DNA of 59,352 nt, filler included, from Dirinaria sp. TL-2023a (GCA_051941275.1; 4 parts of 4 records of this genome joined end to end with filler, not necessarily neighbours in it), one strand, 5' to 3'. Counted from the whole stretch's first letter, positions 1-59,352 are shown. Numbers and translations are program-made. The notes: generated from the letters alone by a model not told the origin.

Positions 1-714
1 GACGCCCGACCGCGAAGGCGTGAGGTACGCTCTTGCAATTCTCCACCTCTTCCCCCCCTTCCCCAATCCATTACTTCATAATCCAAGATAGCCTCTTCTT
101 TATCTCCATACCCCTTCGTCCTCCTTTCCTCGATCGCGCAGAAAACATCCAACAACCCTCTGGCCCCAAAATAAAAAAAAAAGAGCCCAACCCTATCTAC
201 CCAAGCCGGCACAGTAAAAAATCCACCAGCTCAGCTGAAACACTCCCAGATATTTCTCCTACGGCGCAACCCTAACCCCCACGCCCTGGTCCGCCTTCCG
301 ACATTCGCACCGGATCATCTCCGCGGCCGAAGGTCCGAACGACGGGCTCGTCAGCGTCGACAGCAGCCAATGGGGCGGTGAGGGCGGCTACAAAGGCACG
401 CTGAGCAACGTCAGCCACTTGGATCTGATCAACTGGACGAACCGGTTGAGGTGGTTGGTGTGGGAGGCGATGGGGAATCGGCGAAAGTATGTGAAACTTC
501 CCAGATGTCAAGTCGTAGATTAGGGGGCCGTTCGTTGTTTTTTTTTTGTTTTTGTTGGAGAGCTGATTATTTTTTGATTGGGGTTGGCTTTAGGTTCAAT
601 GCGATTGCGTTTTATCTACATATTTCGGGTATGTTCAAAAGAGGGGTTTGAGGGGTTTATTATAGTTGATGCTAATTCCTGTGCTTAGATATGTTGGCCA
701 AAGAAGGATTTTGA
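1..714 (+). CDS. Triacylglycerol lipase, TGL2-like alpha/beta hydrolase (3' part; 5' end outside window). Exons <1-24, 250-486, 594-628, 689-714
   Basis: Spliced translation TPDREGVR-YFSYGA...EGPNDGLVSVDSSQWG...YKGTLSNVSHLDLINWTNRLRW...K-FNAIAFYLHIS-DMLAKEGF*. NDGLV (catalytic Asp) and HLDLI (catalytic His) motifs; three GT-AG introns restore the frame. Confidence 0.85.
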
Positions 715-1018
715 ACGAATATCTATATAAACGTGGGCGGTTTTTGGAGGTTGTCGTATATACCGGTGGGTACAAACGTATCCGAAAGTGCTACTTCGAC
801 CGTGTGTGCAGGCTTGGCTTAAAATATTGCTGCATGTCTAAGTAAGGTAAGTAATCGTAGACCATTGACAGCAACCACTTTCCCTATAGAGCAAATCACC
901 AGAACCGATAGCTATGCATGCATGCTTGCTATATGCTGCGTGCTGCCTACTCCTTAAAAAATGCCCTCTTCCTGTTCCACTACTACTACTATCCCATGCG
1001 AACCCGTGGGCTTCTCTA

Positions 1019-2822
1019 CTAGATCTTCACCTGCGCCGGCAATCCGACCTGCAAAACATCCAGTCCGCCCTGCAACTCGCTCTTGCCGGGCATATTGCCC
1101 CTCCGCATCAGCTCCGCGCTCTGCGCCATCACGGGATCCATCATCATACTCGCGACGGCCACCACGGTCTCGCCCTTGGCATAGAACGCCGCGAAGGAGC
1201 CCTCGTCCGGTTTCCCCTGGATCACCAAATTGTCCCATCCGTTTGGCGTGTGGCCGCAGTACCGTAGCTGTTTGCCTAGCGCGGACCAGAAGACCGGGAT
1301 GAACGGCTTCGGCTTCGAATGGGGGTGGGTGATGGTCTTCGCGACGCTGCGGCCCGCGTTCTGCGCCACGTTCCAGTGCTCGATGCGCACCGGTTTGCCG
1401 GACCCGCCGGGCCCGTGGTAGGGGTATGTGGCGATGTCGCCGATGGCGAAGACGTCGGGATGGTCGGGGACCTGGAAGCTTTCGCTGACGCGAACCGATC
1501 CGTCCTTTTCGAGCTGGATCGCGGGGTTGTCTCTCAGGTAGGAAGTTTCCGGCTTCACGCCGACGCCCAGGATGACGAGATCGGCGGGCAGAGATGTGCC
1601 GTCTTTGAGCTTCACGCTGCCGACCGCGGAGGAGTCGCTGGATGAAGGGGCGGCGCTGTCGACGGAGGCGGAGAGGTAGAATTTGACGCCGTTCTTGGCG
1701 AGGAGGCCCTGGAAGATTTTGCCGACCTCGGCGCCCATCACTCTTTCCATGGGTGCGGATTCCATGCCCACGACTGAGACGGTGTTGTTGGCGGAAAGGC
1801 AGTTTGCGACTTCCATGCCTATGAAGGAGGAACCGACGACGACGATGTTCTTGCCTTTCTTTTCGCCGACAGCGGATAGTATGCCTTTGACATCTGGGAT
1901 GGTGCGTAGCAGGAAAATGTTCCCAAGGTCTTTGAAGCCAGGCAGAGGAAGTCTATTGGGTGTACCACCTGAGGCAAGAACAAGCTTAGTATAGGCATAT
2001 GTCGCTCCCGATTTGGTGGAGACTTTTTTCGAGGAGAAATCAACGCCAGTGGCCTCATCTTCTACAACTTTGATATCAGCGTCCTTGTACCAAGCCTCGT
2101 CGCGCCATTGGAGCTTGTTCTTGTCGTCGAGCAGGGCTTTAGAAAGCTTGGTTCTGTCAATCGGTAGATTTGGCTCGCGTGTGAGCACTGTGATGCCGCC
2201 TTTGAAGTTTTGCTCGCGCAGTGCCTGGACGGCGCCCACTGCTCCGCTGCCTCCGCCAATAATGAGAACTTCTTCTGGACCTTGTGCCTGACATCTGACA
2301 TTTGGCTGTCTCCTGCTTGCTTTGATTGTGCTTTCCTCCCCTTTGATGTAGACAGCACCGCTCTTCTCCACGATCTCGAACTTAGCAAGAGGGTCAAGGG
2401 CGGGTGCGTCTTCCACGTCGCCGGTGGCAATGTTGAAGCAAGCTGACACCATTTTCTTAGTAGATTTTCTTTGCGCCAATGTTCCTGAACTGACCTCCGT
2501 GCCATGCACAGGTGAGTCGCCCATCCGGCGTGACAACGCCCAGCTTCATGGGTGCGCCATAGTGAGTACAGGCGGAGCTCAGGGCGTGTGTCTGGCCACC
2601 CTGGTTGACCAGCAAGACTTTGCCTTTCTCAATGCCTTCCACCTCTACTTCTCTCTTCTCTCCCTCCTGTAAGTCCAACGCGGAAAGACCCTTGAGTTTG
2701 AATTCTTGAGCCATGATTCTCCCTGATGTGCTGAAAGATGCAGCCCGAATGCGACCGAGCTGAAGTGATTTTCGACCGACAAGATGGGGCAATGGACGAA
2801 TGAAGGAATATAGACAGAGCAT
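1019..2822 (-). CDS. AIF-like (AIFM3/Nfrl-type) Rieske [2Fe-2S] plus FAD-dependent pyridine nucleotide-disulfide oxidoreductase. Exons 2822-2495, 2442-1019 (~583 aa; alternative ATG 2714)
   Basis: Rieske ligands CTHYGAP...CAWHG/ACFN joined across intron 2494-2443 (GTCAGT...CAG); IIGGGSG and VVGSSFIG dinucleotide-binding motifs, FAIGDIA, RIEHWNVA, PVFWS. Confidence 0.92.
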
Positions 2823-3728
2823 GTAGTAGCAGAAGGCAGTGGAAGGACTGTAGCGGAGACGGGGTGCAGTGAGTACCTTAGCTCAGGACATGGTTCTTAC
2901 CAATTGATCCTCCGTACTGGGTTTCTGCATCTCGTCATCACATCTGCAAGCGTGTTATCGATTAACAGCGTGAGCAGCGAATCAGCGACTCCCAATTGAT
3001 CATCATCCGCCGTTTTCCGTCTAACGTCTCTGGCAGCTCGGCCACCTTACCTAATCTACTTCTATGAGACTACCTTACAGTACCGTAGTAGTATGGTACA
3101 CTGATTCACTGAAGGATGATCCATGTTGCTGATCGCGGAGCTAGAGAAAGTAATGCTGCATAAGGTATGAAAGCTACAGGTCAGCACTCGTGGACCCAGA
3201 GTCTTCATCCTACAGTACAGCACTGTACATACTACTGTAAATACTGTGAAAGCGATCAGGTCTGTACTTCGCTGAGGACAAAGTCTCAAAGAGGCAAGTT
3301 TTGCGCTCCATTGGACGGGCCCATTTCGACGAACCACCCCCCTAAAGCGTGCCCAGAGGCGCTGATTCGAGCTTGTCTGTACACCCTCGTCAGCTGAATC
3401 TGCACACAGCCTCAACTTTCGGATGGCTACTACCACATTACGTGGGCAGCATTTCTTTGTAAACTGATCGGGTTGAATACCGTTGTGTTCGAAAAGTACA
3501 TGTAGTATCCATAAATTCACTGATTGAATGAACATTCTATCCATTGCCTACCTGGTGAAGGAAGTGCCAACAGACCCTTTGAAACGTCTCCCAATCGGCT
3601 AGCAATCATGTACCTTCCTTTTCCTTGATAAGGTAATCTGGATCCAAACATCGGTTGCGAATGCAAAGCAACGTAGGTACTGTGATCGCTAATTTCGTTC
3701 AAGCATAGAGAAAGGATCTACGGTAGTC

Positions 3729-5740
3729 ATGGCTGTCAGGATCCAGTTGGACCGTCCGCATGCACACTTCACAAACCTCGACTTCATTACGGGCAAAGTC
3801 CATATGCAAATATACACAAATGAAACGATCTCAAACATCGTCGTCAAGCTCGAAGGAGAAAGTAAGACAAGGTTGGCACTACCTGACAACGAGTATGACA
3901 GGCGTGATCGAGGCCGGACAGAGCTGGAAGTGCATAAAGTAAGTGCATGCTCTCAAGAGCTTCATCATGACCGAGGCCATGCTCGCCTCCAAGATTCTCT
4001 GTCGACGCAGTACAAATTGGTTAGATCACGCAAACTCACACCTCAAGTCTATCTTATCTAAAGGGAGCGTTGGTGTTTTGACGGTGAAGACTTCGCTCAC
4101 CTACCCGGCCCAGGAGAGTCTCACTACCGATTCGTCAAAGCATAGTGGCTTCATAAGGTCCTTTTCTTGGAGCCTCAACGAATTGGCCATTAGTGAATTG
4201 TGGGCTACGAGGTCTTTGAGGCGCCAAGATGGATTTGATTCACGGAGCTGTGATAACATGCAGCGCTGACCAGAATCTAGCTGCTCTACAAGACGGCCAT
4301 TGTCTTTCCGTCCAGAGAACTTCAAGGTGCGGCGTCGCCAAATGCAAATTACACGTTGCCCGCAGGCAGCCATGAATATCCATTCCGCTTCAAAATCCCT
4401 TTCAATAATGATTGTGCTACTGTGAATTCCAAGCTTACGAATCTGAACGTTGCCGGATTAAGGTTGGAGATGGCAAGAGACACGAATAGGCACGTTAAGA
4501 AGACATTACCTCCTTCGCTGAGCGGCTTTGCCGGTCAGGCCGAGATTCGGTACTACGTGAAGGTCACTGTCCAAAGGCCGGCCTTCTACAAGGAGAATTT
4601 CAGAGCAGTACGTACGCTGAATGGTCCCATTAAACCATGTTCATGAATATACCTAGGAAGTGGGTTTCAACTTCTTACCTATTGAGCCACCTCGACCACC
4701 AAAGAATTCGCGGGAGTCGTATGCTCGACGACAACATCAATTCGCGCCTGCTATAGCTCCTCCTAGCAAACAAGGCCTCTTTCGCAAACCTTCGAATACT
4801 CCGAGTGCTGAAGAGGTGGTGCCACCAAGCATCGCTTTTGACGGCCGGCTTCCAGATCCTGCCATAATAACCTGCAATCAACCTCTTCCATTGCGAGTGT
4901 TGGTCACGAAGCTGAATGAATCAACCGCAACTATATTCCTGCGGCTTATTGAGCTCGTTTTGGTGAGCAGTACCACTACTCGGGCTCACGAGCTGCAGAG
5001 AAACGACACCGGGACTTTTGTGCTCATGAGCCGAAGTAATTTGGATCTCGCACTAAGATGTTCAGACGACAGGAGCCAGAAAGGGAGGGAGATGGAAATT
5101 GAATCCACACTTTGGAACCAGATCCCGCTTCCGAATCATATTGCGCCTACGTTCGATACGTGCAACTTGTCAAGAACATATGTGCTGGACATCAAAGTGG
5201 GCTTGTCATGGGGAACTGGTGGCAACATGAATGTAAGTTTGCAAGCACTCGTGGAGAGGGCGAAGTAAAAAGCTTGAAGTCTGGAGCTCTGGTGGGCAAT
5301 TACGCTCGTTAGGAGACCTTTGAAATCCCGCGCGTTTCAATGCTCAGCTCTCCGTCTCTCCATCACCTCGCTCCGCATTGTGACAGATACTAACCTAAGT
5401 GTAGCCAGAACTCATGGTCCAAACCATCCGAATGCCGGTCCAAGTATACTCTGGCATCGCGCCGCCGCAGGCTTTGCTCAACGCAATGGCCAACAACCCT
5501 GTTACCGGAACGTCAAACCAACTCCCTCAGCAAGCACCGCAGCAGCCACCTCCGCCTTTCGCCCCGTCTGACATAGCTGACGATGTACCCCCCAGTTACG
5601 AAGACGCCATAGCCGACGAGCTTGGACCAGTCGATGGGCCACGGAGAGAATATGAACCCCCGCAGCACCCACGGACGTCGACGGAATCACCCGAGAAACG
5701 TGGCTGGGGTGAAAGGCTATTTCAAGACAGTGGACACTAA
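3729..5740 (+). CDS. Alpha-arrestin (arrestin N-domain) protein. Exons 3729-3938, 4281-4607, 4657-5232, 5405-5740 (~482 aa)
   Basis: FTNLDFITGKV...IVVKLEGESKTRL, EVHK/LLYK, LPAGSHEYPFRFKIP, TLPPSL, PTFDTCNLSRTY, and C-terminal PPSY (PPxY Rsp5-binding) motif; canonical splice sites give a continuous frame. Confidence 0.88.
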
Positions 5741-6838
5741 GCTGCGGGGGGTTCAGGATCAAGACTGAGGTTTCCAACGTGTTCTGACATGTTGGATGGC
5801 CTCACTGACCCAAGGCACTGGTATTGACAGATGTGCGGCGTTGAAGGATGACAATTGTCGCTCGGCTGGGAAGGATTGATGTTGGCGGCTCTGCTGGGAC
5901 AGCAATGAGTTGCAGAGCGTAAAACCACGTATAATTGTACGGAAAGGATCTTGGTTCTTCCTGTGGCTAATCGAGCATCGGTGGCGCGATCTTGCCTGCA
6001 GTAGTGCTGTGGGATCTACTGAGTACTGTACACAACATTGATGTGTACTGCACTTGAGCAGAGACATCCAGGAACTGCCCCTCTTTCGGTGGAGTGAAGA
6101 TATTATTTTTGGAAGGTAGGGCTGATTGGTGCAAAGTACTCTAACAGGCTCCTGTCCCTACAGGTACCTAGCAAGGTCCTACTGGGTACCGTAGTAATAA
6201 TAATGAAGTGTATTCCGTAGCGAATCCTTCGCGCTAATCATTAGCGCTATTCCGGCAAGGCTGACTGGCAGATTTCACGGTACCCTCGGTACATACCTTA
6301 CGTGCATTATTGTCTTGTCAATCGCAGGGTTCATCGTTTCCTGGTTCGTAAGGTCAACGTCCTGACACGCTGCCTCATGCACGCCATTCTCCGGCAGTCA
6401 CCGTCCAAATCGCATGGTTTCCATGTCAGCCCGAGGAACCGATTGAGAACAGGTGCGAATATTGTACTTTCGAAGTCCGAGTATGTACAGCCCGACTCCA
6501 CTGCCAAATAATACTTGGCGGCAGATGACGGTCGTCAGTCATCCGCTTTCGTATGACTACATACCTTACCGTAAGACTCTGCCTGAGGCGACTGCGTAGA
6601 ACTCGATGTTCAGCAATGATGCTTATTGCGACAATAATAATCCCCTGCACCTTTACCTTACCTTAATATACCTTAACCTGCCTTACTTACTCATCTCACG
6701 TAAACTTCTATCTGCTTTAGTCTTAGCGGGAGTGCGAGGTTCGCAAAAAGAGTAGCCGGTGCAAATAATGGAAGTACTGCGCCTCCAGCAACCGACATGA
6801 TACTGCAACACTAACGTACCTAGTACTGAAAACAAAAC

Positions 6839-6864
6839 AAAAAAAAAAAAAAAAAAAAAAAAAA
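6839..6864. repeat. Poly(dA:dT) tract (26 A)
   Basis: Read directly; lies in the long intergenic region upstream of the small ORF at 7822. Confidence 0.9.
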
Positions 6865-7821
6865 TTGCCGCCGCTGTCCTGAGGAATCACCCTGGCCTTG
6901 TTCATTATTTCAACCAACGTTACTATTCTTACAGCAGACTCTGAGTCTTGTTCCTCGTCACACCGAGACGTAAATTACCTACTAGAGGAATCGACCTTGA
7001 GGTGGTTCTGAGGATCCTGCTGCTGCGCCCTAGGAAAACTGCTACTCCCTCTCCCCTACCTTACCCTCGTATGCCTGTTGCCCCGAGTCTTCCGGTTCAG
7101 CACCGAGGATGGGATCGACCGGGCGTGGCTATTCTCGCCAATCGTCCGATAATCACATCCTTTCAACATGCACTCTGCGACTACTATTTTTTTGGGGCCA
7201 ATTGCGCAATGGCGTTTCATCTCTTGGGGCCCGGTACCGTGGCTTCGACCTCGCGGATCATGAGCAGCCACTCCCGCAGCTGATGATGGTGTGAGACGAC
7301 TTGATGAAGAGCTGAGTGGCTGAAGCCCCGAGTGACTGAATTCACCCACTGGGGCCTTAAACTTCATCGTGTTTTAGACCGTCGGCCAAGTCCACTCTGG
7401 CCGTGGTCTATTCTCATCTGTCCTCCTAGCACCGTGACTCTTCGTACAATGCCTTCGTACGTGTTCCAGGCATCATGAGTAATTGATCTGCTGCGTGGGA
7501 TGGTGCCTAGCCATCGATGCCTGGACGCCCGATTCCTAAACTTCATATGCCGTGCCATTATTCCTTTGACATACTCCTGTGAAGAGGGCTAGAATATATA
7601 ATATTGCCCCCTGAACCACGTGTTCTTGTTTCTGTGCCATTCTTTGCTCCTCTGGGTTCCGGGACTACAATCTCTTATATTCTCTTTGTTGCATTGTTCA
7701 TTCTTTTATTATAATACTTCCAATTTCAGCCAGCATCAATCAGGTATCACTGACAGTAAGAGCCACCACTGCTCCAGAGAACAGCTCCTCTACCAATATC
7801 CAGCCTTCCACCACCGACACG

Positions 7822-8067
7822 ATGTGTATACAAATCATTGAGCGCTACGCGGCATGCCGCTGCATCTACTATAAGCACGCCGTTGACCCATGCCCTGCCT
7901 ATGGACGCCGCGGTCACGACACACGAATTAAGGAAGTCTCCGTCGGCTACAAGTGCTCCCGACATTCAGCCAAAAGGGCAGAACCGATAAGGCACTACGA
8001 CTATTCCGACTCCGGCTACGGCAGCGGTTCCAGCAGCAGATACCACTCCTCGGGGTTTCGTCGATGA
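7822..8067 (+). CDS. Small (81 aa) Cys/His-patterned protein of unknown function
   Basis: MCIQIIERYAACRCIYYKHAVDPCPAYGRRGH...VGYKCSRHS; good start context (ACACGATG), upstream TATA-like TATATAAT near 7595 and a pyrimidine-rich leader. Resembles small hypothetical proteins I recall from Pezizomycotina (not verified). Confidence 0.75.
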   Translation: MCIQIIERYAACRCIYYKHAVDPCPAYGRRGHDTRIKEVSVGYKCSRHSAKRAEPIRHYDYSDSGYGSGSSSRYHSSGFRR

Positions 8068-9206
8068 GGGCCGTGCGATGGAAAGGGCAGCGTGGACAGG
8101 ATACAGGATCGGCAACAGTGGAGTCTCCGGCGGTGCTGGAGGCGAGGAAAGAAGATGGCAGTATGCCATGCGGATCACGGCAAGCGTCTTTGGAGCGCCG
8201 GTCGCCCTGCCCTAGACATTTTCCGAATTAACGGCGACGCCTTTCCTACTGTTTTTTCCCTCCCCCTATGTGTCGCTCATTCCATTCCTGGAGGACTCAA
8301 GAGCAACATACCAGCATTACGACCCTTTTCTTTGGGAGGATTTCTTACTAGACAGCGCCTCGCGGCAACGTACATTTCAGCCTAGGGTTTCACGGCTTAA
8401 CGAGAGCGCTATTGGATCATGAAAATGAGGTTGGTGCCTGGGCCTTCCGATGTGACTGATGAGTTGGGGTCACAAGACCGGAAGAACGGGCACGGCAAGG
8501 GGGGAGAACGGGAGGGGGCTGGATCCCCCGAATGGCTTTTTAGATGAGAGTTACGTCCTGAAGATTATTGCAGGCCGGAGAGAAATTTAGTTGGGGTCCT
8601 GAAATGAGCGGCATTTTTTTGCATGAGCATTTGCACGGGCGTTCATCAAGGGAAGGGGGGTGTGTGTGTGTCATCTGAGCAACATGTGCAGGTCACTTTT
8701 CTCTTCGCTCTCACAGTCCACCCTGCGGGTGCGGTGATTGTACAATTAGATAGTTTATGCATTCGTCATAGCCTTACTATTCCAACAGTTTCTGCAGGCA
8801 GCAACAGAGAGTTCTGGACCGCGGCCAAGTACAAGGGGAGGAAGATAAAGGACTGAAGGCAGCAATTACCATTGGACTAGTCCCAATGCCAATACGGCAA
8901 AATCGTAATTATAGCTCATCGACTATGCTAAAGAAACAATCCAGTATGAGTCAACTGAAGAACGAAGGAAGCGTAAGGTAGTCTGGTATGATGGGATCTG
9001 CGAAGCCAAGCGAGACAGCCGAGATCTCTCCCAAAATCCCCCGGATCGACCTTACCGTCTCTCTTTTTAACCGACGATGTACTCTCAGGCACGTAAGCAA
9101 GTCATTATTTAACCGTCGCACAGAAAATCAGCCCTGTTCAGGCCTTGCCTGCCTGCCTGGTACTGTCAGAGTATTGCCCATTGCCCATTGCCATCTTTAT
9201 CCGCCT

Positions 9207-9225
9207 CACCCACCCACACACCCAC

Positions 9226-9256
<31 letters not shown>
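9207..9256. repeat. (CA)n/(CCCA)n microsatellite
   Basis: Read directly: cacccacccacacacccacacacccacccacacacacacacacacacaca. Confidence 0.9.
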
Positions 9257-9538
9257 TACTCAAGCCACGTGGAAAAGTCTCCGAAAAGGTGGAGCACGAG
9301 CAGCTTAGTTCCCACATCCATCGGACTCCGTATCAAAATTCAAAACGGGCCTGAGAGAGACAGAGTAGAGAATAGGTGTGTGGAATTAATGCGCAACTGA
9401 AACGTTGCTGACTCCGTTTACTACAATAATCTCGACGATCGGATATCCATCTATCCGCTCACGTCGGGGTTTGATTTTCTTTCCTCCCTGAGCTATGTAT
9501 CTGAAAGTCTTTTCAAGTCAATTTTGATCCGACATAGC

Positions 9539-11422
9539 TTAGCTTATTGATGTCGTCGGCTCGCAGAACCCGAGCAGGTTCTCCAATTCCTCGGGACTGA
9601 GTGTGCTCCGGCGCCTGCTGCCCTTCAATTTATTCACCGTCCTCGCTCCGCTCTTCCGTTTCTGCCGCTTCTCATCGTCTCTTTTGCGTGCTTCGTTCGC
9701 TTCCGCTTCGGCTTCTTGGAGCTTCTGCTGTATTCTGCTTGGTGATGATGATGACGATGACGGTGACGCTGATGAGGGCATCTGCGGCAGATAATAATCA
9801 TAACAAACACGCATTAGCACGAGGCACTAATTATGTACGTACTCACCGACTTTTTGGAAACTTTGCAAGGGGACAGGGTGGGATAGTAATGCGAGAGCCA
9901 CTTACTGGCCGGCTGCTGATTTGGGTCTTGCTCTTGATAGGACTGAATACCGCTCTGCTGCCACCAAAGTCCAGTAGAGACGCATCTTCATAATCATCCT
10001 CATCCGCCCTCGCCTCTTCCTCTGGGATGTTGCGGAAGGATACCTTGCGCGGCGATACGACCGGCCTTGCATTGGCATTCGACTCTTGAAGAGCATTGCG
10101 TTTGCCTTCGTGGCCTATCCCATGGCGAAGAGCTCCGATCTCCTCATCTTTCACCTGTGCTATGCTCGGTGGTTCTAGAGGATGCGGTTGCTTCCAATCC
10201 GGCCCGATGGATTCGTCTAGTTCTTGTTCTGCAGCCTGTGCGTCCGGCACTACGTCCGGATCTTGCGGAACAGAAGGGATCTCGGCTGCCAGGTTCATTC
10301 CTCGGGTCAAGTCGTCTATATTGATGGTGTCTCCGGTGTCCATCATCCTCTTTCGCCATCCATCCATCATGGCCACGGCTTCTTTCCAGCGTGTTGCCAT
10401 TTTTTCCCAGCCTGCTCTTAGCCTCATGATCTCGTCTTCGCGGACTTCGACTTCTTCAAGTGGCACAAACGAAGGGTTTGTCAGCAATCCACGCAGATGC
10501 TCGAGGACCTCATCGGTACTAGTCGCTAGCTCGTCGTACGAAGGTGGTGCAGAGGCCATTCCATTGAGCGAATCAGATCCCTCGATGTTACTGTAACTGT
10601 CTTTCGCAGCCTGGAGATCAACGGGAAGCCCCTGGAGGCTTCTCAGAGTCGCTAGTGTGTTCCTCACAAGTCCGACTAATGCATCATTTTCGTCGCTCAA
10701 CCCCTGACTCAGCTGTGTTAGGAACTCGGTCGTTTCCTGCTTCAGCGAGTATTCCGGGCTCCCAAGATCCACGGCTCCATCAAGGTCCCGAGTCGCCTGC
10801 GGCTGCGGCCTGGTGGGTCCAGCAGTCACCACGACCACACCAACCTGACCACTGGTGCCTTCTCGGCCCCTGCGACCTTCGAGATGCCGTTTGAGCCTGG
10901 CGATCTCACCATCGCGCCTCCTGATGTCATTCGCGCACTGCCCTCGGATCTGCGCAACGGTGCCCTTTAATCTCGCCATCTCTTCTCTCAGAGCTCGCAT
11001 CCGTGTTTCCGCCGTCCGCAAAGTTGCCTTCGCCGTCTTCTCCTGGGTGTTGGATAGTGCGAGTTGTCGCTCGAGATCTGCGTTGCGCGTTTCGAGCCGC
11101 GTCATTGCTTCAGATTGCTGCGCCGAGGATGCGCGCAGAGCCTGTAGAGTTTGGGAAAAGCTGGAGAGCCTATCTGACTCGCGCTGCAAGAGCAATGTCA
11201 GTTTCTGCCTTTTTGAAATTTTTCAGCGCCGAATCGAGGTACATCTCGCCTGAGGATGAGATCATGCACAAGGTTCATCACTTTGGCCATTGTCGCATCC
11301 GTTCCTCCTTCGGTCTTCGCTGGCTCGGCCAGCTCGATGGGTACGCCATTTCGTAAAAGCCCGCGCGACAGTAACAAGTTATTGATGTATGAAGATGCCG
11401 TGTGTAGATTTCTCGAATCCAT
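9539..11422 (-). CDS. tinA: NIMA-interacting protein TinA / Msd1 / SSX2IP-like (afadin and alpha-actinin-binding coiled coil). Exons 11422-11243, 11183-9906, 9781-9539 (~566 aa)
   Basis: MDSRNLHTASSYINNLLLSRGLLRNG...VMNLVHDLILRRD; long coiled coil; QIRGQCANDIRRRDGEI; LLTNPSFVPLEEVEVREDEI..LRAGWEKM; C-terminal RRRSTLSPEELENLLG. Confidence 0.8.
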
Positions 11423-11776
11423 TGTGACTGTAAAGCAAGTTCTGGGGCAGAATTGCTGCTTTCGCAATTGTTGACGCCAGGTCCTCGGTCGAGGGGTGTA
11501 AACAAATGCCGGCCCGACTTCGGCTAAACTGTGAGAATTCTGCGCTAGCAAGCTGTTAGTTCTTGGCGTGGATTGTCGCGTTCCAGCACCAGAAGCCCTC
11601 AGGGCTCAAAGAATTCCTCACTTTCAGTCAAATAAGTTCAAAAGTCTGTGTAGCACCTTCATTCGATTTTCCGCTAAACCCTTGACTTACAGGCATCCAG
11701 CATGGTCTGATTGAATGAAGATTACTCAATAGTTGGAGCTCCAAGGTAGAAATCAGGACGCATTGATACTAGCAAC

Positions 11777-14776
11777 ATGTCTGGCTTCGCGGTGCCCTTC
11801 TCTTCAAGTCCGCCCTCGACGCCGGACTCTCGTTCGCGGTACTCCAATGGCTTAGGAGGTACTTCGGATAGCTTCGCTTCCAATGTATCTACTACACCTG
11901 CTGGACCTCCCCCATCATCCATTCCTTCATTCACGCCCGCCGGTCCACCACCTCCATCATCCCTATTTGGCAGCTCTCAGCCGGCATCACAAAACAAACT
12001 GCTGTTCAAGGCAAATTCCAGGCCCTTCGCATCGTCCTCAATGTCGTCACCACCACTACCACCACCTCAGCCATCCGGCAATAGTGAGATTGAAGAGGAA
12101 GCGGATGATGAAGAAATGAATGAGTACAGCGAAAGCTCAGAAGGCGGCGGCATGGAAATGGATGAGGCGGATGAGAGGCTGTCGCCCAATGCTACGTCCA
12201 CTATGTCGTCAAAACTGCAAGCCTCAGCATCGAGCGCCGGAGGTTTTGATTGGACAAAATACGGCTCTTCGCCTGTGGGTCCAACGCCGAGAGGTACCAA
12301 GCGATCAAGAGGCGGTGCCGCAATATCACCTGCCTCAACTCGATCAATGGCAAAGCAAGATATAACGAAGGAATCGCCCATACCTGCGATTGCCAGGGAT
12401 ATGGCTACGCAATTGGGAATTGCAAGTCTGAATGAGCCGGACGATCTTATTCTGAAATCAGAAAGCATTCTGGACCAGGTGTATGCCAGCACGTCCGACG
12501 AAAATACGTTCCCTGATCATGATGCTCTGCTTTCCGATGCTACCGAAGAAATAGTAAGAGTTTGGCGCGCTTGCCGTGATCACGATCTAAAGAAAACCCC
12601 TCCCGAGTCAGATGCTACATTTCACGTTGGCCCAGGCAGTGAAGCTCCTGAATATCACAAAGCAGCTTATCTGGGCGCGCTGCTGTTGCAGCTCCACCAC
12701 CCTCCAGCAGCAAAAGGTTTACAAGCTTACGCAATGTCCAAACATGGCCGGTCATCTGGCTTCACCCATTCTGTTTCTTCCACTCAAGCCCGTTATCACC
12801 CGACAGCGTTACCTAAAGTCTTGCTTGAATGGTTGGACGAGAATCATAATCCCTACCAAACGGCTCTTTTGAACTTAAAATCACATCATCCTAACCCCAC
12901 AGCTCATGGGAACTATTGGGACATTATCTTCTCCTCGACCTTGCGCGGCAAAATGTCGGACGTGATCAGTATCTTCAAGCACTCCAGATTTGAGTATGCA
13001 CGAACAGCTCGAGAACCAGGCAGAGCATTGGATGGCTATCATGGCGTGACATTGAAGAATGTCAAGCGGGTTATTGATCGAGCTGTCCAGGTACTGGAAA
13101 TGTGCCCAGTACAGCAGAACGAAGACTGGGAAGTCAGTGGAGACGACTGGCTACTGTTCCGCAAGCGTATTGAACAGGCCATGGCCGATCTGGCCACTTT
13201 CGCCGAGGGCCGAAATCGCGATCTGGAGCCAACCGAGTCAACTTTTGAGGCATCCAATTTCGGTATCAAGAGCCCCCCCTCTGGCCTCAGTCAGTCTGCA
13301 CGACGAGCAGAAAGCCAGGTTCCTTGGACAATCTACCAAAATCTGAGGGCCATGTACGGCATTCTCCTTGGAGGAACCGCTGAAATTATATCGTCCGCTC
13401 AAGACTGGATCGAAGCCACCATCGGTCTGGCAGCTTGGTGGGATGGTGATGATGACGATGACATCGTAGTCGGGAGCCCCGCTGTGACTCGCCGTTCCCT
13501 GAGCAAATCACAGATGCGAGGCTCGCGCACTGTCGATGTTAATCCTACGGGAGCCTACATTCACCGCCTGGCTTCTGCATTCGCGCGTATAACCGGCGAC
13601 GTTGATGGAGGGTTATTTCAAATCGGCTCGATAAACCCCGTCGAGGTAGGCCTTGCGTGTATATTTGAAGGCAATGTTGAAGGCGTCATAAGTTTGCTCC
13701 GCGGGTGGTCCCTGCCTATCGCCACCTCCGTCGTCGAGATAGCCAGTCTGGGGAATTGGTTTGGTCCAGGCTTCAATACCGGCCTTATGCGTAACTTTGA
13801 CGAAAGCGACCTCCTCGTCCTCAGCAGCTACGAGACGCAGCGCGAAAAGCCCGTAACGCACGACTCGCTCCTGACCGAGTACGCGGAGTCCCTTTTCTCC
13901 ATTGGCAATCTCACCCCCTCAGCAAATATGATGAACACCTCGTCCGCCGCTTCCGCAACAGAAGGCTGGGAACTCTCCATCCGACTCCTCTCACGCCTGC
14001 TCGATGCGACGCGCGCAGACCGCAAGCTCACAGAACTGTTGGATGACCTACCCCTAGATTCGGATCTCAGAGTTGACAAGGTGCTGCACACATGCGATGA
14101 ATTCGGCCTCCCCGATCTCTCACGCAAGATCGCAGAACGCTACGCCGCCAGCGTCTCTTCCTCTGATTCTCCAAAACCGGACTACGGCACCGCGCTGGTA
14201 TTTTATGCGCGGGCGCATCGGGCTCAGAAAGTAAAATCGATACTAGACCTGCTCGTTAGCATGAGTTTGGTGCGGAGTATGGCGTACCCGCCCCGTGGAG
14301 ACTTAGACGATAATCTGCGTGCCCTAGTTGACGAGCCTAAAGATAGCCTCCTTCAGCTAGGCCGGATGGACAAAGTGGCGGCGTCCACCCTGCACATGTA
14401 CCTCACGGGTTACGCGACGCTGAGGAAGTTCTACGATCTGAGGGATGCAGATGTCAATCTTTCAGACACTGGCAAGCCGACGGCGGGGTCATCATGGACG
14501 CGCAGGAAGGAAGCAGCCAAAGCACTCATCGCCGTCATCAACAGCGCCGCAGACAACATCCACGGCGGCCTGTATGACGAATCAAGAGCGAGTATCGTAC
14601 ATGTCGATGGGCTGCTCGCGCTGCTTGGCGAAGCCACCGTGTTCGTGAACCGTATGTGCCTTTTCTTTCTTAAATTGCAGCTTTACTCTGTCCAATTTAT
14701 TCATTCCACATTTCCCTCTCCTCACAATATCCACAATATCTCCGTTATAAATCGGCTAACAACCCACCCACCAGAC
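11777..14776 (+). CDS. NUP85: Nucleoporin Nup85 (Y-complex); 3' end lost in scaffold gap. Exon 11777-14651, intron 14652-14774, next exon runs into the gap
   Basis: Low-complexity S/P N-terminus followed by a helical solenoid with PTAHGNYWDII, SQVPWTIYQNL, AQDWIEATIGLAAWWDG, YGTALVFYARAH, LTGYATLRKFYDLRD, typical of Pezizomycotina Nup85. Confidence 0.8.
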
Positions 14777-14876
14777 NNNNNNNNNNNNNNNNNNNNNNNN
14801 NNNNNNNNNNNNNNNNNNNNTTAATTAATTAANNNNNNNNNNNNNNNNNNNNNNNNNNNNNNNNNNNNNNNNNNNN
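14777..14876. other. Scaffold gap with artificial TTAATTAATTAA spacer
   Basis: 44 N + TTAATTAATTAA + 44 N; identical construct at 29643-29742 and 44507-44606. Confidence 0.97.
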
Positions 14877-15394
14877 GGAATTGGAGGGAGGGTTGTTTAG
14901 GAAGTAGCTGGTGGGATAATTTGGATGAGCAGGGTAGGAGAGACCGTTGTAGGCGGGGGACAAGGACTAGGCCGGACATGCCATTTTTTGTGGGGAAGAG
15001 AATGGACGGAAAGAAGACGAGAAGGGAAATTTATTGCAGTTGTTGTTTTGGATATTATTGTGTGATGGCGAATTAATAATTGGCGTCCGATTGCTCATTC
15101 GTAATATTTGGGCTGCATGGGTTGCTTATTAGCTGAAAGGTGGGGTACGGATTGCTAGGTGGGGTTTGGTTGTGAGAAAGTGGACAAAAAGGGGGGTTTT
15201 GTGGTGTCGCTGCCAACGTACCTTACAAGCCTTCAGATACCTTAGGCATTCAGTGGGAAGCAGAGAGGCAGATCGTAGTGAGTGTGTCTCTGACACTTGA
15301 GATACATTTGAAAATCGAATGAAATGGTATCGTGCTGTTGATCTATAATGCTGTCCCGACGTGTAGTACACGCAGCCGGCCGCTTTCAGAATTA

Positions 15395-16603
15395 TCACAC
15401 TCCGAAAAGCACCTTGCATTTCTCGTAGACGAGGAAGCTCACTGCCGCCATTGGCACCACCTTCAGGTAGCCAATGCCGAGCCCCACAAAGAAGCCTTTC
15501 CATCCCCTTTCCCTCCATATCCCCCTCGTAGTCTCTGCCATTCCGAGCCGATGGCCGTCCCCAACTGCTCCTCCGACTTGCATTCTTCTTCGGATCACCT
15601 CCAGAGGGTACGCCGCGGTTTGAGACACTAAGCCCGCAAAGCCTCCGGATAGGAGCTCGGCCCAGTATCGCAAGACTGGCTTCTCAGTTCGCGGCGAGAC
15701 GGTCATGGTAAAGCGCGCAAGAGCCGGAGAGCGCAACCAGTCTCCTGCCGTATCGTGCGTAAGAAAAGAGACCCCTGCGTAAGGGAGCATGCCGACCATA
15801 GTTGGAGAAAAGCCGCGGTAAAAATTGACAAGGCCAGAGCTGGGAGTTGGCACGACTGCAGAGGCAGCACCAGGAAGTGGGATGGTTGTTGAAGGTTTCG
15901 GAGGATGTTCATGGTAAATCTGCTTGCAGATGCTCGATAGCGACGACCGAGAATCCCGCTTTGTCTCGAAAGCCAGCCGGACACGGATCACCTCGAGAGG
16001 GTAGGTGATGAAGACCGAACTCACACCCGCCAAAGCTCCGCTGAGAAGACGTCGTAAAGGCGTCTCATGAGCGGGGGAAGGGATGATGAGGCTTCGGAAT
16101 TGCTCATAGCTGAGGAACTTGATGGATGCGTAGGGGAAGATTTTCAGAAGAGTTGCAGAGTGACCTCGGAACAGCCCGCGCACGCCGTCCTGGCGATGGA
16201 TGTCGCGCATGGCGGTAACCACGCCAAACCAGGATCCGGTGTATTTTGCGAACTGGGGATTGGACGCTTGAAAAAGGATCTTCACGCGGTCGAGAGGTGC
16301 AACGGCTGTCTTGGCCTGCCAAAAGTCAGCGTGTCCGGAGCATCATACATACAAAACCCCCGTAGGAAGACGGCGTACAGCGCAGCCGGCCAGCCCCCCG
16401 GCAAGACCGGTCTTGAGCACATAGTCAAGGCTTTGTTTGCTCTTCTTCACTTCCTGGCTCCCCAGCCCCTTGGATGTTACCTCTCGCGTGCCGAGATCTG
16501 TAGTAGTCGTCGATCCGTTCTGTAGGCTCGCTCTCGAGCCCATCTCCACTGTGTCAAGACGCTGAATCTTTGTCGCTGCATCTCCTCGATGGGCTTCTGG
16601 CAT
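15395..16603 (-). CDS. LEU5: Mitochondrial carrier, coenzyme A transporter (Leu5/SLC25A16 type). Exons 16603 (or 16543)-16379, 16315-15395
   Basis: KQSLDYVLKTGLAGGLAGCA/AKTAVAPLDRVKILFQASNPQF; three PX[DE]XX[RK] carrier signatures (PLDRVK, PLEVIR, PLEVIRRRMQV); GHSATLLKIFPYASIKF. Confidence 0.9.
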
Positions 16604-16942
16604 TCGCGACAGACCAGACGTGATTGCTTAGGAGGTGGCTGCTTCATGGAAGAAGGAACGGAACCGTTGCAATAAAGGAAGCTGACCAACTTTGCCGAGG
16701 CAAACCGAAGGGTGACTACGGGTGACATCAGAAGGCTGTTCAACCGCATACCTAAGGTAAGATTAAGGGACTTTACATACATGTAAGGTACATGTCCCCT
16801 ACCTACAATCTTTCAAAGTGAATTGAAGCTTGAAAATCTGCATATTGTCTGGCTATGAATAATTACATAGAAGTGGCAATTCTGGCCCTACGCCGTGTTA
16901 TTTGATACCCGGTACCCTGTGCTGTTCCATTGTTGCGCTGCA

Positions 16943-19900
16943 CTAATGCAACCGCCTCAATCCTTCGATAATACCCTTGATGTCTTCCACGTCTATCGCC
17001 TTACCTGTTTGGGCCCCTAGTCCTTTGCACATTTCATCCTGCATATCCTTCGTGCAATCTAGAAAGCGCTCCACCAGCTCGCCATCGACGAATCTGAAAG
17101 GTTCTTCCGCCTCTCTCACACTGTTCTTGAATGCGCGGTAGCTGTTGAAGGGGATGTCCCCGGGGCTGCGCAACATGGCCGCCATGTTGCTCTGTAGCCG
17201 CATTAATAGATCGCGGTAAGATGGCGCTATCAGGGCGAAGAGATAGATAGAGCCATCTACCTGCAAGCAGCGTCAGACTTGAGTGAACGAAGCATGAATG
17301 TCGTGCAAGACTCACAGTGCCAAGGAAGGCCTTGGGAATGACGGTTGCATTTGCCAATGTGGGAAACTCGAAGCTACGGATGCGGTTGACCATCTCTCCC
17401 AGTCGGATTTCGCTGGTGACTTCTAATCTCCGGCGATCTTCGCTCGTGACACCGCTTGTGTTTTGGTGGAGAACCATAAGATTACCTTCTGCGTCGCTTT
17501 CGAGTAGAGTGTCTGTGTCCACGTGTGCGACCGCCGTTCCCCAGGCTGTTTGGAAGTGTCTTGCTTTTTCTTCGAGAGTGTCCGGCAAACCCTCAGTTCC
17601 CCTGTTGAACTCTACTACGGAAACGCTCTTCATCAAGTCTGCTATGGCGATCAGATTACCTTTCACCGCAATGTCGATCGGCGCAGTCGATGTTCGGTAA
17701 CTGGCGGCTTTGTGAAGCGAGCTGCCTTCGAGTGTGAAAATGACGACCTGAAATGCTTTTTAGCCTGTGCATGCTGTACCATGACAGCTCTCTTACCGTC
17801 TTAACCAGCGCCGCCACGATATTGCCCTCGACGCAGCCCAGAGCGCGACAAGCTCCTCTGACGGGTAATTCTGTCACTAGCTTTAACATGCGATCTTGCG
17901 TCACTGCAAGAACCAGAATTCGGCCTCGAGCTGTGTCCGAGACTTGATCCTCCAAGTACGCCGTTCCAACGATGAACCGTTCTACGGTGTCCCCTGAGCC
18001 ATCGCGTAGATCCGCTCTTGCAACGCTTTCGACAAGCTCGTCGTCGTTCAGATCGAAAGAGGCGAGAAGCTTGAACACAACTTCGTCTACAAGCTTGAAA
18101 TGGCTTTTGACCGACTCACATCCTTCTCGCAAAGTCCTTCGAATAGTGCCGACGCCGAAGGTCTTCAAAGTGGTAGAGTAAGCTACTCTTCGTACGGTCT
18201 CTCCGATCGGTAATGTATTCACGTGAGTCGTTCGCTCAGTGTCTACGAGAGCGATCTTGAGGTCTTGCGGAGTTGCAACAGCGATAGCACCAGGGTAGGC
18301 TTCGCTATCGAAGGGACACACGCAGGTTGCCTTCTCCACCGTCACCGCTGAGTATACAATGCGTCCTTCTGAGCCATAAATTAAGCTTGGATGCTCGCAA
18401 GTTGCGAAGACACTATAAAGGCCGTCGCTAGTGGGTAACGCCTTAAAGTTGGCTTGCTGCGTACCGAGAACTATAGCTTTTCGCGCAGAGAGGCTAAATG
18501 TAGACAAATTCATAGAAAAGGTGACAACTTCACCATTCGCCATTGCTATGAACAGCGTGGGTTGTTCGCCAGGGAGAATCTGGGCCAGAAGTATGGACCG
18601 TGGCACCGAAACCGAGTCGTCGCTGATTGCCACTTCATTGATTGTCTCGAGAGTTTCAAGCTTCAGGATTGCGATACTCGTGCTTTGCCAGAATCCTGCT
18701 ATGCATATGCCGGACGAATCACGGGGTATGTGGAGGCTGGAGATCTGGCCCTCGCGCTGGAAAATTCGTCGAGCGACAACTCGAAAAGCACCGCTTGGGG
18801 TAGTATCAAGGACGACGGCTTCTGTTCCTCCGATAGCCAGACAAAGTCTTTGACTGATAGCGGAAGCAGCTGTGATGGCCTGGCCTTGCGATGGCGACCA
18901 CTCATGGACGACCATGCCATCCTCAAGGTCAATGACACTGGCTGAGGAGCTTGTGACCTGAAGAAGCAAGCTTTCCGACATATTGGCCGCTAATAGAGTA
19001 CCATGATTCAATGCCAATCCTATGTCTTCAGTCCTTTCTTCGACTTCCCCGTTATCCTGGAATTGGAATATTCGCGTCTCTTCTACAAATGAAACAAGCA
19101 ATATGTCCACATGACTCAATGCCGAAGTTGACCGTAGCGCAAACAGATCAGCTATGTGATCAGCCTCGAGCAGCAATCCAAGCTCCTCCATTCCGACTCC
19201 GCTTCGGACACTGCGAAGACTCCCGTCCTGAAATGCACCAGATCCAGTAACGATGCGTGTTTGCCCAGAAGAGTAGTCGTTCGTCTGGGCTTCGCCAGCT
19301 CGGCTTCCCATGTCCATAATAGTAAAATCTAAAATCGGTGCAATGTTGGGCAATGTCTGCATAATTCCTATAGACTTTTCCTGGATGCGGATCACTTGTG
19401 AGTCACCCTGATGCGACCCAATGTAGACAAGGCCAGAGCCCAAATAAACAAGAGTTGAGGCCCGAGAAGCCTGCCCTATCATATCGAGCTTCCACTCCAA
19501 AAGGTCGTTGTGCTCGTCTAGCAGTAGCATGAGAAAGTAGAGTTTGCCATAGTCGTCGGCCAGAAGCCAGCGCTGTGCGTCTATTTGCGCCCAAGCAACA
19601 AAGATAGAGGCTTCTTGAAGTGGCTCCACGCGGAGATTGCCATCTTTGCAATACGTGATTGATGTTTCGGCTAGTATAAGTAGACCATCTACATCGAGAT
19701 CAGACATTTGTAGTCAAAGAACGTATTTGTACATACACGCCGGAGCTGGTACTGGAATGAGGTGGCTCACTCCCGGTTCTAGATCATCATGGGCAACATC
19801 CACATCGTCTAGATCCACGCTCCCGGCTTCTCCATGACTGCCAGCTGCGTAGTCTAGCGTTCTCACAACCAAGCAAGCTTTTTGACGATTATTTTCATAC

Positions 19901-20535
19901 AGGAGAGCAAGTTTTGGTTTCGCCTTTGTTCCCTGGGGAAAGTGCAGAAACGCAGAAGAACGGACAAAAAGCTCTGGAATTCTTGCAGAGACTGGTTCCC
20001 CTAAACAACCCGGCTCTTGAGCGCTTTTGTGCTTCAATCTAGGTTGACTAATAGGTACTACGGTGATAATGCCATCAAAAAGCTGAAGAGTCATATATCG
20101 ACGCGAAGGATCAATCAAGCATCGATCCTGGGTTTGAGAATCTCGCAGCGTTTTGTCAGCTTGATCATGATAACTTTGCTCAGTACGTAGCTGGCTTTTA
20201 GCTGCATCCCAAGAGACTGTGAAGTATTTATAACGATCTGTACCAATGAAAAGGTGCTCTGTTCTCGACGTTGTAGGCTGTAGTCCCTCGAGCATGGTAA
20301 TCTTTCCGTAGACGGCTCTGGTGTGCTTATGAACGAGGCCTTCATCGGTCTCAATATATATTTCTATCCGATTTGACTTCCTGAATTGAATACATAAGAT
20401 TATCAAATAACACGAATAGGCAATGCAACCTTGAACTTACGCTACGATCAAGCACTCGTCATCGGGGCTGAGGAAGCAAAGTTTCAAAGCATGTCTGACA
20501 CTGCTCGACCGATGTATTGGGGCGATAAAGGCCAT
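16943..20535 (-). CDS. DDB1: DNA damage-binding protein 1 (CUL4 adaptor). Exons 20535-20441, 20380-19737, 19688-17797, 17747-17316, 17260-16943 (~1126 aa)
   Basis: MAFIAPIHRSSSVRHA, YIGSHQGDSQ, PNIAPILDF, IVTGSGAFQDGSLRSVRSGVG, IADLMKSV, FVDGELVERFLD, ends IEGLRRLH; spliced length matches DDB1. Confidence 0.95.
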
Positions 20536-21125
20536 GATGAGAGTCAATTGTGAGGAAAGCGTTTTTCACATCTCAAGAATCGTGTAGCTACCCAAGTCCA
20601 AGCACGTGTAGATTAAGAAATACGTTAATGATTGGATTCAAAGCTTGCCAAGGAGCTTAGCGCTGGCAGCGCTGGCGGCAATCGCGGCGAGCGCGTCTAT
20701 TTCAAATAGTGAAAAAGTCCAGTGCCAGTTAATGGTCGTTAACCCTTTAGATCCAGATTTCAATGGCAAATAGGAGGTCGCCTTGTTTATGGGTATGAAA
20801 ACTTTAGTTAGGAAAATCTTTCAGCTTATGGGCGATGTTTTGGCTCCGAATATGGTGTGCCTGCCAGTCTGTGTAACTCAGGTCCTGAACATGCTGGCCA
20901 TAGGCTTACGGGGTGACCTATGTGTCGACTCGAGTAAAAGTAAAGCTAGAATTAACCGAAATTAGTGTCATCTCGGTTAGGGTCACTAGTATGTCTATCT
21001 CTGCACTTTCTTCTCGACCGCCATAATTATCTTCATCATAAACCACCTTATCATTGTCTTCATCTCCATCATCAACCCCCTTACATTCTATTTTATTCTA
21101 TTTCATAGACCTCAAGTCTAACAGG

Positions 21126-22897
21126 ATGGCGCGAAACAAGAAAGGACGCACGGCCAATATCAAAGTAAATCAACTTGCCCGTGAAGCTGCTAGATTGGGG
21201 CTTCACGATACAAAGCCATCGCCCCCATCACCTAAGATTCCGCCTGAGCCGCTTTCGCCCCCGCCTCTACCACCTAAAATGCTAGCCATGGACATGAAGC
21301 GCATTTTGTTGGACCGAAAGCGTGTATGGGTTGAGGCCGGTCTAGTGGCTCTTCCTGATGAAGAACCCGGCAGCGAATTTGGTCCGCCTAAGGCCACTTC
21401 TCTTTCGGACTACAAGAAAATCAAGATGCCACCAGGCCAGGAGTATGATCCTGTCATCAGACAATGGAATATGTACATGAATTCCAATCCAGACACTCAC
21501 GTCATGTTGTTACTATATCCGGAGAAGTTCCCAAATCAACTGTACAACGTCAAAACAGGGCAAAAACCTATCGGAATGCGGATCAAACCAAACTTTGGAT
21601 TAGTAGAAGTCGACATCCCGCTCGATCCCTATGCTCCCTCATTTGACAAGGTGCGAGGCGTCATCTACGGCGAAGCCTTACGTAAGAGCAAAGTCTTGAA
21701 GGAGAGAGGTGGTGCTTACGGCCTTGCCGGAGGCTTTGGAGTAGATGAAGCAGACGAAGGGAAATCGAAGAAAGGTGGTACAAAGAAACGTGGCACGAAG
21801 CAAAGTGGAGCTGCAGCATCCACGAGTCGTTCCACCGAAGAAGCTGAGCCCACGGTTGAAGAGCTGCTGGCAGATTACGACAATGCTGTAAAGAATGGCC
21901 ACGTCATGAATAAGATGATTCTTGGTGGGAAAATCATTCCCTGGACTCCAGAAAACCCCAACTTCTTCGTGGGTCATTTCGAGAAATGTAAGAGCTATAT
22001 ACCATTGTACCGTGGCCCGACTTTGGCGATACTAACCGTGACCCAAGCGAATGTTTTCTTCACCAAGGTCAATGCGATTTGCGCACTACGTCCTCAGCTA
22101 ATCCATCTCGACGCACTGAACGATCTCAACAAGTCTACTTTGAAAATGCAGGCTGGCGCTGACACGGAAGCCAACGAAGCAGTCAATGTCAACATGACTA
22201 TCAAGAAATCGGAAGGTAAATCGACGGAGAATGCCGGAGACGCAAAGGAGATTGCACGGCTGTTGAGAGCCATGCGTGCGGAGCCGTGGCAGCACCTCTC
22301 CTGGGTAGATAAAGATGTGAGTAGTCGCATTGTATTCATAGCTTGATTAAATTATATGCTCACCGTTTTTAGACCCAAGAAGCGCACGACAAATTCGACG
22401 AGATCTTTGTTCGCGACAAAACCACTTTGGCGAAGACGCCCAAATTGGTGAGCAACATCACCCCCGAGCAATGGCTTGACGTCATCAGCTGCCCTCGCAT
22501 CGACCCGTTGAATCCCAAGAAGCGATCTATGAGAACCCCGGCAGATGTCGATGATCTATCTCCGACTGACAGCGAATCCGATTATGACTATTACATGGAG
22601 ACTGAGTCGGAGGCTGAAGAAGTGGCTGGGGCCGCCAAAGGTCCGGTGGAAGCTCCTCGATCCGGAGCTGAAAACCCAAGTTCCGAGGATGAGCCTGGAG
22701 AGACGCCTGAGATGGCCAAAGAGAGGGTGGAAGCTCTCCGGGCCTGGGAAGCTGAACAAGCGCATGCCGGAGCGCTTGAGGAGGACGAAGATTCCTGGGA
22801 AGATGAGGAACACGGGGAAGACGAGGAGAATGAGGACGATGTTGAGGACTTCCCAGATGAGGAAGGTGACTACTGGGAGGATGAGGATGACAACTGA
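21126..22897 (+). CDS. RPC37: RNA polymerase III subunit Rpc5/C37-like (Sin_N domain) with acidic tail. Exons 21126-21987, 22048-22316, 22373-22897 (~551 aa)
   Basis: DPVIRQWNMYM...MLLLYP...MRIKPNFGLVEVDIPLD, LRPQLIHLDA, MRAEPWQHLSWVDKD, WLDVISCPRIDP match the fungal Rpc5 pattern; N-terminus is divergent. Confidence 0.72.
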
Positions 22898-23512
22898 GAC
22901 AATGATGGATAGGTAGCACATAGTAGGCGCCGGAATGAAATCGCTAGGGCACAAGGCAGCTGTTCAATACTTCTAATTTACTTTGTTCGCGGCTACTTGG
23001 TGCTTTGGTCTTTCCCATACTACAGGCGGCAAACCCGAAGCGTGGCAACAATTATTGTTTTCAGTCACTGAACTCATTCAAAGCCTTCGATTATTGATGG
23101 CGTGGGCATATGTGGAAGTCCGCTGATACCATGACTCGCTGCACAGATCATTTAAAGAAATGAAAGTTCTCCTAGTGCTCGCTTGTAACAGCTGACCTCG
23201 ATGAGAACGAAGCGTATACATTGTAAAAATGGTAGTATCCTACTGAGCTTCATAGCAGAAATCGAGCAAGTGCATTAGGATATCGTAAGCCCACGCAGTG
23301 CTGGGTGCTGAATCGTATTTCTTGACAGGCTGATTTATGCCAAGAAATTTGGTACCGTGCCCAAAACTGCTCCAAACAAAGGCGTCGAATGATTGTCCAG
23401 TAGAACATATCAATACATAGATCAAATCATGCCGAACGGCTTTTTGCGAATTGGAAAGACCTAGAATAATTTAAACCAAGAAAAAAAGAAAGGAAAAAAA
23501 AAAAGAAATAAA

Positions 23513-23672
23513 GAGGCCTGGGGGCTCGAACCCCAGCCATATCCGTCGTGCAAGGAGTCATCCGGCCCACTAGGCGATATCCGAAGATAACCTAACCCGC
23601 AATTACAACAGCTAGACAGTGCGGTTCTCGTACACTCGGGATAGACCACTTGTAACTTAGACCATGGGCCCC
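23513..23672 (-). ncRNA. Putative Pol III-transcribed, tRNA-like structured RNA (~160 nt); not a canonical cloverleaf
   Basis: Minus strand: GGGGCCCATGGTCTAAG (A-box-like TGGTCTAA) ... TGGGG-TTCGAGC-CCCCA (perfect T-arm/B box) GGCCTC followed by TTTATTTCTTTTTTTTTTT terminator. TATA-like TATATTAT at about -30 and CAA just upstream; terminal pairing GGGGCC/GGCCTC; internal cUUCGg hairpin. Confidence 0.7.
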
Positions 23673-24314
23673 GCGTTGGAAAATCAGTCTACTAAAATAA
23701 TATATCAACACCAACCAATGTCTTTCATCCACACAACTCCAGAGCCTTTAAAAAAGGCAACGTACATATTTCGGCAACACTTTTTCATTTTTTCATCTGC
23801 CACTACTAATTATTTAACTTTTCATACCTCTCTTCTCGACTGGTCAGGCAATGTTCAAAGGAAGTTCTTGAGCAGTATAACGGATAAAGTTCGGCTAATT
23901 TCATCGAACTCCATTGCAATCTCGTTGTCGTTCCCAATCTCAGTTCAATAACTATCATCTGGCTAGACTGGCATCTACACAGTGTGTAGATTGGTAAAGC
24001 AGCAACCTACATCATGTTGGCAGTTGCATTGGCTTATTTTGGGGCTTCAAAATTGCGCAATCACGACGCGGTACCTTTTGTAGGCGAACCAGAGGGATTT
24101 CTACGTTTCTGGTAAGAGGTCAAGACACGAAGGGCTTATGCTTTAGTGCTTTGGGATAATCGAGGTCGTTTTTAAGCTTTCTTGGCCGGCGTGTATAAGC
24201 GCTCATTCAACGCCTGCGCCGCTGCGGTCCAACATGCAGCTTCCCGGACTTGGCACGATCCAAGATCGCGTTTCGGAAGATGCGTCGTGTGGAAGGGCGA
24301 GGGCCTGTTCTGGA

Positions 24315-25856
24315 ATGTCTCTACCTGGTCTCGGGCTTTCAGCGGCGCCAGAAGCTCAATCTCATCCTCCCATCGTCCATGAGCTGAAAGAAGAAACTGA
24401 ATGGCGATTTGAAGTCGCCTTCGGAACCAATGTTGAGGTTAAAGTAATTCTTTCATCCAGGCGCTGGATGGTTCGATCTTCTGGCTGACAGCGATTTACA
24501 AATAGCTCCTTTCCGGCGATGCCGAATTATTCGGTACGGAACTTGCTCAACAACAAACATACACTTTCGTCGGGATAAAGGCCGCTATTTTTACTTGGCA
24601 TGGCTGCCGTTTGGAAGTCACGGGCGATTGCCAGTCCGATTACATCGCGGAGGAAACTCCTATGGCTATGTACACAAACTTGCATTTCGCATTGGAGAGA
24701 ATAAGATATCAAGCCATCCTCAACAGACAGGAAGGACCAAGGGTACTCATTTTGGGACCCGAAAATGCAGGAAAGACAAGCCTGGTGAAGCTTCTAACTG
24801 CCCATGCTATACGGTCTGGCAGACAGCCTGTTGCCGTAAATCTAGACCCTAAGGAAGGCTTACTGAGTATTCCTGGAACACTTTCATCGGCTGCTTTCGC
24901 ATCGATTATCGACGTGGAAGAAGGCTGGGGCAGTAGTCCAACTGATGGCCCAACGCAAGTGCCTGTCAAAGTTCCCTTAGTTTATTATTATGGGATGGCA
25001 AATCCAGAAGAAAAGACCGATTTGTACAAATCCCTAGTACAAAGGCTCGCCTTATCAGTAATGAGCAGATTGAACGAAGATGTGGAGGCGAAAGTGACTG
25101 GCTGCATTATTGACACTCCAGGAATCATAAGCCAAGGCAAAGGAGGATACGACTTGATCCATCATATTGTCTCGGAATTTTCGGGTACGTCATGTTACAG
25201 CATGGACTGTAGTGGTTGGGAACTCATATGAATGCAGTCAATGTGCTGATTGTGCTGGGTTCGGAACGCTTGTACAGTGATATGCTTCGGCGATTCAACG
25301 GTCACAAGGTAGGCGAAACGGAGACTGCGACAGTCCTCAAACTAGATAAGTCGGGGGGCTGCGTCGACCGCGACCAGGAATATCTTCAGAAATTTCGACT
25401 AGAACAAGTTCGAGAGTACTTTTTTGGAGATACTCGAAACCCTTTGAGCCCTCACACTCAGCAGATTGACTTCAGTCAACTGACTATATACATAATTGCC
25501 GAAAGTACGTGTTCTATAGCTACTGCGGTGCTCGGTGTACTGCTGACACAAGGGCAGCATCCGCATTACTCTCGTCGTTACTGCCTGGCGGAGAGGAGGA
25601 GAGTGGGATACCCTCTATGTTCGAAAAGGTTTCTCCATCTCCACAAATGCAGAATTCCGTGCTGGCGATTGTGCAAGCAGAGCCAAACGACTCGCAGGAG
25701 AGCATACGGGATGCCAGCGTCATTGGTTTCATTTATGTTGCAGAGGTAGACGAAAAGAAGAAGAAGCTGAGAATTTTGACCCCAGCAAGCGGACGGTTAC
25801 CCAATAAAGCTGTAATTTGGGGAGCATGGCCGGAGGCAGGAGATTTAGGTAGCTAG
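24315..25856 (+). CDS. CLP1: mRNA cleavage/polyadenylation factor Clp1 (polynucleotide 5'-OH kinase family). Exons 24315-24443, 24506-25184, 25238-25504, 25558-25856 (~457 aa)
   Basis: MSLPGLG, EWRFEVAFG, LLSGDAELFGTELA, YIAEETPM, P-loop GPENAGKTS, GWGSSP, IIDTPG, LDKSGGCVDRD, IGFIYVAEVDEKK. Confidence 0.93.
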
Positions 25857-26458
25857 AGGCTTCAATAGCCCCAAGGAGCAGAATATCGCTACTGTACATG
25901 ACTATAGTATGATACCAGTGGGTAGACTCTGGTGGCAGATTCAATCACTGTTCGCTCCAAGTCTTGTTCTCAAGTTGCATCCAGTGACTGGGCTCTACAC
26001 AGGTGATTGCGCATATGAATCATGTTTGGAGTGCTTCATCATGAAATGAAAGGACTTCTGTGCTGCATACTAGAAAAGAAGAGGATTTGGAGCGCATTCC
26101 CTCCATCAGGGTCAGTCCCTCTCCCATCTTTTCAACCCGAACCGCGCTAAGAGCATTCAAGACTGTGGTTTTGGGTCCAAATCCTACCCCGGAGCTGTTT
26201 ACAATCCAACAAAGACAAAAGTGAAACACCAAAAACGGTTAGCCCACCACCAGCCCTACCTTCAGCAGCCAAGAGTTCGGACGATTGACAACCTCGGTTC
26301 ATGTAAAGTGTGCCCAGGACGCCATCGAATCATCATCGGATCCTATTTCTCAATCCTTTCGAATTGCAGTATCTCGATCTGAGAACCGACCTCTTCGGAG
26401 GATTTTCACTGTTTCCATAGCTGCTCGATAATATGAAAACCCTTTAACAACGGCAAAG

Positions 26459-29427
26459 ATGGGGCAATCAAAGTCTCAGAGCCTTCCTTTACTTCCCCTC
26501 GGCGACAACGCAGTACTCCTGCCGGGCACCACACTACGAGTCCCTCTGGCAGGACGGTCCGACGTACCAGCGCTTCTCACATCTCTCTATACTCGAGCTA
26601 GATCGCCCAGGCCTGATGCATCAACTATACCAATAGGATGCGTGCCTCTAAACTCGCCCCTTTTAAACCCTGATGGGCGAAATCTGCTCGTCGAGCAGCA
26701 GGGCTCCCTACCGGACGAACGTGAGAAGTCGAACCCCAGTGATGCGGGCAAGAGAGATCTGTTCGCGTACGGCACGGTAGCGAAGATCTCCGGCGTCCAA
26801 GGGCGCAGAACCGATGAAGTAGCGCTGCTACTAGAGGGAACGCGGCGCTTCAAGATTGAGAAGGTCACGCAGGAAAAGCCCTACTTCAAAGCACAAGTGA
26901 CATATTTGAACGATGAGAGTGAGTGAACTTAGGCCCTGTTAAATCAATGTAAGATTACTAAACACCTTTCAAGTGATCGACGTAACCGATTCGGATATGC
27001 ATGCACTTTTCGATCAGCTGAAGCAGCTTTCTCGCGAGCTGTTGGCTCTTGTGCGAATATCATCTCACTTATTTCGCTCAACGACGAATTTGTCACCTAT
27101 GTTGGCTCGGCGAATCGGACTGTTCATTGAGAAGAAGGAATTGGAGGAAGCCGGAATACTGGCGGACTTCATGGCGAACGTGGTTGAAGCGTCTTTGGAA
27201 GAAAAGCTCCGCGTCCTCTCCGCTTTAGCCACTAAAGATCGTCTAGAGAAGGTCAATGAGCTGCTGGCCCGCCAGGTGCAGGGAATGAAGCGAAATACCA
27301 AAATTACTACTATCACAAGTGAGTATTTTTTAACACTTCAATATCCTTCCCCTTTCAAGAGCTTTCTTTCAAAACTGCCATCCCGCGAGATTATTTCAGG
27401 AAATAGCGGTCCTGCGTTGAGACAAATTCTGACTCTGCGGATATTCAGGTACTTCATTTCCTGGGCTTGGTATCGACATTAACAATATTGGCCGTCAGAC
27501 CAGAGAAGCGATCATGCGCCGAGCAATGGGAAACATTGGAGGCTTTGGGGGCCCACCAGGCATATCTGGACCCTCCGGTGCAGATGGCAATGGTGAAGAC
27601 GATGAAATGAGTGAAATTGAAGAGTTAAAGAAGCGACTTGAGGACGCCAAATTAACAGCAGAGGCACAAAAGGTTGCCGATCGAGAACTTAAGCGCCTCA
27701 AAAAGATGAATCCTGCCCAAGCTGAGTACGGTGTTTGTAGAACATATCTGGAAACACTGGCAGACATCCCTTGGGGGAAAGCGACTGAAGACCAGCTCGG
27801 GGTTGACACATTAAAGCGAGCGCGCAAGCAGCTTGATGATGATCATTATGGGCTCGAGAAGATCAAGAAGAGGCTTCTAGAATATCTAGCAGTTCTGAGA
27901 CTCAAGCAAGCTATCAACGCCGACTTAGAGTCTCAGATAGCCCAGGCCGAGCAAGCAGCAGGACCCTCGGAAGAATCAGATTCATCCGGCCTCTCCTCAG
28001 AGGAGTCGAAAGAGGAAGCCCCCAGCGTTCAGATCCTCAGAAGCAAACGGACAGTCGATAAATCGCCCATTTTACTCCTTGTCGGCCCTCCGGGTACCGG
28101 CAAGACCAGCCTTGCCCAATCCGTAGCCACCGCTCTTGGGCGCAAATTCCATCGCATCTCTCTTGGCGGCGTACGTGACGAAGCCGAAATCCGCGGCCAC
28201 CGTCGCACCTATGTCGCCGCCATGCCAGGCTTAATTATCTCCGGCTTAAGAAAGGTTGGTGTCAATAACCCAGTCTTCCTTCTCGACGAGATCGACAAAG
28301 TCGGCGGCTCAAACTTCCACGGCGATCCCAGCGCGGCAATGCTCGAGGTGCTGGATCCGGAGCAAAATTACACTTTCAATGACCATTATCTAAATATTCC
28401 CTTCGATCTTAGCAAAGTTCTTTTCATCGCCACCGCTAATACCCTCGACACAATTCCCCCTCCTCTACTCGATCGCATGGAAACCATCGGTCTCAGTGGC
28501 TATACGACCCTTGAGAAGAGGCACATCGCGAATCAACACCTTATACCTAAGCAAATAAGTACCAATGCCCTCTCCGACGATCTCGTCACCTTCTCAGACG
28601 ACGTCATCGACACCATCATCACCTCTTATACACGCGAATCCGGTGTGCGCAACTTAGAACGCGAGATCGGGTCCGTTTGCAGATACAAGGCTGTGGCTTA
28701 CGCCGAGGCCAAAGACTCGTCCTCTCTTCCCTCCTACAGCCCCAAAGTCACCGTCGCCGATCTCGAGGAAATACTCGGCACCGAGCGTTTCGAAGAAGAA
28801 CTCGCCGCGCGGTCGTCTGTGCCAGGCATTGTCACCGGCCTGGTCGCCTATAGCACCGGTGGCCAGGGCAGCATCCTCTTCATCGAAGTGGCGGACATGC
28901 CGGGCACAGGCCGGGTGCAACTGACGGGCAAGCTTGGGGACGTGCTGAAGGAGAGCGTGGAAGTCGCCCTCACGTGGGTCAAGGCGCACAGCTACGACCT
29001 CGGTCTGACCGACACCGCCAACGAAGACATCATGAAGAACCGCAGTATCCATGTCCACTGCCCCTCGGGCGCGATCCCAAAAGACGGCCCTTCGGCCGGC
29101 CTCGCTCACACCATCGCCCTCATATCTCTCTTCTCAGGTAAGCCGGTGAATCCGCGCATCGCGATGACCGGCGAAGTCAGCTTGCGCGGGCGCGTCACGC
29201 CCGTGGGAGGGATCAAGGAGAAACTGATCGGCGCGCTGAGAGCCGGCGTGGGCACCGTGCTGCTGCCTCGGGGGAATCGGAAGGATATCAAAGATCTGCC
29301 GCAGGAGGTCAAGGAGAATTTGGATATTGTGTTCGTGGGGCATATTTGGGAAGCGGTGCGGAATGTGTGGCCCGAGGCACATTGGCCTGGCGAGGACATG
29401 AGGGCCGGGATTGAAAGTCGGTTGTAG
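26459..29427 (+). CDS. LONP2: Peroxisomal Lon protease (LONP2/Pln). Exons 26459-26918, 26974-27318, 27449-29427 (~927 aa)
   Basis: LON N-domain; Walker [27 protein letters not shown], Walker B LLDEIDK, catalytic PKDGPSAG and GGIKEK; C-terminal PTS1 -SRL. Confidence 0.95.
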
Positions 29428-29642
29428 AAGAAATTTTATGATTAATCGATTGATGGATGGTATTGGATTGGAAAATTATTCATCATGATCAGCGACTGCC
29501 AGCAAGGGCAGAAGGGAAAGTAGTCGATGGGTGCATGCCAGTCACCTCCTTACCCACACTTTCTTACAAAGAAGTATTCCATAGCCTCCTTTTCCCCCTA
29601 CTAAAAAAAAACCCCCCACATCATCCCCTCAACGAAGTTCCC

Positions 29643-29742
29643 NNNNNNNNNNNNNNNNNNNNNNNNNNNNNNNNNNNNNNNNNNNNTTAATTAATTAANN
29701 NNNNNNNNNNNNNNNNNNNNNNNNNNNNNNNNNNNNNNNNNN
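29643..29742. other. Scaffold gap with artificial TTAATTAATTAA spacer
   Basis: N-run with central spacer; hides most of the cytidine deaminase gene. Confidence 0.97.
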
Positions 29743-29844
29743 CCACCATTCCCCACCACAAGAAAAAAAAACCTTTTTTGTTTTGAAAAACCCGATATAT
29801 ACACGGGAGGAAGAGAATAAGAAAGGGGGAGGGAAAGGGCATAC

Positions 29845-29998
29845 AATAAGCAAGCCGCTTCGCCTCGACCGCTGCAATGGCCATGAGATCTAGTTTTGAC
29901 GTGGGCAGGGCGGCGGGAGTTAAGGTTTTGATTGAGGGGAAGGTGGATGGGAGGGTGATGATACTTGAGGAGGATTGTGGGGTGGAGGAGGAGGCCAT
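29845..29998 (-). CDS. CDD1: Cytidine deaminase, first exon only (rest in the gap)
   Basis: ...LMAIAAVEAKRLAY followed by T|GTATGC donor; matches the AxxAKxxAYCPYS start of homotetrameric cytidine deaminases. Catalytic motifs are not visible. Confidence 0.6.
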
Positions 29999-30361
29999 GA
30001 TTTGATTTTATGATGCTTGGGGGTTAGGGAAAGAAAGGTTGAACTTTTTGAACTTTTGAAATTTTGGGGAAGTTGGAAGAGGGGGTGCATGCTGTATACG
30101 AGAGAGCGAGAGATCACGGGACCGCTAGGGTAGAGTTATCAGAGAGCCAAGAATGGTCAAAAGATTTTTTTTTTCCAGGCTATGTATCGATCAAATGGTA
30201 TTTAAACTACCCACCCGCGCGCTCATCGCAGTCCCAATTGCAGAAGCTAAAGAATGTAAGATACCAATTTCCATCACCATCAAGACGCCTACCTCCCAGT
30301 CCCTGCACGAAATGCTGATGCTCCCTGCCCACGCCTAAGGTACGCCCATGCCCATACCCAC

Positions 30362-33300
30362 TCAAACCTCCTCATCGTCATCTTCCCCCAAAAGCTCATC
30401 CTCATCCGGATCCACGACTGCGTAATCGCCTCTTCCCCTCGCGAAGCTGTTTCGAGTCGTGTATGTCCTGGGCGTACCCAGGCCGCTGTAACGGCCCCTA
30501 CTACCGCCCCACAGCCCACTGATACTCCGCCAGGCGCTCGACACCAAAAGCGGCACCGCAGCCATCACGGCGACCACCGCCGCCACCGCCGCCACAGGGT
30601 ATTTGATCCATGGGGATTCCCCACTGCTGCTGGATGATGGTGCTCCGAGTCTGATGCTGCCGACTTTCATCCTGCCATCCCAGTGGTTGTAGACCCAGTA
30701 TCCCACGGAGCCCGCGACAGTGAAGGGCAGTACTACGACCAGGATGAATAGCCAGAATCCTCCAATGCCTTTCTTTCCCTCTTCTTTTCGGAATTCGTCT
30801 CCACGATCTGGACATTCGACCTTCTCCGAGATGTCGAGTTCGCGGCCGCCTTGGCAGGTAGTGAGAGGGATGCGGCGGTAGCCGGTCGGCTTATAGTAGA
30901 AATTCTGGTTCTTGTTGTCTTCGCATTGCTGCGAGTGGTCTGGCATTGGAAGACCAGGGACCAATTGGCAAGAACCGTCAGTGGCGCGTTCATAGTTGTA
31001 GTCACTGCCAGGCACATATTAGCTACATCTGTATATGGCAAATAAGAGGAAGGTAGATAATTACCATTCGAAGTCCTGCCTGGTGCAACTGCAGTTCTTG
31101 GCGATACTGTGAAGGGACTCATAGCGGCGGCCATTGAAGCAGTCCGCGTCGACCTTCTTTCGATGATACTGCGCTACGTGGCCGAAAAGACAATTGTCTT
31201 CTGATAGAGGATGCTTCGGCTCCCAAAGCACATAGTCATCTCCCTCGTCTTCAGGGTTCTGGTCATTCAGAACGCATTGCCGGTCTCTCAACCCAGTGAA
31301 ATCAAGATTGATAGTAGAGATTTCGCTGCCACTGCTGACGTCTTGACCCCAGAGGAGGAAGTTCCGGGAACTGTCCGACGGCACGGTTGAAATTTCCGAT
31401 ATCTTCATCTTTGAGTCGGCGAACTTATACGCAGTCCATGTAGCACCTTCGTCGAGAGTATAGTAGACCACATCAGTTGCAACATTGTCTTCGACAATGA
31501 CGATGATAGAGCCTTGATCGCCATATTCCCACATGTAGTTGCCCTTTTTGACCGAGTGCCATTCGACACCGCCATCTCGCGTGATGAATGTATCGGCATC
31601 GGCTTTTCGTTTGAGGAACTGGCCCACATTACCGACACCCATCATCAGGCCGACGGCCGATGGGGATGAGAATGTATTTCGAGGGTCGCGGCGCTCAGTA
31701 TAGCCATGAAGATGCAGAGAACATTTTTCATCGTTTACATTGCAGTCGTAATCCTGACCCTCGGCGTCCTTTTGCGGTGCTCGGATAGGAGCCCACTCTG
31801 CACCGTCATTGTGCGTGATCATGGTTCTGAGCTTCTTCTCGACGCCCCTTTCCGCCTCCTCAACGTTTTCGACTACGTTGACAATTGCAACGCCCTCGAT
31901 ACCGAGCATCTTTTCGAAGTCAACATATCCTTGCGTGTTTCGATTGACGCCGTTGAGGCTCAGTACGTAAGATGTGCCGTTGCTGTTGCTCTTGATGATT
32001 GAACCATACTCAAATTCCTCGCGACTACCGACTGTGACGTGCAGGAAAACCGCGTGCGTAGAGCTGTCGAGCACCGTATACGCTATTTGCACCGGCACAT
32101 GAAAGTTTGATGGAAATTCGGCGGCTGCAAAAGTTTTCCCATCAACACTTGCATCGACCCGGAGGGAATTCTCATCTTCTTGGTCTCTTGCAGCAACGAT
32201 GATGAACTCAGACATGGTGGCAAAGTCGACTATGTTCTTGAACTTGAGTTCTGACTTGTCAAACCAGCTATCGCTCGACCGCAACTGCAAGGGCCCATGA
32301 GGTTTCTCGTCTTCATACTGTTCACAATAAACCAATTTTTCGCTTGCCCCTCGGCCCTCTTTCTTGATGAATTCGCACTTGCGGACGTATCGAAGTAGTG
32401 TCCTCCACTCTCCACCTCGGTCCTCGGTGATGTATGCTACTGAATGGCAGTCACCCTTGCTGCTTCCGCAATCAACAGCACCGGTCCAAATCAGCCAGTC
32501 CTTGTTGTCGGGGTGGAATCCAATAGTCGGCAATCGGTCATGGGTTGGCTCAGCCTTGGTCTCGAAGTGGCGGACGTTGTCCCCTCTATTTGTCGAATAC
32601 CATACTTTCTTACCAGAGGTCAAGAAGTAGACGGCATCATTGAAATACTGGTGAGGATAGATTGCGATAATCTCCTCGTCTTTGAGAATTTGTTCCCATG
32701 TCTTGCCGTGATCTTTGGTCAAGTAGATCTTCTGCTCATCAGTCCGCATTACGATTGTCTCATCATCCCCATGACTTGACTCAGTTCTTTCAAAGTAATA
32801 GTATTCTCGGAACAAGTTTGCCTTGAATGAATTGATCGTATGGGAGATTGTGCCGCTTGCCGGAGCCTTATTGCTCTCGTCACATGGACGCTCGATGTCT
32901 TTATCAAGCTCAACACCTTTGTTGCGGATGCAGTCATTCCCAGGAATCAGCCTGAATCCTGAATTGCCCATATAAGTATCTTTGCCATTCTTGCATTCGT
33001 CTTGTGGGATTGTGACCTTGCCAGCTGGCACGCAAGACTTCTTGTCTTCACTACGGATATAATTGTAGTCACATTCGTAGTCCTCTTCGGTGCATGCGCA
33101 GGGTTCGTATTGAGGCTCCGATTCCTTGTATTCTTTGTCAATAAAGCATTTTGCGCGCGCTTTTCGTCTCATGTAGTATTGCTTGTGACCCATGAGGCAA
33201 TCCGGTTCGCCTTTCTCATCCAGCCGAGCGTACCATTTCTCGAAGTCATCCTTCTCACATCTCTTGTCAAGCACATCCTCAAAGTTGAGGAAATATAAGA

Positions 33301-34858
33301 AGTATTCCAGATCTGCTCCACCACCTTGAGAGGCAAGTAGAGTAAATTTCAAACTTGTTGAATCAGGCGTTGTGGTCAAAAACTTGGCTTTGACCTTTTC
33401 GCCCAGATCGAACTCGTGCCATTCCGTGCCGTGGTCGGTAGAGTAAGATATGGTATCAGTCGGGCCTTCATCATAGATAGCAACCAGGATGGCTCCTTGA
33501 TCACCGAACTCGTACTTGTGAGCCTCCTTGAAAGCTCTGCGCCAGGTAACGCCGGCATCATCCGATATCCACGTATCGCATTCATCGTAGTTTTTCAAGT
33601 GCTCCCCAGTATTGCCAACCCCCATCACGATTCCTGGCGCCGGGCTGGAGAACACTCGGCCAACATTTGCTATGTCTGTCACCGAATGTAGATGGAGATC
33701 TTTCCCATCCGCAGACAGCGGCTTAAACGTCCTACCATCGTCAAAACTGATCCTGCTCATTACCTTCTTATCTTTCCCAAACTTTAGGACGTCTTCCCAA
33801 TTGTCAACAACGTTGGTTAAAACAATCCCTTGTATACCTTGGACTTTCTCGAAGTCGACTATGCCGTGAATGTTGCGGTTGGTGTGCTCGATATTGCGAG
33901 TAAAGTACGTTCCATTGGAGTTGCTGGAAAAAAGGACGCCCATTGGTCTTGGATCCCGAACAGGAGAAGTCATCACGTCGACCTGAATGCTGTAGTTCGT
34001 TGATTCAAGAACGGTGTATGCATCTTCTTCCAGCCTATGATCGCTGGGAAATACGGCTCTATGCCATGAATGTGCATCTGTTGTGACATACATTGCCAGC
34101 TCGTCAGTGCCTTCGGCTTTCGCAGCAGCCACGATGAACGCTTTCACAGCCGCAATATTGATGATGCCCTTTACGGTGCGATCGCCTTCCAGATACGGCT
34201 CGATCTCATCCTTAAAGTAATTGTCGGAAACCATTATGCGATTGTCAGTCCGCCACCCAGAGTACCGGCCCTTGACCACGCAGATTACCCTGTCATCCTC
34301 ACTTGGTTTCAATAGTGGCGTTCCTCTCGCAAAGGTACAGCCCCTTGTATCGGATCGCATCTTTTCCACAGTCTTGAAGGCGTCTACTGTGTAATAAGTG
34401 ATTTCCTCGCATTGCAGTATGCTTTCGCAGTGTTGACCGTGGAATAATACCTTGTTGCTGTCACCTGCATGGAAGCCGAAAGGCTGCCTGAAAAGCGATG
34501 GAGGAGCGCCGGTCTCGAATTTCCGCCATGTCTTGCCTTTATCTTGAGTGATCCAGTGCGTGGTCCCACGTCCCAAAATGTAGGCCACGCTTTTGTCATA
34601 AGGGTGAGCTGCTAGGCCTACGGCAGCTCCTTCATCAACATCTTCCACACGACCCCATTTGTCCCCGGAATCGTCTGAGCGAAGTACAACGCCCGCAGCC
34701 CGATCGTGAATCAGAATGACATCGCTGTCTTCGAAGTAGTAGAGGTTGGCTGCAGCGTTGGGGAATGGGGTTTTGCTGTACTTGATATCCGGTTTATCCC
34801 TTGCGGTTGCTAAGATACTGAAACACAGTAGCTGCAACACAAGGGAGAGCAGCATCAT
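30362..34858 (-). CDS. VPS10: Vacuolar protein sorting receptor Vps10/Pep1. Exons 34858-31065, 31004-30362 (~1478 aa)
   Basis: Signal peptide; two Vps10 beta-propeller/10CC repeats (SNSNGTY, VDFEK, FSSPAPG/FSSPSAVG, EFGDQG/EYGDQG, CxCTxxDYECDYNY); TM helix; cytosolic tail with YAVV and DEDELL sorting motifs. Confidence 0.96.
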
Positions 34859-35682
34859 CGCAGGAGGTTTCCAGAACCGCGTAGTTGATGTTGATGGTTC
34901 TTCCAGTCATTGAGAGCTAAGAAATAGTTAGCGTGGCCTCACGCCTCACAAATGAAGTCGCGGTAACGCCGAAGATAATCGGCAAGTTTTGGCGACCCTG
35001 ATGATGACTAATCACTATCATTGCTAAGTGTGGAATTGTCAGGACTTTTTCTGCTTCTCCTTTTCGTTTTGTTTTCGTCAACAATTCTACGCATTCACAG
35101 CTCAGGTTCAGTAGTATCTACGAGCATGGGAAATCGGACATTGGAATCATTGCACAAGCAGACTGCATGGGCTCAGTAAATATCTGAAGGAATCTCGAAA
35201 ACAATTTGGAGACGCTATCAAATCTCTTTCGAGCACCATGCCTTCATATAGGAGATGACCACAAGCTTCTGAATCAATTCAGCTCTTACTTGTCAGACAC
35301 CCTCCCCAGAAGTGATCCGATTATATGTACGCTTGCAGTAGAAAGGAAATCGTCGTGGTGTGATCAGCAGAATGAGCGATGTCCTACCGGCCTGTTCCTG
35401 CGGTCTTTTATTCCAGTGAAGGAGTCCATCTAGATTCTGATATCACTGCCCCCGCCATCCTCTTCGTTAAGCCAAAAGATCCCATGTATGCAAAAAAGGG
35501 GGTATCTGCAACATGCAACGCTCCCACAGAGAACATAACCCCGAACGATTGAATGGTGACCGGGTCACCAGAGCCCCTTGAAAAGAATCCATCGCTGCGT
35601 GAAATCGTGAATGTGGGAGGCGGACTTGCAAAGAAGTGCCGCCCAGAACTAAACCATCGGTGGCGAGGCGGGTTCGCTGAAC

Positions 35683-36795
35683 TCAGTCCTCGCCTTCATC
35701 CTCATCGTCTAACTCCTCGCTTTCTTCCCCACTCGTGCTTCTCCTAGGTGTCTCATTCTTGATCTTCTTCGATGCAGGTCCATCACTGCTCCCCGTAGCA
35801 CCGGCTTTGCGCTTAGTACCAGAGCTCCGTGATCCACTCATGCTTGTTTTGGCTGGTGTATCTGGGCTTTTCCCTTCTCCGCCCTCCTCACCTAGCTCCC
35901 CTCCCTTGCCCGATTCAATAGCAGCCACTTCGTCGGCTGTGAGGAATCGACCCCCTGGTCCACGAGGTCGCCGCATTGCGTGCTTATGCCGCGACTCGTG
36001 TAGGTAGGGTTTCCGGCCCTTGGACGTCAGTCGCAGAGCCTCTTCCAACTTTTGCCGCGCAACCCGTCTCTTCAATATTCGGTGGAACTGTTTGGCGTTG
36101 ACATACAATGGAGCTTCTTCGGCCCCATTGGGAGGGACGTCAGGTGATGGCTGGTGTTGTGGTTGTTGAGGTGGTGGGGGCATCGGGGGGACTGAGCTTC
36201 GCGGGTGCTGGTGATTCATCATCACGGTCTGCGCGCTTGCAGTATGTGGGCTGCTGACGCTGTGGGCGATGTGATTTTGTGGCAACCGGTGATTCTGATG
36301 GACCTGTGACGGCAGAGGTGGCATCTGGTTCGGTACCTGCGGTGGTGATCGAGGAGTGCGCTCGTTTTTGACCGCGATGCCTGGCATACGTGGTGAATCG
36401 CGTATACCGTCGGCCATTGAGGTCTGTGGCAAATGATACGAACCTTGGCCTGAGGCGGCTGCTGTGGCCATTGCAGCCGCTTGCTGAGATGACATGCCGT
36501 ATGGGGGGTGCATGGTAGACGCAGGAACACCGTACGACGGCGAATAATTCAGCCCTTGGTGCACTGAGTGGGTTGGTTGAGCAGGTGGTTGCGGTGGGTA
36601 TGCGTAGCCTTGAGAGGGCAGGATGGGTGATGCCTGATGAGCATGCGGTTGGTGCATCTGTGGTGGTGGGTTTGGAGACGACGTAATGGACTGTCCTGGC
36701 CCAGAATTTTGTTGCGCATTCTGATATCCGCCTTGCATATGCGGCGCGTGCGGGTGTTGGCCGTGAGGGGGTTGATATTGCGCGTAATCCATCAT
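35683..36795 (-). CDS. hapB: CCAAT-binding complex subunit HapB/Hap2 (NF-YA), 370 aa
   Basis: [27 protein letters not shown]...[29 protein letters not shown]-rich N-terminus; C-terminal basic NLS (KRKA...KKIK). Confidence 0.96.
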
Positions 36796-38890
36796 GAGAT
36801 GGGACGAATCAAGGGCAGCAGGTGTTGTGGTGCTTCGAAACAATCAGCGCACGATTGACAGCTGCACTGTTTTCGCACGCGCGACGCTGCGGCGCTGGAA
36901 GCCAAAGCAAGAGACCCCGGGTCAATCTAGTTGGGATTAGTCAGGACGTTAACAAAGTCTGTGAATGGCCTAAAGTAGAGAAAAAGAGGTGGGTTCGCCC
37001 GATGATTGGAAGAAAAGATGTCCAGTGACGGGCGTAATCTGCGACGCGGGGGCCCTACCGAAAACGAGTATTGGACGATATTCGTGCGTAGCGCTGCAGC
37101 CCTGTTGGCACATAAGTCTCGGAACGCCAATCTCGAACTTCATTCCGCAAGATCCTGTCAGACGGCGCTCTTACCTAGTAGCAGTAGATGTATTCAAAAG
37201 TCTCGAAATGATTTCCAGAGGTTTTAGACCTTTGAGTTGCCAAAACCCCCTCTGCGAATGGTGCTTCTTTAGGCCGCGTCCCGGTTTGGGCCTCTGTGCA
37301 GCAGCACTGCCGTCACTCCGTCAAGTGTGTTGTCAGATTTGCCTCGCTAGCACGCTGATTGTAAGGCTTAGAGAGCCAACGGTACTCCGAGGTGTTCTGA
37401 AGCACGACGCGAAATATATGACCGATCTTCCAAGCCAGTTTCCTGGTCCTTGACCAATTGATAGGACTTTAGGCCGAGATACCGTAGCTTTGAGGCGATG
37501 TTTCAAACTCGGCAACCTAAGCGGATTTCGAGTTCGTCGAAAGCCACTACCAACGACGTCGGCTGGTGCCACTTGTGGCCTCGACGCAAGCGGGCACTAT
37601 GGCAGCAACGATCCTGTAATGGCAGATCCATTAGCATTGGTCGCCTTCCTCGATTCCCGAAGGTACGTGGACATTGGACTGCAATGGGAAGACGCAATTC
37701 TGCTGTGATTGAAAATTGATGCGTTGGCAGTGCATAGGGTAGCGTCAATCACGCAGCGGAAACCCACCTTGGCCGGTCAATCCCACGACAGTCCTCTATT
37801 TTTGCCGCCTTCCTCTTGGGTCAGTGCCGAACGGTGATTGAAGGTGTATATATGAGTAATTTGCTAGATATGGCAGTGAGCGCGTCGGCGGGGTTTATCA
37901 GCTGAATACAAGCGCTTGTAACGCGGTCGGGTATTCGATCTAATAATGTCTTGCAGGCTCATGCGACAGCCGTCTTCGGATTGGCCACAGCAATGGGAAG
38001 GGCAGCAATCGTCGGTCTCTGGGGATCAGCTATGCGAAGCTGGATTAGCTGCGTCATTCTTTTTGTTCGTCGCGTCGGGAGTTTGGCGTTTGCCTTCTTC
38101 GGCCCCACGCCTTGAGGCGCAAAGGGCCTGCCAAGGACAGACGGAGAAGCTGGCGACGAGCGGGAGAGCATGAATGGACGAACCTTTTTGAAACACACGC
38201 TGAGGCTGGAGCCGAGCACTTGTGTTGACGGCGAAACGTGGGCCTGGGACTCGCTGCCAGTCAGGTGATTGTTTTGGGTGGTGGGTTTGTATCCTACTGG
38301 TTGGGACCAGTCAAATGTGAATGTGTGGTGTTGCGGGGGGGGGTTAATGGGCGAGTGAGATCATGTGCTGCAGCGCGATAGGTCCGTATCGGAATGCAGT
38401 AGGTCCAGTTTAAGCTGGTCGAGTAAGTCGATCTGCCGGGGGAAAAAATGGAATGTGAGTGGACAGTGTTGTTTTTTTTTGGGCAGTTAGGAAGTCGATG
38501 ATTGGAGTGCAGAGCGAGCCAGTGATGAGGTTGTGTTGGCCTTCCAGAGATTTGGGGCGGAGAGTGGAAGCTTACTTTAGACCCGTGGCCGGTGTGGGGA
38601 GAGAAAATTGGGGGGGGGAAGCAGGAGGATTCTGATTGGTGACCCCAAGCAGCCGTGGGCCGAAGAAAAGAATATGTAATCAATTCAACACAAGAACATT
38701 GTCTTTTTTTTCTTTTCAGTAATAAATTTTGAAAGGTGGGAAGGGAGAAAATAAGGTAAGGTGGAGAAAAATGACAGTCACAATAATAACAAATCAACGT
38801 AACCTTGGATGATTATTAGTATTTCTGTGGGGAAAATACTTTACTAAAGGATAAAAGGGTTCGATGATGCGTGCACGAGGCAGGGCCACA

Positions 38891-38978
38891 CACCAGCACC
38901 AGCACCAGCACCAGCACCAGCACCGGCCGAGGCAAATCAAAAATGTCGGTGAGGGTCCTGAGGGTCCTCTGAGGGTCC
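38891..38978. repeat. (CACCAG)n hexamer repeat followed by three GAGGGTCC copies
   Basis: Read directly: caccagcaccagcaccagcaccagcaccagcacc, and gagggtcctgagggtcctctgagggtcc at ~38951-38978. Confidence 0.8.
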
Positions 38979-40896
38979 CTTAACTCCCTTCTCCAGCCTC
39001 TCCAGCCTCCTTCTTTCTTTCCTGCTTTCGCCGATTCCGACTCCCGGCGCCTAAATGGAAGGTTAACTCTCCTCGACCCTGCACATCATCTCTTCCGCTC
39101 TCGTCCATGATTTCCATTTTCAATCAAATTCGGTTTCCCATGTCGCTACGAGTGACAATAATCGATCTGTACATACATCAAGGATATCGAGCGCCTTGCA
39201 TGTGTGGAGCTTTTCCTTTCATTATTATTATGATGCTAATGTGGTGACCATCACCTCATCTCGGAATGTTCCTCTTGTGGAAATCCTGTCCCGCAATCAT
39301 CATGGAACATTACCCCTTCCCACCATATTAATCTCCGTCTTCAACTACATCATCTACTCTACAAGACCATGGATGACTGCAATAGCCGCTCAGCCATTCG
39401 AATGTCTTGCCGCGCTCGTCGGGGCTCCCACCCTGGAGCTGCATCAAACTTGAGGGTGAGACGGGGATCATTCATTACCCTGTACAATAATGCTTTCATG
39501 CAAGCAAGATTACATCCAAGAGCCACGTTGAGGATGTGGCGTTGAAACAATGCCGTGCCCTTCTGATTCAGGTTGCTACAGATTCTCATCCCAGGCCACT
39601 TGGTTAAGTGTGGACTTCATCAGTAGAAGCAGCCACAACTATCTGGGGTATACTAGAAACATGCCGTGCGTGAAAGCCAAGGGGCATGGCGAGTGGTTTC
39701 TGGAATAACTTAGTTCATTTCTAATTGTGGACTGCAACCAATCGGTTTATGCCTCAGATGTCCAGTAACGGCCCTTGTCCCACGGGCCACAGGAGCCTTA
39801 TTCTCCTCGTCTAAGCGCCGTGTACATCTTGATTGCTGATTGGGTGTTCCCTGTAAATTGTATGGGGATACTCGTTACGTCGGAGAGTTGCTGGCGTCCA
39901 AGCCGTGCTGCATCGTGCCCCGTCCTCACTGTAAGATCCAGTCCTCTACCGAGAGGCTTGGCTCTCACTTACCTTACTTATCCAAGTTCGCATATTTTTT
40001 CCCAATGTTCTCACGCCTGGCTCATCATGGTAAGTCCTGGGGTGAGTGTCGTTGGATTCTCCAGATGTGTTTGCTACTTACGTTGCTTGGGACTAGCAGA
40101 CTCATATGAATGCGGAAAATACATGTTACCCTTCCCTAGACCACCCAACTCAGCGGGACACTATCTCTGCTGTCTTACCTTACTCTGCTTCATAGATATC
40201 CTCGTCTATGGCAAATCTAGGCTAAGCCTACTGTCTTGACGATTTGCGTGGTCATTCTTCATTTGGAGATCTCTTTAACTGTTTCAGTGTTCGCGCTTCA
40301 TAAAATGGCCCAGAGCGAGCCTTTTACTTGCTGCTTCCCTTTTCCTGTGCCCGGGGTGATCAGCTCTCCGTGACGACAGACAAGAGCCTTGTTTATAGTA
40401 AAGGGTGAATGGATGGGAAAAGATACAGGCATTCCATCCTTCACGGGTTATGGAAGGAGATATAGCTAACTTTAAGAATGGACACCACTTGCAATTCGTC
40501 TCAAATAATAACATGGCGCGAAAGATTTGGTGCCAATCAGACAAAGGGATAGCAGAGATGGAAAACTTGATCGACAAGCATCCGAAAGTGATCTGAGCGA
40601 GAGCTGGCAGATTTATAAATCAAGAATGCTGATCATGGTCTTCTGGTACGAAGAAACATTTCGAAGGTAAAATGTGATGTCACGCCAGTGCATTTGCTTA
40701 CGGAATCGTGGTAATGAAGGAAGTGTACTCAAGTCGCCATGGCCATCTTTGCAAGGCACGTGAGCATACGTGGAATCAGCCGCTGAGAATGGATCTGCAA
40801 GATCATGTATGAAAATCCTTGCAGAAGAGCTCTGCGCGATCGAAAACCTTCAAAGACTTAGACCGCATAGGGCTCATCCTCCCAGATAATTGTTAG

Positions 40897-41619
40897 TCAT
40901 GGAAGGATCTTCAGTGCCTGCTTAGATCGGTGGGCCTTCTGAGAGATGATGGGTGGCTGTGCATCTTCACTTTCCATCGCGTCAAGCACAGAGCGTTCAG
41001 TGGGCCGCTTGCTGGCGTCTGAGGCTCGGATATCCTTGCACACTTCATGATCCTTCTGCGCTGAAAATAACGCATCCTAAGCGCAAGCATCCACGATTGA
41101 GCTCTAGACAGCTTGCTGTAGATTTTCGCTAAGGAACTCGGATGACTTGTCGCCTCTACGACGGGCAATCGATCCTTCCCCAGCATAAGGTGCAATTGGA
41201 TTCTTCGCTCCAGCCACCAACGACGATTTTTTGTCAATTAAGAAGAGCTTCTGGAACACGATCGAATCATTCGTGACATTTCGACTAGACCATATTTTCC
41301 ATTTTACTTCTAGTCCCATTCTTATGCGCAGCGTGGAATGCTCGGAAACATTTACTGAACTCTAGAGGTACAAAGGGGAAATTCCATCCCCTCCACAGAG
41401 ATAGGTGACTGTGGGAACTGCCATGACCGGAGCTTGTACACTGAGAGTATTTTCGGATCCTAACATGAAGACGTGTGTGAACACAGAATCTGCTGGCATC
41501 AGCACTTGCAGTACATCACGACCAACATTTTGGGGGACGCACGCCAGATCAGCTGTGGCGTCACAGTACGCGGCGAAGCTTTGCAACTCTTCCTTAGAGT
41601 ACAACGAGACATTGCTCAC
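40897..41619 (-). pseudogene. Decayed ORF (~240 codons) broken by three in-frame TAG codons; product unknown
   Basis: ORFs 41619-41362 and 41319-41104 share a frame. That frame runs from ATG 41619 to TGA 40897 with stops only at TAG 41364-62, 41106-04 and 41079-77. Confidence 0.4.
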
Positions 41620-41885
41620 ATTAGGCTAGGCTGTGCTCGACTAAGTTACATCAAGATCTGAAACATGTCAAATCAGTCCGTCAAGCTGAAGGTCTGCATC
41701 TGTATTTTTGTTACACTTGACAGTTGTCCACCCGAAACACTCAATAGCTAGTCGCCTGACCATCGGAGACCTAGCTGCGCAGTGGACCTGGAAGACACAT
41801 GTAGTACTCACATGCTACATGAAGAATGTTGTGCGACCCAAGCTGTGAAAGAGACAGTCTGGATTTGTTCGGATTCGAATCGCCA

Positions 41886-43095
41886 CTATTGTTTGGCTTC
41901 GGTTTTCATAGGGACCTTAGCACTGTCATCCCGAGTTGTCCATTCAGTAGGGACCAACGACCGGAGTCTCAAGATCATGCCAACGCCTATGTCTGAACCG
42001 ATTTTGGATACATTCTTGATGGCCTGATCAAAAATGCCGTTCAGCGCCGGAAGAGACGCAACGATCGTTGCGAAGAAAATGTCGACAGTGTCGAGTGCAT
42101 AGAGCGTATACAGATCAACTTGAACACCGATCATCAGCACAAAGAAATGTTTCTTCGTGGCATGAGACAATCCTACATGTATCATCTATCCCACGCGCTT
42201 TGCTCTGCCACAGTGCAGTTCTCACGATGCATGCAAAAAGGGAGACAAGGCCCAAAAGAAAGACCACCATTAACCGTATCCTTCGAGAGAGAGAGAGATA
42301 TGGAATTTCCCTATGATGATCAGTGGCACAGGGAGGAGCATCAAGTCGGTGAGCATATGCGTATATCGCATAAATAGCACCACTTCAATTCCATCTGGGT
42401 GGGGCATGCATCTAATCTCCGTTGCCTTAGAAAGTTTTCCTATAGCTTTGGGACTGAACGACGACGCGATCGGCGAGCACCTGAAGATGTAGAGCGCAAT
42501 TGACATGGTTGCGAGGCAGATGAGCAACGCGAGGTATGTCCAGTGGAGAATTCGCCATTTTTTGGAAGTTAAGCCAGTTATCCGTCGATTTGCGAGAGTG
42601 ATGGAAATCTTGGCACAGAAGACTGTGAAGATGAAAACCGGTTGTGATACATTATCTAGCTGGCCTGGAATTAGCTATGTTGAATACAGACTTCGAAGCA
42701 ATCGCCAATCTGACCAGCCAGAGCCAGCTGTATCCGCGATAGGTACACGCATATATGTGCTGTCCTACGCATCCTGCAACCTCTTGCACAATTTCCACAC
42801 AAAGGTAAGTCACGCAGCCCACGGCTGCGGGGATGATAAGGATATCATCAACGCCAAATGCGCGCAGATAAAATTTGCGTACCCATAGACGAGCAGTTGT
42901 GATGATGAAAGCGAAAAGGATGGCGAATGCAGCCCCCACGATCATACCAGGGGATCTTGTCTGTTGAGGCGCACCTTGCACTCCGGCCGCCTGTATGAAC
43001 TCGAGGAAGCTGGAGTTGGCGCCACCGAGGGCCTTATATATCAGCTCGTCATCGTTGGAGATAGGCTGCGCCCCTAAAAGAGCGGAGTTAGGCAT
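41886..43095 (-). pseudogene. PTH11-like (fungal rhodopsin-domain) integral membrane receptor, frameshifted. Exons 43095-42715, 42659-42177, 42118-41886
   Basis: ARLWVRKF...FGVDDILII, GCVGQHIY, AKISIT, FRCSPIA, TDLMLLPVPL, then after a frameshift RRIRLMVVFLLGLVSLFACIVR and IVASLPAL. Spliced length is 1097 nt = 3n+2; the excess lies in the (TC)7 tract at 42285-42298. Confidence 0.82.
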
Positions 43096-44506
43096 GATTG
43101 CAGATAAAATGGAGCTTCGATGGCCTTGGAAATATACAGTGCCCTTTCGACAATAATCCAGGTTCGGAAACGACAATTTCTAAGAGATGACTCCATGATT
43201 ATAAGCATTTCAACGTTCTACTTGAGCTGGGAAGCCGCAAGATCGCCAACGGCAAAGTAATAAATCCAGCTGCAGGTAGCCGTGGACTTTTACCAACCAT
43301 GAAGCGAAGCCACGATTATGCACACAGCACACTCCAGTGCTAAATCCGACGTGACGATGCCAGCCATTTGCATTTTCGTACTCAAGTTGCTTTCGAGTTT
43401 ACTGCAGACGCGCTGTGCCGTGAGGCGTACAAGGCAGTTTGACGAATGCAGTCCATTCTGGGTTTATACAAACACGCCTCAGTTGGAGCCAAATGGTGAT
43501 TGTGTGATGAGGAAGCCCTGTTATTCACCGATTTCCGCCAGGAGGAACCGCCGGCATGACGTCCTTCATTAAAATTCGTATAACGTACATAAGAGGTCTC
43601 GACGCTCTTCAAAGCACCAAAGCCTTCAACAGGAAAGCATGTTTGACGTCATCCAAAATCGCTCCGTTTCTAGCTATTCAGGGAGGCGGAACAAAAGTTC
43701 AGAGTAGGTAACGAAACATGTTGGACGCCAATCGAGAGCGAAAGACTGACCAATATGCTTGCAATGTGCGATGCTCTCGAAGGTTTCTGCTTAACGGGAA
43801 TTGATTATGACAAACATGCGCTCGGACGTGGTCTAGGCTCATCCCGTTGATTGCTCTAGGCCTTTAAATATGCATACGCAGGTGAGTGTTTTTGACAGCC
43901 TTGCCATCGCATGGTCACATACGCCATACCTAACCTCTATATCTCTCTAAACCGTTCGGAGAAAGTTCCCAAAATAGTTCGGGCTCTCGTCACTACTTGC
44001 TAAAAATCTTCCGTTGAGTGTTCGTGTATCTCGGTTGGCTGCATCACAGTGTTTCGATCCGCATCCAGGCAGTCGACATATGTATACGAGTGTACTCCGC
44101 ACGGGTTCTCCCAGAAGATGAAACGCTCAATTCATCACTATCGGAACTGATTTAAGTCGACGATAAACAAACTCTATTGCAATGCCGCCAACGCTTTTTT
44201 CTCAATATTACTGTAAGAAACCTCCTCGTCATTCCTCGACCTGAAAATTTCCCTTTCTCCTTCATTCTCCATCCACCTTTTCAGTCATTTCTCCTAGCCC
44301 ATTAACCACGATTCTCCTTTTCCCCTGTACAAGTCCAGCCAAATCTACCCTTGTCTCACAGCTACAACTTCGTGCAAGCAATATTTATTCACCGAACGAG
44401 ATCCTTTCCAACACCTACCAAGGCACCCCTGCATACCCCCCTACTCTTCCAATTCTTGCACCTATACCCTTCGGAATCACCCTTAGAACTATAGAACAAC
44501 ATCCCC

Positions 44507-44606
44507 NNNNNNNNNNNNNNNNNNNNNNNNNNNNNNNNNNNNNNNNNNNNTTAATTAATTAANNNNNNNNNNNNNNNNNNNNNNNNNNNNNNNNNNNNNN
44601 NNNNNN
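44507..44606. other. Scaffold gap with artificial TTAATTAATTAA spacer
   Basis: N-run with central spacer. Confidence 0.97.
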
Positions 44607-45150
44607 CGATCCATTCCCCAAAATCTTCCCCCACCTGCGGAAATTACAGAACCCAGTCAGCATGAAGATATATCAATCCATTACCCACCTCCACCACACC
44701 CTACGTTTCCCAAAAACAGTACCATCTAAGGACAAATTAGACCTCTCCACACAATCCCCCCCGCACGAAACATGCTTCGCATCAGCGAAAGGAAAATACA
44801 GATCCCCGGTGCCTGCATCAATGTTAACAGGTCCTGCATGCATACAGAAAAACACCAGGATTTGGGCTCCCCCAATGAAGCCTTTTCAGGTGTAGAATGG
44901 TATTGATAGGTGTAGTACTATTATTATTGTAAAGTGAAGAGAGAAAAACTGTTGGTACACAGCGATTGCCAAAGAAGGCTTATAAAGTGCTCGGTATTGA
45001 AAAAAAAAAAAAACACTAAGAATGGCCAATTATTGTACAAGCATGAACATTGAACAGCATTCGTCACAACGTGATACATGATACAAGATTAAATTTGCGC
45101 TGAAGAAATAGAAATAGAGATAGCCCGTCGAGGATCTATAAGCGAGACAT

Positions 45151-48100
45151 TCAAAGCTTGCTGTCCGACCACCTCGTGCCATCTCTCAGCTCATGCACAC
45201 TCTCACTCCCATCCCGCTTGCCGGGATCCACGTACGAAGTCCCGTCCCTCAATTCGTGCCTTAGCACACTGCTCCTCGTCTTCCTAACCCGTGCCGCCTC
45301 GCCACTCCTACCTTCAGATCTATTGTCATCGCGACCATTCTCAGGAACTGAATCCAAAAACGCCTGGCGATCAACGGTGCCCCACCAATCCCACAGGCCG
45401 CGCGCAAAGCCGCGTTCCTCGGCGCCGAACTCGACCGGCGGACCTTGGACATGCGGTTCCTCGCCTTTTCGGAACAAGGCCCAGGCGCTGCTCTCGGTGC
45501 TGAGGAGAGATAATTTCCTGCGATAGCTGACGACGCGGAAGTTGCGGAGGAGGACCGCGTCGCCGGGGATAGGGGCGGGGAAGGCGAATTTTGAAGGGCG
45601 GAAGATGCGTGCTGAGGTCACGGAGTGGGGAGGGGAGGATGATGATGATGATGATGATGGATCAGTGATGTAGAGGGTCGTATGGTAATCCTTAGGCCCT
45701 GATGTTGCACGCTCTACAGGCATTGATGCGATTACCAAGACTAGCACAGATGTGGTGGAGTTGTAGTGCGAACGGAGGGAGGCGAGGGGCGCGTAATAGG
45801 AGAGGGATGTTCGAAAGCCGGTCTTCTGCTCTAATGGCGTGGGCGGTGGAGATGAAGATGGTAGACGTGCCGAAGTGATGTCCGCGACCTTGCCGGCAGT
45901 GCGTGGTAGAGTCGGCTCGTTATCTGGCTCGCTTTCGCGTTCAACCTCACTGCTAACGTCGCCGTCTCTGCCGGTCTCTTCTCCTACGCCTGGCACATCG
46001 TCATGGTCGGTCTCGGTCACGAGCTGGCTGGATCGTCTGGGCCCAAACCACGGGTTGACTGCGGAAGGAGTATCCTGGATTAAGCTCGCTCTTCGTTTCT
46101 TCGCAGACTCGCTACGCATTTCTTTCATTTTCTCTATCAGTGACACTTTGCGGGATGGAGCGGGCGTTGCTGGAGGCACAAGCTCTAATCCTTTCTGGAT
46201 TGAAATGTTTGAAGTGTCCTTGTTTGGTGCTTCTTCAAATTTCGTGTCGGAAGTCTTCTCAACTGGTGACTCTAAGATACGCTGGGATGGTGGGATATCT
46301 GAGGTCTTCTGAGTCAATGTTGGTGTAGGAAGTGTTTCATCCTGGATCCCTCCTGAGACCATCTCCTCTGCTTCGTATTCCAGTGGTGTAACAGAAGGTT
46401 CCGATCTGACCTTGGTTACTTGCGTAGTAACTGGTGTTGGAAGCTGACTCCGATGTTCTAATTCCTCACGCAAATCTTGCAAGCTCAGCTCTTCTATTGG
46501 CTCATCATCGGAATCGTTGATGGGAAGCAACATGTCGTCTTCTTCTATCTGCTGACGGTCCCCTTCAGCATTTGGACCCAGCGCTGCTACTGGGCGATAC
46601 TCAACTTGAGTGTCTGGTATTTCTTGGGGAAGAGGCTTTGTTGCCCTCATCGTTACCTGCGTTTGGATGACATTAGGATCGGCTTCTGGTAATGAATCTG
46701 CTCTTTGCGTGGAGAGGGAAGATGCAGGCACAGGCTCAGGAGTGACACCGCTATCAGCATGATCTGGAATGATTTGTCTCTCTTCCTCTCGCGACACAGG
46801 TGGGTTAAGTTCAGATATAGCCTGCAAAGGATGGTGGGACTTCAGTAGAGTCTGAATGTTTGGGTCAATTCGCTGTGACATTTCCTTTTCTTCCGACAAC
46901 AATTGAGCGTCTGGAAGCTCAGTTTCTGTGAATCCGGCATCTTCTGAATACGTATTATGTATTTCGCGCTTGGGACTTATCTGAACCATGTCGCGGTCTT
47001 CGACGGTCGACTTCTCAACCTTGTCTCTTTCGAGTTCTGTAAAATCATCGGCTTCTGACTCGGTCTGAGGCTGCGCTTTTGAGAGCTCAGGGTATTCCGT
47101 TTCCTCTTGCTTGACATCCTGCTTCACAACGTTCGTATCGTACATCGCAAGCCCACTTTGCGGGAGTTCAGGATACAGCGGTGTGACTTCTTGAGATTTG
47201 ATTGCTCTGGTATCGCTTGGTACTGCAGGCTTTTCATCCTCATCGCTTTCAAGGTCAATGATCTCGACTGCTGAGCTCGTTGCCCCAGAGACTGTGCGCA
47301 CAGTAGTGTCGAACTTCTCGACCACTTCGTCAGGTTGCAATGAATTATTGTCGTAGGCCATTTCATTATCATTACCATCTTCAATGTCTTCATCTTCCTC
47401 CTCGTCCTCGTTCTCGTCCTCCTCCCCTTCTTCTTCTTCTTCTTCTTCTTCTTCTTCTTCTTCTTCTTCTTCTTCTTCTTCTTCTTCTTCTTCTTCTTCT
47501 TCTTCCTCTTCCTCTTCTTCGCTCGGCAGAAGCTCTTCGAGCTCACTGCTAAAATCTACTTCTTCGCTCATGTTATCCTCTTTGCTCCAGTAGTCGCCTG
47601 ACTCAGATCTCGTCATCTCCTCCAAGTCCTCGCTGCGAATTCCGTTTCCTTCGTCTACTAACGCACCCTCGCTGAGAGCTACTGTGCTCGCAATTGCAGA
47701 GGGGGCTGGAACAACCTTATCGTCAATTGTATTATGCACAGCTGTAGGTTTCACTCCCAGTTGGATGCTAGTATTGCGTTGCTCTGTTATTTGTTTTCTT
47801 GAGGCGATTAGGTTTTCCTCCTTTGCGGCCGTTACATCTTGAAATGAAGAATCATTGCTGAGTTCCTTACGGGGCTGGATTGAATCACCTTGAACTGAAG
47901 CATTTGAATAGGAGTCTTTATCAAGCGTAGCTTGCTCTTCTCCAGACTGTTGAGCAGAAGATGGTTGCTGGCCATTTGCTCCCCGTTGAAGATGTTGAAA
48001 TCCATGTTGACCTACGGATACGATTGGAGTAAGTTTAGATTGCTCGTTTTCGCCTGCTTTGCCTTGAGTTTCCAGCGATTGGTTTTTGCTAGCTGGAATC

Positions 48101-50372
48101 GTCGGTTCACTGTCTCCCTTGTCCAATACCTTGTCAACATAACCCCCCATATCGGTGATTCGTTCTGCTTGTACAGCCACTTTAGGCTTTTCAGCAGTTG
48201 TTCGAACTTCTGAGCTAGTTCGTAGCATTGACAAAGAAGAACCATCATAGCCAAGTTCATAAGTGCTCTCGACACCATCAATACTACCCTCGGAAGGTTG
48301 CTCGTGCTCTTCCTGATACAAGTCTTCATTGAGATCTTTGTGCTCTTGAGGGGGACTCGCTTGCGGCGTCTGGTTTGGTGGTGGTCCATCCATGATGATT
48401 ACGTCACTGTCAGAACTTGCAGCATCCGAAGCCTCTTCCTCTCCGTAATCCTCAACATCCTCAACCTCATCGAGTCCCTCTATGTCTCCTTCTGACATGT
48501 ACTCTTCTTCCAACATATCGTCATCATAATACACTTGTTGTTCCAAAGCTTCGTCTTCGTCGTCTTCTTCTTCGTCTTCGCCTTCGTCTCCCAGGAAGTC
48601 GCCCATTTCTGGGTCCTCGTTTTCTTCATCATAAAAGCCGCTTTCTTTCGATGGAGGGCTACGACTTGAGCGCGGTTGTACTGGTGAGGAAGATGACAAT
48701 TCAATCACTTCAGGCGAATCATCTTTGTTTTGCATTTGATCATGATGCTCTTCCTCCTCCTCACTCACGACTTCCGAAACCTCAAACTCGTCGTCATGAC
48801 GTAACCGATCCTCGTCCTCCTGCTGAACAAGTGAATAGCTCTGCTCCCTGAAGCCGTTGTACCCTATATCTAACCCGTATTCTTCTTCCTTTTGATCTTC
48901 TTCCTTTTGATCTTCTTCTTGTTCTTCTTCTTCTGCTTCTTCTTCTTCTTCTTCTTCTTCTTCATCAACATTAAGAATGACGCGCTGCTTTTCTTTCTCA
49001 TGATATCTTTCATCAATCATAGTCCCTCCTGGTCCCTTAAGCAAGCCATCTGCGTCCGCCACGCTGCGAAGAGTTCTATCTAGATTCGTAGGTTTATACG
49101 GCAGCTGCGGGCCAATGTCCGTAGTGTTGGATGTGCCAGCTTGTGCATCTGATACATAGGTGCTAGTTGCCATCCTATCTGGCTCAAAAACTGCATTAGT
49201 CTCTTGCGGAATGATTCTCTTGATACCAAACCTAGCACCCCGGGCTTCCGGCGCTTCGTGTACTAAGGACTGTTCGTCCTTCCGTCGCTCCTGCACAAAG
49301 GCCTCTTCTGCGGGTTTGCCAGAGCTCTCTTCATCAGTTGATTCAGGTATCTGCTGGTCGGATAGATCAGCTTGGGCATCTGTAGCATTCGTCTGCTTTG
49401 CTAAACTATCGCCGTCAGGGCCCTCCTGATCTTGCGCACGATCAAAGTTTGGACTGCACCGCTGCTCCTCGATGACGACGTGCGCTTGTTCTTCAGATCG
49501 CGCTGGAGGTGTTAAAGCTGGACTCGGTAGCTTTTGCTGTTGCTGCAAAGCTAGAAGACGACTCTCCTCTTCGATCTGCTTCTGTGCTTCTTCTTCAACT
49601 TGATCTTCGATCATAGAATCTGGTTCTAGGATCGGACTGGGTGTCCTGTCGGCAAATCGCCACTCAGCACTCTTTCTACCAAACTTTGTTCTCTTGGTAG
49701 GACTGGTCTCTCGATGACCGCCCTCGTCTTCGAACGGGTCGTATACCGGATTCAGATATGGAGTAGATGAAGGTGCCTTCCGTTTCAGGAACGCTGGTGA
49801 TGACCATGCTTGAGCACCGCTATTAAGATAGGGCCGAGTCTGCCCAAGAACAGAAACGCTAGGTAGGAGCGGAGATGACTGAGCTACTGGCGAAGGAGGT
49901 TTGCGCGTTTGTGGTGAAACCGGGGGATGATCGACGTCAATGAGGACGGGTTCCTCGCCCTCACGGTGAATCTGCTCGAAGCCCGCAATAAGCTGTAATT
50001 CCTAGTGAAACGGCGTAATGTCCATACTTGCAGCACCGCGCGTTCCCCAAAGCTAAGTTCCCAATCAATACCCTTTCCCGGCGTCTTCTCCCTCGAATCG
50101 TCTCTTGTCCATTGAACATCTTGCAAGCTCAACAGCAATCGATCTCCACTCTTGATCCCAGCTCTTGCTACAGCCTTCGCGCTCCCTCCGGTAAAGCTTA
50201 TCCGTGCTTGTCCCTTCTGACGACGGAGTCGGAAATCGGGTTCGACGAGCAGTAAGGCGAAGGATTTCTGCGATGCAGAGTAGGGCCATATCAGTGTGAC
50301 TATCCCGGCGACTGAGCGACCATCCAGCTCAATTGAGGGTTCAAGCTGCGCAATTGGTACGTTGTTTGCCAT
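45151..50372 (-). CDS. Large protein with N- and C-terminal OB-fold-like domains (C-terminal Pot1/Cdc13 Telo_bind-like) and a very long acidic disordered linker. Exons 50372-50028, 49971-45151 (~1721 aa)
   Basis: N-terminus VPIAQLEP...GIVTLIWPYS...LLLVEPDFRLRRQKGQARISF; C-terminus GFRTSLSYYAPL...GPKDYHTTLYITDPS...ARIFRP...PIPGDAVLLRNFRV...STESSAWALF, resembling the Pot1 OB1 pattern; intron GTATGG...CAG joins the frames. Confidence 0.78.
47428..47505. repeat. (TTC)26 trinucleotide repeat encoding poly-Glu on the minus strand
   Basis: Read directly; lies within the 45151-50372 CDS. Confidence 0.95.
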
Positions 50373-50796
50373 GGCGACTCTACATGTGTCACGGTCATGT
50401 GTGTAAAATAATGTTGGTGTCAACTTTGTCACGAGTATTCACATTGCTATCTGCTGTCGCGCACTCCAAACATGGTCGTCGTTAGCTCGGAACACCAGGT
50501 AGTGAGTGGCGCCTTCGACGGACAGGGAATCCGCAGTCCACAAAGGCCGGCAAGCCGGGCCGGCAATTCTCCTGCCGTCATACCTGTAGGTACTTGTAGG
50601 GCTGAGCTTTCCTGCTGTACGTACTCGTATCATTTCGCAATAAATATCTATACGTTCATCATTTTTGTAGACCTTGTAAGATAGTTTTCATGTTCACTCT
50701 GCAAGCCCACAAAAAAGATCGATTTCACGATTTCTGATTTCCCCATTTCTTGTTGGATTCTCATCCCGTCTTGCATGCCTCTCCGAGTAATCCATC

Positions 50797-52555
50797 ATGC
50801 CTTCTTTTCAAGACGGAGCTATCAAAAAAATTGCCATCATTGGGGCTGGCCCTGGAGGGGCTGCCACCGCAAAGTAGGGATACACAATCTTTTTTTGCGG
50901 CCACTGCGTGGCAACATGCAATGTTATTCTCGTTTGAAGCATCGGCCAGTTAACCATCCAGCGTTCTCGGATAACGGTTGTCTGTATTAGAATCTCTGAG
51001 ACTGCTATTGTAAGACAGCAAATATCTTGCACGTTGCACCAAAAAAGGACGCCTCTTTTGGTGAATGATTATTGCTGTATTTGTTGATATTTTCTGTCCG
51101 ACAGCTATCAATTATCTTATACTTGTTGCTATTGTGTTCCTAACCTGGCAATCATTCAGGTATCTGCTTTCCACTTCCCGCTTCTCCACGATAGATATAT
51201 ATGAGCAACAAGCCTGCACAGGCGGAGTATGGAATTACACCCCCAATAGCCCAAGGGACACCATCTCCATTCCACAAGTCGACCCCAACATACCTGCGTC
51301 CGAGCCCACATGGCAAAATGGCAGACCAGTCTTCTCGACTCCAATGTACGACTACCTCGAAAGCAACATCCCGCATAGCATAATGGCATATACAACCGAC
51401 GCCACCTTGACCAACAACCAGCTCTTCCCACGGCATGAATGGATACTTGATTATCTACAGCGCTACGCCGAACCTATCAATCACCTCGTCAAATTCTCTA
51501 CAATTGTGACAGGAGTATATCTGCAGGAAAACCCCGCCAGAACCACTCACAAGCGCTGGCACCTGAAAGCCACCCACCTACCCTCGTCTCAAACTATCAC
51601 TGCGAACTACGACGCCATTATCGTTGCTAGCGGGCACTACTCTGTCCCCTATATTCCCTCGATACCCGGCCTCGCCGCTTGGAACAGCAGCTACCCAGAC
51701 CGTATCGATCACTCGAAGCACTATCGCAACCCGTCCTCTTACACCTCGAAACGCACGCTCCTCATAGGTGCTTCAGCATCCGGACTCGACATTGCGAACC
51801 AAATCTCGTCCACGTGTTTGTCCCCCTTACTACTATCACACCACTCACCACCTTCTTCCTCGTCCATCACCATGGCCGATAAAATCCGGGATCTTCCCCC
51901 AATAGCCACCTTTCTTCCCCCCTCGAGCGGTCACAGGCGCGCTGTCCGCCTCAGCACCGGCGAAATCATAGACTCGATCGACAAAATTCTCTTCTGCACC
52001 GGCTACCACTACTCCTTACCTTTCCTTTCCTCGCTCTCACCAACGCTGATCACGACCGGTGAACGCATCCATGGACTCTACGAACACATCTTCTGGCAAC
52101 CGGAGCCAACACTAGCCTTCGTAGGTGTACCGTTTAAAATCATTCCTTTCCCCACCGCGGAAGGGCAAGCCACCGTGATCGCGAGGGTATGGGCTGGCCA
52201 GCTTCCCTTACCGCCTCAGTCCTATATGCAGCGCTGGGAGCGGGAGCGTGTGACGGCGAAAGGAGGGAAGGAGAGGAAATTCCATGAGATGCCTGATCTG
52301 GAAGATTTTGATTATCTGAATAGGTTGGTGGATTGGGCTTGCCAGGCAGGACAAGTGGAGGGGATGATACCACGCAAATGGGATGAGCGGGATTATTGGG
52401 CCAGGAAGCGGTTTCCAGCAATCAGAAAGGCCCTTGCGGGGATGGGTGAAGCGAGGCGAGGGGTCAGAAGCCTGGAGGCGTTGGGGTTTGATTATGAGAA
52501 GTGGAAGAGGGAGCAAGAACAGAAAGACGGAGTGAAGGAGAGAGCGGTGTTATAG
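50797..52555 (+). CDS. FMO1: Flavin-containing monooxygenase (thiol-specific Fmo1 type). Exons 50797-50873, 51160-52555 (~490 aa)
   Basis: IAIIGAGPGG FAD motif in exon 1; GGVWNY, TPMYDYLESNIP, ASGHYSVP, IDHSKHYR (FMO motif), IGASASGLDI, FCTGY. Confidence 0.9.
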
Positions 52556-52987
52556 AAGTTTAAGAATTTTGTTGAGGACCTAGCACTGATTTGGTGTTTT
52601 GCAACCTCTACGGACAGAGCTTTTGGCCACGTGCTAACGCACATCGATGGAGAGAGGTAGGTAGCTTACAGATCCCGCCTTTTTTTAGTGCGGTGGGTTT
52701 GGCTCGATTCAGAAACTGCTCGACACATGATTATCGAGTCCAACGGTCATCATTCATGAGTCAAGAAGTCAGCACTAGCATCGCGATGGCGAGTTTGGAA
52801 ATAGCGTCTATCAACGTCCAAAGGGAGCCTATTTTAATTGACCGTCAAAGTAGGTCTATTGGCATGATCGACGCGGCAGACCAAAGCGACGATCAGAATG
52901 CAGTCGTGGCAATCCTGCAAACCTTAGTCATGGGTTACAAGAGATTAAGGCTTTGTCAAACAGACTTACCATCTGCACACTCGCCCT

Positions 52988-54005
<1,018 letters not shown>

Positions 54006-57000
54006 TCAATTGGGTGGGAGTACGTACAAATACTATGTGCTATGAGAAGAGCAATGAACAGAAGCAAGAAGAGGAAGAAGAAGGGTGAAGACTTTAAGTA
54101 GATGTTGAGGTGTGAAAAAACCCAATAGCATTTCAGCGGGGTTGGCAGGGCCTCAGGGCCTTCCTGACTTTACTCTGCTACCACTCTGCCCCACCATCTC
54201 CTCGGCGAGGCGGCTAAAATGGAAGTGGCATAAGGCGCCTGCCGGTGGGTGTGTCAGCAGGAAGGAAGCGTCCAGTCGCCGCCAATCACGAGCCTCGGTC
54301 GGCAACCACGGGCCGACTTCTCCCTTCTAGATCTCTCCGCTTTTATCATCTCAGCAGCGCGTAATCAGATGCCTCAACTCCCTGGTATGCGTTATCAAAC
54401 TTTGAATCAGCAACAATTGGCCAGGTAAAAGGATCTCATGCCCGCAATGGCCCGAGGAATAACCAATTATGCCGCTGACCTAATGGATGGCCATGCTAAC
54501 AATGCATTGGCGAAAGGAATACCTTATTGAACTTGGGATCATTGGACGGGAGGCCTTGCACATATCTTTTTAACTAAGTTGCAGTGGAAAAAGCATCGTA
54601 TGGTAACGCTAGAAGTATTGATCTGAAGTCAATCTTCGCGGCTTTTTTTCTACTCGCCACCAAGACCAGATCCCCGCATAGCCTTTGCATTACGGGACAT
54701 GCCTCAGGCCAAAATAGGTGGGGGCACGCACAAGGCTTAATGCCAAGGCTTCAAATGCCTGCGACGCTACGAATCTGGCGAACGCATCGCTAAGGTCCCT
54801 AGGCTCGAAGAAGCTGGTGTCGAGGTCGATGTGAAAGCTTCTCTACCTTGCCTTATCACCAATATCGCCTCTATGGCCATGGCTAACAATGTCATCGGCT
54901 TGACGGTTTGAAGAACCAAGTGACGGGACCTTACGGAATCTAGTCCACTCCGTTTCAAGTACCTTTCATCTTTGAGTTCCATGACTTGCAGCCGTGCGTG
55001 AAGAGAGTATTCGTTTACTCTTCACTCCATTTCGTCACTTGGTCAAATAGCACTGCGCAGATACTCACTTACTGCAGGCTCAGTTGTATGCAAGATTGAG
55101 AACCTTGCCAGCTGTGCAAGAATCGGCCATTGGATCGCGCCATTCGAGCAGCTAATGTAGAAAGACTAAGGACTGTCTCTTAAAGCCAAGTTAAGTCCAG
55201 CGAAAATCAGCATATTGAGAAACCTATAAGAAGGCGTTGGAGACATTAAGGCAATAATCAAGCAGTAGTTGGGGTGCCCTCGGCTTTAGCTCTACTACTT
55301 ATAGTTTAAAGACCAATTGAAGAGACGCCGTTACGACATTGTCACCAACAGACAAAGTCTGTGCCGTTTTAGTGAATCGATGCAGTTCATCTGTTAGCGG
55401 TGTAATCCGTGGCAAGCGTTACCTCGACCTGAGTCCTTGTATCCGACAGGCCACCAAACGCGCATGACATGGTTATATTGGTCTGAACTCAAAAATCGCA
55501 AAAGAAGAGAAGGATCATGCCTAATGCGCATATTTCTCAGCACCAGGAGTTGAGCCGTCCCTCAATTACCACATTATTAAATACACAAGCATTAGCTTAC
55601 GCTAGCCGCCAAGGAGTCGAACATATTTAGTGAAAAATTCTACTAGGAATGCAAGATTACTTCCGCCTCTCAAACGCTACCTATATCATGACTCTAGGGG
55701 CCTAGCGCTGGGGTGCTACTGTGACCAGGTGCCACAACTTGCAGCTCTGTGCGAGCCTTCACAAATCAATAACCTCATATGGCTTTGGTTATAGGTGACG
55801 TCTCACATCTTCATAATCAGCCCTCAAGCGGTCGTCTACAAGTCATTAAAGCCTAGACTAGAATTAAACAACTCGACGTTCTCAGGAAATGTTCTTATTT
55901 TAGCTCTAGCAAGTTGCCATTTCAAAACGTGGAAGAACAGACTCTCAGGACTTGGGTTAACCCTTATTTCAACAGCGCAGCAGTGGCATCACTTATTCCA
56001 ACGATAATCATTCATTATGAAGCTGGCAATATCGCTGTCACTAACGCTAGCTCCCGGACGAGGGCTTATGACACTTGCATTGATATCAGCACCTTCAACG
56101 GGATCCGCAGAAGAATTACAGTTCACGCATGCTCCATGTAACTTTCGGCAGACAATTCAGATTTTTGAATAGCTCGTTTACGGGATGGTGAACAAAAGAG
56201 ATGTTCTGGCGCTAACAGACACGCCTACAGACTGGCCATAGCTTCGCATCAGCTCATACGACTCGTCTATCTTTAGCCTTTTACCACAGTCGTTCATTTG
56301 GTTGCTGAAACTTTGCTGGTTGAAATTGCGAGATTGGCAAGCTTGGCCCGTGTCTTAGGCAATTATGCCCGATTCCCTCCATAAATCGATCCATATCTAA
56401 TACCATATTTCAGATGTACAATTTACAGATACTTTTCCCACCATCATACAATAGCTCTCTTCCCTTTTGAATTTCGATCATCTTCATCATCATCATCCTC
56501 CTCCTCATTCTCTCCCATTCATCTCCCGATACGCTACCAATAATAGCATCGCCGTCACTCTTTTGGGGTCCTCAAATGTTTGAAGCTCACCTCACGGTTA
56601 TTGCTAATCTCGCCAATTCCTTATACGTTTGATACGGCCCGTGTCTTGCTGCTACCGTCTTCACATTATAGCTCCAGTCAACCACGACAAAGCCGTACGT
56701 TCTGATAACGAAAACAATGAGCTATCTTTCATGCTAGTAAATCCCCAGCCTCATAGCTGATTATAATAAGCTGTAATCTATACTATCAATCATGACTTTC
56801 GCTAGCTCACACAAGAGCTGTTTCCTCAACCGAATTAATACCACGAATGGGTTCTCAAATCCACGTCTCGAGCCTTTCAAATGAATACTATAAAGACCAA
56901 ATTCTATGACGTTGCACAGACAGGAAACCGACTTCATAAAGAAAACACAGATGGTAGGAATCATATGAAAATCAGTGTTTCTTCAATTCTAGTTCCATCA

Positions 57001-57961
57001 AATCTTGGTTACCCGCAGTCCAACAAAGCAATCTCTTATTTTACATACTGCACAATGTAAGCCAACCAAAGCAGAAAAAGATTGTCAAATCGGCAAGAGT
57101 ACAGCAGTCCAGTAGCAGGTCAAAATTCAGTTTCCCGCTCCAAAGCCACGGCAGTCAGTTGAGTTTGCAGCTGGTGATAGATTGGTCATCCGCTCTACAA
57201 GGCCGACTCTATAGGCATTCCACGCTGGAGTCTGAGCTATTGGAAATCGACAGTTCGGCAAGCCGACACTTGATTCGCACCAGCCAAGCCCTTAGTGTTA
57301 CGCTATAAGATAGCTATTGGGCAACTATGCTCGAAGAATCTTCGATGACCAGAAAGAAACAAGCAAGTCTTGTAGCAATTCACAGCGTTATGTCGAATTT
57401 TTAGTGATATCTTCGAAACGCCACTGATACGAATGTATAAACACTGCGTTGCAGGCAATAGGATTCCAGGATAAGGGAAATCCGAGTCTATATCCTGAAT
57501 TTATACAGCCTTCAAAAGATTGGAGTTTCCAGAACGGCTCAGAAACTAACCCTTCACACATTGGAGACTATTAGAGCTAGCTCGAAGAGTCGTCTCAGGC
57601 GACCAGATTGCGCAGATCTCGGTACTAATAACTGATCAGGAATCTCTATTCAAGAGACCTTCACTAAGAAGGCAATAATGCTAGCGCCAATGTGGCCCTA
57701 AGGGCGCAATTACTTGATATAAAGCAATTCATGGTGGCACGCAAACAATCCTTTCGACAAGATCATATGTACACTCGACATCTACATTCTTACTGACCGT
57801 AATTCTCTTGTTTTATCTCTGTCGCCGGCGTTCTGAATATCTCCGAGTCCTCAGTCGCTCCGTCTCCCTGAGCGTATCGCAGGAGGTGAGATTTTCCAAT
57901 CTCAGCATTAATTTCTTCAATACCGCCAGCTCGTCAGTGCTCGGTGAGATTTTATCTCGCT

Positions 57962-58480
57962 ATGTCTACTCAAGCAAACAAATCTTCTCGGCAAGGGGAT
58001 TCTGCTCCGAGTAAGGCGTTTAAAAGGCTGGATTCCAAAAGAAGCAGGAGTTATGGAGAGTTGACAACGATCTACGAGAGCTCACCTTGTACTATCAGGA
58101 CGTGAGCTCATGATATACTTCGCCGTTCTGGGAGATGGTTGCGGAGCTGGAACATAAGCTGGAGCAAGCTATCGCCGAGAAAACTAAAGCAATGATTGAG
58201 AAAGAGGGTTGCTCTCAAGTGGCTGCATTCTCACAACCTGCGCGCGGCCAGAGCGCTTGTGACCGTCAGACCTGATAATACTGAAAGCACGGAAATTGGC
58301 GCATTGATAGGACGAATGCTTCCCATCACAATGGACATCGTAAAGTCCATGCGCATGCACATTCCATGATCAAAAAGACGTGTCTCATATTTTACCCAGA
58401 AGATCACACTCACGTTTCCTGATGGAAAATATAAGGAGCAACGACATTGTGATACTCTTGATTAAAGACTTAGTAGAAAG
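57962..58480 (+). pseudogene. Degenerate coding relic with coiled-coil-like fragments
   Basis: Protein-like fragments in shifting frames: QKKQELWRVDNDLRELTLYYQDVSS*, FWEMVAELEHKLEQAIAEKTKAMIEKE, RALVTVRPDNTESTEIGALIGRMLPITMDIVKSM. No intact ORF. Confidence 0.3.
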
Positions 58481-59352
58481 GTAAATTTTCTGACGCTCAA
58501 CAATGGGTCCTATACCTCTAGCTTGCATTACGCTGTATTGACCATTAATATGTTTCAAAAGTCTTCTCGACTGACAAGTTACCGAGTTCGCAAATGATCA
58601 TGTTGACAGGACTATCTTCCTAGTTGCCTTATTCTTGTCTTCCAGCTGCTCTTAGATCATCTGATCTTTTCTCGAGAGTCCTCAGAGACAATCGGAGACA
58701 CTGTTCAATCAGACCTATTCTTTGCGTTCTGGTTGAAACCTTATGATTCATGAAGCACTAATACAACGTCAAAAAACCTAACAGCTCTTTTCTCAAGAAT
58801 AAACAAAAGGCAAAATTCGAAAGCTTTTTCCACTAATCAGGAATTCTGTTCATGAGCCGCCAACGCTTGCTGACAACATATAAAGGGGGCTCACTACCTC
58901 AGGATCTATACCGGCGTCTCAAAGCACTCTATTATATCACTTACACAGTCAAGTAAACCGTCAATACAAACATGACTCTCCCAAGTCTGGCTATCTATTC
59001 TCCGTCCCAATGAACAAATCCCTTTTATCCAAGCTAGCCCGCTTTCATTCAATCGTATTCTAGATCCAACAAAGAAAATAGTCGTGCCACTTCAAGGATT
59101 GACAGGCAACGAAGCACGAAAGAAGATCTGAGAAGAACATGAAGATCCGACGAATGACTACTTACTGAGCTTTAGAAACAATTACGCGAATATGCTGACC
59201 AACAAAAAGAAACCGACGAGACATCGCGCAGGCACGAAAATGTGCCACGGATGAGAACATCAGTGTTGCTAATCCAAAGTTGTTCAATTGAGGCGCTGTC
59301 GATGCCAATAATCTATCCCAGGATGCAATTCAACTATTGATCACCTCCTATC

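Follow-up and report, generated by a model that had tools for sequence, protein, structure and literature searches.

What is a stretch of 160 nt that carries the signals of a tRNA gene, and for what could it have been kept? [quoted passage not shown] An earlier note had described it as a Pol III RNA of ~160 nt, a tRNA mimic of tmRNA/YrlA-like architecture in which a structured domain replaces the anticodon loop. The answer reached here is another one: on balance, the stretch is probably a tRNA-gene relic that survives as a Pol III type-2 unit, like ZOD1 and ETC9 of yeast, and no longer gives a decoding tRNA. Possibly, two adjoining tRNA genes contributed to this relic.

The features of the locus are collected in Table 1. 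The RPC5 stop codon is ~580 nt from the T-run of the element, and RNA contigs joined to the RPC5 coding sequence extend to 23096. On the other side, the RNA contigs of CLP1 begin at 24291-24310 and reveal a GT..AG intron at 24444-24505.

Table 1. Features of the RPC5-CLP1 region, in positions of the window
Feature	Position	Strand	Basis or remark
RSE1/CPSF1-type gene	17656-20406	-	ORFs and Pfam
RPC5 (Pol III subunit) gene, converging on the element	21054..22897	+	Pfam PF04801, E 4.7e-14; ORFs
T-rich tract TTTATTTC-T11-CCTTTC-T7, Pol III terminator-like	23481..23512	-	sequence reading
tRNA-like element, GGGGCC (5') to GGCCTC (3')	23513..23672	-	limits set by the earlier note
Acceptor-like ends GGGGCC and GGCCTC, the latter directly after the T arm	23672-23667, 23518-23513	-	can pair
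T arm TGGGG-TTCGAGC-CCCCA, 5 bp and loop TTCGAGC	23535-23519	-	sequence reading
B box GGTTCGAGCCC, perfect	23522-23532	-	motif search
Possible inner 72-nt tRNA relic: A box, GG-bearing D-loop, perfect T arm	23513..23584	-	numbering by eye
Best A-box match TCGCCTAGTGG, 1 mismatch to TRGCNNAGTGG	23567..23577	-	starts 45 nt before the B box
TGGTCTA twice, 16 nt apart, D-loop/A-box-like; second copy within AAGTGGTCTA	23642..23664	-	
CAA	23677-23675	-	sequence reading
TATATT (-32 relative to the tRNA-like 5' end)	23699..23704	-	sole TATAWW in the 1251-nt spacer
Last exon seen	23560..23691	-	3 RNA runs; 0 other letters in 132 nt
74-nt intron GTACGT...TTTTAG, tandem acceptor TAG|TAG	23692..23765	-	joint 23766/23691 in 3/3 runs
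Middle exon	23766..23932	-	RNA contigs
Second skipped stretch, 77 nt	23933..24009	-	GT..GG in the window after the allowed 1-nt shift; acceptor non-canonical here
First exon seen	24010..24123	-	X1 differs at 14 letters and has 1 gap over 114 nt
CLP1 gene; the spliced minus-strand transcript diverges from it	24298..25749	+	Pfam CLP1_P, E 2.3e-28
Lon protease gene	beyond CLP1		ORFs and Pfam

The motifs listed in the earlier note are all present, namely the T arm with its B box, the GGGGCC/GGCCTC ends, the T-tract, TATATT and CAA, and its inner helices and cUUCGg hairpin pair as written (by eye). The B-box word GGTTCGANNCC has a single match in the 59-kb window, located inside the T arm by the motif search; by chance, at least one match is found in 34 of 100 shuffles of the window. 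The A box is a more complex matter. Neither TGGTCTA copy fits the A-box consensus within one mismatch; the two copies are aligned with the A-box words of two relatives (L001 and L003, introduced below). The A-box-like words at the 5' end of the window element are poor, and the good match is internal, far from the TATA word. Its start, 45 nt before the B box, corresponds to the spacing in an ordinary tRNA, so that the ancestral gene may have had its core at 23584-23513. In this inner segment of 72 nt, neither the acceptor nor the anticodon stem still pairs (by eye), and ARAGORN makes no call on it. The idea of a decayed two-tRNA (dimeric) gene is speculation, and the spacings of the B-box-like words fit it poorly. 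As a whole, the element presumably recalls several arrangements: the D-loops of type II tRNAs, vault RNA, mascRNA, the TATA-dependent Pol III genes of fission yeast, and dimeric tRNA genes. As a side remark, the T-rich tract reads on the plus strand as an A-run with AATAAA.

Is this simply a tRNA gene at work? ARAGORN at its default settings, with or without introns, finds no tRNA gene for the element, and its tmRNA search is also negative. Rfam gives no match in the whole window at the gathering score, and even with E values up to 10 it reports no tRNA-like hit over the element. When the threshold is lowered (-ps90), ARAGORN draws a cloverleaf on the element, a tRNA-Thr(AGT) with an intron of 87 nt, but the drawing has G33, an intron after position 38 instead of 37/38, a weak D stem, and a mismatched acceptor stem. 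In addition, ARAGORN makes four calls in the 59 kb at this threshold; apart from the one on the element, they are plainly false. The anticodon-loop sequence of this drawing is not kept among the relatives either, so that a working tRNA-Thr gene is hardly credible. The relatives give a similar picture: no default ARAGORN call in the 21 loci tested, no Rfam match at the gathering score in the 12 loci tested, only noise for L003 and L002 in Rfam at E up to 10, and, with introns allowed in all 52 loci, one doubtful ARAGORN call (L048), seemingly false. On this point the earlier note was right: by default ARAGORN and by Rfam, both at the gathering score and at E up to 10, the element is neither a tRNA nor a member of a described RNA family. 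Moreover, judging by titles and abstracts, no described RNA of this kind was found in the literature on tRNA-like or tRNA-derived Pol III RNAs of Pezizomycotina and lichens, or on TFIIIC, B boxes and ETC sites in filamentous fungi.

If the element is not a tRNA, does it owe its preservation to a fold of its own? The tRNA mimic proposed in the earlier note, if read as an RNA acting in trans like tmRNA or YrlA, has in its favor that the pairings exist and that the structure of minimum free energy retains the end-to-end stem, the T arm, and both inner hairpins. This structure, however, is not more stable than chance: the minimum free energy of the 160 nt is -52.1 kcal/mol and that of the shuffles averages -54.2 (z +0.52), with equal or greater stability in 136 of 200 shuffles. 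The energy signal is also absent from two relatives in the same shuffle test (z -1.04 and -0.65).

The comparison with other genomes makes use of the DNA around relatives of the CLP1 exon, taken from metagenome contigs, for a total of 52 loci at 24-72% identity. RPC5 is found upstream of CLP1 and on the same strand in 16 of the 52, and by sequence and CLP1 tree these syntenic loci form six lineages: L001; L002; L003-L007 with L049 (the L003 group); L008/11/12/21; L009/25; and L019/20. A tRNA-like unit is present in the RPC5-CLP1 spacer, on the minus strand, in three of the six lineages (L001, L002, and the L003 group), or in four of seven when the window is counted. These units are at a matching distance from CLP1, and the unit is antisense to RPC5 in the window and in eight loci of the three lineages; its size is 160 nt in the window and 210-280 nt in the relatives. 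Lineages L008/11/12/21 and L009/25 have no unit in the spacer, and L019/20 retain only a degenerate B-like word and a T6.

How can such units be recognized as the same thing? Sequence similarity is of little help. The region 23430-24200 has no blastn match in the 52 loci at E <= 0.01; nhmmer, run with profiles and with single sequences, in both directions and at E <= 10, finds nothing on the element except the T arm of L001 (E 1.5). With both programs, the inner domain is unalignable between lineages, as is the surrounding DNA. The orthology of the window element and the units of the relatives therefore rests on place, strand, and short motifs. Hence, for the homologues that the earlier note had proposed to seek, the outcome is twofold: blastn and nhmmer find no sequence match to the element in the 52 loci, but syntenic units with the same motifs exist in three lineages.

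The first of these motifs is the T arm. In 385,575 bases, both strands considered, canonical T arms (5 bp and a TTCRANN loop) occur exclusively in the RPC5-CLP1 spacer and on its minus strand: in the window, in L001, in L002, and in L003-L007/L049. B-box matches, for which pairing was not required, give six distinct syntenic cases, and 16 of the 18 outer pairs of the T-stem are kept in them; the only other B-box matches, two distinct ones within the RPC5 coding sequence, keep none of six. The pairs are made of different bases (T-A/G-C/G-C; C-G/G-C/G-C; G-C/T-A/G-C or G-U). Selection acts on the T-arm hairpin, beyond the DNA word, and the T-stem is the only RNA helix with comparative support. 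With regard to the compensatory changes that the earlier note had named as a check, this stem keeps 16/18 pairs with different bases, and covariation between L002 and the L003 group is negligible. A count of pairs over six aligned T arms (paired in 29 of 30 cells) was discarded as evidence, because five of its rows had been chosen by a filter that requires pairing; the count on B boxes alone replaces it.

The other signals follow the same rule. Each spacer, of 1.25-1.6 kb, holds a sole TATAWW, and measured from the tRNA-like 5' end this word is at -32 in the window, -35 in L001, -33 in L002, and -35/-33 in L003; the chance of a TATAWW in a slot of 9 nt is 0.006-0.011 per lineage. Real tRNA genes, as a comparison for this word, were found neither in the window nor in the 52 loci. 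A match to the A box with at most one mismatch lies inside the element in four of four lineages, the background being 152 in 771,150 positions; in L001 and L003 it is 7-8 nt from the 5' end, the place that it has in a tRNA. In the window, in L002, and in the L003 group, the last T arm is followed by bipartite runs of T7-T11; L001 has no run of five or more T at this point. The L003 group is peculiar for its four T-arm-like hairpins in a row. What places these motifs beyond chance is their recurrence: T arm, TATA word, and A-box words are found again at the syntenic place and strand of the relatives, as are T-runs in two of the three relative lineages. The relic still bears the TATA word (~32 nt upstream), the A-box words, the B box, which is perfect and folds as a T arm, and the long T-runs. 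Two further claims of the earlier note are supported in this way: that the element is tRNA-derived with Pol III-type signals, since the words stand at fixed distances and the T-stem is paired in relatives, and that it is selected, as it occupies one syntenic site in four of seven lineages and includes a run of 42 nt identical in L002 and L003.

Could a mobile or decaying sequence give the same picture? A tRNA-derived SINE, or another dispersed repeat, may have landed here by chance, or the element may be a tRNA pseudogene in neutral decay; its tRNA ancestry, its variable inner part, the duplications of the T arm in the L003 group, and the loss of the unit in some lineages would suit such an origin. 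However, no second copy of the element is present in the 59-kb window, no T arm appears off the syntenic spot in the 385,575 bases, and four lineages, with spacers that otherwise cannot be aligned, bear the unit at one place and on one strand. A perfect hairpin of 17 nt and a TATA word would not have survived neutral decay either. On the 59-kb window and the 385,575 bases covered, a repeat or a pseudogene is very improbable.

The presence of the unit raises the question of its history. In the CLP1 tree, the lineages bearing it do not make one group, and L001 is beside L009 and L008, which both are without it. Such a scattering of the bearers implies that the unit is ancestral to the clade and was lost or degraded several times; its presence probably goes back to the common ancestor of fungi that are related to the organism of the window and are probably lichen-associated. 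Its loss or decay in three of the six syntenic lineages means that the unit is dispensable.

A second layer of constraint becomes visible when close lineages are compared. Between L002 and L003, the 5' domain of the element is identical at 100 of 119 positions (84%), with 55 of 58 in its core, and the identical run of 42 nt inside the element is the longest in 2.6 kb, coding sequence included; the next longest, 35 nt, is in the CLP1 coding sequence. Outside the element, the two are identical at 1409 of 2546 positions (55%, coding sequence included), and their spacers are otherwise unalignable. The 3' part of the element, with the T arms, is looser between L002 and the L003 group, with indels and duplications. 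The window and the RNA sample described below agree with this constraint, as they are identical over the 132 nt of the last exon seen. There are, then, two layers: the Pol III-type signals alone are kept across lineages, and constraint on the inner sequence comes in addition inside a lineage. A platform acting purely in cis does not explain this conservation of the inner part within lineages.

Does the inner constraint rescue the tRNA mimic? It does speak for it, but apart from the T-stem the comparison gives the fold no support. The covariation alignment holds effectively two different sequences, L002 and the L003 group, which are the alignable relatives; of 53 pairs predicted by RNAalifold, two have changes on both sides, and the covariation term is -0.41. 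By eye, the acceptor-like closing stem GGGGCC/GGCCTC has no counterpart in L001, L002, or L003, and the L003 group has four T-arm-like hairpins instead of one. Lastly, an inner domain that is not common to the lineages argues against a conserved target in trans. The tmRNA- or YrlA-like mimic of 160 nt thus finds neither an energy signal, nor an alignable inner domain, nor more than negligible covariation, and we regard it as quite unlikely. Stems drawn by eye near the T arm (CCACGAC/GTTGTGG in L002, TCTAAC/GTTAGG in L003) were rejected as well: they fall in different columns in alignments A1 and A3, and about 0.3 of this kind per lineage is expected by chance.

Which RNA is actually seen at the locus? 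The data are Logan contigs for the region 22600-24800 from three runs labelled as lichen metagenome, all from one sample of one study; given their likeness of 95-99% to the window, they come from a close relative or from another strain. The only RNA seen over the element is a spliced Pol II transcript of the minus strand (24123/24078-24010, 23932-23766, 23691-23560), which passes across both the TATA word and the A-box region. Its start is ~170 nt from the first CLP1 contig, back-to-back, so that the transcript and CLP1 share a divergent promoter region. It is poor in ORFs (19 aa, 40 aa, and one frame of 72 codons without ATG), and none of its peptides is conserved in the 52 loci (best tblastn E 0.26). 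The last exon begins 19 nt before GGGGCC. Given that 23692..23765 is spliced out, the TATA-like word falls inside a real intron, among its last 13 nt. Thus, the TATA-like element that the earlier note had placed at about -30 has a double nature: the TATATT is there, at -32, and is kept in relatives, but it is also the 3' end of an intron. The stretch 23433-23559 has no contig cover, and in each of the three runs the contigs end at 23560 with no loose end; as contigs of one sample and one study cannot mark the ends of RNAs, this is no sign of a 3' end, of a roadblock, or of a T arm missing from RNA. It may be added that the first 112 nt of the element, as delimited in the earlier note, belong to this transcript, seen in RNA contigs only.

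Perhaps, then, the functional unit is the spliced non-coding transcript, and the element is its last exon: the T arm and a stem GGGCC (23568-23564)/GGCCT would serve as a signal for 3'-end formation by RNase P/Z, and the AT-rich word would be nothing else than the end of an intron. The case of MALAT1 and mascRNA offers a precedent, in which a tRNA-like 3'-end signal is cut by RNase P/Z. The conservation of the inner part within a lineage suggests that an RNA matters, either a Pol III product or the exon of a long non-coding RNA, and this makes the exon the main rival of the relic. Its splicing is consistent, in that the three runs of the one sample join 24010/23932 and 23766/23691 and span 23560-23691, and the transcript has no long ORF; by eye, donors GTACGT/GTATGC and acceptors AAG/CAG can be found upstream of the elements of L002, L003, and L019. 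In addition, the piece of exon on the element is identical in the two strains (0 differences in 132 nt), compared with 47 in 1326 for the other X2 pieces (Poisson P 0.009). Against this stand four facts. A splice acceptor needs no TATAWW, and yet this word is unique in each spacer and at a fixed distance in four of four lineages. Processing by RNase P/Z requires neither A-box words nor T-runs after the T arm. The contigs run ~10 nt beyond the predicted RNase P site, and the upstream exons are the least conserved parts, with 7 of 69 and 14 of 114 letters differing. Overall, an exon of a Pol II transcript as the functional unit is a rather unlikely explanation, though the one to be taken most seriously after the tRNA-gene relic.

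Returning to the relic of a tRNA gene, how would it work? Its tRNA gene, or genes, would have stopped decoding in the ancestor of the clade, with the Pol III-type unit being retained. TFIIIC would bind the B and A boxes and place TFIIIB on the TATA box; Pol III would then produce a short RNA, of ~160 nt here and 210-280 nt in the relatives, with an inner part specific to each lineage. The unit would act in cis as a boundary between two converging transcripts, that of RPC5 and the non-coding one leaving the CLP1 promoter. The data show the motifs, the synteny, the selection, and the spliced Pol II transcript with the 5' part as an exon; the binding of Pol III and TFIIIC, the Pol III RNA, and the effect on the neighboring genes are what we infer, and Pol III transcription of the stretch, which the earlier note had proposed, is to be read as putative in the same sense. 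Since the Pol III signals are the only ones kept across lineages, the function that has lasted most likely lies in the unit as such, whether bound or transcribed, and a role of the RNA in trans comes second in line to the role in cis. In a yeast study, tRNA genes bound by TFIIIB are described as blocking Pol II, none of them with readthrough (PMC5052057). Given that the Pol II transcript crosses the TATA and A-box region, occupancy of the unit would be incomplete in those cells where the transcript is made. This crossing weighs against the relic, as do the poor A-box-like words at the 5' end, the losses in three of the six syntenic lineages, the lack of a T-run in L001, an orthology that depends on place, strand, and short motifs, and the inner conservation within lineages.

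A lesson for those hunting RNA genes can be drawn from this locus: a fold drawn by hand may look convincing and have neither energetic nor comparative support, and a "promoter" may double as a splice site.

With which known systems can the element be compared? Vault RNA, mascRNA, and similar RNAs have an A box at the 5' end, a B box or T-arm-like hairpin at the 3' end, a variable middle, and an oligo-T. The element shares this plan, with an A box near its 5' end, the B box/T-arm hairpin near its 3' end, a variable middle, and an oligo-T, but it has no sequence or Rfam match to such RNAs. Extra-TFIIIC (ETC) sites consist of B boxes and are not known to have a TATA word, an A box, or a terminator, or to need a paired T-stem; in fission yeast, arrays of B boxes are found at chromatin boundaries. 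The likeness consists in the conserved B boxes between Pol II genes and in the tandem B-box-like words of the L003 group. Unlike ETC sites, the element has a TATA word, an A-box word, T-runs, and a T-stem kept paired, features that set it apart from a class defined by the B box alone.

A different parallel comes from the gene next door. RPC5 is the subunit that governs initiation and termination by Pol III, and the relic could be a sensor of Pol III activity for it, as an active unit directed head-on at the 3' flank of the gene: its occupancy, or read-through past the T-runs into the 3' region of RPC5, would tune the output of RPC5. We consider this a long shot. The model for it is the mammalian Polr3e gene, whose first intron contains an antisense MIR, a tRNA-derived SINE that is described as conserved and heavily occupied by Pol III (Yeganeh et al. 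2017, PMC5358760). According to that report, this MIR lowers the expression of Polr3e by head-on transcriptional interference, and a negative feedback on Pol III is proposed (PMC5358760). As in Polr3e, the unit is tRNA-derived and of Pol III type, kept across species, and antisense to the gene of the same subunit (POLR3E = RPC5). It differs in that it is located ~580 nt past the RPC5 stop codon instead of within an intron, and in that it appears, in the DNA covered, to be single-copy and not a member of a SINE family. If the sensor were real, it would be a fungal invention, independent of the feedback proposed for the MIR of Polr3e; if the parallel holds, feedback on Pol III by means of an antisense tRNA-derived unit would have arisen twice.

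The closest counterparts are two sites of baker's yeast: ZOD1 is reported to be an ancient tRNA-Ile gene, weakly transcribed by Pol III, and iYGR033c/ETC9 the relic of a tDNA-Arg (PMC5356446). Like them, the element is a decayed, non-decoding tRNA gene that has kept its A and B boxes and lost the cloverleaf; like them, it is placed between Pol II genes and is kept in related species. It is unlike them for its larger size, 160 nt here and 210-280 nt in the relatives, for its fixed upstream TATA word and strong T-runs, and for an inner part that is constrained within lineages, with four T-arm hairpins in a row in one of these. It also differs in its overlap with an exon belonging to a spliced Pol II transcript. 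The element is tRNA-derived, under selection, and undescribed within the literature covered. To our knowledge, relics surviving only as platforms for Pol III and TFIIIC amount to a handful of sites in baker's yeast; the present one would add a case from filamentous ascomycetes, probably lichen-forming ones, recognized solely by its conserved place and signals. It is best filed with the known class of exapted tRNA-gene relics, not with a new kind of structured RNA.

A spliced, ORF-poor transcript leaves the CLP1 promoter divergently (table). Compared with the RNA sample, a lichen metagenome, the window differs most strongly in the upstream exons of this transcript, with other letters at 7 of 69 and 14 of 114 positions; in the last exon the two are identical. 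The acceptor before that exon is a tandem, NAGNAG-type site, of which the RNA contigs use the first AG only.

Weak C/D-box snoRNA-like Rfam matches span the same intron-exon border, namely snoU18 (17.3 bits, E 2.9) and snoZ157 (14.4 bits, E 7.9), and both are probably noise because they fall far under their gathering scores. A separate low-depth RNA contig, present in one of the three runs, lies between the RPC5 3' region and the T-runs. As for the 44-nt N runs, all six stand in the filler placed between the joined records; they form three pairs with ~14,865 nt between pairs, and because this spacing is regular they look like masking rather than assembly gaps.

Coordinates and sequences of the features described
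Feature	Location	Strand	Sequence
Spliced transcript	window 23560-24123	-	
Tandem acceptor	window 23686-23694	-	TTTTAG/TAG
snoRNA-like matches	window 23675-23734	-	
Low-depth RNA contig	window 23281-23432		
N runs	window 14777-14820, 14833-14876, 29643-29686, 29699-29742, 44507-44550, 44563-44606		
RPC5-CLP1 spacer	L009/L025 ~2400-3550	-	
T-arm-like row	L003 2673-2830	-	
Hairpin 1	within row	-	GTGGG-TTCGATT-CCCAC
Hairpin 2	within row	-	TTAGG-TTCGATT-CCTAT
Hairpin 3	within row	-	GTGGG-TCCAATT-CCCAC
Hairpin 4	within row	-	TTGGG-TTCAATT-CCCAA

Among the metagenome loci, the syntenic L009/L025 lineage has a much longer RPC5-CLP1 spacer, whose minus strand resembles an additional coding region and in which no tRNA-like unit was seen. 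In locus L003, four T-arm-like hairpins follow one another within ~130 nt ahead of the T-runs, and the row recurs in L004-L007 and L049. This arrangement is reminiscent of B-box arrays.
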